Part shown: positions 1 to 64,000 of the stretch, piece after piece
Position numbering within the stretch: position 1 is the first letter of the stretch
How the letters are laid out: each line of letters begins with the position of its first letter
NCBI RefSeq assembly: GCF_006345805.1
Contig: NC_043003.1
Span: 82,770,001-82,834,000, forward strand
Source of the DNA: Octopus sinensis
Taxonomy: Eukaryota
Direction of reading: 5' to 3'
Length of the DNA: 64,000 nucleotides
The notes under the pieces: generated by a model
The model's input: only the letters and a program-made list of their open reading frames with translations
Database searches by the model: none
Told to the model about the DNA's origin: nothing
Position numbers and translations under genes: made by a program

Positions 1-1500
1 CCCAATACATAAAGGGGAAAGTAGAGCAGATGCCAAAAACTATAGGCCTATCTCTCTGACTTCACACATCAGCAAAGTCATGGAACGGATAGTCAGAAAA
101 AAAACTAATCGCATTCCTTGAGGAAAATAACTTGCTGAGTGATACCCAGCATGGTTTTCGACCAGGTAGGAGCTGCCTGACCCAGCTCTTACAGCATTAT
201 GACTGGATGTTGAGGCAGTTACTCAACAAATCAAATGTGGACGTAATCTACCTTGATTTTGCAAAAGTTTTTGACAAGGTGGATCATGGTATGATATGCC
301 AGAAACTGCGTGACCTCGGCATAGTTGGAAAACCTGGAGTGTGGTTACATGACTTCCTGAATGATAGGAGTCAGGTAGTAGTGGTTAATGGATCCACCTC
401 TATGAACACACAAATAGTGAGCGGTGTTCCACAGGGCACTGTCTTGGGACCACTGCTTTTTATAGTGGCCCTCTAAGATATGCCCTCAAATGCCCGGATA
501 GCCACTCTGGCCAGCTATGCAGACGATACGAAAGTCTCGCAGAAAATACAGAACCCCAGCGATGTTGCACACCTGCAGCAGAAGTTGGACTCAATCTACA
601 GATGGGCTGAGGATAATAATATGCAGTTTAATGCTGAAAAATTCCAGGCCCTGCGCTACCAGCATCCAAAACTGAATATTAAACATACAGGATACACCGG
701 TCCACAGGGAATTTAAATCCCAGAGCCTAAGTCTGTGAGGGACCTGGGTATCGACATGAGTGATGATACCTCTTTCCAAATGCACATTACCAAGATGGCG
801 ACAAAGTGCAGACGACTGGCTGGGTGGATCCTAAGAACATTCAGAACCAGAGATGAGGAAACCATGATGGTCCTCTGGCAGACATTCGTCCTCAGCCGCC
901 TGGATTACTGCTCACAGCTATGGTCACCCACCAATGTAAAATTAACAGCTGACCTTGAAGCAATCCAGAGAAGATTCACAAAGAAGATCGTCTCTTTGCA
1001 ACAGCTCAGCTACTGGGAAAGGTTGAAACAGCTAAGACTCTACTCCCTGGAGAGAAAACGGGAGAGATATGCAGTAATATATGTCTGGAAGATCCTGGAA
1101 AAAATTGTGCCAAATTTTGGCATTGTAAGCTACACCAATGCTAGAACGGGACGACACTGCATAGTGCCAAATATCCCAGCAATGTCATCACGCTTCAGGA
1201 CCAGCTTCTGCAACAGCCTGAGTTTCAAGGGCCCACAGCTTTTTAATATTCTCCCAAAGAGTCTGAGGAACTTGCACAAAGTAGATGTAGCGGTTTTTAA
1301 ATCAAAGCTGGACATCTTCCTGTCAAAAGTCCCAGAGGAACCTACCTCACGGCAAGAGGTGCAAATGAGAGTAGCTATATCAAACTCCATTCTTCACTAA
1401 GTGCCACATATTAGACGAGGTTCTTCGCAATAACAGTGCAGCACAAAACGGCGGTGCATCAGCATGGCCGCAGCTCTGAGCTGTAACTAGAAAAAAAAAG
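1..1500 (+). mobile_element. CR1/L2-group LINE, 3' half (RT domain, ORF2 C-terminus, 3' UTR, A-rich tail); inactivated
   Basis: Translations give NYRPISLTS, HGFRPGRSCLTQL, YLDFAKVFDKVDH, GVPQGTVLGPLLF, YADD and SRLDYCSQLWSP. There is an in-frame stop at 474-476 and a frameshift near 716-735. ORF2 ends at 1400 and an A-rich tail starts near 1490. The element runs off the window start. Confidence 0.92.
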
Positions 1501-1598
1501 AATAAAATAAAAAAACAAACAATTAAATTGGAGAAAAATGAATTAAGTAAAATGTTTTGTAAATATTTGCCAAGTCTCTCTGTCTCTCCGTCTCTCTT

Positions 1599-1632
<34 letters not shown>

Positions 1633-1985
1633 TTTTCTATCTCTCTTCCTTTGTGAACGCTTAGTAGGTAGTTAGTACTAAATTTGAAAGAATAGTTTAT
1701 GAGTAGAGAGAATTGATGGTTTAAGCAGGAGCAGCCAAGGAAGAAGAAGTAGCAGTGGTAGTGGTGGTGGTGGTGGTGGTAGTAGTATTTATTTAGATTT
1801 ATATAAATTACAATGTTTTAAATCGGTGCATATTAAATTGAAGTGGGGGCATAACTCAGCCTACATCTTGTCGAGTTACATTTTTATTTTTTAAGAAATT
1901 AACTTGAAAAATTAGCCTGAACATCAGTCGATTTATCTAACTTTATGTCGGTTTCAGCAAATACTTATGAATATCATGAATATAT

Positions 1986-2031
<46 letters not shown>

Positions 2032-3749
2032 TGCCTGAAATCAAACACTGAAATGGAAAAAAAGATCAAATAAAATATATCTGAGAATATATATAAGGCA
2101 TTTATTAAAACAGATATAAGCTGATAAATTCTTAAAATTTTATTTTCGTATTACGTCATGTTTAAGTTATGTCGTATGTCTTGCAACGAATTACCGACCT
2201 AAGTTGAGGTGTGCTTGTATAAATTATGTATATATGTTCATAGGCATGCATATAAATGTCCTTTTTTTTACGTTTGCCAGTTACTTAAACTAACACTTTT
2301 TATTATATTCTCACACACACTTAATACAAAATAGAACAGCTTAGTACATATTCTTTAGTATACACATTGAGAAACTTTAGCCTTTTAACTTATTTTTTGC
2401 TACTACTATTCATTGATAATATTCCATAATATTCTCTAAAAGATCAGAGAACTGAATAACTCTATACACATATGTAGACCTTAATACTGTTCACTATATA
2501 TAAGATCACAGAGAATTCAATAGAATTTTTACATTTTTCTTACTAACCTCTTAGTTTTCCATCAATAATTTACAACATTATATTTTAGAATTTCTAATTT
2601 TCGTTTTTATTTCAAAGCACTATATAACAAAATTCAATTATATAGATCATATCTTATATATTACGTATTTCAAGAACCTTTAATCGAAACCGTTATTTAC
2701 AGTATTATTTCAGCCACTGATTTAATATTCTTTCATACTTTCTAGCATTTTAAAAATTTAACAGCAAAATACTAAAAAATCACGTACATGCAAACATAGA
2801 TAACTACATGGAATTTCTATTCCCTCACAACTACACACTCATACAAACACATACCAAAACACATAAACAAAAGAAAATAAAGAACAACAAGCAATAACTA
2901 CCAAATGCCATATTATAAATTGATTAACAGAGTTCATATATATATATATATATATTAAGAGTGTTAGACCTTTATTGAAAATCAGGTATAAAGAATGTAA
3001 GAACCTAAAATTCAAGAATTATAATAACTATATACATATATCCATATATAGACGAACGCACATATTCACATATACAAACTCATTCCCTCATATACACATA
3101 CTCCTAGATGCATTTATACATATAAACAAAATAACATAAACATAGTATACAAGAACTTATTAACAAATGTGTAAAAAAATTTACAGCTATATGCATATTT
3201 ATTAGAATTATATAGAACATAAAATATATGTTGGTATACTTGCAACCGAAATCTGTATTTGAATATTTATTCAGTTTACTATATTGAGTTACCCCATGTT
3301 TTTTGGTAAACTCATACCAGGAAATAATTTTATAAAGAAAACACTCACGAATGAATGCACACACGCGCATACACACACTCAATCAATGGTGCACTTGTAC
3401 ACACACATAAAAGGCTAAAACCCCAAACTAATAAATCCCAGAATAAAACCAATTTCACATTCCTTAAACTTAATCACTCTCTTCCTAACCTCAAGAAATT
3501 TTACAGAAAACCACGCTAGAGATCCTATATTCAATTAAACATCGCTTACGTTTAACTCCTTTCTTTGCCCATTCAACCTTCCATCACTAACCTTCAAACT
3601 TATTCCTCAAATTATTATCTTTTTTTTATTACAGAACAAACGAACAATAAATAAATAAATCTTTATGATATTTGGTAAACACCCTTGTGTTCCAAATAAA
3701 TCTTCCGATTTTTCTCTGCAAAAGAATATTGTAACTACTTTTCAAATAA

Positions 3750-3796
<47 letters not shown>

Positions 3797-4177
3797 TTCT
3801 TTCTTTCTTTCTTTCCTTCTCTCTTTATATCGTTCACTCAGAAATCTGCCTTTTTCGGACGTTGAGATAAATTGGCTCCGCTAGGTTTAAGATGATCAAG
3901 GTAAGAGATATAAAAATTCAGTGAAGGTCGATCAAAAATTTAGTGATGCTCCCATATGTTTACATCTATGGGGTATGTGTGTATGTGTGTGTGTGTGTAC
4001 GTGTGTATGTATGTATTCTGTGTGTCTGCAGGTGTGTATTTGTCTGAGTATTTCTGCGTGCCCACGTGTATCTGTAAACCACGTTTCCCTGTGTCTGTGC
4101 TTCTTGGTTCTAGCCGTTGGTTTTGCTCATATACAGTTATATATCTGTATATATACATAGACATTGACAGGTAGGGA

Positions 4178-4222
4178 GATAGATAGATAGCTAGCTAGCT
4201 AGCTAGATAGATAGATAGATAA

Positions 4223-4285
<63 letters not shown>
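4178..4285. repeat. (GATA)n microsatellite abutting the 3' end of the Tx1-like LINE
   Basis: Tandem GATA/GCTA units read directly from the sequence. Confidence 0.97.
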
Positions 4286-7200
4286 TGTTTCTTTATTAGC
4301 CACACAGGGCTGCACACAGATAGAACAAATTACAAGGTAGAGCTTTTCTTTTGAAGGTTTAAAAAAAAAAAAAAAAAAAAAAAAAGAAAAAGGGAAGGGG
4401 GAGTTTCGATCAAAAGGGATCGTAAAAGGAGAGAAAGAGGACAAAAAAAGGGGGGGTTAAAAAAAAAAAAAAAAAAAAAAAGGGGGAGAGGAAAAAAAAT
4501 TGATCAATAGGGATCGTTATCACAGAAATGTCAATATGAAGTGTAAAGGGGAGGACAGGTGAGGTTTACCCGTGGAAAGAAAAGCCTACGGAAAAGACCA
4601 CGGTAACCTCGGTCAATGAAGTCACATTTTATATTTCTTCTTTTTTTTTTTTTTTTTTTTTTTGCAAATAAGCAACTCTCTGTTTTCGATTTCTGGGTTC
4701 ATAGGACTATGCTCAAGGTGGCTTCGTCATTCATACGTGCCATTCTTGCTACATTCACCCATCTTTTTTTAAAACATTCGCTAGACAAAACTTGCCTCTC
4801 TACTCTCACTTTCCTTTTCAAGTGGTACTTGAAGAAGTTGATGAGAGATTGACCAGAGAGGAAAGTGTTTGTCTCCAATCCTTTCAGACGCGTCCACCAG
4901 ATACATTCTTTCGCCATAGCCACAAGGATGATGAAAATAGCTCTTCCTTCCCGTTTGAAGGAAGGAGGCGTGACAATATTGACGATAGACTCAGCTGATA
5001 AACCGACTCGTCCCACACGTGACAGCAGTTGTTCGACATAAGCCCACAGGTCGGAAATTGTTGGACACTGAACGAGTGCGTGCAGAACGGTTTCGTCGCT
5101 CTGACCGCATCTCGGGCAGGTCGGCCCCGTGTTTCTCGAGCCGTGTCTGTAGAGCTTATCCCGAACGGGTAGCGCTTCTCGGTAGCACTGCCAGGCCAGG
5201 GATCTCTGGAAGTTGTCCATGGGCCCTGGCCCGAAAGTCGTCCCGAACAGGCGGGTCAGGTACTCCTCGTCGACGTCCAGGTTCACCCCGAGCTCGTCGT
5301 CGTACCTCCCCTCCACTAAACCCCTATAGAATGCTTTGGTTGTGTTGAAGTCACTTAAGGTCGACCCAGGACGGCAGAGTTGCTTGAGAGCAACGCGACA
5401 CTCGCGGTGCCATTCGCCCTTCCTCGGCCTCTTTTTGATCCACGACTGCAGTTCGGTCATGGAGACGAGCTGCGGGAAAGCGTGCCTCACAAACGGCGAC
5501 CACACCTGTTCACCGTCGTCTACATAGAGCCAGAGATGTCGCAGTCTCAGCGCGTGTCTGCGCATCATCAACCACGGCATGCCCAGCCCTCCTTTTAACG
5601 GGTGTTGACAGCAAATGGATCGCCTGACCATCGGGACGCATCCTTTCCACAAGAAGCGAAAGAGGATGCGTTGTAGTTTGGTGATGGTAGGGTCGGGACA
5701 AGGTACGACGGTCAGGCGGTAGTAGATGACGGACGCGATGTACGTGTTCGCCACCTCCGCTCGACCTTTTAGGGACAGTTTCCTCTCGGCCCATTGCCGG
5801 GCGAGAGTGACCACCCTACTCGTTATCTCGTTCCAGTTCTTCTCCACTTGGAGGTCCGGACCGAACCAGACCCCGAGCAACTCAACCGGGCCGTCGGTCC
5901 AGCGTCCCACGACGGAGGCGCTGGTGGACGGCATGGGCTTGCTTCTCCAGGTGCCTAGTCGCAAGCCCACTGACTTTTCCCGGTTGATTTTCGCTCCTGT
6001 CACCGCTTCGTAGTTTTTCAGTGTCTCGCCGACCAGCTCGATGTGCTCGTGGCTAGACACTATGACGGTGACGTCGTCCGCGTATGCAGACACGCTCGTC
6101 CCGCATCCCAATTCTCGCGGGATGCCCCTTAGAGTCGCCAGCTTCCGCAGTAGTGGCTCAAGAGTCAATACGTATAGAAGCGCCGAGAGGGGGCATCCCT
6201 GACGGACCGAACGTGCAATGTCGAAAGGTCTTGATAGATGTCCATTTACGCGAATTACCGAACGGATGCCTCTGTACAAGGCAGCTATCCAGCCGCGGAA
6301 GACGGGACCGAAACCAGCCGCTCTCAGGACTGCCTCCAAGTATCGATGGTCTACCCTATCAAAGGCTTTCGATTGATCCAAGTTGATCAGGGCCCCACCC
6401 ATGCCAGGTTCGTTAACTACCCTGTCTATGATGTAGCGCATCAGATGGAGGTTGTCATGGATGGTCCGGCCTGGCACGGCGCATGTTTGCGCCCTGTCGA
6501 CCAGTTTCTCGATGACAAGCGCCAACCTCTTGGCTAGCACCTTGGCCAAAATTTTCAAGTCTGCATTAAGCAGAGTGATGGGCCTAAAGTTATCTATTAC
6601 ATTTCCCTTGTTTAGATCTTTCTTCAGCAGTGTTACGGCTCCTCGGCTCACAAAACCAGGAATGCTCCCGTTTTGCTGCCAGTTGCAGTACACCGCCGCC
6701 AAGAGATCTCCAAACAAGTCTGGCATACAATTGTAAAGCTCGTAGGGTAGACCATCCAAACCCGGTGATTTGTCCCTCGAGCATTCTGCCATCGCTTCCC
6801 GCACTTCCGCCGCCGTGATGGCACCTTCGCAGCACCCTGCCTTTCTTGTCGAGAGTCGTGGTAGGCTATGTAGGTAGGCACTGAAGTCCACCCTACGTTC
6901 TTGCCCTCCACTCGTTCCGAACAGTCGGGCAAAATGCTGCTGAAAGGCCTCACACATTTTACTTGGCTCGAGCAATTCGCGCCCCTGTTCATCTACCAGT
7001 GACCGAATGGTGGCTTTGTTGCCCTGTTGCGCCTCTGCCACCCGGGCCTCTCTCGCGGCTCCAACACCTTCGTTCCTTAGAGCACGCATCCTAGCTCTGA
7101 CAGCACATCCTTCGTGTTTGGCGTTGAAGTGTTGGTCGAGGGCCAACCCCGCCGCCAAAACGTCGGATGCGATTCCGCTTCTAATTGCCTCTTCTAGCTT

Positions 7201-8137
7201 CTTAACTAGCTCACCCTCTACTCTATTTCTATCTATGGCTAGTGCTTTGCTGTACCTAATCGCTTCTGCTTTTACTGCTCTCTTGAGGGCAAACCACCAT
7301 TTGTTGTTGATGATGGCTCCCGTCAAAGCCCTCTTTACTAGTGTGCTAATCCGGTCTCTGAAAACTTGTCTCGATGGGAAAGACGCGTTTAGTTTCCAGT
7401 ATCCGGGACCCTGCCTAAGTGTCTTACCTAAGTCTAGCGTACATGTCACAAGTTTGTGATCCGTGTAGCTGACTATGTGGAATTGTGGACATCCTATGCT
7501 ATCTCTATCTACTGTCCTACACAGTATCCTATCTAGATACGATCTCGACGACCCGATGCGGTTGCTCCATGTCCACGTTGGCGCATTCGGGTGGTCTAGT
7601 CGGAACCTGTCAGACAGTTGAAAGCGTCTGAGCAGGTCTCTGAGGCATTTGCATCCCCGTCTATTCCTATCTCTACCCACGTAGTCTACATGCGTGTCCA
7701 AGGTAGCATTCCAATCCCCCACTAAGAGTAAAGGACGAGACGTTCCCAAGAAAACTTCTAGACGTTGAAAGAAATCTGCCCGACCTGTTAAGGGCGGTGC
7801 GTAAACTGATACGAGTCGAAAAGCGCACCCATTGCTGCCGTCGACATCCAGGACGACCAGTCTACCCTCCGGGTCTACGAATATTGTCCTTACATTGAGA
7901 TCCAGACTCTTGTGAAAAAGTACCGCGGTGCCACTACCGCCCATTCTCGGCAGACAGGGGGAAAAATAAATGTTGAACTGTCCGCCAAACATGGTCTTTA
8001 GGGCCCGCGGATTGTGGAGTCTGGTCTCGCTTATGGCTATGATTTCTAACTTATGTGACTTTATGTCATTTAAGAGGTACCCTTGTTTCCAAGGGGACCC
8101 CAAGCCACGCGCATTTACACAACCAATCTTGATCATA
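4286..8137 (-). mobile_element. L1/Tx1-clade non-LTR retrotransposon (ORF2 plus 3' UTR, no ORF1) between (GATA)n tracts
   Basis: Intact ORF2 and a ~410-nt 3' UTR ending AATAAA-GAAACATA-(TCTA)n (AATAAA at 4292-4297, minus). The 5' end abuts (TCTA)n. Clearly more GC-rich than the flanks. Confidence 0.92.
4699..8136 (-). CDS. ORF2p, 1145 aa: APE endonuclease, reverse transcriptase, C-terminal Cys/His zinc knuckle
   Basis: APE motifs: CVNARGL, IIAISET, YAPP, LVGDWNA, YLDRIL, YTDH. RT motifs: [48 protein letters not shown]. Knuckle: [18 protein letters not shown]. No internal stops. Confidence 0.95.
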
Positions 8138-8553
<416 letters not shown>

Positions 8554-9414
8554 ATGTGAATGCGTGTGGGGGCGCGCTCACGTGTGTGCATGCATACATA
8601 TTTTAATTGTTTTTCTTTCATTACCTCGTACAGTTTTGCGTCTGGCCGCGTGCACATATGAATGGGTAGAATACACTATTGCCCCCGTCACAGTGTTGTT
8701 GCACACGTATAAGATTTATTTATCTTTAAATGGTATTATTGGTCGAATTGTTCCCCGTTATAGTTCGACAGAAAGATTCATGACGGAACAGTCATGCATA
8801 GACGTTTGAGCCGTTTCCGACCACTTTAATTTAAATCGCTTCCAGAATGTTCCTTCCTTAGCATATACCATGTCGGCCATAAATGCCCCTAGCGCTTTCA
8901 AGTTAATTTTCTCTATCACATTCTCTAACATAGATTTTCCTCTTGACATTCTTGTCTATAATATATGTCATATTTCTAGAATATATAATACATCTTCCAA
9001 GGTAATAATTTCGTTTCTTTTCAATCTTTTTTCTTTCTTCTTTCATGATCATATTTTCCCGGAGGCGCTAGATTTCCATAAAATGTTATCTCTGTTACTA
9101 GAATGAGGCCAGGTGTTATGAATTACAACTTTCCTCCAATATGTCTCTGTTTTACGATATTACAGTATTTAGAAGCTTTTAATATTTAAAAGTAATCTTA
9201 AATGTAGTTTACATAATATTTGATTACCCGCTCTTTCAACAATTTTCAACGTGTGCAAATTCTAAACGCTAAAGGTAGAGTCTCTAATTGCTCTCTCACT
9301 TTCTTTCAAGTTAAGATGTTATGTATTAAAGCGTTTGTCTATGTATGTATGTATGTATGTATGTATGTATGTATGTATGTATGTATGTATGTATGTATGT
9401 ATGTATGTATGTAT

Positions 9415-9840
9415 GTCAGGTCACTTTCGAGTGCTACTGGTAACATGTAACCCAGTACAACCTGTTGCATGGTCGGATCGTCGGCGACTAAACCGGCAAC
9501 CCCACCAAGCTTGCTTGGTGAGGAGGGTGTTTATTGGACACCCTGCGTGATGAAAAACAAAACCCGTCAAAGGGCAGATGAACGCTTGAGAGTCAACGGC
9601 TATTCAATAAATTTCTTAAGGCTATATCATGCGCGGGGACATAGAAATAATCGGACTGAATACCCGATCGCGCGGTTAAACCATTGGGAGTGAAGGTCTC
9701 CTAGCCTTTGTTAGGGCATCCTTCTAGGAGACGGTAACTCAGGTAACTGGGATAACTCCAACATAAAACTCCGGCTCAGTGGTTACCGATGATGTTGACT
9801 TGTTCTTCTTTTCGGATTATGGCTACTGTTGCTTAGTGAG
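9415..9840 (+). mobile_element. Probable 5' UTR fragment of an RTE-clade LINE
   Basis: GC-richer island after (TATG)n. The motif TAGGGCATCCTTCTAGGAGACGGTAACTC resembles RTE 5' UTR motifs from memory. Perfect 9-bp inverted repeat at 9696-9704/9724-9732. Confidence 0.45.
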
Positions 9841-9976
9841 TGGGATTGACTCAGTGCACAGCCTTTCCTCACTTTAAAAAAATATTCTTGCACAGGCATT
9901 GCACGATAACAACATTGATTAAGCTTCGTGCAATGGCCATACTCGATAACGAGAGGCAGCCACCATGTATGTATGC

Positions 9977-10043
<67 letters not shown>

Positions 10044-10056
10044 TCTGTTATTCTTT

Positions 10057-10273
10057 AACTTATTTCAGTCATTTGCCTATGGCAATGCTTGATCACTCCC
10101 TTAAATGGCTTTAGTCGAAGGAATCGATCCCAGGACCTATTCTCTGTAAGCCTAGTACTTATTCTGTCGGTCTCTATAACGGGGACAGAAACATACCAGC
10201 CTCGGTTTTCAAGCAATGTTGAGAGGACAACCGCAGACACAAAGACACACACACATAAATAAATAAATAAATA

Positions 10274-10315
<42 letters not shown>

Positions 10316-10470
10316 GGCTGGCTTTTCTCCGTTTCCGTCTGCCAACTCTACTCACAAGGACTTGATTGGCCCGACGGTATAGTAGATGACACTTGATCTA
10401 GATGCCGCGCAGTTGGACTGAACCCAAAATCATGAGGTTGTGAAGGAATCTTCTTACCACATAGCCACGC
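10057..10470 (-). mobile_element. tRNA-derived SINE, family A (CORE-like, octopus OK/OR-like), degraded
   Basis: Aligns by eye to the cleaner copies at 10667-11069 and 39960-40422; central (TA)n. Confidence 0.8.
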
Positions 10471-10522
10471 TTGTATGCATGCATATGAATATACATACAG
10501 ACGCACGCGTAGCTACAGGCTC

Positions 10523-11345
10523 AGGAGTAGCTGTGTGGTAAAAATATTGCTCAGGGTTCAAACCAACTGCGTGATACCCTTGGCATGTGTTTACTACTAA
10601 AACTTCGGGCCGATAAAAGCCTTGTGAGTGGATTTGGTTGACGGAAACCGTAATCCTATCGCATATATCTCTTTTTACTCTTTTTACTTGTTTCAGTCAT
10701 TTGACTGCGGCCATGCTGGAGCACCGCCTTTAGTCGAGCAAATCGACCCCGGGACTTATTCTTTGTAAGCCCAGTACTTATTCTATCGGTCTCTTTTGCC
10801 GAACCGCTATGTGACGGGGACGTAAACACACCAGCATCGGTTGTCAAGCAATGCTAGGGGGACAAACATAGACACACAAACACACACACACATATATACA
10901 TACATATATACGACAGGCTTCTTTCAGTTTCCGTCTACCAAATCCACTCACAAGGCATTGGTCGACCCGGGACTATAGCAGAAGACACTTGCCCAAGATG
11001 CCACGCAGTGGGACTGAACCCGGAACCATGTGGTTGGTTAGCAAGCTACTTACCACACAGCCACTGCTGCGCATATGTGTGTATTTGTTTGTGAGTGTGT
11101 CTGCGTGTATGCGTGTGCATGTGCGTTCGCACGCGTGCGTGTTTGTCCCCACCACCAATGCTTGACGACTGGTGCTGGTGTGTTTACGTCCCCGTAACTT
11201 AGTGGTTCGGTAAAAAGAATACGTTAGCATATGTGCCAGTCTTAAAAATAGATAACTATTGGCATTGTTACATTCAACTAGAAATTCTTCAAGGCAGGTT
11301 CCCCGTTATGGTCACAGTCAACTAACAGAAGCAAGAAATAGACCA
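10523..11345 (+). mobile_element. SINE family A, older copy split by a nested antisense copy (halves 10523-10659 and 11077-11345)
   Basis: Head and body before 10660, tail half after 11077; CGCATAT duplicated at 10660-10666 and 11070-11076. Confidence 0.75.
10667..11069 (-). mobile_element. SINE family A, full-length young copy
   Basis: tRNA-like head (GTGGCTGTGTGGTAAG...GGTTCAGTCCC), body CTTGGGCAAGTGTC, tail GGCGGTGCTCCAGCATGGCCGCAGTCAAATGACTGAAAC; 7-bp TSD. Confidence 0.9.
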
Positions 11346-11371
11346 AAAATTTACATATGCGTACACACTTA

Positions 11372-11373
<2 letters not shown>

Positions 11374-11419
<46 letters not shown>

Positions 11420-11455
11420 ATATGTGTGTACTTGTGTGTGTGAGTGTATGTGTCC

Positions 11456-11496
<41 letters not shown>

Positions 11497-11538
11497 CATA
11501 TACATATAAATATGCATATATATATATATATACATATA

Positions 11539-11570
<32 letters not shown>

Positions 11571-11577
11571 CATGCAA

Positions 11578-11643
<66 letters not shown>

Positions 11644-11675
11644 TACATACATACATACATACCATACATATATGT
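11374..11675. repeat. (TA)n-rich compound microsatellite
   Basis: Tandem TA with GA, TG and CATA interruptions. The local ORFs are repeat artefacts. Confidence 0.95.
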
Positions 11676-12281
11676 ATTTAAAAGTTCACAATTTCAAATT
11701 CAGCCCCATCTGTGAACTGAATTTTCCACTGCGTTATTGATTTTTGTTTTATCCTAATGCTTTGTGCTACACATTAACCCACTTCATTGATCTACAAACA
11801 GGTTCTTTTCGCATTAGATTTAAAGATATCAAAGTGACCTAAACTATTTTATAAACATGTAAATATATTAGTATATTAAGCTCTACATCTTGAACTATTG
11901 ACTAGTTTATTAAATTATTAAATTCTTTTGTTCCTGCAACCAACAGTCTTCATGATCTGCTTTGAATCTGTCTGAGTACTTACGCGTATGTATGTTCCTT
12001 ATTACTGTTTTCCTGTAAAATATCAGCCTCTTATGTGAGTATCCAACTACTAGGTCCCTTCCAGTTGCTTCCCATTATGCAGATTGCCTACAGCTATGGT
12101 AAAATTTCCGAGTCAATTGCGTACGTTTTACTGTTGATGCTGATACCATATTCGTTTTTCACTGCATTTATCCACCATACATTGAATCTGCCGTTCGCTT
12201 TTCGTTTCAGATTTTCAATCAGAGGGATTCAAGATCTTTTGGGGAAGAGATTTTCTTAACGGTGAAATTTCACTTCCTCAA

Positions 12282-12884
12282 GGCGTTGAGCTAACAGAAA
12301 CGTTGGCACGTCGGGCGAAATGCTTAGCGATATTTCGTCTGCTGCTACGTCCTGAGTACAAATTCCCCGAGGTCGACTTTGCCTTCCATCCATTCGGGGT
12401 CGATTAAATAATTACCAGTTACGCACTGGGGTCGATATGATCGACTTACTCCATTTGTCTGTCCTTGTTTGTCGCCTCTGTGTGTAGCCCCTTGTGAGTA
12501 GTAAAGAAATAAGAAACGTTAGCACGCCGTGCGAAATGCTTAGCGGTATTTCGTCTGCCGTTACGTTCTGAGTTCAAATTCCGCGGAGGTTGACTATGCC
12601 TTTCATCATTTCGGGGTCGATAAATTAAGTACCAGTTACGCACTGGGGTCGATATAATCGACTTAATCCGTCTGTATGTCCTTGTTTGTCTCCTCTCTTT
12701 TTAACCCCTTGCTGGTAGTAAAGAAATAGGTATTTCATCTGTCTTTACAGTCTGAGTTCAAATTCCACCTTTTATCCTTTCGGGCTCGATAAATTATGTA
12801 CCAGTTGTGTACTGGGGTCGGTCTAATCGACTCGCCCACTCCCAAAAATTTTCGGGCCTTATGCCTAGAGTAGAAATGAATATT
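12282..12884 (+). mobile_element. SINE family B (tRNA-like head, Meta-like central domain), tandem trimer
   Basis: Three head-to-tail monomers sharing GAGTTCAAATT...GCCTTTCATCCTTTCGGGGTCGATAAATTAAGTACCAG. The third is 5'-shortened and has a different tail. Confidence 0.88.
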
Positions 12885-13720
12885 TCCCTGTCCTCATCTC
12901 TCTATATACTCTCTTTGGTTTAAAAGCAAATTTGTTATATATACTGACTCCTTCAATAATACGCTTGTGGTAGCGAAGATTTTCTGTCTACCTGTACGTA
13001 TGTAAGTATGTATGCATATATGTGTGTATGTATGTATGTATGTATGTATGTATGTATGTATGTTTGTATGCACGCATGTATGCATGTATTGGGGTGTAGG
13101 TACGTTAGTTATTCATTATGTATTAGCTTTCTGGTGTGTGTTGTGTGTGTATGTTTGTGCGTGTGTTGTGTGTGTATGTTTGTGCGTGTGTGTGTGTATG
13201 TGTGTGTGTGCATTCTTGTGTGTGTGTGTGTCTGTCTGTCTGTGTCTCTGCATATGTACGTGTTTTGTAGCCTGTTGTTTTCACGAATAATTAATCATCT
13301 GTGTGTAAGTTTGCGTATGTGCGTTCTTGCACGCATGTCTATTTCCGCGTATGTACATGTATGTGTGCAAGCATGTGTGTAAGAGTTTCTTGTAGATATT
13401 TCTGTCCATGTTCATGAATGCGTGTGTGTGTACGTGGATGTGCGTGTATAACTGTGTGTCCTAGTGTGTATGCGCTTGTGATTTTCTGTGTGCTTGCATG
13501 TGCGTGATGTGTTTTGTTATGTACTGCAAGTGTTCATTATTACATGTATTTTTCTTCATTCATTTATGTGTTATCCTGCAATCATTTTAAGGCAACCCTA
13601 TACATACATGCCTATACCCACTTATTTAATCGCACCCACAGGAATACACACACCCATACACTTTTTCATGTATTGCATGAGTAGTAGCAGAAGTTATGTC
13701 GTTCTATTATTTACGTTGTA

Positions 13721-14988
13721 TTGGGTTGGCAACTAAGTTCCCACCGTTATTGGTAAAATTTTAAATTTATTGCATTTTTAAATTTTGTAATCAATTTTTT
13801 TACGAGAATTCTATGTTTGAATCATTTTGGAATCTATTTTGTTTTTTGTTTTGTTTTTAGTTAATTTTTGTTTATTTTCACATCATTAAAATGGAATGTC
13901 AAGTTTTAAAAAAACCAGCACTTCGACACCTCCTTCGATTTGCTTTTAATCAAGGTTCTAAGGACGAAAATCTGCTCGCGACATTTGTGCTGTGTATGGA
14001 GAGGGTGGCATAGCTGAAAGAACCGCTCGTTATTGATATGCCAAGTTCAAAAATGGATATTTTGACCTCAAAGTCGAACCTCATTCCGGTCGTCCAGTTG
14101 AGTTCGATGAAGAGCGATTAAACCAAATTCTGCACGAACATTCTCATCAAACGACAAGGAAACTGGCAGAGAAAATGGAATGCTCCCACACTGCTATAGA
14201 GAAACATCTTCACACGATGGGAAAGGTTCAGAGTTATAGAGCATGAGTTCCGCATGCTTTAAGTAACAACAACAAAAATCAACCAGTCACAATCTCCGCT
14301 GGTTTGCTTGCTCGTCACCGCTCAACTCATGGACACAAGCAACGATTTCTTTATCGAATCGTTCCTGGCGACGAAAAATGGTGTCTGTACATCAATATGA
14401 AGCAGCTCAGGACCGGTAAACAAGCGACACCGCGCGTGAAACAAGATCTTCACCCGCTCAAAACTATGTTGTGCGTATGGTGAGAGTAGAAAGGGATTAT
14501 TCATTACGAATTGCTTGAACGGAACCAGTCAACGTGGAACTCTATGTTCAACAGATAGAACGACTTAACACGGCTATTCAAGAGAAACAACCTCATCGGC
14601 AGCATGGAATTCTGCTGCACGACAACGCCCGCCCTCATATCGCTAATATGACCAAGGAAGCCATTCAAACGCATGACTGGGAAGCGCTGCCACAACCCCC
14701 GTACTCTCCTGATTTGGCACCAACGGATCTCCACCTCTTTTGGTCTCTTTCAAATGCTATGCACGGAGTTTCCTTCAATAGTGATGCAGAATTGAGAGCT
14801 TGGTTGGATCGAGTCGAAATTGTGTGATTTCTACCAACGAGATATTGAAAATCTTGTTGAATGTTGGGAAGAAGTTGTAAACAACAAGGGGGAATACATT
14901 ATTGATCAATTAGTTGTCATTTCTTATTAAGCCTTTTTAAAAATTAAATTAAAAAAAAAAAACGGCGAGAATTTAGTTACCAACCCAA
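13721..14988 (+). mobile_element. Mariner DNA transposon (TIR resembles mellifera-subfamily elements), full length, decayed transposase
   Basis: 28-bp TIRs at 13721-13748 (TTGGGTTGGCAACTAAGTTCCCACCGTT) and 14961-14988, flanked by TA. Motifs GDEKW, HDNARPH and YSPDLAPTDLHLF, with stops and frameshifts. Confidence 0.95.
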
Positions 14989-17900
14989 TATATTTTTATT
15001 GAGTGTCGGCATTCTCTCATTTATGACCCACGTATATGTCGTAATGAGGAGTCTCTCGTGCTAGTTTTCACTGTTACTTTGATTCAGTATGCCACTATGT
15101 TGATGTTTGATAGATTATCTTCTAAGTTCACACAATACTGATCTTATCAGAACAAGTGTTCTTTTAAAATGGATATGTCTTATATAAATTGTTTCCTAAT
15201 GGACCGCCTTTCTTTTTCCTGCAAATTTGATGTTCAATTTAACTTCCTTCATAATATTCCCAAACCTGCTGGCTAAATCCCCATATGACATAGCCCTTGA
15301 AATATATGTTTAACCATGTATTTATTTTAATTGATTTATCACTAGTCCTCTATATTCTGTTCTACTGTATGCCTCAGTATCTAGAGCGGGTCCCATTGAA
15401 ATCCTTATAATAGCATCGAAACTTTTCCTAGGTTTCCTGTACACTCTAACTCTACCTTTCTGATTGCAGACAAAGAACTGCATGCGAGGCATAAAGCCCT
15501 GTGTAATTCTTTTTATTTCACAGGTTTGCAGAGAATAGGCCGTTGTTCGTCGTCCAAACTAAATCCGAACTAAATACTTTAAGTATGCTTATCTTTTTAT
15601 TGTGTGATAAAGCTAATTTATGGGTTTCGAACAAAACCTCAGACGAGTTGACTATTTTTTGCTTGTAGTTTCTCACGGAAGTTCAGTTTTAAGAAAAGGG
15701 AGTCTAATGTTAGTGTATTTAGAGGGTAGACTATCGTTAACTATATATTCTGGTGGGTGGAGCTAGCTATGAACTTGATGTTCTCTTTTCTGTTTCTTCC
15801 ACTACCAGTGATTGTCTTAACTAGGATGTTGATATCGTCTCGAACATTTACTCTATATATCATATCTAGCAACACAACTATCTCTTTGCTGCGTGCTCTC
15901 TCTCACTCTTTCTGTATCTATCTACTTACCTACCTTTGTCTATGTTTCTATCAATCAATCTATCGATATATGTCAATATGTGAATGCGTATGGACGTATA
16001 TGTATGAATGAATGAATGTACGTATGTATGTATGTATGTATGTACTTACGTATGTACGTACGTATGTACTTATGTATGTATGCATACATACATAACCTTA
16101 GTTTTTTTTTATTTTGACCTAAATAAATACAGGTAAAATATGCTGCATCACTCGTGTGTTTTTATCCCTCACTCATCACTTGTCCTCATTAACTATATTT
16201 TATCATAATCCACTTACGTCTACATCCAGTCACTAACGCTAGTTTGGTAGTTATGACAAATATACAACATTGCTGCTTCTGTTCCCCCTGTAATGAGCAA
16301 GCATAATATGGACCTGCGAAAATCTATATTACTGTAGATTGGAATTTTTAAATATTCCACTCTTTTTGTTGCTTTTAGTGTTGATATATTTATTACGTTT
16401 AAAAATGTAAATCGACGTACCAAATTACGCAGCGATGTGTCGCTAAGTGAAGAGATAAGCATAATCGTTTTACATGACTTTAAATAATTGCCATAAGCTA
16501 TACGTAAGGATTTGCTTATATTTTATTGTTTTATTTTAGATAAGGCTATGTTCATCTAATTACCGATGTCTATGTATTATTTCTATTACTTCTATTTAAA
16601 ATTGGATACAGTTCCTCTCAAAGTTATTTGAATATTGGCAACATACTTCTTGTTTATTAAGTGTCCTACGATCATTTATATCTTTCCTAGTTTCGACTTC
16701 ATTTGTTCTTTGCAACCTGTTCTAACATAGTTTTCATACTAAATGAGTCACTCCATATGGAAGTAGCTTATACACCGCAAAAGCTATAATCTCATCCATC
16801 AAATTTACTCAGTTATCAAACATCCTCATGCTTCCAAGCATTTCACAGCCTTTGAATACCTTCATTCGGGTTACCCACCTGCTTCGTTGTTTTTTTTTTA
16901 CTAATTCTATAGTTTTTTTCTGGTCATAAACATAATGTTTAGAAATATAGCACCGTTATGTAGTATGGAAAAATCCTCTTCCTTTGTTTACATATTAGCA
17001 ACTTAAAGAGTTTCGTGTTCTACAACCTTCACAGTAGTACACGTCCTTTCATTTATGTTTAAGTCCGATTTTTTGTTCTTTTTTTGTGACACTATTCACC
17101 TAGGACAATGACATCAAGTATATTCTTTTTCGAATACATACGGCATCATTTCATAGATCAGAATAAACATTTCGTAGCTGGTGGATCGCATCCAGTGAGT
17201 TCTCATTGGAAGGGTTTCCTAGACTTATTGATCTAAATATCAGCAAATTTTATCGATTATTAATCTTCCCAATCAAATCAATTACAATTTATAACCATGC
17301 GACAATATTAGAAATCATTAATATTTCTTACACTTTTGCTGGTAAGGTTGATTATCATAGAAGACTGCGGCGTAATTTTCTACGAAATGTTTATTCTGAT
17401 CTATAAAATTAAGATTGTCTACCAGATAATACGTAATTACTGGCGTTCCCTGAAAATTCATTTTAACAACAATTACTATTTGTAATGAGATGTAAGTGAG
17501 CTGCGTTAGTAAGATTTTAATTATGCCTGTCTATTGTTTGGAGAAACCACAGACAATTTATTGTATATTTTAATACGTGCAATATCAAATGTTTCTATTA
17601 ACTACGCTTGGAAAGGCATAATATTCACTAAGCTGACTTCCTCTAACTGCACTACATGAAGAAAATGAGCCATAAGAGATAGTCCTGTTCCAAAATTGGT
17701 AATGAGATGCAGATCAATAACTTCAATATTAGGTTTGTGTCATACTATTATACTGATCTTTAATCCCAACCAATTCATCATGTTGATAGGCTGTCATAAA
17801 CTTGTTAATTGGTATTTGGATTCGCCTTAGCTCTGTTTTCAAATATGTCTGATACCATTTGAGCCCATTTGAAAAAATTCTATTAAACATTACGTTTCTT

Positions 17901-18607
17901 AATAATATTTTTACAATGCAATTACTAATGGGTTTTTTTGTATGAGACCATAAGCATTTTAAACTGATCAGACATAATTATTTGTATCCATATTACGGAG
18001 GCCATTTTAGTGATAAAATATATCCACATATGTAGGCATACACCGACAATCCAACTGAACCTGTCTGAATGAAATAATAATCTTTCATTACTGAGCTAAA
18101 TGTAAGAAGGATGATATAATCTATTTAACCCAAAATAAAAAAAAATAATAAAATGATTCAACAGCACTAAATTTAAATTTAGTACTACCGAGATGAAAGT
18201 AAATTTGGACAAATAGTTTCGTACCCCATACTATTTCTATCTTAAATATTGATTTCATATTGCGGTGATTGCTACTGGGGAGTACAGTTAACTCTCTACC
18301 ATATTTCCCATTGATAATGACTAAAGAGCGAGAAACGCTTCTGGGGATTCCGACAAGGGACAGCACTGCACCTTTTTTTTATTTTAAGAGAGAATCTGTG
18401 ATGTATGGTAACGTCAGTGAATTTGCCCTTAGAAGTTGAAATATGTCACAAACATATATTCATTTACTTAAAGTTATATGTACATACATATAGACGTATG
18501 TGTATATCTTTACAAGTATATGTGTGTGCTTGTGCTTACGTACGTGTGTGTATTTGTGTGTGAGTGTATGTGCATGCCTGTGTAATTATGTGTATGGGTG
18601 CGCGTGG

Positions 18608-18659
<52 letters not shown>

Positions 18660-19884
18660 TAGCCAACAGGAAAATAGGTGCTCAATACCATCGCTGCAGA
18701 ACAGACGATGCCGATACCTCGAGTAGAAAAATTTCCTTTCATCTAGATAAGGCTTTCATCTACCTAAGTGCAACTGGCAGAATTAAATTATATAGATTAT
18801 AGCAGTATAGTTGCCACAGAGTATTGTGAGAAAATATTAAGTTAAAACATAGCCTGAAAAAAAACAAAATAAAAAGCAGTAAAATAGAAGCAAAACAAAA
18901 CATTAGTGTAAAATCCCTCTGCCAAGTACAAAATAGTTTAAGAACTGGTATATTTTGGTATGGAATATATAAGGATACTGGGTCTGCCATGTATAGATGC
19001 GTGTTGTTAACACCAGCCAATCCGCTCTGTGTAATTCGTTTCACTTATAATAATTACTATATCAATTAGAATGACCACATTAATTCTCAAATTTCTGATA
19101 TTCTATTGATAAGTGTGTTAAGGGCCAACGAACGAACATATCGGCCCTTCCTTGATTCGCCGTGTAAATTCTACCAATTATTAATATATATACTCATGTT
19201 TTGGGTTCTATTTTTCCTTTTTGCATCACTAAACCTAATATTCCGCACAACAGATTTGTTAATGATTGCGTTTAAGGTGTGACATTTTCTTGGCTTATTT
19301 TTAACAGTACAGGCATTTGTAATTGCATGGATTTGTTGCTTAAATTCAGCCGTACATTTTACTTAAATTGCTTTCAGTGAAATGCCCGCCACGTGTATTG
19401 AAAACCGTGCGTCAGTCACTCCCTTTTTAGCAATTCTACATAGTGCAATATTTGGTGTAGGGTTTGTAGAAAACGTAAACAATGAGTAGCTGACCAGGGG
19501 TTAAATAAGAAACATAACATATTTTTTGATACAGAGTAAGATAAGCATTTACAAAATAAATACTTATGAAACATTATCAGTGTGATAAAATATTTATCTG
19601 CTTAATGGTATATTGAGAATATATCAGCGAATTTAAATGATACTAAAACAAGTCTGCAGTTATCGCATATACTTGATGCAAAAAAAAATGCTAGTGAATT
19701 ACTAATACTAATGTATTTGTGATACAGCGATGGTTTGTTGTTTTTTTTTTAATATTCCAAGCATGGAATAGGTTTTCACTTACCTATGTTAATGGATAGG
19801 TTCTTCAACAAATTTTTAAACCCCAATCATAAGATAATACAGAAACAATGAGTTGCAAAGTAAGTTGAAACATAATTAAAATTT

Positions 19885-20026
19885 GGTGGGCAAATGTGGT
19901 TAAAAAGCTTGCTTTGCAGTCATCCGTTTTGGTTCAATCCCACTGTGCGGCATCTTAGTCTACTTTTTTTTTATAGCATGGACCAATCAATGCTAAGTGA
20001 GTGAAATTTGACAGACGGAAACCAGT

Positions 20027-20065
<39 letters not shown>

Positions 20066-20335
20066 TCACATGCCCACACACACACACGCGCACACACACA
20101 CCACACACACATATATATTGAAAGAGAAAGAGAGATGTGGCATTTTTGTCTTTACATTGCCCTCCTTTGCCGGAGGACCGGTGTTGGTCTCTTTGGGTGC
20201 CTGTAACTTAGCTAATCTCAGTGACAGAATAACTACTTAGAACAAGTACTGCAGTCGATCTGTCAGACTAAACTCTTTTAAAGCGGTGCCCTAGCATGAC
20301 CACAGTCGAATGACTGAAACAAGTAAAATATAAAA
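19885..20335 (+). mobile_element. SINE family A, diverged copy with internal (CA)n
   Basis: Head GGTTCAATCCCACTG; tail GCGGTGCCCTAGCATGACCACAGTCGAATGACTGAAAC. Confidence 0.8.
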
Positions 20336-22402
20336 TCTCTATGCAAAATAGTTTCCTAACATTGTTTCATGTCCTGTATTTCAAGTGAAAGAGTGAAGTT
20401 GGTCAGATCCTATTTAATGACGAAATAATTCTTTACATTGTCGCAAAGCCAACAAGGAATATTGATTAAACTCTAATATATGCATGATACATATCCGTTC
20501 AGGGATGATGAAAGATAAATCGTTTCTGGAGGGTAGACAGCAAATCGGTATTTCATCAGAAGAAAATAAATACTATATAAAGTTCTACACATTCTACCCT
20601 TCCACTACTTTTTATTTTATATAATATCATAAATATTTCTAGGTAATAAATATGAGAGTGATGTATAAAAGCGAACGCACGCTGGTTTAATTATTCTTAA
20701 ATAAAACGATTTTATTGATTGAAACTAAAATCTTTAAAGATGTGATATTCCATATATTACATATATTATATTGAGATTTACCGGAAGCAAAACTCAATGG
20801 AATATAGGAAGTGCGATACTTTTCATCATTATACGTTTACATAAAAAGAAATTAAGTTTAATCTGTTGCTTCAAAGTGATTTTATACTAGTTGTTAATCA
20901 AAGATCAGACGCGATGGGATTCAATTACAGGAGTAGATTTAATGATTTCTCAACATCAAACTCTCTTTTCAAATTTCATAGCCGTGAGGTCAGCCTACTT
21001 AAATTAAATTTGCTCGAAAAATCCAAATGTATATCGAGATAGTCTAATGGTTTAAGTGTTTGTAGCATTTAACGCTAGAATATAGAGGATAGATCGCATG
21101 TATCACCTCTGTTAGATCAAGTCAACACCGATAATTATTGCAAACTGTCACTGATTTATATATCAATGCTGAAATTATACATCCCAGCAGATTGCATAGA
21201 TGTAAATGATACTTTAACAAATAAATATATTACCCATATATTGAATTCCAGATGGGGCTGACCAACGAATCAAATGCATAATCTGTTTAATGTAGTTATA
21301 TGTGCTCATATATGTGAAATTCGACAACTAATTACAAATACCATTACTATCAAAGATCTGAGCCGATTCTTATAAAAGGAAATGTTCCAAAACTTTGTGG
21401 TGTTTTTTGAAATGATGAAATATCCCAGTTGTAGAGGTGCAATAAAAACATAACAGACAAATATCAATTTGCTTAATTGTTGCCATTTATACTGTACGAA
21501 ATGAATTCAAGTACGTTTTCCACCGTTTTCAATTTCTCTGGTTTAAAACCAATATATTTTCGAAATATCTATTAAAACTCTATTTCATTTAATTTCATAA
21601 AAAATAAGTATATATTATTAATATGAAATATGAAAAAATAATCGATATACCATCGAAATATGGAAGATCAATATTTATTGGTATAAGAGTCGTTCGGTCG
21701 CTCTATATTCTAAACCATGAACACAAGTAGAACCCCTGTATATTATTTCTGTCGAAACAATGAGCATTTAAAGTTTTATCTAACATATTAAAGAATGCTC
21801 GCGGTTTGGTAATCTACGTCGTTTGCAGACATTTATTTTAAGTACGTAAGTGGTCTTCATTATCAGGAGGACAGCTGTAACTTCTTACTTACGAAACAAC
21901 CTGAATATTTCTTCAGAATTACTGGTATATCTGTATTAATTTAAATATTCATATATGAAAGAAAATATTGCAACTGTTTTGTACTGAGTTACACCAAAGT
22001 ATACTCAGCTTTTTTAAAGTGATCATCCAAACTTTGTAGGGTAGTACATTACATAAAGAGAACAGTATATAATTTCATAACTGTATTCTCTCGCATAGTT
22101 CTGCTTTAGTAACAAGTCTATACCATGCTTCACTTTACAAAACAGTTGTTACACATTCATATCTATGTGTATATGTGTGTAGAATACATCCCCATTTTGG
22201 CACTATTTGTTAGTGAACAGTACGAACTGTGTTTTAAAGTAAACAGTATTACTACGCCGTGTCTAACGATATATAGGTGTCGCTGCGCTGAAAGTAGGGC
22301 AGTTCGTGTAACATGGAAAAGTAAATAAACACGTGAAAGAATAACTATGCTTCGTATTGAGTTGTCTATCCCAGTAGAAAGAAACTACACATAACAACAG
22401 TG

Positions 22403-22545
22403 AAGGTGCGTACCCTAGTGAGTAGGTAAGAAGCTCCTGATCATAAAGTCGCGGTTTCAAATTTTGATTGGGTGACACGTTGTGTCGTTGAGGAAGGCAC
22501 TTAATTTCACTTTACTCCAGTTGACTGGCGGCAGTTCACACTCCC
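22403..22545 (+). mobile_element. Degraded tRNA-derived CORE-type SINE fragment (family D)
   Basis: GCGGTTTCAAATT...TGTGTCGTTGAGGAAGGCACTTAATTTCACTTTACTCCAG, similar to 35468-35680. Confidence 0.5.
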
Positions 22546-23051
22546 TGCAGGATTTTTTTTTTTGCTAGACCAAGGGTGAGGGACACGTGTCTACACAGGA
22601 ACGTAAAACAATGAGCGAAGGCATAAAGCACATACCTGCTGATGTACGACTGCAGGCTGAACAGGTTTAACATTTAAGTAGAAATAAGAAACATAATGGT
22701 AGTAATTTTAATATTATTCGTGGGAATAGTATTAATTATGACTGTATTACTAATGTTAGTCGTTAATTATACGAATTCTAACACATTGCCATTGTGATAA
22801 TAGGATGTCTAAACTCTGCAGAAAAAAACCAGCTTCATACTGTAAAGAAGAAACAAAAAGAGCATTGATTCATTTATTTATTATAGTGTGATCAGCTTTG
22901 AGTGAGACGCTCTATGTTTAAAGGTATAGCAGCATTGAAACGACTGCATTTTGCTTTGTCATTTTATATCTAGGATTGCATTCATTATTCAGTGTGATCT
23001 TCTTTTTTCAAGACGACAAAGTGTTATTTGTTAACCATGCTGCTATTTTAG

Positions 23052-23102
23052 TAAGAAGGTCAACCAAGCAGAGACTCACAGAACGTTTCTAACTCGTGCA
23101 AA
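23052..23102 (+). CDS. Candidate 51-nt internal exon (KKVNQAETHRTFLTRA), unknown gene
   Basis: TTTTAG acceptor and GTAAGA donor with an open frame; phase-compatible with 33479-33557. No homology recognised. Confidence 0.2.
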
Positions 23103-23264
23103 GTAAGATATATAAGGAGAAAAAATATTAAACTTTAACAGATCAAAATGCTAAATAATTCTTTTGATAACAGTATTGTAGAACAGCTATCGTTAATTAC
23201 GAAGGTGGATTAAGAGACATTTAGTGCTAAATTCAAATTAAAACTTGATATGTCAAGGTAATTG

Positions 23265-23495
23265 AGTGATTTTATATGCTTGCGGAGAAAATCCCTGGAG
23301 AAGGACACCATGCTCGGAATGGTCAGTGGCAAGAGAGGAAGAGGCCGACCAAGAACCCGCTGGCTTGACACCATCAAGAGTGATACCGGAATGGACATAG
23401 TCAATCTGAAAGAAGCGGCCCCGGATAGAACTGACTGGAGGACACTGATCCAACGAGTAAGCGAGAGTCGACTTCGACTGAGCGGATAGGAAGGA
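23265..23495 (+). mobile_element. RTE (BovB-like) LINE, extreme 3' fragment
   Basis: LEKDTMLGMVSGKRGRGRPRTRWLDTIK...DRTDWR...SRLRL* is the typical RTE ORF C-terminus. Confidence 0.88.
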
Positions 23496-23599
23496 AGGTG
23501 TATACACAACAATAGTAAAATGGCGTGCCGCGAACTCTCATTTGATTGCACAATTCCCGAAACGTATTGATATTGGTCTCGCTGACTCACAAACTAAAG

Positions 23600-24350
23600 A
23601 CTCTAGTGTTGCCCTAGGATCTGTTTTCCCATCAACACACCACATCGAAGATCCACTTATCTCTAACTTGCAAAAGTTCTAATTCCTATGCAAATTATTA
23701 TATTCTTTGATGTTACCTAAACTTTTGCACCCAAGATGTAACATTGACAACTCACATCAAACCCTACACATGTCTCTCGAACAGACACCAAAAAGGCACT
23801 CTCCAGTGATTAATTATCAGTCTTGTCACTTTTAGCAATACAATATCAAAAAATCAATGTAAACATGAACAACGAGTATTTAGAATTTTTAACATTCCAT
23901 AAAACAGTGGACATCACCACCATTGATGCTCTCTTCTTACTATCCCATTTCTTCAACACAGCAAGCACTTTATTAAAAGGGGACACTACTTTCGCGTCTA
24001 GCAATTACAAGCACCACACAAAGCTTGAGTATGACCCATAATCGACTATTGCCACCTACATCTAAGATGTTGTTAGTATGACATAGAAACTTCCTAAACT
24101 ACATCTAAAAAAATCACCAACAGAATAATACGGAATAACTTGCCTACCAAGACACTCCTTCTGCCAACATAAATCAATACCATCTCCTCAGGCTTTCATT
24201 TCTTTCACTAAAACATTTCTATCTGTCCCTCGAATTTTGTTAACCTTCCACTATCTGCAGTTAGACTCTCAAGATTTGCTCGTTTCTCAATCTTTAGTTA
24301 CACATATTTGTGTCCACGCCCATCCTTGATTCGTACTAACTTCAGTTTGT
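23600..24350 (+). mobile_element. Highly degraded LINE endonuclease-region remnant
   Basis: LAIQYQKINVN...TVDITTID resembles the first APE motifs; C/A-rich strand bias; many stops. Confidence 0.3.
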
Positions 24351-24527
24351 ATATATTCTATAATAATAATAATTATGTTTATCTCATTAGACTGGAGGGC
24401 CTGTGGTGGTCAAGAGAATACTTTTCTCTAAATTAATCAAGTAAAAGCAATGATAGGACAAGTCCGATCCTAAATTTCTTTTATGTGCATGAGAGAATAT
24501 TATGTACAGCAAACGGTCGATAATATC

Positions 24528-24755
24528 TATTTCTTTATTACCCACAAGGGGCTAAACACAGAGGGGACAAACAAGGACAGACATAGGTATTAAGTCGATT
24601 ACATCGACCCCAGTGCGTAACTGGTACTTAATTTATCGACCCCGAAAGGATGAAAGGCAAAGTCGACCTCGGCGGAATTTGAACTCACAACGTAACGGCA
24701 GCCGAAATACCGCTAAGCATTTCGCCCGACGTGCTAACGATCCTGCCAGCTCGCC
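24528..24755 (-). mobile_element. SINE family B monomer with Tx1-like tail, young copy
   Basis: Complete head GGCGAGCTGGCAG to tail GTAATAAAGAAATAG; TSD CGGTCGATAATATC at 24514-24527 and 24755-24768. Confidence 0.92.
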
Positions 24756-25329
24756 GGTCGATAATATCATAGACTTGTCAGTTATATCAAGAAATTTATC
24801 AAGAATTTTAAAATGTCATCTGAACAGCAATCATGATGATGCAAAGAATCATTGTGGCAATTAATTGAGGAGATTTGGTATTCTTTCGAGAGATGATATG
24901 ACACAAATTTGATCATTCTGCTTCCCATAAATTCATGATAATAAAAGGAAACAAATTACGTATATGAATACAATGCGTATACAAATACTACAGGAATATT
25001 TTGATTAAATCAAGTGATAAGAAACTCTCGTGAGAGCTAAATAGCAGGAGGTCTTCAAAGAAGAAATCCAACTCATGCAAGCGATTTGGCCTTTAATTTC
25101 TTGAACTCTCAGGGATCCGGGCCTCATCCTGGTCATGATACTTGGATACCCTTCTCTTGATATTTTTACCCACTTAGATGTTGGAGACCTGTGCTCTTAA
25201 ACCGCCTGGAGATTTCATTTATTTGTCTCTCATCGTCATGACTCAGCTTTCAAAGTTATACTTAAATAAGAAATAACATTGATTGCATTGCTAGCGGCGA
25301 AGTGTGAACTATCTCAGTGTCTCAATATG

Positions 25330-26720
25330 AGACACATATCTTGTTAAAACACAAAAATAGTGTCTTAAAAAACGGTATGCGAATCATTTTCGTTCCTCCT
25401 CGACCAAAACCAACTGGAAAATTTTTCTGCTGTCTTTCATATCGCCATTAGGGCTTTGGTCTACTTCTTCACAGAGACTGAGAGTTGTTTTATTCAATCA
25501 TAAGCAGATTTCACCACACACCTTTGGCTCCAACATCTGGTTCCAATATCCGGCTCCAGCCTCTGGCTCTAACCTCTGGCTCCAACCTCTATTGCAGGGA
25601 ACCTTAACACGAAAGTGTGCCTCCTTCAGGCTGCTGGCAAGACTGGCATATTTTTCGGTCTTGAACACGTGTGATCCTTCTATTCTAATTTCAAACGCAT
25701 AGTGAATTCAGTCAAAATTAGTTGCTTTGGCGAACTGGAATGGAGTAGGATATCCGCTCCTACACCACTCTTCCTGATGAATTCTGGTTGTTTTTTTGAT
25801 CCTAGGAGATCTACTCTTCATCATCTGCACTACCAGGAAAACTCCATTTTCGTACCCTGTATGGCATAGCTGTTCCTAGCTATGATTTGCTGAGGAATGT
25901 TGTTGGAGATTCTGGTTTTACACTTGCCGAACTTTTCATGTGTGCGTTCTCATTAAGTACTTGACTGTGCCGCCAGGTGTATCTTCCTCTAGCTAGTGCT
26001 ACTCTGCAGGAATTTAAAACGTGTTTTATTGTCTGTATACCCCTATGTTTCCATAAGATACTACTCAAAAGCTTCTCTGCCTACTCTGGGTTTCCCAGAT
26101 TTGGTTGCTTGAATAGTTACCTAGCAAATCGTAAGGGTCTCTGAGGAAAGAATCTGGTATATTTTTCCTTCTGCTTTTTCCCCCTTGTTGCCTCACCTTG
26201 GGTGAGGACAATATGTCTCGCTTCTAGTTCTCCCCAGAGCTTTTCTAATCATTGCTTCTCAAATGTTTCTCAAGGCACCTTTCATTAATTTACTCAAATC
26301 CCTTTTATTTCTCTGGATTTTATCCATCTTTCGCTTGTGTCTGGATTTCTGAATCGGTGATTTCAATATTTACTCTTTCACTCTATAGGCGTCTCATCAG
26401 ATTGTATGAACAATATCTCTCAATGTGGCTAGCTTGTGTTGCAAAGTGCTTTTCTTTATGAGCACATTCAGTTTCTGGAGTATTTCATGTTCAATGACTT
26501 CCATTCTCCTTTCGCACTTCCAGGCGGCAAGTTAATCCTGAAGCGTCAAGTCTCAACTACCGGTATAATTTCTCTACAGCATCAACAGCACGCAGTCTTT
26601 GCTATTGTAGTTTGATTTCTGGCCTTGGTTTTCCGATGCTGCTGTTTATTCAACGAAGTCTTTGAACATCCCTTTTCGAACAGTTGATCTTTATGTCATG
26701 CACAAGTGAGAATGTCGATT
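25330..26720 (-). mobile_element. HERO-like (R2-superfamily, restriction-like endonuclease) LINE, 3' portion, decayed
   Basis: KHVLNSCRVALARGRYTWRHSQVL, ADILLHSSSPKQLILTEFT, KTEKYASL, AIEVGARG and AEKFSSWFWSRR appear in the expected order. Confidence 0.8.
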
Positions 26721-27456
26721 CTTTTTCGTAAGGATTATTTTACCAATGAATTCGTCATATTATGCCCCTTTAAATACACTCCATGTCAGTTGTAAATTTT
26801 GTCCTTATATTAATGACCTGGAGCATGTAATAGCTTTGTGATATCAATAGAAAAATTGATCGATGCCCTTACTGATTATGATGATAAGTCAGTAAATTGA
26901 CTCAATTATCAAAGATTTAACATTTCCATATAACTTGGATTGGAATACTGACAAATAAGAAGTAAACATTATTAAGCGTAAACCAATGAAGAGAGAGATA
27001 TCGATATCAGATGAAAACTGTGAATGTGTAAATCAATCATGCTTTTACACATCGAAAATCTTCCACGAACTGAATTTTAAACGTAAAATAAGCAAAATGG
27101 TTTAAATGATGAAAAGCGTCTACAAGAATGAAACAGAAACATGATCAGACATACAGAGACAGGACAGCTCCACTAAAGAAGTTTTAAAATATGTACAAAA
27201 TTTGGTTTAGTTGTATATTTTTTTTAAAACAAATACGCTACACTTAGACCCTACCCTCAACTAAACTAAGGAGAAGCAATAATAAAGAAAATTGGTCATC
27301 TTATGTGGCTAGAAGCTCCCTTTCAGCTATTTAGATGAGCTCTGATATCTTCATATGAACCTCCCAAGTGTCTTACAAAATAATAATGGCTTCAAATTTT
27401 GGCACAAGACCAGCAATGTTATAGGAGTTATCACTCGATTACATAAGATAAAGTCG

Positions 27457-27518
<62 letters not shown>

Positions 27519-28102
27519 GAAAAAAGATGAAGTCGACGTCTACAAGCTCAACATGAGCAGAACTTGGACATATATGATCACGATACCATTTCCCCGTTAG
27601 AAGTGTCAATAGTTTATTTCATATTCACATAATTCTAGACGGAGCCTGTATTGAAGAGCGACAAATGGATCGTGTGTGTAATTTAAAATGCCCAGCCATG
27701 TCATATAATGTGATAAACTTATTCTCAGCTCACGCATCTTTGGAATAGTTACCACGGATATTTCAGCCGATTGAACGATAGAATACATACCGTAGGGACC
27801 AAGAGAAATCTATTTACTACCAAATATATATAATGATGCGCATAAATGAGGAGAAAAACAAGACTCATAAATTACACCCAGCTATCCACTGAATTATACA
27901 GATTATGGCAATTATGGATATCATTTATATGAGCTGGACAACATTCCAAGCTTCATTTCACATAAATTAGGTGTACGCTGAGGAAGTTTGCAATAACGAA
28001 GTGTAGAAATGTAAACATTTTAACCGCGCAGATACAATGGTCGTTTTTCATTTTCAAATCAACAGAGTAACTACAACAGTTATATATATATATATATATA
28101 TA

Positions 28103-28255
28103 TCTCTGTTTCTTTCCTCGAGTTGCTTTATGCTGAAGAGCGTAGGTTCGAAATATAAAATATTTTCTCACCTCCCCGAGCGTTAAACTAATACACTCGT
28201 TTTTGTTTATACACCTGTCTTCGTCTTCTGTTTATTTGTAACTTTTAACTATGTA
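28103..28255 (+). repeat. Short interspersed repeat, possibly a Penelope-type terminal-repeat fragment, with a hammerhead-like core
   Basis: CTGAAGAG-CGTAGGTT-CGAAA at 28133-28153, between TA-rich tracts. Confidence 0.4.
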
Positions 28256-28290
28256 ACTATGTGTGTGTGTGCGTGCACGTGTGTGTGTGT

Positions 28291-28326
<36 letters not shown>

Positions 28327-28617
28327 CTCACTGCCTTTCAAATTAGCGTGTAATATTTGGAAGCATGATGTTTCTAACATGGATACAGATAATTGAAATA
28401 TTGCTTTGGTTCAGTATTAGAACGCTTGTCTTGTGTTCAGAAGTGACTTCTAGTCTCATGGGCCGCCTTCTACATTCATTTTACGCAAAAGAGATTTGTC
28501 CTAAAATTTACGCACAAGTACTTATAGCATTAATGCTTCGAGTTCCGCTGTCACTAAAGAATATTCTATGTTCTCGAAGTTCCTAAATGACGCCAAAAGT
28601 ATGTGCGTGTATATATA

Positions 28618-29957
28618 TTGGCAACTAAGTTCCCGCCGTTTTTTAAAATTTAGTTTTTAAAGGTTTAATTAAAAATAGCAACTAATTAATCAACAATGTA
28701 TTCACCTTTGTTGTTTATAACATCTTCCCAACGTTTAACGAGATTTTCAATACCTCGTTGGTAGAAATCACCCAATTTCGACTCGAAGAATTTATCCAAC
28801 CAAGCTCTCAATTCTGCATTTGTATTGAACGATTCTCCGCGCATTGCATTTGAAAGAGATAGAAAGAGGTGGAAATCCATTGGTTCCAAATCAGGAGAGT
28901 ACAGCGGGTGTGGCAGCACTTCCCAGCCATACGTTTGAATGACTTCCTTGGTCATATTGGCGATATGAGGGCGGGCGTTGTCGTGCAGCAGAACTCCATG
29001 CTGCCGATTAAGTCTTTTCTCTGGAATAGTCGTGTTGAGAACAGAGAATAGTCGTGTTGAGAACATGTCTTGAATATAGAGTTCCGCGTTGACCGGGTGG
29101 TTCCGTTCAAGCAATTCGTAATGTATAATCCCTTCCCAGTCCCACCATACGCACAACATCGTTTAACGTAGATGAAAATCTTGTTTCACGCGCGGTGTCG
29201 CTTGTTTACCGGGATTAAGCCATTCCTTACGCTGCTTCATATTGATGTACTGGGACCACTTTTCGTCGCCAGTAATGATTCGGTAAAGAAATCGTTGTTT
29301 GTGTGCATGAGTTGTGCGGAAACGAGCAAGCAAACCGGTGGAGATTGTAACTTGTTGATTTTTGTTGTTGTCATTTAAAGGATGTGGAACCCATGCTCCA
29401 TACTTCTTGAACTTTTCCATTGAGTGATGATGCTTCTCTATAGCAGTGTGAGAGCATTCCATTTCCCCTGCCAGTTCTCTATAGCAGTGTGAGAGCATTC
29501 CATTTCCCCTGCCAGTTCACTTTTTCGTGCAAAAGTTTGTTTAATCGCTCATCGTCGAACTCAACAGGACGGCCAGAACGAGGTACGTCTTTGAGGTCCA
29601 AAATTTCCATTTTTGAACTTGGCAAACTAATCACGAGTGGTTCTTTCAGCTATAGCATCCTCTCCATATACAGCACAAATGTCTCGAACAGCTTTTGCGG
29701 CCTTACAACCTTGATTCAAAGCAAAAAGGAGTATGTGTCGAAAATGCTCGTTTTTTTTATTTTAACTTGACATTCCATTTTAATGATCTGAAAATACACA
29801 AAAATTAACTAAATTTAACTAGAAAAAAAAAAACAAAGTACATTCCAAAATGACTCAAAAATAGAATTCTCAAAAAAAAAATAATAGATTCCAAAATTTA
29901 AAAACGCAGTATATTCCAAAATTTAAAGAAACGGCGAGAAACTAGTTGCCAACACAA
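28618..29957 (-). mobile_element. Mariner transposon, second copy of the 13721-14988 family in opposite orientation
   Basis: TIRs at 28618-28640 (outer 5 bp lost) and 29930-29957, flanked by TA. ORF pieces contain ITGDEKW, WWDWEGIIHYELL, HDNARPH and YSPDLEPMDFHLF. Two internal tandem duplications. Confidence 0.95.
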
Positions 29958-30639
29958 TATGTGCGTGTGTACGTGCATGTGTGTGTAAATTCGTACATGT
30001 ATATATCGCTGCACATTATATGGCCGCATATGGTTCTTTATCAGTATGTGTATGTTCAAGTAATTCCTGGCCAGCTTCTCATATCATTCATATATTCTCA
30101 GCTTTCTGAGTTTTATCCTGAGCTTGGTTGGATCGCTTGCAATAAAACTTTGATAGTTTTAGGTTGCAATAAACACTCTTAAACCAAAATTAACTTAGCA
30201 ATATTATGTATTAATATGGAAGAAAATTAATTTCACTCATATATTGAGTTATGGTGTTATTGTAGCATTGCATTTAAACATCAGATTTTCAGTCAATACA
30301 TCAACTATAATTATCACTGGAAATTTAAATGAGCGGCCACGTACATGTCAGTTTAAACTTATATCTGAGCGTATGAATATAACCTGGAAGATTCATTCAT
30401 ACGTGTATATGTAGATTTATTTGTCTACATGTGATTGAATATGAGAATGTGTATAAACATGTAAGTTAAATTTCGCTGTTTGCATATATATATGTGTATA
30501 CGCGTGTTAGTTAGGGAGAGACTGTGTGTGCGCTTATTTGTACCTGTGTATGAATATATATGTGCAAGTGTGCGTGTATGATTAAGTTATACATGTATAT
30601 ACGCATGTTTAATAAATGTGACTGTGTGTATGTATGTAT

Positions 30640-31145
30640 ATGTAAATATATATATGTGTATGTATGTATATATATATATATATAATATATATATATATAT
30701 ATAGATCACTCTCTCAAACTCTCTCTCTCTCTATAACTATATTGATATATATATATATAATCATAATCAGTGTATGTATGCACCTTCATGGGTTAATACT
30801 TGTGCATATTATATATTTACGTCAGTTGTTCGTATATAAGAAAGACAGTTGTAAAAAGTAATAAAACTACTTGAGACAAACAAAATCACAGAATCACTGC
30901 TGGTAAAGACCTTTAAGCAATAACAAAATAAAGAGAAAACACTTCCATATTAAATGCTGTATTATTTTATCAAGTGAGATAGACATAGCAGGAAAAACAA
31001 AAAAAAACAAAACGAATATGTTTAATAGGCTTGAAAAGGAAATCACTAAATGGAACTAATAGAACAAGAAATATTTTATAAAAGTATAAATAGTAATACT
31101 CCTCTGTAACACAAAGACGTATAAATCCAGATACAAACGTATATA

Positions 31146-31205
<60 letters not shown>

Positions 31206-32014
31206 ATATATATATACACATATATATATATTATATATATATAAACATATATATATACACATATATATATATATATGAATATGAATATATGCGTATGTGA
31301 ACATTTATATATATATAATATATATATATATCACATACAAACATAGTTAAAGACACATATATATATATATATATTTATATATAAATACATATGATGATAT
31401 ATACCTGTATACACATATGAACATACATGTATAAATATACGAACGTATTTATGAGTATGTATATGTCTGTGTGTGTGTCTATGTATAGTTCTAAGTACAT
31501 ATATATATATATGTATATGAGAATATTTTTGTATGTACGTATGTGTGTGTGTGTGTGTGTGTGTTTGTAGGTTGTTAGGTAGGTAGGTATTGCTCCGTTG
31601 TCATGAACATCAGTGAATTGTTTTGTTTTGTTTGTATATACATTTCACATAAAGTCAACTAAAATTTAACCGTGAAGAATTGCAATGCATAAAAACGAAA
31701 TTAAACATCTATTAAATTACCTTACAGAAAATTGTGGATGAAAGCTAATATAACAAAAACAGATGACGAAAATAACGCTTAACGACGAACAAAAGAATAT
31801 ACACACATACATGCACGTACACACACACATACACACACTCACACACACACACACACATCACACAAGTGCACAGGTGAACGCACAATCGTGTATAGAAACA
31901 AAGGAGACGACACACATTTGTACACACAACTTTGTGTTTTTATATTACATATATATTCATGTGTGTATGTGCTTGTGTGTCTATGTGTACATATGTTATA
32001 TATATATGTATATG

Positions 32015-32089
<75 letters not shown>

Positions 32090-32116
32090 ATATATATATA
32101 TATATTATATATATAT
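30640..32116. repeat. Cluster of (TA)n/(TG)n/(CA)n low-complexity tracts
   Basis: Read directly. The many I/Y/H/T/V/C-rich ORFs here are artefacts. Confidence 0.85.
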
Positions 32117-32476
32117 ACTCTATACTCTTTTACTCTTTTACTTGTTTCAGTCATTTGACTGCGGCCATGCTGGAGCACCGCCTTTAGTCGAGCACATCGA
32201 CCCCAGAGCTTATTCTTTGTAAGCCTAGTACTTATTCTATCGGTCTCTTTTGCCGAACCGCTAAGTTGCGGGGGTGTAAACACACCGGCATCGGTTATCA
32301 TGCGATGTTGGGGGGACACACACAGACACAAACACACACACACACACATACATATATAGATATATATATATATACATATATACGACAGGTTTCTTTCAGT
32401 TTCCGTCTACCAAATCCATTCACAAGGCTTTGGTCGGCCCGAGGCTATAGTAGAAGGCACTTGCCCAATGTGTTAC
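32117..32476 (-). mobile_element. SINE family A body and tail lacking its tRNA head (replaced by 5S rRNA)
   Basis: Collinear with 10667-11029 from GTAACACATTGGGCAAG (normally GTGGCACCTTGGGCAAG) to the (GAGTAAAA)n tail. Confidence 0.9.
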
Positions 32477-32594
32477 GCTTACTGCAGCTAGGTTTCCCAA
32501 GCGGTCACCCATCTAAGTACTGACAAGGCTCGACGTTGCTTAACTTCGGTGATCAGACGAGAACAGGTGCTTTCAACGTGATATGGCCATAACC
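32477..32594 (-). rRNA. 5S rRNA: Full-length 5S rRNA-derived copy (118 nt), probably a pseudogene or SINE head
   Basis: GGTTATGGCCATATCACGTTGAAAGCACCTGTTCTCGTCTGATCACCGAAGTTAAGCAACGTCGAGCC...AGTACTTAGATGGGTGACCGCTTGGGAA...GTAAGC. Box A- and box C-like elements are recognisable; there is no T-run terminator. Confidence 0.93.
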
Positions 32595-32686
32595 ACGTAC
32601 ACACACATGTGTATGCACATATATATATATGTATATATGTGTATACATATATATATATAATATATATATATGTACACACACATATA

Positions 32687-32724
<38 letters not shown>

Positions 32725-32748
32725 GTGTGTATATATATCTTCATATGG

Positions 32749-32797
<49 letters not shown>

Positions 32798-32801
<4 letters not shown>

Positions 32802-33180
32802 GCACTCCGTCGGTTACGACGACGAGGGTTCCGGTTGATCCGATCAACGGAACAGCCGGCTCGTGAAATTAACGTGTAAGTGGCTGAGCACTCCACAGAC
32901 ACGTGTACCCTTAACGTAATTCTCGGAGATATTCAGCGTGACACAGATAGTGACAAGGCCGGCCCTTTGAAATACAGGTACAACAGAAACAGGAAGTAAG
33001 AGTGAGAGAAAGTTGTGGTGAAAGAGTACAGCAGGGATCACCACCATCCACTGCCGGAGCCTCGTGGAGCTTTAGGTGTTTTCGCTCGATAAACACTCAC
33101 AACGCCCGGTCTGGAAATCGAAACCGCGATCCTACGACCACGAGTCCGCTGCCCTAACCACTGGGCCATTGCGCCTCCAC
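32798..33180 (-). mobile_element. tRNA-derived SINE, family C, full length
   Basis: Head GGCGCAATGGCCCAGTGGTTAGGGCAGCGGACTC...GGTTTCGATTTCC (A/B boxes); GC-rich structured tail; flanked by (TA)n. Confidence 0.88.
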
Positions 33181-33478
33181 TATATATATATATAAATATA
33201 TAGAAGGACATTTTTTGATTCGAATGTTATGTGAACATTTGGACACTTCCTTCGAGATGGAGATAATTCTAATAAAATTTAAAATATATGTTGGATGGAA
33301 TTTGTTAAACATATACCTGTCTATATATGACCTTGGCTACTCAGTGTTATTTCCTTTACGTCATTTTTGTGCAATATAAAAATAACATAGGCTGATAAAT
33401 GTGTGCTCTTCTCTTTTTATATGTCCTTGATTTTGGTGACTCCGACTGTACGATCAAGGTCTTTAGTGTTGCTAACAG

Positions 33479-33557
33479 AATTACGCTAGGCGATCTTGGA
33501 AATAATGTAGTGGCAGATCAAGAAGAAGCATTAAAGGAGACATTGATTTTGATACAG
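33479..33557 (+). CDS. Candidate 79-nt internal exon (ITLGDLGNNVVADQEEALKETLILIQ), unknown gene
   Basis: CTAACAG acceptor, CAG|GTAACC donor, open protein-like frame in unique sequence. Confidence 0.3.
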
Positions 33558-34385
33558 GTAACCTAGTTCTTCACGGTACAAGGAAGTGCTGAGTACAACT
33601 GATCTATACACTTTGTGTACAACGCTTATGCTAGAAGTAGATCCGCTATGGTATTACCACTAAGATATGTTCTCAAGAAAATTTAGCAAATACCAGAACG
33701 TAAGCGAGCAAGAAAAATGAAAAATATCCTTATTTTTGTTACTATGAGTAGGGATGTATCAATGTACGTATGTGAAGCAAAGTCTTGCATCGAAATTCAG
33801 CTTTTATGAGTATTTATTTATACGTTTAAATATATTGGGTCTGGGTACATAAATGTAAATATGCATACATAATTATAATTACTGAGGTAAATTTTAGAAC
33901 CAACGTGATATATGTGTTAATTTGTGCGTTTTGATATATGACTTCGCATAGACATAAATCATTTAAGAATTGCGTGTGAAGACACATAGATATATTTTCA
34001 CATTTAGAACTAATTTAATTAGCACCTATATATTGGGAGAGGCTTGATATATTAAGTAATATGCGCATGTCTACTTTTAGAAATGAGTGTACTGAGATGA
34101 AGGGATACATATTTATATATAAAACAAATGTCATTTTAGTGCTGGAACCTTAAGTTTTCATTTAAAGAAGTGTGCTTTGAAATATAAAGCTCTTCTGTAT
34201 TGCCGTCTATCGAGTGACATGACATGAACTGTATTCGAACTTTCAAAATCATAAATGTTTTCGTATAATTATGTATTAATTAGTAATATGATATAGGCTT
34301 CAAGCCAATAATGGTTAATTAACACTGACTTCATTAATTATTTTTAGAATAAATGTAAATGGATAGGTATGTCTGTATCTTTCGA

Positions 34386-34417
<32 letters not shown>

Positions 34418-34769
34418 CTACATATATATATTATATACTATGTTATGTAGATAGATTTAGCTTCAAATTAATATATCAAAATGCGTTTCTTTCTAAATAT
34501 GAACAAATAATAGTTTTAATAATTTCTGCTGTCTTAATAAATAGTAAAACAAACAACAAATATTAATTTCCTAATGAAAAATTTTCTCCTATCTCGGTTT
34601 TAATAAAGTACAATCATATAAATAAAACGATAGTTAAGTACTGATAATTAAATATTAGGATTGTTTGTTTAGATCGTTCGTTATTGCTCAAATATTTTAA
34701 TTGTCAGTTGTATCATGTGACGTGCCTGATTGTGTTTTTGTTGTTTTTATTCACCATTGAATATCAGTA

Positions 34770-35300
34770 TATCAGGTTAAAAAGAACGTACACCCACATT
34801 CCAAAATGAAAAAGAAATGAACGCCTCTTTGGTCTTAATTGATATATTCAATCAAGATAACATTTCGCTTCATTATTGATAAAATAATCCCATCTTTTTA
34901 GCTAATTGATCTTCAGGCGTAAAACTTTTCAGGTTTCAGAGCCGATCAAAGATAATTTTTAACCTCTTCATAATCAACAAACTGGTTTCCCTGTAAATGA
35001 TGGTGTTATCATTTTAAAGAGATGATAGTCGGATATAGCAATGACAGGAACGTAATGAAAATGAGGCAAAACTTCTATAAACTTGTCCTGAATGGTTTAC
35101 TCAATGTGGCGTTGCATTATCGTTCCAAAGTCACATGTCTTCACGACTGATCAATGATCAGCACTTTTTCTGCAAATTGTTTTCAATGCTTTCAACATAC
35201 GACAGTACATTTTTGCATCGTTCATATCCCACATCCTTCATAGCCTATGAAACACAGTATGTAATATTTTTCAGCTATAGTGCCACCTGGTGAATAGATA
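34770..35300 (-). mobile_element. Old degraded mariner transposase fragment (different family)
   Basis: Minus-strand remnants NDNATPH and IAISDYHLF correspond to mariner HDNARPH and DIAPSDYHLF. Confidence 0.55.
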
Positions 35301-35467
35301 CCCTTGTTTCATTCGTTGCGAAACATTGTCAGTTTCGTTAGGTATAATAAAAAAGAAAGCACTTTTCCACAATATACTTAGCATGACCGGACACAAAACG
35401 TTTTATTTCCAAAGACAAAGTTACTATAATATTACTGTTTTCATTACTGAAAAACCTCTATGTGAAG

Positions 35468-35680
35468 TGGGGTGACTCAATGTTTACGGTGCTGGATTCA
35501 TTATCGTAAGATTGTGGTTTCGATTCCTGGAACAGGCTACACGATGTGTAGCAAAACACTTCATTCTACATTGCTCCAGTTCACTCAGCTGGCAAAAATG
35601 AATAATCCTGTGACGAAAGGGCATCTCGTTCGGCTGGGATATTCATTTGACATGGAAACCTGGAAACCAGCCCTTATGCG
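35468..35680 (+). mobile_element. Degraded tRNA-derived CORE-type SINE (family D)
   Basis: GTGGTTTCGATTCCTGG B-box region followed by GCAAAACACTTCATTCTACATTGCTCCAGTTCACTCAGCTGG. Confidence 0.6.
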
Positions 35681-36251
35681 TCAGCATGACTTGAGAAAGC
35701 AAATTTACTTTTGCCTTTACATACAGCATGTGGTGTCTGATATGTTCCTAACCTAAACTCAATTTAAAAGTGTAAAAATCAATATGAATTTGTGGACTAT
35801 GGCATAAAGTAATCTGCAAAATGAGAAAAAAATAATATTACTAGATAAATATCAAAGCTTATTTTACCGTAAGTGTTGGAAATGTACCACGATATGAAAA
35901 ATGCAACAGAACTTTCTTTCCAACCTAACGTAACGTCCCTTTATAAATAGATATTGTGTAACGATTACAAATAGATGCTGCAGATATTTCCGAAAAAAAT
36001 ACATCTTTGTATACCATAATTTTTCTTTTTCCATAAGCTGATCTCATGAATATCGTATAATATTATGTAATATAAAATAGGAACTTTGAAATAACTTGAG
36101 CAATTTTTAAATGTGCCTTGCTAATATAGAATCCATATTCATATAAAACTATATACTCTGTGTTTTAAAAATATATTAAGACTCTTCTTCTGCGTACTGC
36201 TCTTAAGTATATCGTTAGGATTTTCTGATATATGTATATGCGTAAGGACAT

Positions 36252-36461
36252 ATTAGCAGAGATATCCGGCGTTGCTCTGTATTAAACGAGCATAGCTGTT
36301 TTATTGTTTTACTTGTTTCGGTCGTGTGGTTGCGGCCATGCTGGAGCACCGTCTTTAGTCCAAGAAATATACCACAGTTTATATTCCTTGTAAGTCTAGT
36401 ACTTATTCGATATACATATATATATGTGTGTGTGTGTTTATATATACATATATATACATAT

Positions 36462-36505
<44 letters not shown>

Positions 36506-36538
36506 ATATATACATATACATAATATATATATATAATA

Positions 36539-36569
<31 letters not shown>

Positions 36570-36908
36570 CATACATACATAATATATATACATACATAAT
36601 ATATATATATACGTAATATAATATATATACTAATATACTAGCAGAAGTACCCGGCGTTGCCAGGGTTAAAAAACCTTGAAATTTTAAAACGCCGTCTAGA
36701 TTACGCGGGTCTCAGCATCTAGTAGTTGAGATACTATCTTTCTATGTAACTCTGCAATTCATGCCAACAGAGAACATAGTTGTTAACTGAAATGTGAAAC
36801 GAATGTTTTCTACTCATTTATCAATAGGAAGTAAATACACGTTTGTCTAACTTCTTTCATAGTCAAAAAACAGGTAAGGATTATAAACAATGAAAAGCCA
36901 TGCATAGT

Positions 36909-36943
<35 letters not shown>

Positions 36944-37252
36944 TACACAAAGAAGCAGACAGCGAGTATATCACGTTATTGTTTCACTTTTATAAACAGA
37001 CTAGCTTAAGGTGACCCGCTCTACACGCGGGTAAGAATGTGGTTGTTACTTTCTGTTGCTTCCTTTCTGACAGTATACAACTACTCTATCGCTCTACCAT
37101 CGCTCATGTCTCTTTGAGACATTTAGAAATTCAATATTTCTAATTATGGTGACCAGTGAATAGATTTCACTTTAAATATATATATTTGCGAAGGTTTGGC
37201 AGGTATCTCAACTAGCAGGACTTACCACCCTGGACTGATGTATATATATATA
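36252..37252 (-). mobile_element. Stacked Helitron 3' termini (hairpin plus CTRR) and intervening sequence
   Basis: Same-orientation motifs near 36252, 36636, 37000 and (weakly) 37211, each an ACCCG...CGGGT-type hairpin just upstream of CTAG or CTAA on the minus strand. Confidence 0.6.
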
Positions 37253-38292
37253 CTAGCATTAAAGACCCGTCGTTGCCGGGTCATAGTGCTAGTGCATGTA
37301 TATATGTGTATATATATGTGTACATATTACATGTACATCTATATATATACATCTACACATAAAATACAAAATACAAAGTTATATCTTGATATCGCTAGTG
37401 ATAGCAATACTCAAAATATATAACAGACTGGAATTGTTAGCCCGTCTTTTGTAATTTCGATCAATTGTATCTTATCCTCCCTCTTGTATAGAAGTGTTGC
37501 TACAATCCAGCCTACCTCTACTTCTGGGGGGTGGCATTTAAAATTTTTTTCCGGGACGTCCTACGTCCCAGATATAAAGGTTAAGATAAATTTTTCCACT
37601 TTGCAAGTTCGTGTCGTGTACTCCTTTGTACGCTCCGTTGACTGGAACCTTGCTTCTATTGTGGCGAATTTACCGCCTCTGATTTATCGCCTCTGATTAG
37701 ATACCTTTCATAGTCGCACCACTTTTCGAAGGTGCTTTCCTCCATGTGTTCAAATCTTTTTTCTCTACATCGTATACTTTATAGACAATAGTCTTTTCCT
37801 TAATTTAAGTTTTTATTATCCATCAGGACTATTCCATTTCTGCACGCTAAGTGTGTTTTTAATTTATTCCCATTCATGTGAAACCACTTATTCAAGTTCA
37901 AGTCATTGATGCAATTTTATAGCAATTGCTATTTTTACTTTTTTTTATATTACGATTATATTATACTTTAGTTTGATTTTAATTATTACTTACTACATAT
38001 AATTCAATTGTTATTATTATTTTTATTGTTAAAGTGAAAGTATCTGACATAAAATAGAGAAACGTTTTGTTTCACTTTTAACACGTAATACTGAAATAGT
38101 GGAGAAGATATGATATTGCTATGGGCTCGCTCTAGGCAAGATGTTAAACTACATGGACCATAAGTAAGACATGTGTAAAATTTGAATGAAATTGGTTGTG
38201 TAGCCCTCAAATTTTAGAGAAACACACACACAGACAGACAAACAGACAGACACACACACACGCACACATTCTCAGTTTTATATATATAAAGA
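37253..38292 (-). mobile_element. Non-autonomous Helitron (~1040 bp)
   Basis: 5' A|TCTTTATATATATAAAA at 38292, with a subterminal (GTCT)/(GT) repeat. 3' hairpin ACCCG-N7-CGGGT then CTAG|T at 37253. Internal palindrome at 37553-37569. Confidence 0.75.
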
Positions 38293-38295
38293 TAC

Positions 38296-38345
<50 letters not shown>

Positions 38346-39539
38346 TATATAAATATATATATGTAAATATATATATATATTATATAAATATATATATGTA
38401 AATATATATATATATATATTAATATTTATATATACATACATGTAGCACGGTGCTGATATATGCAACCTGAGGCAGATAATATCTGTAGTAAAATTCATTC
38501 TTAGGCGACAATTATATTCAAATCTAACAAGAGATCCTTAAGCAAGCATTAGGAAATAGCATATTCCTTAAGAATTAAGCAGAAAACGACATAGAGAAAT
38601 GAAAGAAGAAATTCTTCCCACCGTGATGAATGAGATGAGCCACTCAAAAGTTTCCCAAACCCCACTTAATATTTACTATTAGACTCGAGTGAAAACTGGT
38701 TATAAATTTGATGTATAATATAAAGGTAGTGGGGTTTTTAATGGAAAACATATATATTTTCACAGAGCACATGTACGTATACACGCATTTACATATTTTC
38801 AAGTATATATATATGTATATATATGTGTGTCTGTGTATGTGTGTCTGAGTGTGAGTGCGTCTGTGTATACGTGTATGTGTGTCTACCTGTATGTGTGTGT
38901 GTGTGTATGCGTGCGTGTATATGCGCGTGTAAAACGAAAATTTGCTTGCCTTTTATCAACGTCATATTTTCCGTTGAACCTTTGCCTAGTTTGGCACGGA
39001 GCTCCGGATGCGTGCATTCAAATCCGCTCTTTAAAAGAGTATGGCCTTTTGCTGAATATGAGAAACATTTTGAAATGGCAGCAATAGTGGAACGCCGGAC
39101 TAAGTAATGGTTATTCTGAAATCTTCGGAAGTATAATTGAATTTCTCTAGTTCAGTGCTCTTACGACATCAGATCAAGTGCTACTGTTTTCATTTTTGAT
39201 TTTCTTTCCATCGCTGTCCGTAAAATATAGGCCGCTTCTGTTCCGGTGTCATTTTGTCTCTTATTTTACTGAAATCATTTGGAAATGCGATGAATATAAG
39301 GACATACCTAGTATGGCATACCTGAAAGTCAACAGTACCGTTTACAGCCATAAATTATAGAAGAAAGAAAGGAGACGGTTTAATAAAACGCAATAATGTT
39401 TTTTATTTATTGACTCCGCGTAGATGGAAGCAAACGAAAACACCAATATGAATTGAAAAAATAATCTCAAAGTAACGAATGTATTTCATTCTGGTGAGGC
39501 GGCGAGAAGGCAGAATGCTTACCACACTGGTAAAAATGC

Positions 39540-39710
39540 TTACAAACATTTCTCCCGGTTTTACGTTCTGAGTTAAAATGCTGCTGGAGTCAACTTGCAC
39601 TTCACCCTTTCGGATTGTGTAAAATAAGTAAATATTGAAACTGGGGTCGATGTAATCGACTTACAAGCTCACACGAAAATGTTGGCCTTGTGGCAAAATA
39701 TGAAACCAAT
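39540..39710 (+). mobile_element. SINE family B, degraded, with a third tail type
   Basis: GGGGTCGATGTAATCGACTT followed by GGCCTTGTGGCAAAATATGAAACCA instead of the Tx1-like tail. Confidence 0.6.
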
Positions 39711-39959
39711 ATTTTATTCTGAGATTTACTCATTTCTTTAAATTAGCGACTAGGAGCTGCATGGGACATTTGAATCGCATTCTTTAGAAGTATATGTTTA
39801 TCTGGCTGTATGATTCGAGTGCATATCCCTCGCATAAACTCATACAGATAAGCAGGTTTGTGAATATATGTATATATATTTATGCACTCACGCACACACA
39901 CACATATGTAGTAAATGACATAATCAGTTAGAATATGAGAATAATATAAATACATTGGC

Positions 39960-40118
39960 ACAGGAGTGGCTGTGTGGTAAGTAGCTTGCTTACCAACCAC
40001 ATGGTTCCAAGTTCATTCCCACTGCATGGCACCTTGGGCAAGTGTCTTCTACTATAGCCTCGGGCCGACCAAAGCCTTGTGAGTGGATTTGTTACACGGA
40101 AACTGAAAGAAGCCCGTC

Positions 40119-40185
<67 letters not shown>

Positions 40186-40422
40186 ATATATATGTATGTA
40201 TGTGTGTGTGCTTATGTGTTTGTGTTTGTCTCCCCCAACGTTGCTTGACAACCGATGGTAGTGTGTTTATGTCCCCATAACTTAGCGGTTCGGCAAAAGA
40301 GACCGATAGAATAATTACTAGGCTTACAAAGAATAAGTCCTAGGGCCGATTTGCTCGACTAAAGGCGGTGCTCCAGTATGGCTACAGTCAAATGACTGAA
40401 ACAAGTAAAAGAGTAAAAGAGT
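39960..40422 (+). mobile_element. SINE family A, full length with internal (TA)n
   Basis: CAGGAGTGGCTGTGTGGTAAG head through GACTGAAACAAGTAAAAGAGTAAAAGAG tail. Confidence 0.92.
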
Positions 40423-42251
40423 AAATAAAATTCGGGGACCAGGAGATTATTGTGAAAGATAATAAAATGTACATGAACATTTCGTTTAACAGAAATCTCG
40501 TTGAATGCTTCATTATGTATCCACACTGCGTTAGTGTACAATGTGTGTTACACTTTATGTCGTGTATATTTTATCATGTGTTCATTATCCTTTATTATAC
40601 ACACACCACAAATGGAGCTATATCAAGATTTTCTAAACAAATGAAAAAAGGTGTGAAAGCATTTCAAATTCGACTACACCTTCCATTCAAACGTACATAC
40701 TCAACAAATGTTTTTGACTTGAAATTAAATGTATTCATGGATCTTTCCAATTTACATGACGCAGATTACTGCCATATAATTTCATTTCAAATATACAATC
40801 ACGAATAGCTGTTAATGTAATTTAACAAGTGTCGGAATTTAATTTGTGTATTTGCTCTTACCTATCTGTTTATCTTAATAAGGAACACCAGATATTCCAG
40901 TGGGAATGAAAGCAGGGACACACTCTGTCGATTACTAATTCAGTATGGTATTTGCTGTACCTGTTGTTTAAAAAGCAGGTGCTAGTCGTTTTTTTTTTTT
41001 TTTACGTGTCAAACAAATCAAACACAAACAATATACCTTTATTTTTCTTGTATTTAATATATTATTTCTAAATTATTTTTTATAGGAAAATCCAAAAAGA
41101 CAGATCCTTAGTAAATAAATAAAACGCATAAGAAGCTACACCTATGCAAGAGTGAGCAGCAGAAAAAAAAATTAATTCCTCACTAAATGCAAATAAGTGA
41201 AGTGTGACGAGAACAGATTCAGAACAAACTAGCTGAAAAGCGACGAGCAATCAATACGCGTGCTAACAACTTTGCTACGATAAGATTGGGTGTAACCGAG
41301 CGTCTCATATTTTCGTTTTTATTTTACTTAATTTTCTTTGTTTTATTTATTCATTTGCTGTTTTTGCTGCAACAGGGGCTTACTTAAGGAACACTTCTTA
41401 TCTAAAATAAGAATTATATTTGAACGTTTTGATTAATCCATCATTTAGGTAGATTTAATCTATATTTCTTTTAAAACTTTTTATTTATTCATTTAATTAT
41501 TTATTTATTTATTAGACCTGTTCCTCCTTTCAAATCCGTCTCAGTGTCTGTGTGTGTTTAGAACACAGCAAAATGATGCATTTGTAAAAATGCATCGAAG
41601 CGCATACATTTCGCAGACTGAATGAATTCATGTTTGAGGATGTTTGTTTGTTCAGAATCTAACACTGGTTCATTACGCGGATGTTTTTCTTTTTCAAGCC
41701 TCGCTGTGCCTGAATGTATCGTTTGATTTCGTCGAACATAAAGCTAACAGAAGCAGTGGCAGCATAACAACGAAAGCAAATATACGTGTCATTGTACATT
41801 AGAGTAAACAGGCGAGATATTCAAAGCAATTTTGTCAATTTGTATAGAGAGGGCGTGATCTATCATTGAACAGATTTCCAAAAACGTTGATTTGTCGACT
41901 ATGGTGATGATGAGGATGATAATCATGACAATGAAGATGATGATGATGATGTTGATGATGATGATGATGATGATGATGATAACACCAATAGTGATAATAA
42001 GAACATCAACAAAAACAGCAACAACAAAACGTTAATAATAATAATAATAATAATGAGTAGAAAAAGAAAGAAAAAATAATTATTACATTATAGAATGCGG
42101 AGTATGTATAAATTGTGTATATATACTTGCTCAGTTGTGAATATGTATGTAAGAATATAGAGGATATTGTATAAACACACAATCAAATACAAAGTCACAT
42201 GAGTAGGCATACACACACATTTACACATACATATACATATACATATATATG

Positions 42252-42328
<77 letters not shown>

Positions 42329-42466
42329 TAGGTACATATAGGTATATATATATATATTATATATATACACACACATCCATATATAGGTATACAATAAGTA
42401 TATATATATATATATTTATTTATATATATATACACACGCATCCATATATAGGTATACAATAAGTAT

Positions 42467-42527
<61 letters not shown>

Positions 42528-42933
42528 TACATATATATATATATTATATATATATATAAAGATGGCTGCGGCGGGTGATAACTGTGTATTTTTGTGTGTT
42601 TGAATATATTACACATTTTAATTTTATACTTCTATGAATTTTTATATCGGCATATATATGTTTCTATGTATTTTTGAGCGAATAGGGGAAACAGAGTGTG
42701 CGTCTGCATCGAATTTTTCGTCTACAACACTATTGTATTTTATTGCATTATCTCTCTTTGATCACTGTGTTACAAGCATCGGACATTGCCATAATAACAA
42801 TCATGACGTTGGTGGAAGTGGTGATGGTGATGATGATGACGATCATCATCATCTTCTTCATCACCATCATCATGATCATCATAACGATTGTGGTGGTGTT
42901 GTTAAAATTATTATTATGTTGATGATGATGATT

Positions 42934-42992
<59 letters not shown>

Positions 42993-42995
<3 letters not shown>

Positions 42996-44517
42996 GGCCG
43001 CAAGTATTGTTGTATCAGAAAATGTGGGTGTTGATGTCAAGAAACAGAAACATATTGGGAGTGACAAATGAAAAGATCCATGGTTGAAAAGAAGAATCCA
43101 GGCAGGGTTAGATATGCTCTCGAAGGAAATCTCTGTGTTAGACTTGAAGAGAGGCAAAATCAAATGTATGGCCGGGCTAACGATACCGTCGAGGGAAGTT
43201 ATGAAGCAGATAGGAGAGACTGGCCATATGTACTTGGGTATTTTGGAAATGGATAAATTGATGGAGAAAGAAATGACAGAAAAATTTAAGCTGTAGTACT
43301 TGCGCAGACTGAGACTGATCCTTATGTCGAAATTAAAGGGACGGAATAAGATCGAAGCTATCAACACCTGGGTGGTTTCACTCCTTAGATATGGATCAGG
43401 CGTAATCACAGGGACATTAGACGAACTAAATAGGTTAGACAGAAAGACAAGGAAGTTGCTAACTAGGTATGGGACACTCCACACACAAATTGACACAGAT
43501 AGACGTTATTTACCAAGAAAAAGACGGGGAAGAGGACTTATTGGTTGCGAACACAGTATTAGAGCAAACAATATAACATGGTATGTAAAATATGCCACAG
43601 AACCTCTAATATTAGAAGTAAGAAGGTCAGGCCTGTGTAGGATGAAAGATTTCAAAGATAAACACTATACAAGAAATTGAAAACGAATGAAACTGAAAAT
43701 AGTTGGGTAAAGAAAAGAATGCGTGGTCAATTTCAGAGGGATGTTGAAGATAAGACAAAAGAGACAAAAGATGGCTGTGGATGACTAAAAGTGATTTAAA
43801 ACCAGAAACGGAGTCAGTAATCTGTGCTGCCAAAGAGCTAGTACTAAGGACAAATTACATGAAATACAGAATCGACAACACTTCAGAAAATGATAAGTGC
43901 AGAATCTGTGAATAAAACGGTGAAACCGTATGGTATATTACCAGCCAATGTACGCCAGTAGCCCAGAAGAAATATAAGAGAGGCCACGAGAACTTAACAA
44001 GGCTTGTCCCTTGAACATTGCAACAAGTATGTACTTGATAGACCACAAACCTGAAGGCATCGCCGAAAATAGAAATGCATAGATCCTATGGGATTTTATG
44101 ATTCAGTGCAACCATGAGATAGAGAATAGGAAGTTGGACATAGTCGTAATTGAGAAAGAAAATAAACTATGCTGGATCATAGATGTAGCATGCCCAGCTG
44201 ACAACAATAGTGTATGCGATAATGAACAAAGAAAAGCCGGGAGATATGACAGGTTAGCTTGGGAAGTTAAGCAGTTGTGCTAGATGAAAAAGGTAGCAGT
44301 AGTACCAATAATTGGCGGAGTCTTGGGAACAGTGAGCAAAATATCTCGAGAAGTACGTGGAACAAATAAGTGTGGAGCACTTGCAGAAACCAGCCCCGCT
44401 TGGAACCGCTCCAATATTCCTGAAGGTGCTCGAGAAATAAGAGGTGTTACCTTAGTTCACTGGTAGTGAACAGCTGACACTGGAGTACATTTCCAGCGTT
44501 AGAAGCTGTGCAAAGGC
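42993..44517 (+). mobile_element. R4/Dong-clade LINE, 5'-truncated and internally deleted, inserted in (TAA)n
   Basis: YLGILEMDK, KIEAINTW, YLPRKRRGRGL, PETESVICAA, CRIC, LWDF..Q....NRKLDIVV, IIDVACP and VVPIIGGVLG (RLE-type C-terminus). (AAT)n on both sides (42936-42992 and from 44518). 3' UTR hairpin at 44455-44471. Confidence 0.88.
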
Positions 44518-44527
44518 AATAATAATA

Positions 44528-44606
<79 letters not shown>

Positions 44607-46728
44607 CATCATAGTAATTATTATTGGATGACAGGATTATTTTTATTCCCAATACTATCATATTCATGTTGATGTTGTTTTTATGGGATATGGACTCATC
44701 AATGTCATTACAACCATCCTCGCCACCACTATCTTCATTAATCTCAGCAGGCACCACCATCATCATCATCATCATCATCTCTATCATTCCAGTTTCATCA
44801 TCATCACCAGCACCTTACTTCTATTTTCTTTGTCTTTTATTTGGTTATTATTTAGTACCCTACCCCACATGCCTGTCATTTAGTATCTTGAAATAGAGAA
44901 ACATACGTTAGTTAAAATTATTATTTAAGTAAATAACTGGTCTGTTACTCCCTAAACACCCAAATCAAATGACTAACCATTCAGGCTTGGGCTACATTCG
45001 TTTTAATTCTCTTTCATAATCTCTGCCTGTTGGAGTTGGTCTTTTTCTTTTGTTTCGTGTTGATCTTGTTGTATTTTCCCTTGTTTTGTTCGTGCAATTC
45101 CTGTTGTAATCCCTATTGTAGCCACAACAATTATAATAATTGAAATAATCACTATAGTATTGTTAACTTATTGTTATTCATATACTCGTTGTCAGGCTGG
45201 TGGTTTAGCAGAATAGATAGATAGACGGAAAAGGTTAATGTATTTCATTTTGGACTTTTATATTCGGAGTTTGAATCTTTCCGAGGTGGACTTTGGCAGT
45301 CATCATTCTACAGTTACTAACCTATACGCCAGTCAAGTACTGGAATCGGTTTAATCGATTATACTCAGCCCTAAAATGTGTAGGTTGGTGCCTCAATTTG
45401 AATTAATTATCAAACATCATAGATCATCTCTAGCAAAATTGCCTGCCAGTTATAAAGACAACCGCTCTACTTCAGTTATATAACGTTTTAGACAAGCAGC
45501 AGCTATTTTCTGGTGGGGTGGAAATGTGTACCGAGCTTTAGAAGAACTTTGGAATGAGAGGTTGATCGTTTCAAACTACGCTAAATTCGGTTAACTATTC
45601 ATTGAAATGGAACAGCAGTCATTTCAGCAAGATTGCTTTTTTGAGAGTGTATGCTATTTTAGTGAGGGTCTACGATATTTTACTATTAGTGTTCACGGTA
45701 ACCGAACTTACCAATTCCCAACGAACTTTGGATTTACTATCATTATTGTTGCAGAACCTACGCGATACATCGGAATTCTGATATTACCCATAGAAATGAT
45801 TAACATAGTCTTTATCATGGTGAAAAATTGGCATTATTTCGTAATTCTTCCTTATGTTCTGTGATCAAACCCTTCTCAGTTTGAGTAAAGTTTTTCTTTC
45901 ATCACTCGACTGTTGATAACAAGTATCGAGTATCGACTTTATACAAACTAACAATATTGTATCAATGACAGAAACCTTATTGGTAACGCGAATAAATACA
46001 CTGCAGAGCAGAATAAATATATACTCCAGTAAAATACCTCTTGGTTTTTAAGGGTTCTTTTCCTTTCCGTTCAGAGTTTAAATTACTTTCGAATTGATTT
46101 TTTCTCGTTTCGTCTTTCTGGTTTTTATGAAGTATATTAGTAACAGTCAACTATTTGGTCAAAGCCTGACCTCCATAACCGAACATCCTGGCTAAGTGCC
46201 AAACTTAGAAATAATTATTACAGTTATGCAAGTGTCATTGAAGTGTTAGAAAGGAAATGTCAACAATATTCTGCTTCGATTTTCCTGAAAATGAGGTCAA
46301 ATCTCGTCCGAATTCTTTCATTCAGAGACTGATTAGGTGCATAAATAAACACTTATAATAGAATGTCTTTCAATCAAACTACTATACACAGTACTACAAT
46401 ATAGTGATTCGCACCGATGTTAGACGTAATTGTTCAGTGCTTTGTTAGAATGGCTCTAGCAAAAGAAATGAAATGTTACAGTGTCAGACTAAATAACTAA
46501 TAGTATTTAACTCCATCATCAGCTAGGTCAATATTAAGCCATTTATTATGTTTGTTAAAATAAATATCAGTGCTTTACTGGTGGGATTTTTTTTTAATAC
46601 GATCGTTCTACAAATTGCATCTCAAAGTTTGAATAAGTGGATAAGCAAGTTTCATATGAATTGTCATGCGATATAAACCTACACATATTATAGACGCAAG
46701 TTTCTCTCTCTTTCTCTCACTCTCTCTT

Positions 46729-46759
<31 letters not shown>

Positions 46760-46860
46760 CTAGCTCGCCCCGTGAAAATTTCATGGAAAATATCAAAAAT
46801 GTAAGGATCTGTAACTTGTGTGCTGGTGTCATGAGAAATGTTTCAATAGTGTGACAGTTA

Positions 46861-47282
46861 AAGGCGGCGAGCTGGCAGAAATGTTAGCACGCCGGGCGAA
46901 ATGTATAGCCGTATTTCGCCTGCCGTTACGTTCTGAGTTCAAATTCTGCCGAAGTCGACTTTGCTATTCATCCTTTCGAGGTCGAAAAATTAAGTACCAG
47001 TTACGCACTGGGGTCGATGTGATCGACTTAATCCGTTTGTCTGTCCGTGTTTGTCCCCTCTGTGTTTAGCCTCTTGTAGGTAGTAAAGAAATAGGTATTT
47101 CGTATGTCTTTACGTTCTGAGTTCAAACTCTGCCGAAGTCGACTTTGCCTTTCATCCTTTCAGGATCGATAAATTAAATACTAGTTGCATACTGGGGTTG
47201 ATCTAACCAACTGGCCCTCTCCCCTCACCCTACCCGCCGCACAAATTTCAGGACTTGTGTCTATAGTAGAAAAGTATATTCC
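46861..47282 (+). mobile_element. SINE family B dimer (Tx1-tail monomer plus second-tail monomer)
   Basis: Junction AAGAAATAG|GTATTTC as at ~12728. TSD GACAGTTA at 46853-46860 and 47283-47290 brackets both monomers. Confidence 0.9.
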
Positions 47283-47454
47283 GACAGTTACAGAATATAG
47301 AAGGAAGTGTAAAACCGATAACTATGAAATCCAACCAAAATATCCGTTACGCAAACGTAAACATAATTACTATTTAGCCTTAAAGTACATCGTACGTATT
47401 CAGAGAACCCTCTTGGTTCAGTGGTACGGAAAGTTTTTCTCGTAATTTTTTATT

Positions 47455-47650
47455 CTTTTAGTTGCTTCAGTCATTTGACGATGGCCATGATGGAGCACCG
47501 GCCTTTATTCGGAGAAATTGACGCCTTGACTTAATCCCTTTAAACATGGTGCTCATTCTATCAGTCTTTTCTGCTGAACAGCTAAGTTACAGGGACGCAA
47601 ATGCACCAACATCGGTTGCCAAGCAATAGTGGTGGAGACAAACAGACACA
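47455..47650 (-). mobile_element. SINE family A, 3' half, degraded
   Basis: GCTTCAGTCATTTGACGATGGCCATGATGGAGCACCG tail motif. Confidence 0.75.
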
Positions 47651-47681
47651 GACACAAACATGCACACGCATAAATATATAC

Positions 47682-47742
<61 letters not shown>

Positions 47743-47796
47743 CATACATACATACACACACACACGCGCACACACACACACACGCACACACACACA

Positions 47797-47841
<45 letters not shown>

Positions 47842-47859
47842 ACGGACTTAGAGGTAGTG

Positions 47860-48060
47860 GTGACGCTGGCTGGTGCGATCTTGTGGCTTGCTGGTCTGCC
47901 GTGAGAGATCCAGCTCTGTTTCTCATATTTTCTAAGTACAGTTGCTTTTGCTCTTGACTCATGCTTTCTCGATTCTGTTGATCTATATCTCTCTTAATTT
48001 GAAAATACACTTCTCTTTCGTCCCGGCATATTTGTTCTACCCTTTACTGATTTCTTTCCC
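47860..48060 (-). mobile_element. Possible Helitron RepHel N-terminal remnant
   Basis: MPGRKRSVFSN followed, in another frame, by RESMSQEQKQLYLENMRNRA, which resembles the charged repeats at the start of animal RepHel proteins. Confidence 0.3.
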
Positions 48061-51000
48061 TCCTATGCCGTAGCATACACTTCTTCTCCTCTTTGCTTAT
48101 TCCGTGCCATCTCTGACTGATTCTCGCGCCATTTTGATTCCTTATAGCCACCCGCTGTTCCTGGCGCAACCGTTCTCTCACTCGCTGCGTCCTTCAAACT
48201 TGTTATTAAATCGATAAATCTCCAAAATGTCTCAAAGTGTTTCAATAAAAAACATATACGAACGTATTGGACAGATTTTGTTTAAAAGGAGAAAGTATTT
48301 CTGAAATACTCGCCTAATATGCAAAGACAGTAAATAGGATACAGTAATTAATTATGTTGTAGGAAAGCAACAAGTAAACGGAAAAAAAATAGGATTAATA
48401 TTTATGATTTTGTTCGACTCTTTAGTTTCTTTTAAAATGCTTTCGTCACTTGCTTGATACAAGAAAAAAGTAATTGGAAAAATCCTGACGAAAACAGAGG
48501 AATTGTAACTTATCAAAAAACACACAAATAGAAAGTTACATTTATTTCCACCACGTGACACGTATTATCGCACACACACACACACATTCACAAGTAAAAA
48601 GAAACTGGAAAAATTTAGAAAGAGAAAGAAAAGATTGTATTCGAAAGCCAAAATATGCTTTTTTGCTGAAGTGTAATTTTATTATTAAAACAATTTCAAA
48701 ATTTAAATTTCGGAACATAAGACTGTTATCTAGTGTATAGCCGAATTCAAATGGGTAGAATACCTAAAACAAATGTGTGTGTGTGTCTGTGGTTGGGCTT
48801 TTAATAGCCAGGGGTCAATTTCAGTTCAATCGTAGAAAGGAATTCAAATACCTATCAACCACTCCTCGCTCTTTCTCTCTCACTTCCTCTCTCCCTTGCT
48901 TGACACACGCTTCAAATTTAAGTATCTTATCAGGTCATCCCATAAGATCCCGTAAGATCTGTCTTTTTATTTAGGCCACAAAATTTCTTTCAATACTTTC
49001 TTTTAAGCGCGACACACGCGTCAGATTTGCAGTAAAAACAAATAGGCGTATTAATATTATTAATGATATGTATATATATAAACACAAGCACAATTTCCAT
49101 GTATATATATACATATGTCTACATATATACATACATATATTTATATGTGTGTGTGTGTATATATATGTATATGTATATATATATTTGCATACGTATGTAT
49201 ATATACATGTGTGTGTGTCAACAACATGCACAAAGTTGCAAGGAAGCCAAAATGTAGTATGTAATCGCTTTTGAGAAAATAAGCATGAAAATTTGGCACA
49301 AATGTACTTTTTGAAACACAATGTTTATCTTCTTTCTAAAAAGAAGCACACGCAAACAAGTTTTCCAATAAAGACAGGTAAAACATTCGCGCCGAATATT
49401 TTCTTGGTAACAGTTTTAGTTTTGGAAATGGAATAGCGTTTCCTCTGGCTTTCAACATGCCAACATCTTGACATGAGTAAAGAAAGGCGCAGCCAACTAG
49501 AGTCCAACTAGTTTCAATGCAAGATCATTGGATTTCTTGACGGACATTTTGAAACTAAAGGACTATGAGACCCTTCTGAACTGTAAAGACATATAAATAG
49601 AAGTTATAGAAGGGCTCAGCAGGAATAGATCTCTTTGTCACATTCGAGCTATAATGTAGTGCCAATAGTTTTTCATTTATAGTTTCTTTTACTGCGCAAG
49701 CTGACAGGATGCAGTTTAGGATGACGCATGATAGATGTCCTACTTTAACAGTGACACAATCTAGTGGGCTGCTCCAAAGTTCCAGATAATTAGAAAAGCT
49801 GTTAAGGTGTCGAACGACTGATTCGAATCTAGAACTTTGTAAATTTACATTTGGTAATAGTCTTAAACAGATAGCCGCTGTAAAAGACATTTGTTAATAA
49901 CTTAGAGAAAATATACCTTTTTTTCATGACTTTAGTAGTTTCCAGAAGTTTTCAAATATAACTTTTTTCCATTCCTTAGCTGATGATACTCACTGTTCAC
50001 ATATCAATTATTCTTCGTGCATTTTGACTTTTCATTTGTCTAATTGCAGTAATTGTTTGCAAATACTTCTGATAATGTGATTCCATCTAAATAAGATCTC
50101 ATGTTTTGGAGAAGTGAAGTTTTATGTCTCCAAGTATTGGATGTCTTCATGCATACCTTGAATTTGTTTTTTTTGTGTGCTTCTTAGATTACAAGCCCTA
50201 CTTCAATAAAATCTCAACCCAAAGCTAAATTCGCTCCTGTTATTTTATTATTTCTTTTGAAGTCATATAGCTTCCTGCTCAGCGCTTGAAATACTCTGTT
50301 ATCACATATTATACATTTAGCCCAAACAATAATCTTGCATCGTCTTAGAATGTTGTTAATCCAGTCAATTGCTTTGTATAAGAACTAAATCAAACCAAGC
50401 ACTGGAGTTGACATAATCAACTAAAATCCCTGGAAGGCAGCCTTGCAGTATGACCACAGTTCAAAGGTTTCAATAAATAAAAAAGAGCAAATGAGATTTC
50501 AGTTGCTGTATGTCTTGCCCAACATGTGGTTTGGTGGAAACATAAGAAATACAGCAACTTTTGTCGCAATTCTTTTTCAGTACTGAGTACGAAACCATTT
50601 AAAACGTCAGTCACAATAAATACCATGCTTTAATTGGTTAATTTTATTTCCATTCTAATTTCAAATATATCCGAACAATAAGACCTATTTCACCCCCACT
50701 GATGATTCTGCAGTCAATAAAATAAGTACCAGTCAAGTATTAGGGTCGATATAATAGACCTCACTCCTCCATCCATAATCCGTGGCCTTATTCTTATGTT
50801 AGAAATCATTATTTTTATTGTTTATTCAGTCGTAATCCCAGTCAAGTTGTCATGTGTTAATAACATTCTTATTCATAACATTCTTAACAATTTCTTGTAT
50901 CTATTGTTATAAGCACACAATTGCAACGATCAATATAATACTGATTGTTGTTTTTGTTACTACTGTTGTTTTCGCTATTTTCAATAGTACCTCAAATGTT

Positions 51001-51776
51001 TATAGTAGTGGTTGCTGCACTAGCGTTTATTTTTAAGATATTTATTCTGTTGGTGTTATTACAGGGTTTCATACACTCTTTCTCGTTACAACACATAACG
51101 GCAGACGTACTTTACAACTGATATCAGTTGTTTTCCTTGTTTCTGAAGCTTCTATTATTGTCATTGTCACACCAGTCACAGCAGCAGTAGTAACAGCAGT
51201 GATGTATTATTGTTGTTTTATTAGTCGAGTTGTTTTATTGGTCTATTTGACGTAATTGTTCTTGTTTGAGAGATTGTTGTTGTAATCAGTGTTGATAGGA
51301 TAAATCTAAACATATTCGTTTGTTGTTGGTATTCACTGAAGACTGGGAAATTCCGAATCTTGTTAACTCTGTTGATAGATTGAATTTATAAAAATCTGTG
51401 TGAAGTATATGTCAGAATAATATGTATTGGAAATCTTCATTGCTTCTTTCATTATGAATTCAATTTTCTGGTCATGGTTATAAAAATCAATGTAGGAAAA
51501 TATTCCATTGTATGTCTGACGATTCCATTTGGATATTTCACAGTCACACTGTAAAACTACTAGCTTGATGGTAAGCGTTATCATTCATTATTCCTATATG
51601 CTTTTACTGTTGCTATGACCTCTGATTTTCAAAAAAATATACAGTAGTAATTTTGAAAGCAACTAACAGTTATTTTCCAAGAAGCATCCGTCTCTCACGT
51701 ACCCTTTCCATCTCTCTCTCTCTCTCTCTCTCCCTCTGAATATACACACACACACACACACATACACACACACACA

Positions 51777-51834
<58 letters not shown>

Positions 51835-52079
51835 TTAGGGAGATAGAGAAAAGGATATATATATATAGCTTTCTATCATTTCGCCACCTCTGATATATTT
51901 TATATATTTTTCTCATAACAATTCGCTCAGTTGTTTCGCACCAAAACTGCCACATCTTGTGTGGATCTTTATTTTTGCTTCTGTTTAATATCCAACACCC
52001 AAAAGCAAATCACCACCATCCAGTTAAAGTAACAGCACTAAATAGCTTTGCTTATAATATCTTTGTTTTACTAGCTAGG

Positions 52080-52500
52080 TTTTAGAGGAGATAGCTGTGC
52101 CTATACCCTTCGTAGGCTCTTCTCGACCGGTGCGATCTAGGTAATTAATATTCCTTTGAAAACTTTTTGTGTCACATCTGCCGATTTCTGAGGGACGATG
52201 ATCTTCAAAGAAAAGACTAGGAGTAGAGATTACTACTCTCACCTCTTCTGTGATGACCACAAAACTAGTGAGAGCAGAAGGGTACAAAGAATTGGAAATG
52301 ATTGAAAAGCGGTGCTATAAGCCGAACCAGTTTTGAGGTCTAGGAGCCATTATAGTAGCGGTGTAAAAAGCAAAGATAGGTGCCTGTAGGTCAGGGCGTG
52401 TCTATGAGCAACTTAAAGATAATTAGACGAATCTTTACTGGATGTAAACTGGGATGACTGCGGGCTGCAGAAGCGCCATACCAGATGTGAAATCGATATT
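52080..52500 (-). mobile_element. Degraded CR1/Jockey-group LINE ORF2 C-terminus
   Basis: A minus-strand remnant resembling the LFYRYY.G motif (TTTTACACCGCTACTATAATGGC), then TKSFQRNINYLD; many indels. Confidence 0.5.
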
Positions 52501-52531
52501 TCACTATAGATTTGAGCATTAATCAATATAT

Positions 52532-52759
52532 GTTTTTACTACCCACAAGGGGTTAAACACAGAGGGGACAAACAAGGACAGACAAAGGGATTAAGTCGAC
52601 TACATCGACCCCAGTGAGTAACTGGTACTTAATTTATCGACCCCGAAAGGATGAAAGGCAAAGTCGACCTCGGCGGAATTTGAACTCGGAACGTAACGAC
52701 AGACGAAATACGGCTACGAATTTCGCCCGGCGTGCTAACGTTTCTACCAGCTCGCCGCC
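52532..52759 (-). mobile_element. SINE family B monomer with Tx1-like tail, young copy
   Basis: Complete monomer; 13-bp TSD TTAATCAATATAT at 52519-52531 and 52760-52772. Confidence 0.92.
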
Positions 52760-53188
52760 TTAATCAATATATACAGTCACTTAGGCTTATCCCCTTGAGT
52801 TTTAAATACCTTAATAACAGATACAAAACACGCCAACTTGACCAATAAAACACCTCAACTAAATAGCAATAAAACATCACTGCTGATTCTACTGCTACTG
52901 TGACTGGTGTGATAATGGCAACAAGGACAGGCAGAAAGCGCAACACTCCGCCAACGTAACTCCAACGTCCTCTCAACGATTAACCTGTGAAGATTTTTAA
53001 AATAAGAATATCTGAAATAAAATATTTCAATGAATATCATGAGACCTTTTGGTATTCTCTCCTCTTAAATTCCGGTCTTCCTTTAGTAATTCCTGATATT
53101 TTTGTCGATGTTTAGAATTTTCTATATATGTAAATATACTGTAAAGAATTCAAATGTATGTATAATCTCCTAGTATAATAAAGAGCGT

Positions 53189-53279
<91 letters not shown>

Positions 53280-53446
53280 GAGCCAGAGTGAGATGTGAAG
53301 GCAGTGGAGATAAATAGCACAGAGAGCGTCATATGAATGAGAAAGGAAGGGACGATAGACAAATAGTGAAGGAAGGAGTGAAAGAGCCGATAAATGGCGA
53401 TTGAAACGTGAATATATGTGTGTATGTGTGTGCCTGTACGAGAGAA

Positions 53447-53744
53447 CTAAATGAAATTTACATATAGATTTAAAGTAAAGAAAATATTGAAAAATAATCC
53501 AGCATCCTTGTCCGGTAGTGGATCGATCATAAAATCTAATGGTTCGTGCCAGTCACGGGGCGAAACAACCCTGAAAGTGTTATCCGAATCCACCCAGCGG
53601 TTCTTGAGATATCTTGTCCACCGACAAACAATCAAACAAACAAATGCAACTGAAAACAATACCCCCGCCTTCGCTAAGGCTGAGGTAATAATAAAAACTA
53701 CAGGCATAAGGAAAACAACTGGTACTCCTTTGAGGTGATTTTTC
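53447..53744 (-). CDS. Candidate exon encoding a hydrophobic (transmembrane-like) stretch and a polar tail
   Basis: TTTTTAG acceptor at 53746-53745; open frame ...VPVVFLMPVVFIITSALAKAGVLFSVAFVCLIVCRWTRYLKNRW...; the antisense frame is also open; non-repetitive. No family recognised. Confidence 0.3.
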
Positions 53745-54149
53745 CTAAAAATAGCATAACAATTTCTATCAGTGTACACCCTTCCTATGGTGTACACTAC
53801 CAGAATCGTTAGAGCGTCAAATAGAATACCCCTTGCCATATTCGTTCCGGTTTTCTGCTCTTAGGATTCAAATTATGCTGGCATTAACTTTGACCTTAAT
53901 ATTTTCGGAAGGATTATAAATAAACTATCAGTTCCGTTTTCTCTCCCTCACTCCCCCTTTCACGCTCTCTTTTTCTCTGTTTCTTTAATGTTATTCTTGT
54001 AATTCCAAGGACGATTTTTGTCGCAATGTGTCACGCAGATTCGCCTTGATAATTGTTTTATGATTGCAGTGGAATACCCAACCATTTACTCCTTCATTTT
54101 ACGAGTGCGAATTTATATTATATTTATAACAACTACATTCTTTTCTTCG

Positions 54150-55975
54150 TTTTCAATTGCTTGTATAGTGCTTTCTTTGCAGTCTTTCATCCTACACAAG
54201 ACTGCCCTTCTTACTTCTAGTAATAGCGGTTCTGTGGCATTTTTTACATACCATGCTATGTTATTTTCTGCTCTAATGCTGGGTTCGCAACCAATAAGTC
54301 CTCTTCTCCGTTTTTTCTTGGTAAATACAGTCTATCTGCGTCACTTTTTGGGTGGAGTGTCCCATACCTAGTTAGCAACTTCCTTGTCTTTCTGTGTAAC
54401 CTAGTTAGTTCGTCTACCGTCCATGAGATTACCCCTGCTCCATAGCTAGGGAGTGAAACCTCCCTAGGTGTTGATAGCTTTAATCTTATTCCGTCCGTTT
54501 AATTTCGACTTAAGGATCAGTCTCAGTCTGTGCAAGTACTCCACCTTAAAATTTTCTGTCATTTCTTTCTCCATCAATTTATCCATTTCCAAAATCCCCA
54601 AGTACTTATAGCCTGTCTCTCCTATCTGCCTCATAACCTCCATCGACCGTATCGTTAGCCCGTTCATACATTTGATTTTGCCTCTCTTCAAGATAAACAC
54701 ACTACACTTTCTCAGTGCGAACTCCATTCTGATATCTGCACTGAAAGTATATACCTCAGAATCAGTGTTAGTGGTATCCGCACTGTACAAAGATCAGTGG
54801 GGACAGTCAGTCCCCTTTGAAGATGCCCCACTAATTTCTACTATCCCTAAACCTCTTTCGTATGCTGTCAGGTCCGTCCTCCAATTCGCCATACTTTTTC
54901 CAAGCAATCACTCAACATTTGATGCAATACTAAATAGGTGCATACATTCCATTATCCAAGAGTGTGGAATCATATCATACGCCTTAAGATAGTCGATCCA
55001 TGCCATGGCGAAATTACTTTCCCTCCTCATGCAGTCTGTAAATACAGTTATGTCTATCAGGTGTTGATCCTTGGTACCTCTGCACTTACGCTTACAACCC
55101 TTTCGCTTATGTGGCAGGACTCCTATTTTACAGATGTCCTGACACTGACTCTGCGAGTATTCCAGTCAATAATTTTCTACATAAGTGGCAAACAGGGTAT
55201 CGGCCTGTAAATGTCTATCGTATTGCCTTTTTCGATGTTTTTCAGACACAGCACTCTCCTACCCAATGTTAAAGACTCTGGTGTTACCTGCTCGGCATTT
55301 AACAAGGTGTTGAGTTAGGTAGTTATCCGTGGATGACATTCACTAAATATTTTGATCCAGCAGCCTTGAACTCCATCCTGTCCCGGGGCCTTCCGGTAGG
55401 TCATCTTTTTGCTAATTTCCTTCATTTCTCTAAATGAAATGACTAGTTCTGCCTGTTTTGGGAAGACTAAAGTTTGTTTCAGTTCTTGCAACCATTCAGC
55501 ATCCTTCTTTTGCTCCAAATGTCACTCCAAAAACTTTGACTTTCAATGTTATCTGGTATCAACTTTTCCTCTGTACACTCTCCATTTCTTTCTTTATAGA
55601 ATCTCTTCTTATCTACTCCAAGTAACCTCTTCTGGTGGTAACCCTTCATGCTTTGGTCTTATCTTACCATCTTTGCTTTCTTTGCAACGATGTTCTGTTT
55701 CAGTTCCTCCATTACCACTTTCATGCCTTTTCTTTCAAAATTATACTTCCTTTTCAGCGCCCTGATTTTTTATTTCGCTTTTGAGCTCCCCTTTCTCTTT
55801 TCGGTCTAACACAGAAATTTCCTTCAAGAGCATGTCTAATCCTGCCTTTATTTTTCTTTTCCGTCATAGACATTTTCTTTTGTCACTCCCATTATATTTC
55901 TTTTTCTTAATATCAACACCCACATTCTCTGCTACAACAATACTTACTGCCTTGATCAAATTATTTGTTTTTCAT
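54150..55975 (-). mobile_element. R4/Dong-clade LINE, second copy (RT region, decayed, no 3' end)
   Basis: [23 protein letters not shown], a GIFxGDxLSPL-like remnant, EFALRKC and YKYLGILE. Collinear with 42993-43680. (GAT)n(AAT)n lies at the 5' end. Confidence 0.85.
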
Positions 55976-56001
55976 CATCGTCATCATCATCATCATCATC
56001 A

Positions 56002-56372
<371 letters not shown>

Positions 56373-56400
56373 CATCACCATTATTATTATTATTATTACT

Positions 56401-56951
56401 GAATGAGAAAACAGTGCATGCCACCAAAGCGACACAGTGGTAAAAATATACGAAGCCCAGTATACTCATCATGACTGCCCATCTGATAAGGGTACACCAG
56501 GCACATGCATCACTACCGTATGTACGTGACATGGTGATCTCATATCAAGATTAAGAATGCATGACCTCGCAGGTTGGACCTAGTTAGAATTTTCTTCAGG
56601 TCGAGTAACCCATCACGCTCAAAAATTGTTTAAGTATGTTGTTTAATGATGTGGCAGGAAGCACCCATGTTTCTAGAGTTGACCCCAAACCCCAAAGAAT
56701 TTCTCTCGACACATGGCTATGATGCTCCCCAACTAGTTTTGCTCGTGATCAGTGATGCACATATCGTCAGATACCAAGGGTCATACTCAACTGATTAAGG
56801 TCAAACAGCTGACGAGCAATTCTGTGGTATTGTACAGAATATTTGCTGTATCCCTTCATTTATACCAAGACAAGACAATGTACATGATAACCCTTCCAAT
56901 CAGTTCAGATCAGAACCCATGAGAGCCACTGCCTTGTACTGCATCAGGGCA
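56401..56951. repeat. Unclassified ~550-bp non-coding element embedded in (ATT)n
   Basis: GAATGAGAAAACAGTGCATGCC...ACTGCATCAGGGC, flanked by (ATT)n; homologous partial copy 350 bp upstream. Confidence 0.75.
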
Positions 56952-57020
56952 TTTTATTATTATTATTATTATTATTATATTATTATTATTATTATTATTA
57001 TTGTTATTGTTATTATTATT

Positions 57021-57070
<50 letters not shown>

Positions 57071-57071
57071 G

Positions 57072-57113
<42 letters not shown>

Positions 57114-57553
57114 TTATTATTATTATTATTATCATCATTATTATTGTTATCATTATTATTATTAGTATCATGTTGCTCATGCAGCTGATATTGATGTTGC
57201 TATCGTATCATTGTGACTACTACCACTACTACTACCACTACTACTACTGCTACTACTGATTATCCTCCTCCTCCTGCTGCTACAGCTGCTACTGCTAACG
57301 ATTTCGTCTATTTCCGATTTGAATTATTTAAACATCTTTACCTTCTGGCATTGTTTAATTTCCATTTTCTCACAAATAATGTAGGAAAATCTCTAGGATA
57401 TTGAGAAAACATTGAATATAATAGTTTTATTTACATTTTGTTTTCTAATATTTGTCTCGAACGTATTAATACCTTGTCTGGCAAATTATCTCCCTTTGCT
57501 GAGTAACACCATAGCCTATTAATATAGCAGCTTATATCAGAACGACAAATGTT

Positions 57554-57595
<42 letters not shown>

Positions 57596-57901
57596 TATAT
57601 ATATGATAAATTTAAGATTCAGTTGAAGCATCTTGTTATCCGGAGTAACACGCACACCCAAATGTTATCAAGTGAATATCAAACTCGGTGCAGAAGAGCC
57701 AGCACCTGATATTTTTCAGTATATGTAGCTAATACGACCCAGATTAGTGAAGAGATCAGCTCTTGACTATTCAGACATGTACGTTATGTTAGAATACTTT
57801 CTATAATATTTACGAAGCGCAGATTTCAGGATAGATGATTATAGTATAAATGAGTAAGAAAGTGGTACAAGTGTACGCCTGTAACACTTGTGACTCATTT
57901 A

Positions 57902-57949
<48 letters not shown>

Positions 57950-58941
57950 GTGTGTGTGTGTGTGTCCAAGGTGTATTATTAAATTCTGTTTAGGTATATT
58001 GTTAAATTTTGTTTTAAAACCGTCAGGAATTTAGTCAGAATTGATAGAACGTTGGACAAGATCATTTCTATTATTTAGTTATATCCATTTGTATTCTAAA
58101 GTGAAAAATCCGACGCATCAGCTATATTTTTCATCTATTCGGGATTGATAAACATAAGTAGAGATCAGCTATTTGGTGTCACTGTAAGCAGAGTGCCCAC
58201 CTACAAAATTGCTACTGTTATTTTTGTGTCATAAATCCTGATTATATTCAATAATTTCCATTTACAGCAAGTATTATAGTGACTGGTGAGGAAATATGCA
58301 TCTAAAAAAAGCGATAGTATCTGTTAGTCAAGAGAATGACATATTAAAGAATCTACACACATATATCTTACTTGTGAGGTAGGGTTTATTGCAGACCATG
58401 CTGATTATATGTCTATGTGCAAAATGTTGAAAATTGATGTTATTACTGCCAGCTATGGTCGTTCCAAATCCTACCTTTGAAACTAAACTCCACAATATAA
58501 TTATGCCTATAGGTTTTATTCTATCCTCAACTTTCTTTCAAATATATTTTATCTAATTTTATTGCATCTGCATAGTGAATATTCTGCAAGTGTAATCAAT
58601 TTATTACTGCTACTATAAAACTGTACAGATAAAAAGTAATCTGTTGGAGAAACCGGCAGTCAGATATAAACTCAGTATAACCTTGCAAATCAGTTTACAC
58701 AATATCAAATATTATGTATTTCTTTTCTCTAGAAAGTTACTAAAACTGTATACATGGGAACTAAAATTATTGGAACTTTTTATTCTGCAACTCTGTCTCC
58801 CGAGTTCAATTTATACATTTAATCTTGTTGTGAATTAAGTTAAATAAATAAAGATGGCTTGCTCAGGTGAGAGGTATATTTGGCCTTTGAAGGTACCTTG
58901 AGACCGAGGAAATTAAAGCGATTAATGTATCTTTTGTATAG

Positions 58942-59012
58942 CTGTAAAAGTAAATCGGCATGGAGGAAAATATAAAGAGCTGACACACTGGATAGGAGAA
59001 CTGTGCGAAGAG
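58942..59012 (+). CDS. Candidate 71-nt internal exon (VKVNRHGGKYKELTHWIGELCEE), unknown gene
   Basis: CTTTTGTATAG acceptor, GAG|GTAAGT consensus donor, open frame. Confidence 0.3.
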
Positions 59013-59191
59013 GTAAGTGGGTAGCCAGGAAGTTACAAGCAATATGAGTGATGAATTAAAGAGAGGGACATATCAGAAAGATAAGTTTGCTGGAATCAGT
59101 AACTCTGCTCTATATTAATTGTATTTTGAGAATCAGTACAATCTCATGAATGTCACTTCATACAACCATTGATATATTGATATATCTTTTA

Positions 59192-59400
59192 TCTTTTACT
59201 TGTTTCAGTCATCACAATGTGGCTATGCTGGAGCTTTGCTTTGGTGAGTTTTTTGTCGAATTAATTGGCCCTAGTCCTTATTTTCCCAGGCCTGGTACTT
59301 ACTCTGCTATGCCACAGTTAGGTAAACATACCGATACCGGTTGCCAAGCGGTGGTAGCAGACAGGTCCAGGCACAAAGACACTCACACACATACACACAC
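59192..59400 (-). mobile_element. SINE family A, 3' half, degraded
   Basis: TTTTACTTGTTTCAGTCAT...GGCTATGCTGGAGC tail motif. Confidence 0.7.
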
Positions 59401-59470
59401 AAACGCACGCAGATACGCACACAGACACACACACTCACACACATACACACACACAAACAAACACATAAGC

Positions 59471-59520
<50 letters not shown>

Positions 59521-59528
<8 letters not shown>

Positions 59529-60477
59529 AAAGGGCTTAGTAAAATAAATTACTTTGCCGCATACTGAACTCATTAGAAATAGTAGCTAAAAAAAAACTTT
59601 TTTAAAACTATTACTAATACTTAAAGAAAACCTCTCTCATATAGTGTTTGCTCAATTCAACTCACGAAAGTATGGGGGTAAAGACATTAAAAAATCAAAT
59701 GCAAAGGTTATTTGAGAACGTACGTTTCAAGATTAGTCAACTCGACATTTCTATCATCAGCTCAGAACTCCTTGGTTTGGATTTGAAAACACTGAAAGTG
59801 GGAGCATACCCTTTCGGCTTCTTATCGCTTCTGAAGATCTGCTCGAAACTAACAGTGCCAGCAAACTCAAATATACAAGCGAAGAATTTCTGCTCTCCCC
59901 TTTCCACCAGCGTGGGTTAAAATCAGTAAACACTATGCTTTTTTCGGTAAAATCCGAGGCATTAAATAGAGAGAGATGAATTATAATTTCAACAATTGAG
60001 GGTAAAATTAATTAATTATTAATCACATTCACCAAGTATTCAGTATGCAAAGGGACCATTTAAGGCGAATTCAAATTATTACATTATATAAAAGGGCTCC
60101 CACTTTCAGTGTTTTCAAATCCAAACCAAGGAGTTCTGAGCTGATGATAGAAATGTCGAGCTGACTAATCTTGAAACGTACGTTCTCAAATAACCTTTGA
60201 ATTTGATTTTTTAATGTCTTTACCCCCATACTTTCGTGAGTTGAATTGAGCAAACACTATATGAGAGAGGTTTTCTTTAAGTATTAGTAATAGTTTTAAA
60301 AAAGTTTTTTTTTAGCTACTATTTCTAATGAGTTCAGTATGCGGCAAAGTAATTTATTTTACTAAGCCCTTTTATATAATGTAATAATTTGAATTCGCCT
60401 TAAATGGTCCCTTTGCATACTGAATACTTGGTGAATTTGATTAATAATTAATTAATTTTACCCTCAATTGTTGAAAT
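59521..60477. repeat. 562-bp circularly permuted (satellite-like) unit followed by a 382-bp inverted partial copy
   Basis: 59521-59805 is the reverse complement of 60096-60380, and 59986-60096 of 60367-60477. ATTATATAAAAGGGCT recurs at 59521 and 60083. Confidence 0.92.
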
Positions 60478-60520
<43 letters not shown>

Positions 60521-60699
60521 TAAATCCAAAAAGAACTATGAAAAAACAACGCGAGAACGTGGTACATGTAATGTATTAGCAGACGCTCAGGAAAGGAAAG
60601 AAACATGGTTTAATGTTTTGAGCAAACGCTCTTCTTCGGAAACAGAGGAAAGTCCAATAGAAAGGGAAGACGGAGGAAGAAAACGTCAACGATTCACAT

Positions 60700-60862
60700 G
60701 TGGTTACATAGTCTTCTTTTTTATCTACCAAATCCACTGACAAGGCTTTAGTCGCCCCGAAGCTATAGTGGAAGTCACCAGCTCAAGTTGCCACGCATTG
60801 GGATAGAAACCAGTATTGCGTGGTTGAGAAGGAAACATCATTTCAACCAGCCACAATTGCAC
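60700..60862 (-). mobile_element. SINE family A, 5' half, degraded
   Basis: CGTCTACCAAATCC-like body and head remnants collinear with 10930-11068. Confidence 0.65.
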
Positions 60863-61928
60863 CTATAAAAAGTGGTTTGTTCTGATGCAATGCCAACTAC
60901 TAGTAGAAATCTCTGGGTGGTCACATAGCTGAAGCGCTTACTGGGTTAGACTTTATTAGACATACATATCCAAGGGGATGCACATATACTCAAAATCTCT
61001 TGCAAATTAATGTTTACACTGCACCAGCTTGCTAGGAACTAATATTTGTTCTACTTGAGCATGTTCCCGGTCAGATATAAAAAGCTGAATTCAGGTGAAT
61101 TGTATAAATCTTCCATTACATATAATTAGTTTAATCTACTGTCTTTCAGAAAATTTAGGTCATAAATGTTATCTTAGAAATATCTTGTTTGTCTGGCAAA
61201 GTAGGCAACAAATACTATTTTAGGAATCTCTTACTGGCCTTGTTTAGTCGTTCATATATGTTCTTCATTTAGAAATACATTAATATTTTGGCTCGTCCCA
61301 GTTATTGTCAATTAGAAGAACTTTTCTGTAGGGAGGACTGGATTTTGCTGATGCCTTCATATAATTCCTTGAATTATATGAATCGTTGATAGTAAGTAGC
61401 CTCAGCAATAGGAAAAATTAGATTTACGACCAAAACAAAAGGGCATTGATATATATAGTTTTAATTTAACAGATCTGTTGAAATTGTGTTTTGTCCATAG
61501 ACACAACGGAGACGGATATAAATCTTCTCTTGGATGCTAGAAGGATAACAGAGAGTTCACCATCAGCCATTTCATAGTAATTTGTATCCGGTTGATCTCA
61601 GTAACATTAACTAAAGAAATTCTTACGGGGCAAGTATTACCTACTGCACACTCAAAATTTATACATCAGAAAGTTTATTGTAAATGTATATATCGCTCAA
61701 TGGATGTTTAGAACGATTTCTAATCTACATATGTTTTTCTTTTACTTAGCATCTAAAGAAATAATGATTCATAATTAATTTATTAGTCGCATTTATTGAT
61801 CTCTAGTAAAAACTTCTGAACTATATTTACCAACATATACTTCTGGATATGGCGCTAGACTTTCACAATTTACTACTCAATTCCAAGCAAATGCATTTTA
61901 AACTAACTGTGATATATTTTGTATACCT

Positions 61929-62118
61929 CAGGTGTAGCTGTGTGGTAGGAAACTTGCTTCTTAACCACATGGCTCCGGGTTCAGTCCCTCCGCGTGGCAA
62001 AATGAGCAAGTGTCTTCCAGTCTAGACTTTGACTGACAAAAATCTTGTGAGTGTATATCGGAGACGGAAAGCGAAAGGAGCCCGTCGCACACCTGTGCCT
62101 GTGTGCGTGTGTGTGTGT

Positions 62119-62150
<32 letters not shown>

Positions 62151-62415
62151 TGTGTGTGTCTGTGTATCTGTGTCTGTGTGTCTGTGTGTGTGTGTTTGTG
62201 TGTGCATGTCTTTGTCCCCATTCGCTACTTGACAACCGGTGGTTGTGGGTTCACGTCTGCATAACATAGTGGTTCGGCGAAAGGAGATGATAGAATGAAT
62301 ACTAGACTTGAAAAACTGATAAGTCCTAGTATCGATTTGTTCGACTAAAACCCTTCAAGGCGGTGCCCCAGCATGGCTGTAGTCAAATGACCGAGACAAG
62401 TAAATGATAAAAGAT
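61929..62415 (+). mobile_element. SINE family A, full length with internal (GT)n
   Basis: GTAGCTGTGTGGTAGG...GGGTTCAGTCCC head; tail GGCGGTGCCCCAGCATGGCTGTAGTCAAATGACCGAGAC. Confidence 0.88.
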
Positions 62416-63436
62416 AACTTCAGCTTTATAATGCAGGTTGAATTTCCTCTTATTATTCTACATATACAGAATGAATTCGAACTAATGAACTTCATTTGTA
62501 TAGCAAGATTAACACCATACATCTTAGATAAACCATTGCCTCTTTCAGCAGATATAATTACACTTGTTGAACACTAAAACTTTCAGAACAAATTGAACAT
62601 ATAAATATTGTAAATATACATTCTAATGACAAGATTAATGACTCGTAAATTACCATCTTGGAAACAATTCATCATCAAATTTTAAATTTACTGTACACGC
62701 ACTGAAGAAGGACAAAATATCCTCCAACAAAACAAATACAGAAGACATAAATTCAAATGTTTTCATGTAGGTATTTGATTATGTATTTTGCTTGTGCCTC
62801 GAGGATATACATTGAGACATATACGATTAAATATAACACATGCATATGTACACTATGACAGTCTACGCACTTACACAAACATACAAACACATAGAGAATG
62901 CGAGAGACTTTCATGTATATGATTGTAATCTTACATGAGATGTGTGACCATAATCACATGTGTTACAGGAGTCGCCTCTGTTTTCGAATAAATACAAACT
63001 GCTATAGGAATTACATTTACTTTCTTCTTTTTCTCTCATCGACATAGGGGCATGTAACTGCACACAGACAAACACTTATGTACACAAGCACGCTCACACA
63101 AATATGGACGACGCGTCTTAACGCTTGTTCTTATGTCTAGATATATGTAAAAAAACAATTTATATTATATAAAAACAGATTCTATTGAATACAAATAAAT
63201 ATATATAATCATACATCATGTAGCTTCATATTCATACATGTGCCCATGTGTGTGTATGTGTGTGTGTTTATGTACACAAACATACATGTATGTATATATA
63301 GATATATATGAAAAAGAAGAACGAAAATCCTACTCTCCTGAAATAAGTTACATTTTCGTTTTCTTTATATAAATTCATTAAACGAAGAATGTTTTGGTTC
63401 TGTTTTACATGTTTCGGTTTTCGGTTTTTGAAAACC

Positions 63437-64000
63437 TGCCATATAATTCTTACCACCCGAGATACTCCAGGATGAATATCCCATTTTGTTTTGTCAAAAG
63501 AATATGCACAATAATATCAGACGCAAACATCCGTTACACACAACTCCAGGAATTGAAAACCACACTCATCAATAGGAATTATCCACAACCCTTAATCGAC
63601 AACGCGTACTTAAATTAAATACACAGGAACTTAGACAACCAAGACCAAAGAAGGAAGAAAACTTGAAAACTCTGCCTTACATTTCCACACACAACCCACA
63701 TAACAATGAGGCCTTCAACACTATACTCCACAGCACAGCTCTAATCAAGAGAGACCCAAAGATGAATCAAATCCCCAAAACACACGCAATGATCAAAAGT
63801 AAGAGACAACTAAAATCAATGAAAAAGATTTTAACCCAGACCAAATTACACCCAACAGTAACCACAAAGACGACCCGTAAATAAGTGCGGGAGATCCAAC
63901 TGTGGGAGTTGTATCAACATAATAGAAGAATCAGAATACCGATTAGAACAAGGCAAAACCTTTACCATAAAAACTTATTTTACATGTGCATCGGAGAATT
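63437..64000 (+). mobile_element. Penelope-like element fragment (RT thumb, linker, start of GIY-YIG region), decayed
   Basis: YHPRYSRMNIPFCFVKRICTIISD...ELKTTLINRNYP, TLPYISTHNP and KCGRSNCGSC...FTCASEN. Runs off the window end. Confidence 0.85.

What the first reader, a model, noticed from the sequence alone, without database searches (positions are those of the whole stretch)
32117..32594. 5S rRNA-headed SINE: tRNA head precisely swapped for a full-length 5S rRNA
On the minus strand, a complete 118-nt 5S-like sequence ends ...GTAAGC and runs directly into GTAACACATTGGGCAAG. In normal family A copies this point follows the tRNA B-box region (...CCCACTGC|GTGGCA(C/T)CTTGGGCAAG), and the junction has a 2-nt GC microhomology. 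Box A and box C are recognisable. No TTTT occurs on this strand through the SINE body, so a Pol III type-1 transcript could carry the whole ~480-nt chimera with its LINE-type tail. 5S-headed SINEs (SINE3, AmnSINE1) are known from vertebrates and some other animals, but I know of none described in cephalopods. This is either a new SINE3-like subfamily or a one-off template-switch chimera.
Basis: partly seen in the sequence, partly recalled or inferred. Interest (0 to 1): 0.8.

Follow-up and report, generated by a model that had tools for sequence, protein, structure and literature searches.

The report
5S rRNA head on octopus SINE
A decayed copy of an abundant octopus jumping element (a SINE) carries a full-length 5S ribosomal RNA copy in place of its usual tRNA-like front end; this head swap is already known from fish, mammals and insects, so the find is real but fairly ordinary.

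Summary
Rfam finds one full-length 5S rRNA match at 32476-32594 (-), at 88.6 bits and E 1e-17. It runs without a spacer into the body and tail of the window's common SINE, 'family A'. In normal copies a tRNA-like head ends at that point (…CCCACTGC|GTGGCAYCTTGGGCAAG). No displaced head lies nearby. There is no T-run at the joint, and the first TTTT on this strand is at 31794.

The 5S part is decayed: 5 of 34 model pairs are broken. The body is about as diverged as its neighbours, roughly 4-6%. Both flanks are (TA)n/(TG)n microsatellite, so target-site duplications cannot be read.

The best reading is a single RNA-mediated unit, made when a LINE reverse transcriptase switched template from SINE RNA to 5S rRNA.

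I could not test directly whether it is a family member or a one-off, because no collection available here holds octopus DNA. A published supplementary table does list de novo repeat families labelled SINE/5S-Core-RTE (778 hits) and SINE/5S (1,095 hits) in Octopus bimaculoides. I therefore favour membership of a low-copy 5S-headed family (about 0.6) over a one-off chimera (about 0.28). It is a new member of a known kind, of modest interest.

The parts
32476..32594 (-). Full-length 5S rRNA-derived head (119 nt), decayed.
   Evidence: Rfam RF00001 at 88.6 bits, model positions 1-120, E 1.2e-17. 5 of 34 consensus pairs are non-canonical. The MFE is -25.7 kcal/mol, z = +1.3 against shuffles.
32532..32546 (-). 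Box A of the Pol III type-1 internal promoter (AAGTTAAGCAACGTC, 5S positions 49-63).
   Evidence: Placed by position in the Rfam alignment and the established Xenopus 5S internal control region map (box A +50-64). This is an inference, not a functional test.
32524..32529 (-). Intermediate element (GCCTTG, 5S positions 66-71).
   Evidence: Positional homology. Two of the five broken pairs (32527 and 32525) fall here.
32499..32516 (-). Box C (TTAGATGGGTGACCGCTT, 5S positions 79-96).
   Evidence: Positional homology in the Rfam alignment.
32468..32477 (-). Junction zone between 5S and SINE: …AAGC|GTAACACA|TTGGGCAAG. The breakpoint cannot be placed more finely.
   Evidence: Alignments A1 and A2. 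Family A reads CTGCGTGGCAYCTTGGGCAAG and the chimera reads AAGCGTAACACATTGGGCAAG. The GC(GT) is shared, and 3-4 of the next 8 nt mismatch.
32383..32467 (-). Family A SINE body, 5' half (TTGGGCAAGTG…GAAACCTGTCG). This is a CORE-like conserved region.
   Evidence: 92.8% identity to 40030-40126 and 86% to 10996-10664; alignment. A 79%-identical piece lies in an Argonauta hians gene locus.
32316..32382 (-). Internal (TA)n(TG)n microsatellite that all family A copies carry at this position, with variable length.
   Evidence: Alignments.
32118..32315 (-). Family A SINE body, 3' half, and the tail (…GTCAAATGACTGAAACAAGTAAAAGAGTAAAAGAG TATAGAG).
   Evidence: 88% identity to 40162-40423 and 86% to the 10.6k copy. 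The tail units align with those of other copies.
32595..32796 (-). 5' flank: (TA)n/(TG)n microsatellite that also forms the tail of the upstream 'family B' SINE (32797-33182).
   Evidence: Sequence read directly. No family A head lies here. Only sub-threshold miRNA-model noise was found.
31990..32117 (-). 3' flank: (TA)n microsatellite. No target-site duplication can be read.
   Evidence: Sequence read directly. The TSD search returns only microsatellite matches.

Best explanation
The segment 32118-32594(-) is one retroposed unit. It is a derivative of the resident family A SINE in which a complete 5S rRNA copy has replaced the tRNA-like head.

Origin (inferred): during target-primed reverse transcription of a family A SINE RNA, the partner LINE's reverse transcriptase reached the 3' edge of the folded tRNA-like head. 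It then switched template to the 3' end of a 5S rRNA molecule and copied it to its first nucleotide. RNA ligation before reverse transcription is a variant that would give the same product.

Consequence (inferred): the product carries the 5S internal promoter (box A, IE, box C) with no terminator. Pol III could therefore transcribe 5S plus body plus LINE-recognised tail, which is the architecture of SINE3-type elements.

Status of this copy: I think it is more likely than not a dead member of a low-copy family of a few hundred to about a thousand copies, of the kind that automated annotation of O. bimaculoides labels SINE/5S-Core-RTE or SINE/5S. I think it less likely to be the only product of the event.

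Shown: the anatomy, the collinearity, the absence of a displaced head, and the decay. Inferred: template switching, promoter use and family membership.

The confidence of 0.6 is for the full statement, including family membership. For the narrower claim of a single RNA-mediated 5S/SINE chimera, whether amplified or not, my confidence is about 0.88.
For: - The 5S is full length (model 1-120), in sense orientation, and directly abuts the 5'-truncated SINE body with no spacer, tail or T-run.
- Body and tail are a typical young family A copy. Its private divergence is about 4-6%, like neighbours A10.6 and A40. The 5S part shows comparable decay, with 5 of 34 pairs broken. Both parts therefore look equally old.
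- No family A head lies within 7 kb. Heads occur only at 11080-10997, 10471-10401, 39952-40031 and 61934-61999.
- (TA)n lies on both sides of the whole unit, which fits one insertion into a microsatellite.
- Literature on the mechanism and precedent: HaSE3 is a 5S head on the HaSE1 body and tail, and template switching was proposed for it (PMC3272025). Switching to small RNAs is the accepted way SINE modules are exchanged (PMC4758252 and PMC4824008). Chimeras in the same orientation fit template switching or RNA ligation (bioRxiv 10.1101/2025.02.02.635956).
- Evidence for a family: the RepeatModeler2 de novo library of O. bimaculoides contains families labelled SINE/5S-Core-RTE (0.0213876% of 3,637,615 classified elements, i.e. 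778 hits) and SINE/5S (1,095 hits), beside 1.12 million SINE/tRNA-Core hits (PMC8967140 Table S2/S3 and methods).
- Sampling argument (inference): about 1,900 copies in 2.3 Gb would give a roughly 5% chance per random 64-kb window. A few tens of independent one-off chimeras would give about 0.05%.
Against: - No second copy of the junction was seen, and no collection reachable here contains octopus DNA. The negative junction searches are therefore uninformative.
- The published labels are automatic. I could not read the consensus sequences, so I do not know that they share this junction or this body, or that the window comes from that species.
- O. vulgaris shows 0 for 5S-Core-RTE.
- No target-site duplication could be identified.
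- The sampling argument fails if many octopus windows were scanned.
Confidence: 0.6

Rival explanations
1. One-off chimeric retrocopy. A single template switch (or RNA ligation) joined 5S rRNA to a family A SINE RNA during one retrotransposition event, and the product never amplified. It would be comparable to the U6/L1 and 5S/L1 chimeras of mammals.
For: - The anatomy is exactly what one event predicts: a full-length small RNA in sense orientation at the 5' end and a 5'-truncated retroelement with its own tail at the 3' end.
- Only one copy lies in the 64 kb.
- The mismatch-rich 8 nt at the joint could be non-templated additions.
Against: - Such events are rare. The human genome holds 253 chimeras in total, about 10% of them with 5S, and those are mostly antisense and truncated. 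Meeting a unique one in a random 64-kb window is therefore improbable.
- Families labelled SINE/5S-Core-RTE and SINE/5S exist in a de novo O. bimaculoides library.
Confidence: 0.28
2. Two independent events produced the adjacency. Either a 5S retropseudogene landed exactly at the 5' end of an already 5'-truncated family A copy, or a truncated SINE inserted at the terminator of an orphan 5S gene.
For: - 5'-truncated family A copies do occur in the window (47448-47708 and 36292-36408).
- (TA)n tracts attract insertions. Three elements are packed into 31990-33182.
Against: - There is no tail, A-run or T-run between the 5S and the SINE. There is also no TTTT terminator anywhere before 31794.
- There is no TSD around either part alone.
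- 5S rRNA on its own lacks the 3' tail that tail-specific LINE enzymes need (established knowledge, Kajikawa and Okada 2002, cited).
- The two parts show similar decay.
- An exact abutment in the same orientation would be a coincidence.
Confidence: 0.07
3. Assembly artefact or DNA-level rearrangement. The joint was created by misassembly in a repeat-rich, microsatellite-flanked region, or by a deletion between a 5S pseudogene and a SINE.
For: The region is dense in microsatellites and SINEs, which is a classic setting for collapse and chimeric joins. I had no reads to check.
Against: - The joint falls exactly at the mature 3' end of the 5S and at a module boundary of the SINE, in the same orientation. 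RNA-level joining predicts this and random misjoining does not.
- Both partners are non-microsatellite sequence across the joint.
Confidence: 0.05

Closest known systems
HaSE3 of Helicoverpa armigera (5S rRNA head on the body and tail of the tRNA-derived SINE HaSE1)
   Same: A 5S-derived head with box A/IE/box C joined to the body and 3' tail of a co-resident tRNA-derived SINE. Template switching from SINE RNA to 5S rRNA was proposed as the origin (PMC3272025).
   Different: HaSE3 was shown to be a family, with several copies in several species and TSDs of 8-19 bp. Here there is one copy, no readable TSD, and a different host phylum, body and tail.
SINE3 / AmnSINE1 / megabat MEG-RS class of 5S-derived SINEs (RepeatMasker classes SINE/5S, 5S-Deu-L2, 5S-Core-RTE)
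   Same: The module order is 5S head, then a central domain or body, then a LINE-type tail. A possible remnant of the tRNA-related 3' end is kept after the 5S, as in the Deu-SINE subgroup where a 5S was fused to a tRNA-derived head (Nishihara 2006, as summarised). De novo families with these labels are listed for O. bimaculoides and A. dux.
   Different: Copy number, Pol III transcription and a partner LINE are not shown for this element. Its body is the octopus family A body, not the Deu domain. CORE membership is only a lead.
Bipartite chimeric retrogenes made by LINE template switching (U6/L1, 5S/L1; Buzdin 2003)
   Same: A small Pol III RNA at the 5' end, a 5'-truncated retroelement with its own tail at the 3' end, and a direct joint.
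   Different: In human the 5S segments are mostly antisense and truncated at positions 46 or 90. Here the 5S is full length and in sense orientation, like the U6 chimeras. The 3' partner is a SINE, not a LINE. The mammalian chimeras do not propagate, whereas this architecture could.
Octopus tRNA-Core SINEs (OR1/OR2 of Ohshima and Okada 1994; the 'SINE/tRNA-Core' class that makes up about 27-31% of classified octopus repeats)
   Same: Family A has box A/B-like motifs, a CTTGGGCAAGT-type start to its central region, high density in the window (at least 9 copies or fragments in 64 kb), and relatives in O. bimaculoides and Argonauta hians proteins.
   Different: I could not compare family A with the OR1/OR2 consensus sequences. 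The head is not recognised as a tRNA by ARAGORN or Rfam.

Membership tests
SINE (formal SINEBase criteria, PMC3531059) | Short (<1 kb) interspersed, non-tandem repeat | tested here: met
   The unit is 477 nt (32118-32594). It is solitary in 64 kb and not tandem.
SINE (formal SINEBase criteria, PMC3531059) | At least 60% identity to tRNA, 5S rRNA or 7SL RNA over at least 60 nt | tested here: met
   Full-length Rfam 5S match at 88.6 bits.
SINE (formal SINEBase criteria, PMC3531059) | [quoted passage not shown] | not testable with these tools
   No octopus genome is reachable. The positive-control SINE body pattern is absent from all three DNA collections. Indirect only: 778 hits labelled SINE/5S-Core-RTE and 1,095 labelled SINE/5S in O. 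bimaculoides.
5S-derived SINE (SINE3 type) | 5S-derived 5' head that retains box A, IE and box C | tested here: met
   All three blocks are present by positional homology. Two broken pairs lie in the IE region.
5S-derived SINE (SINE3 type) | Non-5S body and a 3' tail shared with a LINE, or with a co-resident SINE mobilised by that LINE | tested here: met
   Body and tail are collinear with family A copies at 86-92% identity. The partner LINE was not identified. The intact LINE at 4699-8136 shares no tail with it.
5S-derived SINE (SINE3 type) | Transcribed by Pol III from the 5S promoter, with copies descending from SINE RNA rather than from cellular 5S | not testable with these tools
   There are no RNA or ChIP data and no second copy in which to look for shared diagnostic substitutions.
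5S-derived SINE (SINE3 type) | Copies flanked by target-site duplications | tested here: inconclusive
   Both flanks are (TA)n/(TG)n. The only non-trivial repeat, TGTGTGTACGTG at 32594-32605 and 31814-31825, occurs 4 times in the window and would enclose about 300 bp of extra sequence. Normal copies show TSDs of about 7-10 nt.
Template-switch chimeric retrocopy (Buzdin type) | Full-length small RNA at the 5' end, in the same orientation as a 5'-truncated retroelement that carries its own 3' tail, joined directly | tested here: met
Template-switch chimeric retrocopy (Buzdin type) | Unique event, not propagated | not testable with these tools
   This needs a genome-wide junction count.
CORE-SINE superfamily | Conserved central CORE domain of about 60 nt after the tRNA-related head | tested here: inconclusive
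It covered only CTGYGTG..CCTTGGGCAAGT. The literature places octopus OR1/OR2 in the CORE-SINEs, and tRNA-Core is the dominant octopus SINE class.
Functional 5S rRNA gene | Intact 5S secondary structure | tested here: not met
   5 of 34 model pairs are non-canonical, in helices I, III and V. The fold is no better than shuffles, z = +1.3.
Functional 5S rRNA gene | T-run terminator directly after the gene, and membership of a tandem array | tested here: not met
   There is no TTTT for 800 nt downstream. The window holds a single copy.

The most novel reading that the evidence does not exclude
Octopods independently gave birth to an amplifying 5S-headed SINE by swapping the head of their dominant tRNA/CORE SINE at the head-body boundary, and that lineage is young or still active. 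One genome would then hold the same body and tail driven by two different Pol III promoter types (type 1 and type 2). That is a natural experiment on how the promoter module affects SINE success, and it would be the first characterised 5S-SINE in molluscs.
Probability: 0.15. Interest if true: 0.55.

Novelty: new member of a known kind. Interest (0 to 1): 0.3.

Why it matters
SINE families arise when a Pol III promoter module is joined to a LINE-recognised tail. Examples that keep both the parent SINE (family A, very abundant) and the head-swapped product in the same genome show how this module exchange happens. If the 5S-headed form is a real family, it would be a formally undescribed molluscan SINE3-type element. 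It would also let Pol III type-1 and type-2 promoters be compared on an identical body. If it is a one-off, it is a textbook template-switch chimera involving a non-L1 LINE and a SINE. Either way the mechanism and the architecture are already known from vertebrates and insects, and automated annotation has already flagged such families in cephalopods.

Tried and rejected
- Junction peptide against the protein collection. The 48-aa peptide (window 32377-32520 +) found no candidates with the search for homologous proteins. The HMMER scan of 1.84 billion representatives gave 3 hits. P0056 (Argonauta hians) continues into a normal tRNA-type head. P0057 (O. bimaculoides A0A0L8G8B0) is a peroxidase-like model with an exonised SINE piece. 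P0058 is unrelated. None spans a 5S joint.
- Degenerate junction pattern in metagenome, viral and prokaryote-genome contigs: 0 hits. Positive-control SINE body patterns also gave 0, so these negatives say nothing.
- Exact look-up of 7 window ORFs, three of them spanning the junction, to find the source assembly or Logan contigs: none on record. P0057 is also absent.
- Sampling octopod DNA through LINE and peroxidase homologues. L001 (GCA_024449705.1, 3 kb), L002 (ENA metagenome contig) and L003 (Argonauta hians, 33 kb) hold no family A copies beyond one 79% core-like piece, and no 5S.
- TSD search: only microsatellite matches.
- Partner LINE: the intact LINE in the window shares nothing with the SINE tail.
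- tRNA identity of the family A head: not detected by ARAGORN or Rfam.
- Octopus or squid 5S reference sequence: Walker and Doolittle 1983 and Albertin 2015 are not held.
- Full-text search for SINE sequence strings: 0.
- Rejected idea: that the miRNA-model hits at 32597-32805 mean anything. All are far below the gathering score and lie in (TA)n.

Full report
**What is there**

Rfam's 5S_rRNA model matches 32476-32594 on the minus strand from model position 1 to 120, at 88.6 bits (gathering score 38) and E 1.2e-17. This is the only hit above threshold in the whole 64-kb window (repeated locally). A word-7 BLAST finds no other 5S fragment.

Reading the minus strand, the 5S ends …CCTAGCTGCAGTAAGC(G) and continues without any spacer as GTAACACATTGGGCAAGTGCCTTCTACTATAGCCTCGGGCCGACC….

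Full copies of family A lie at 10664-11080(-), 39952-40423(+), 61934-62414(+) and 10039-10471(-). Fragments lie at 47448-47708, 36292-36408, 10520-10650, about 19900-20340, about 59180-59420 and about 60700-60860.

In the full copies the same point reads …GGTTCAGTCCCACTGC|GTGGCA(T/C)CTTGGGCAAGTGTC… (alignments A1 and A2). From the junction to the tail (…GTCAAATGACTGAAACAAGTAAAAGAGTAAAAGAG, ending about 32118-32125) the chimera is collinear with family A. This includes the internal (TA)n(TG)n microsatellite. Identity to the two youngest neighbours is 86-92%.

There is no TTTT on this strand between 32700 and 31901. The first is at 31794.

**Qualifications to the observation**

- The 8 nt after the joint (GTAACACA against GTGGCAYC) carry 3-4 mismatches, far denser than the rest of the body. 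The breakpoint can only be placed within about 32468-32477. These bases may be a mutated remnant of the head's 3' end or non-templated additions.
- The 2-nt GC overlap has no statistical weight.
- The family A head looks tRNA-like by its box A/B-type motifs (TGGCTGTGTGG…GGTTCAGTCCC). Neither ARAGORN nor Rfam at E<=1 recognises it as a tRNA.

**State of the copy**

Five of the 34 base pairs of the 5S consensus structure are non-canonical: two in helix I, one in helix III and two in helix V. The sequence folds no better than shuffles, at -25.7 kcal/mol and z = +1.3. It is not a working 5S rRNA gene. It also lacks a terminator and is solitary.

By my count from the alignment, the SINE body has about 13-16 private differences in about 290 non-microsatellite positions, or roughly 5%. 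Neighbours A10.6 and A40 are similar at about 4-5%. The head and the body therefore look equally old, which fits a single insertion. The box A, IE and box C blocks are all present by position, although two of the broken pairs fall in the IE region.

**Context**

On the minus strand the order is as follows:

| Coordinates | Feature |
|---|---|
| 33182-32797 | A different SINE, 'family B' |
| 32796-32595 | Its (TA)n/(TG)n tail |
| 32594-32118 | The chimera |
| 32117-31990 | More (TA)n |
| to about 31815 | CA/TG-rich sequence |

No family A head lies anywhere near; the closest is 7 kb away.

Target-site duplications cannot be read in these microsatellite flanks. The only non-trivial repeat is TGTGTGTACGTG, at 32594-32605 and 31814-31825. 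It occurs four times in the window and would enclose about 300 bp of unrelated sequence. Normal family A copies do show TSDs of about 7-10 nt (ATATGCG; AAATA(C/A)A(A)TT).

**Mechanism**

The anatomy has three parts: a full-length Pol III RNA in sense orientation at the 5' end, a 5'-truncated retroelement with its own tail at the 3' end, and a direct joint with no tail or T-run. This is what a template switch by the LINE reverse transcriptase from SINE RNA to 5S rRNA predicts. Ligation of the two RNAs before reverse transcription would give the same product.

This is the accepted route for SINE module exchange and for chimeric retrogenes (PMC4758252 and PMC4824008; bioRxiv 10.1101/2025.02.02.635956). 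The closest precedent is HaSE3 of Helicoverpa, a 5S head on the body and tail of the tRNA-derived HaSE1 (PMC3272025).

Two independent insertions are unlikely. Nothing separates the parts, no terminator is present, and 5S rRNA alone lacks the tail that tail-specific LINEs require. I could not exclude misassembly without reads. However, a joint that falls exactly at the mature 5S 3' end and at a SINE module boundary is not what a random misjoin gives.

**Family or one-off**

This was the decisive question, and I could not test it directly. None of the reachable collections holds octopus DNA.

- The junction pattern and positive-control SINE body patterns both gave zero hits in metagenome, viral and prokaryote-genome contigs.
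- Searches with a peptide translated across the junction found only normal tRNA-headed or exonised family A sequences, from Argonauta hians and O. bimaculoides.
- Exact look-ups of seven window ORFs found nothing.
- The few loci fetched through homologues contained no family A copies and no 5S.

The literature did help.

- The giant squid genome paper reports about 24,000 5S-derived loci, many 'likely to be SINEs' (PMC6962438).
- Table S2 of PMC8967140 is based on de novo RepeatModeler2 libraries for each species (methods). For O. bimaculoides it lists SINE/5S-Core-RTE at 0.0213876% and SINE/5S at 0.0301021% of 3,637,615 classified elements. That is 778 and 1,095 RepeatMasker hits, beside SINE/tRNA-Core at 30.9%, or 1.12 million.
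- The same table lists SINE/5S at 0.0387% and 5S-Core-RTE at 0 for O. vulgaris, and SINE/5S-Deu-L2 at 1.18% for A. dux.

RepeatModeler builds consensi only from multi-copy sequence. At least one multi-copy family carrying 5S-like sequence therefore exists in an octopus, and one label (5S head, CORE domain, RTE tail) matches the architecture seen here. There are three caveats. The labels are automatic. I could not see the consensus sequences. I do not know that the window comes from that species.

A sampling argument points the same way, though it is inference. About 1,900 such copies in 2.3 Gb give roughly a 5% chance per random 64-kb window. A few tens of independent one-off chimeras give about 0.05%.

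I therefore put membership of a low-copy 5S-headed family at about 0.6, a one-off chimera at about 0.28, two independent events at about 0.07, and an artefact or rearrangement at about 0.05.

**Comparison with known kinds, and novelty**

The element works like a SINE3-type element and looks like HaSE3, AmnSINE1 and the megabat 5S SINEs.

- Membership of 'SINE' by the SINEBase criteria (PMC3531059) is met for length and 5S similarity. It is untestable for copy number.
- It is not a functional 5S gene.
- CORE-SINE membership of family A is only a lead. The literature does place octopus OR1/OR2 among the CORE-SINEs, and tRNA-Core is the dominant octopus SINE class.

The kind is known and the mechanism is known, and automated annotation has already flagged such families in cephalopods. 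What is missing is a formal description in a mollusc. I rate it a new member of a known kind, with interest of about 0.3.

Noticed in passing
window 4699-8136 (-): An uninterrupted 1145-aa LINE ORF with endonuclease (Exo_endo_phos), RVT_1 and zf-RVT domains. It sits in a 50% GC island against a background of about 35%, so it may be a recently active element. The closest protein is only 71% identical (a 3-kb contig of GCA_024449705.1). All others are about 40% identical, and the exact ORF is not on record. Its 3' end shares nothing with the family A SINE tail, so it is not the partner LINE.
   Followed up: partly
window 32797-33182 (-): A second, unrelated SINE-like element ('family B'). It starts GGAGGCGCAATGGCCCAGTGGTTAGGGC…GGTTTCGATTTCC and ends …GGAGTGCTTCA(TA)n, directly upstream of the chimera. 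It is the only copy in the window, and Rfam does not call its head a tRNA at E<=1.
   Followed up: partly
window 32383-32467 (-); P0057; L003 10991-11080: The 5' body (CORE-like) region of family A, read antisense, is part of an O. bimaculoides peroxidase-like protein model (UniRef A0A0L8G8B0: …QVSFSFHLPNPLTRLWSARGYSRRHL…). A 79%-identical piece lies inside the chorion-peroxidase-like gene range of Argonauta hians. This is either an old exonised SINE piece conserved across octopods or a shared annotation artefact.
   Followed up: partly
window 32594-32605 and 31814-31825 (-): The 12-mer TGTGTGTACGTG directly precedes, and overlaps by one base, the 5S start. It recurs about 780 nt downstream on the same strand, just before the first TTTT (31794). 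It occurs 4 times in the window. It is probably microsatellite chance. If it were a real TSD, the inserted unit would include about 300 bp beyond the SINE tail.
   Followed up: partly
window 10039-11080: A nest of three family A-type copies. These are 10039-10471(-), a head-deleted copy at about 10520-10650(+), and 10664-11080(-), which is flanked by the repeat ATATGCG and appears to have inserted into the end of the second copy.
   Followed up: no
window 28686-29498 (-): A mariner-type transposase remnant (Transposase_1/DDE_3) split by a stop codon into ORFs of 111 and 157 aa.
   Followed up: partly
window 132-1400 (+): A fragment of another non-LTR reverse transcriptase (RVT_1 hit at 132-476). 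The following 221-aa ORF has no Pfam match. It is cut by the start of the window.
   Followed up: no
window 32597-32805 (both strands): The (TA)n/(TG)n tract gives many sub-threshold hits to miRNA models (mir-297, mir-466, mir-3149, mir-1277 and others, 20-48 bits against gathering scores of 49-101). This is low-complexity noise, not genes.
   Followed up: yes
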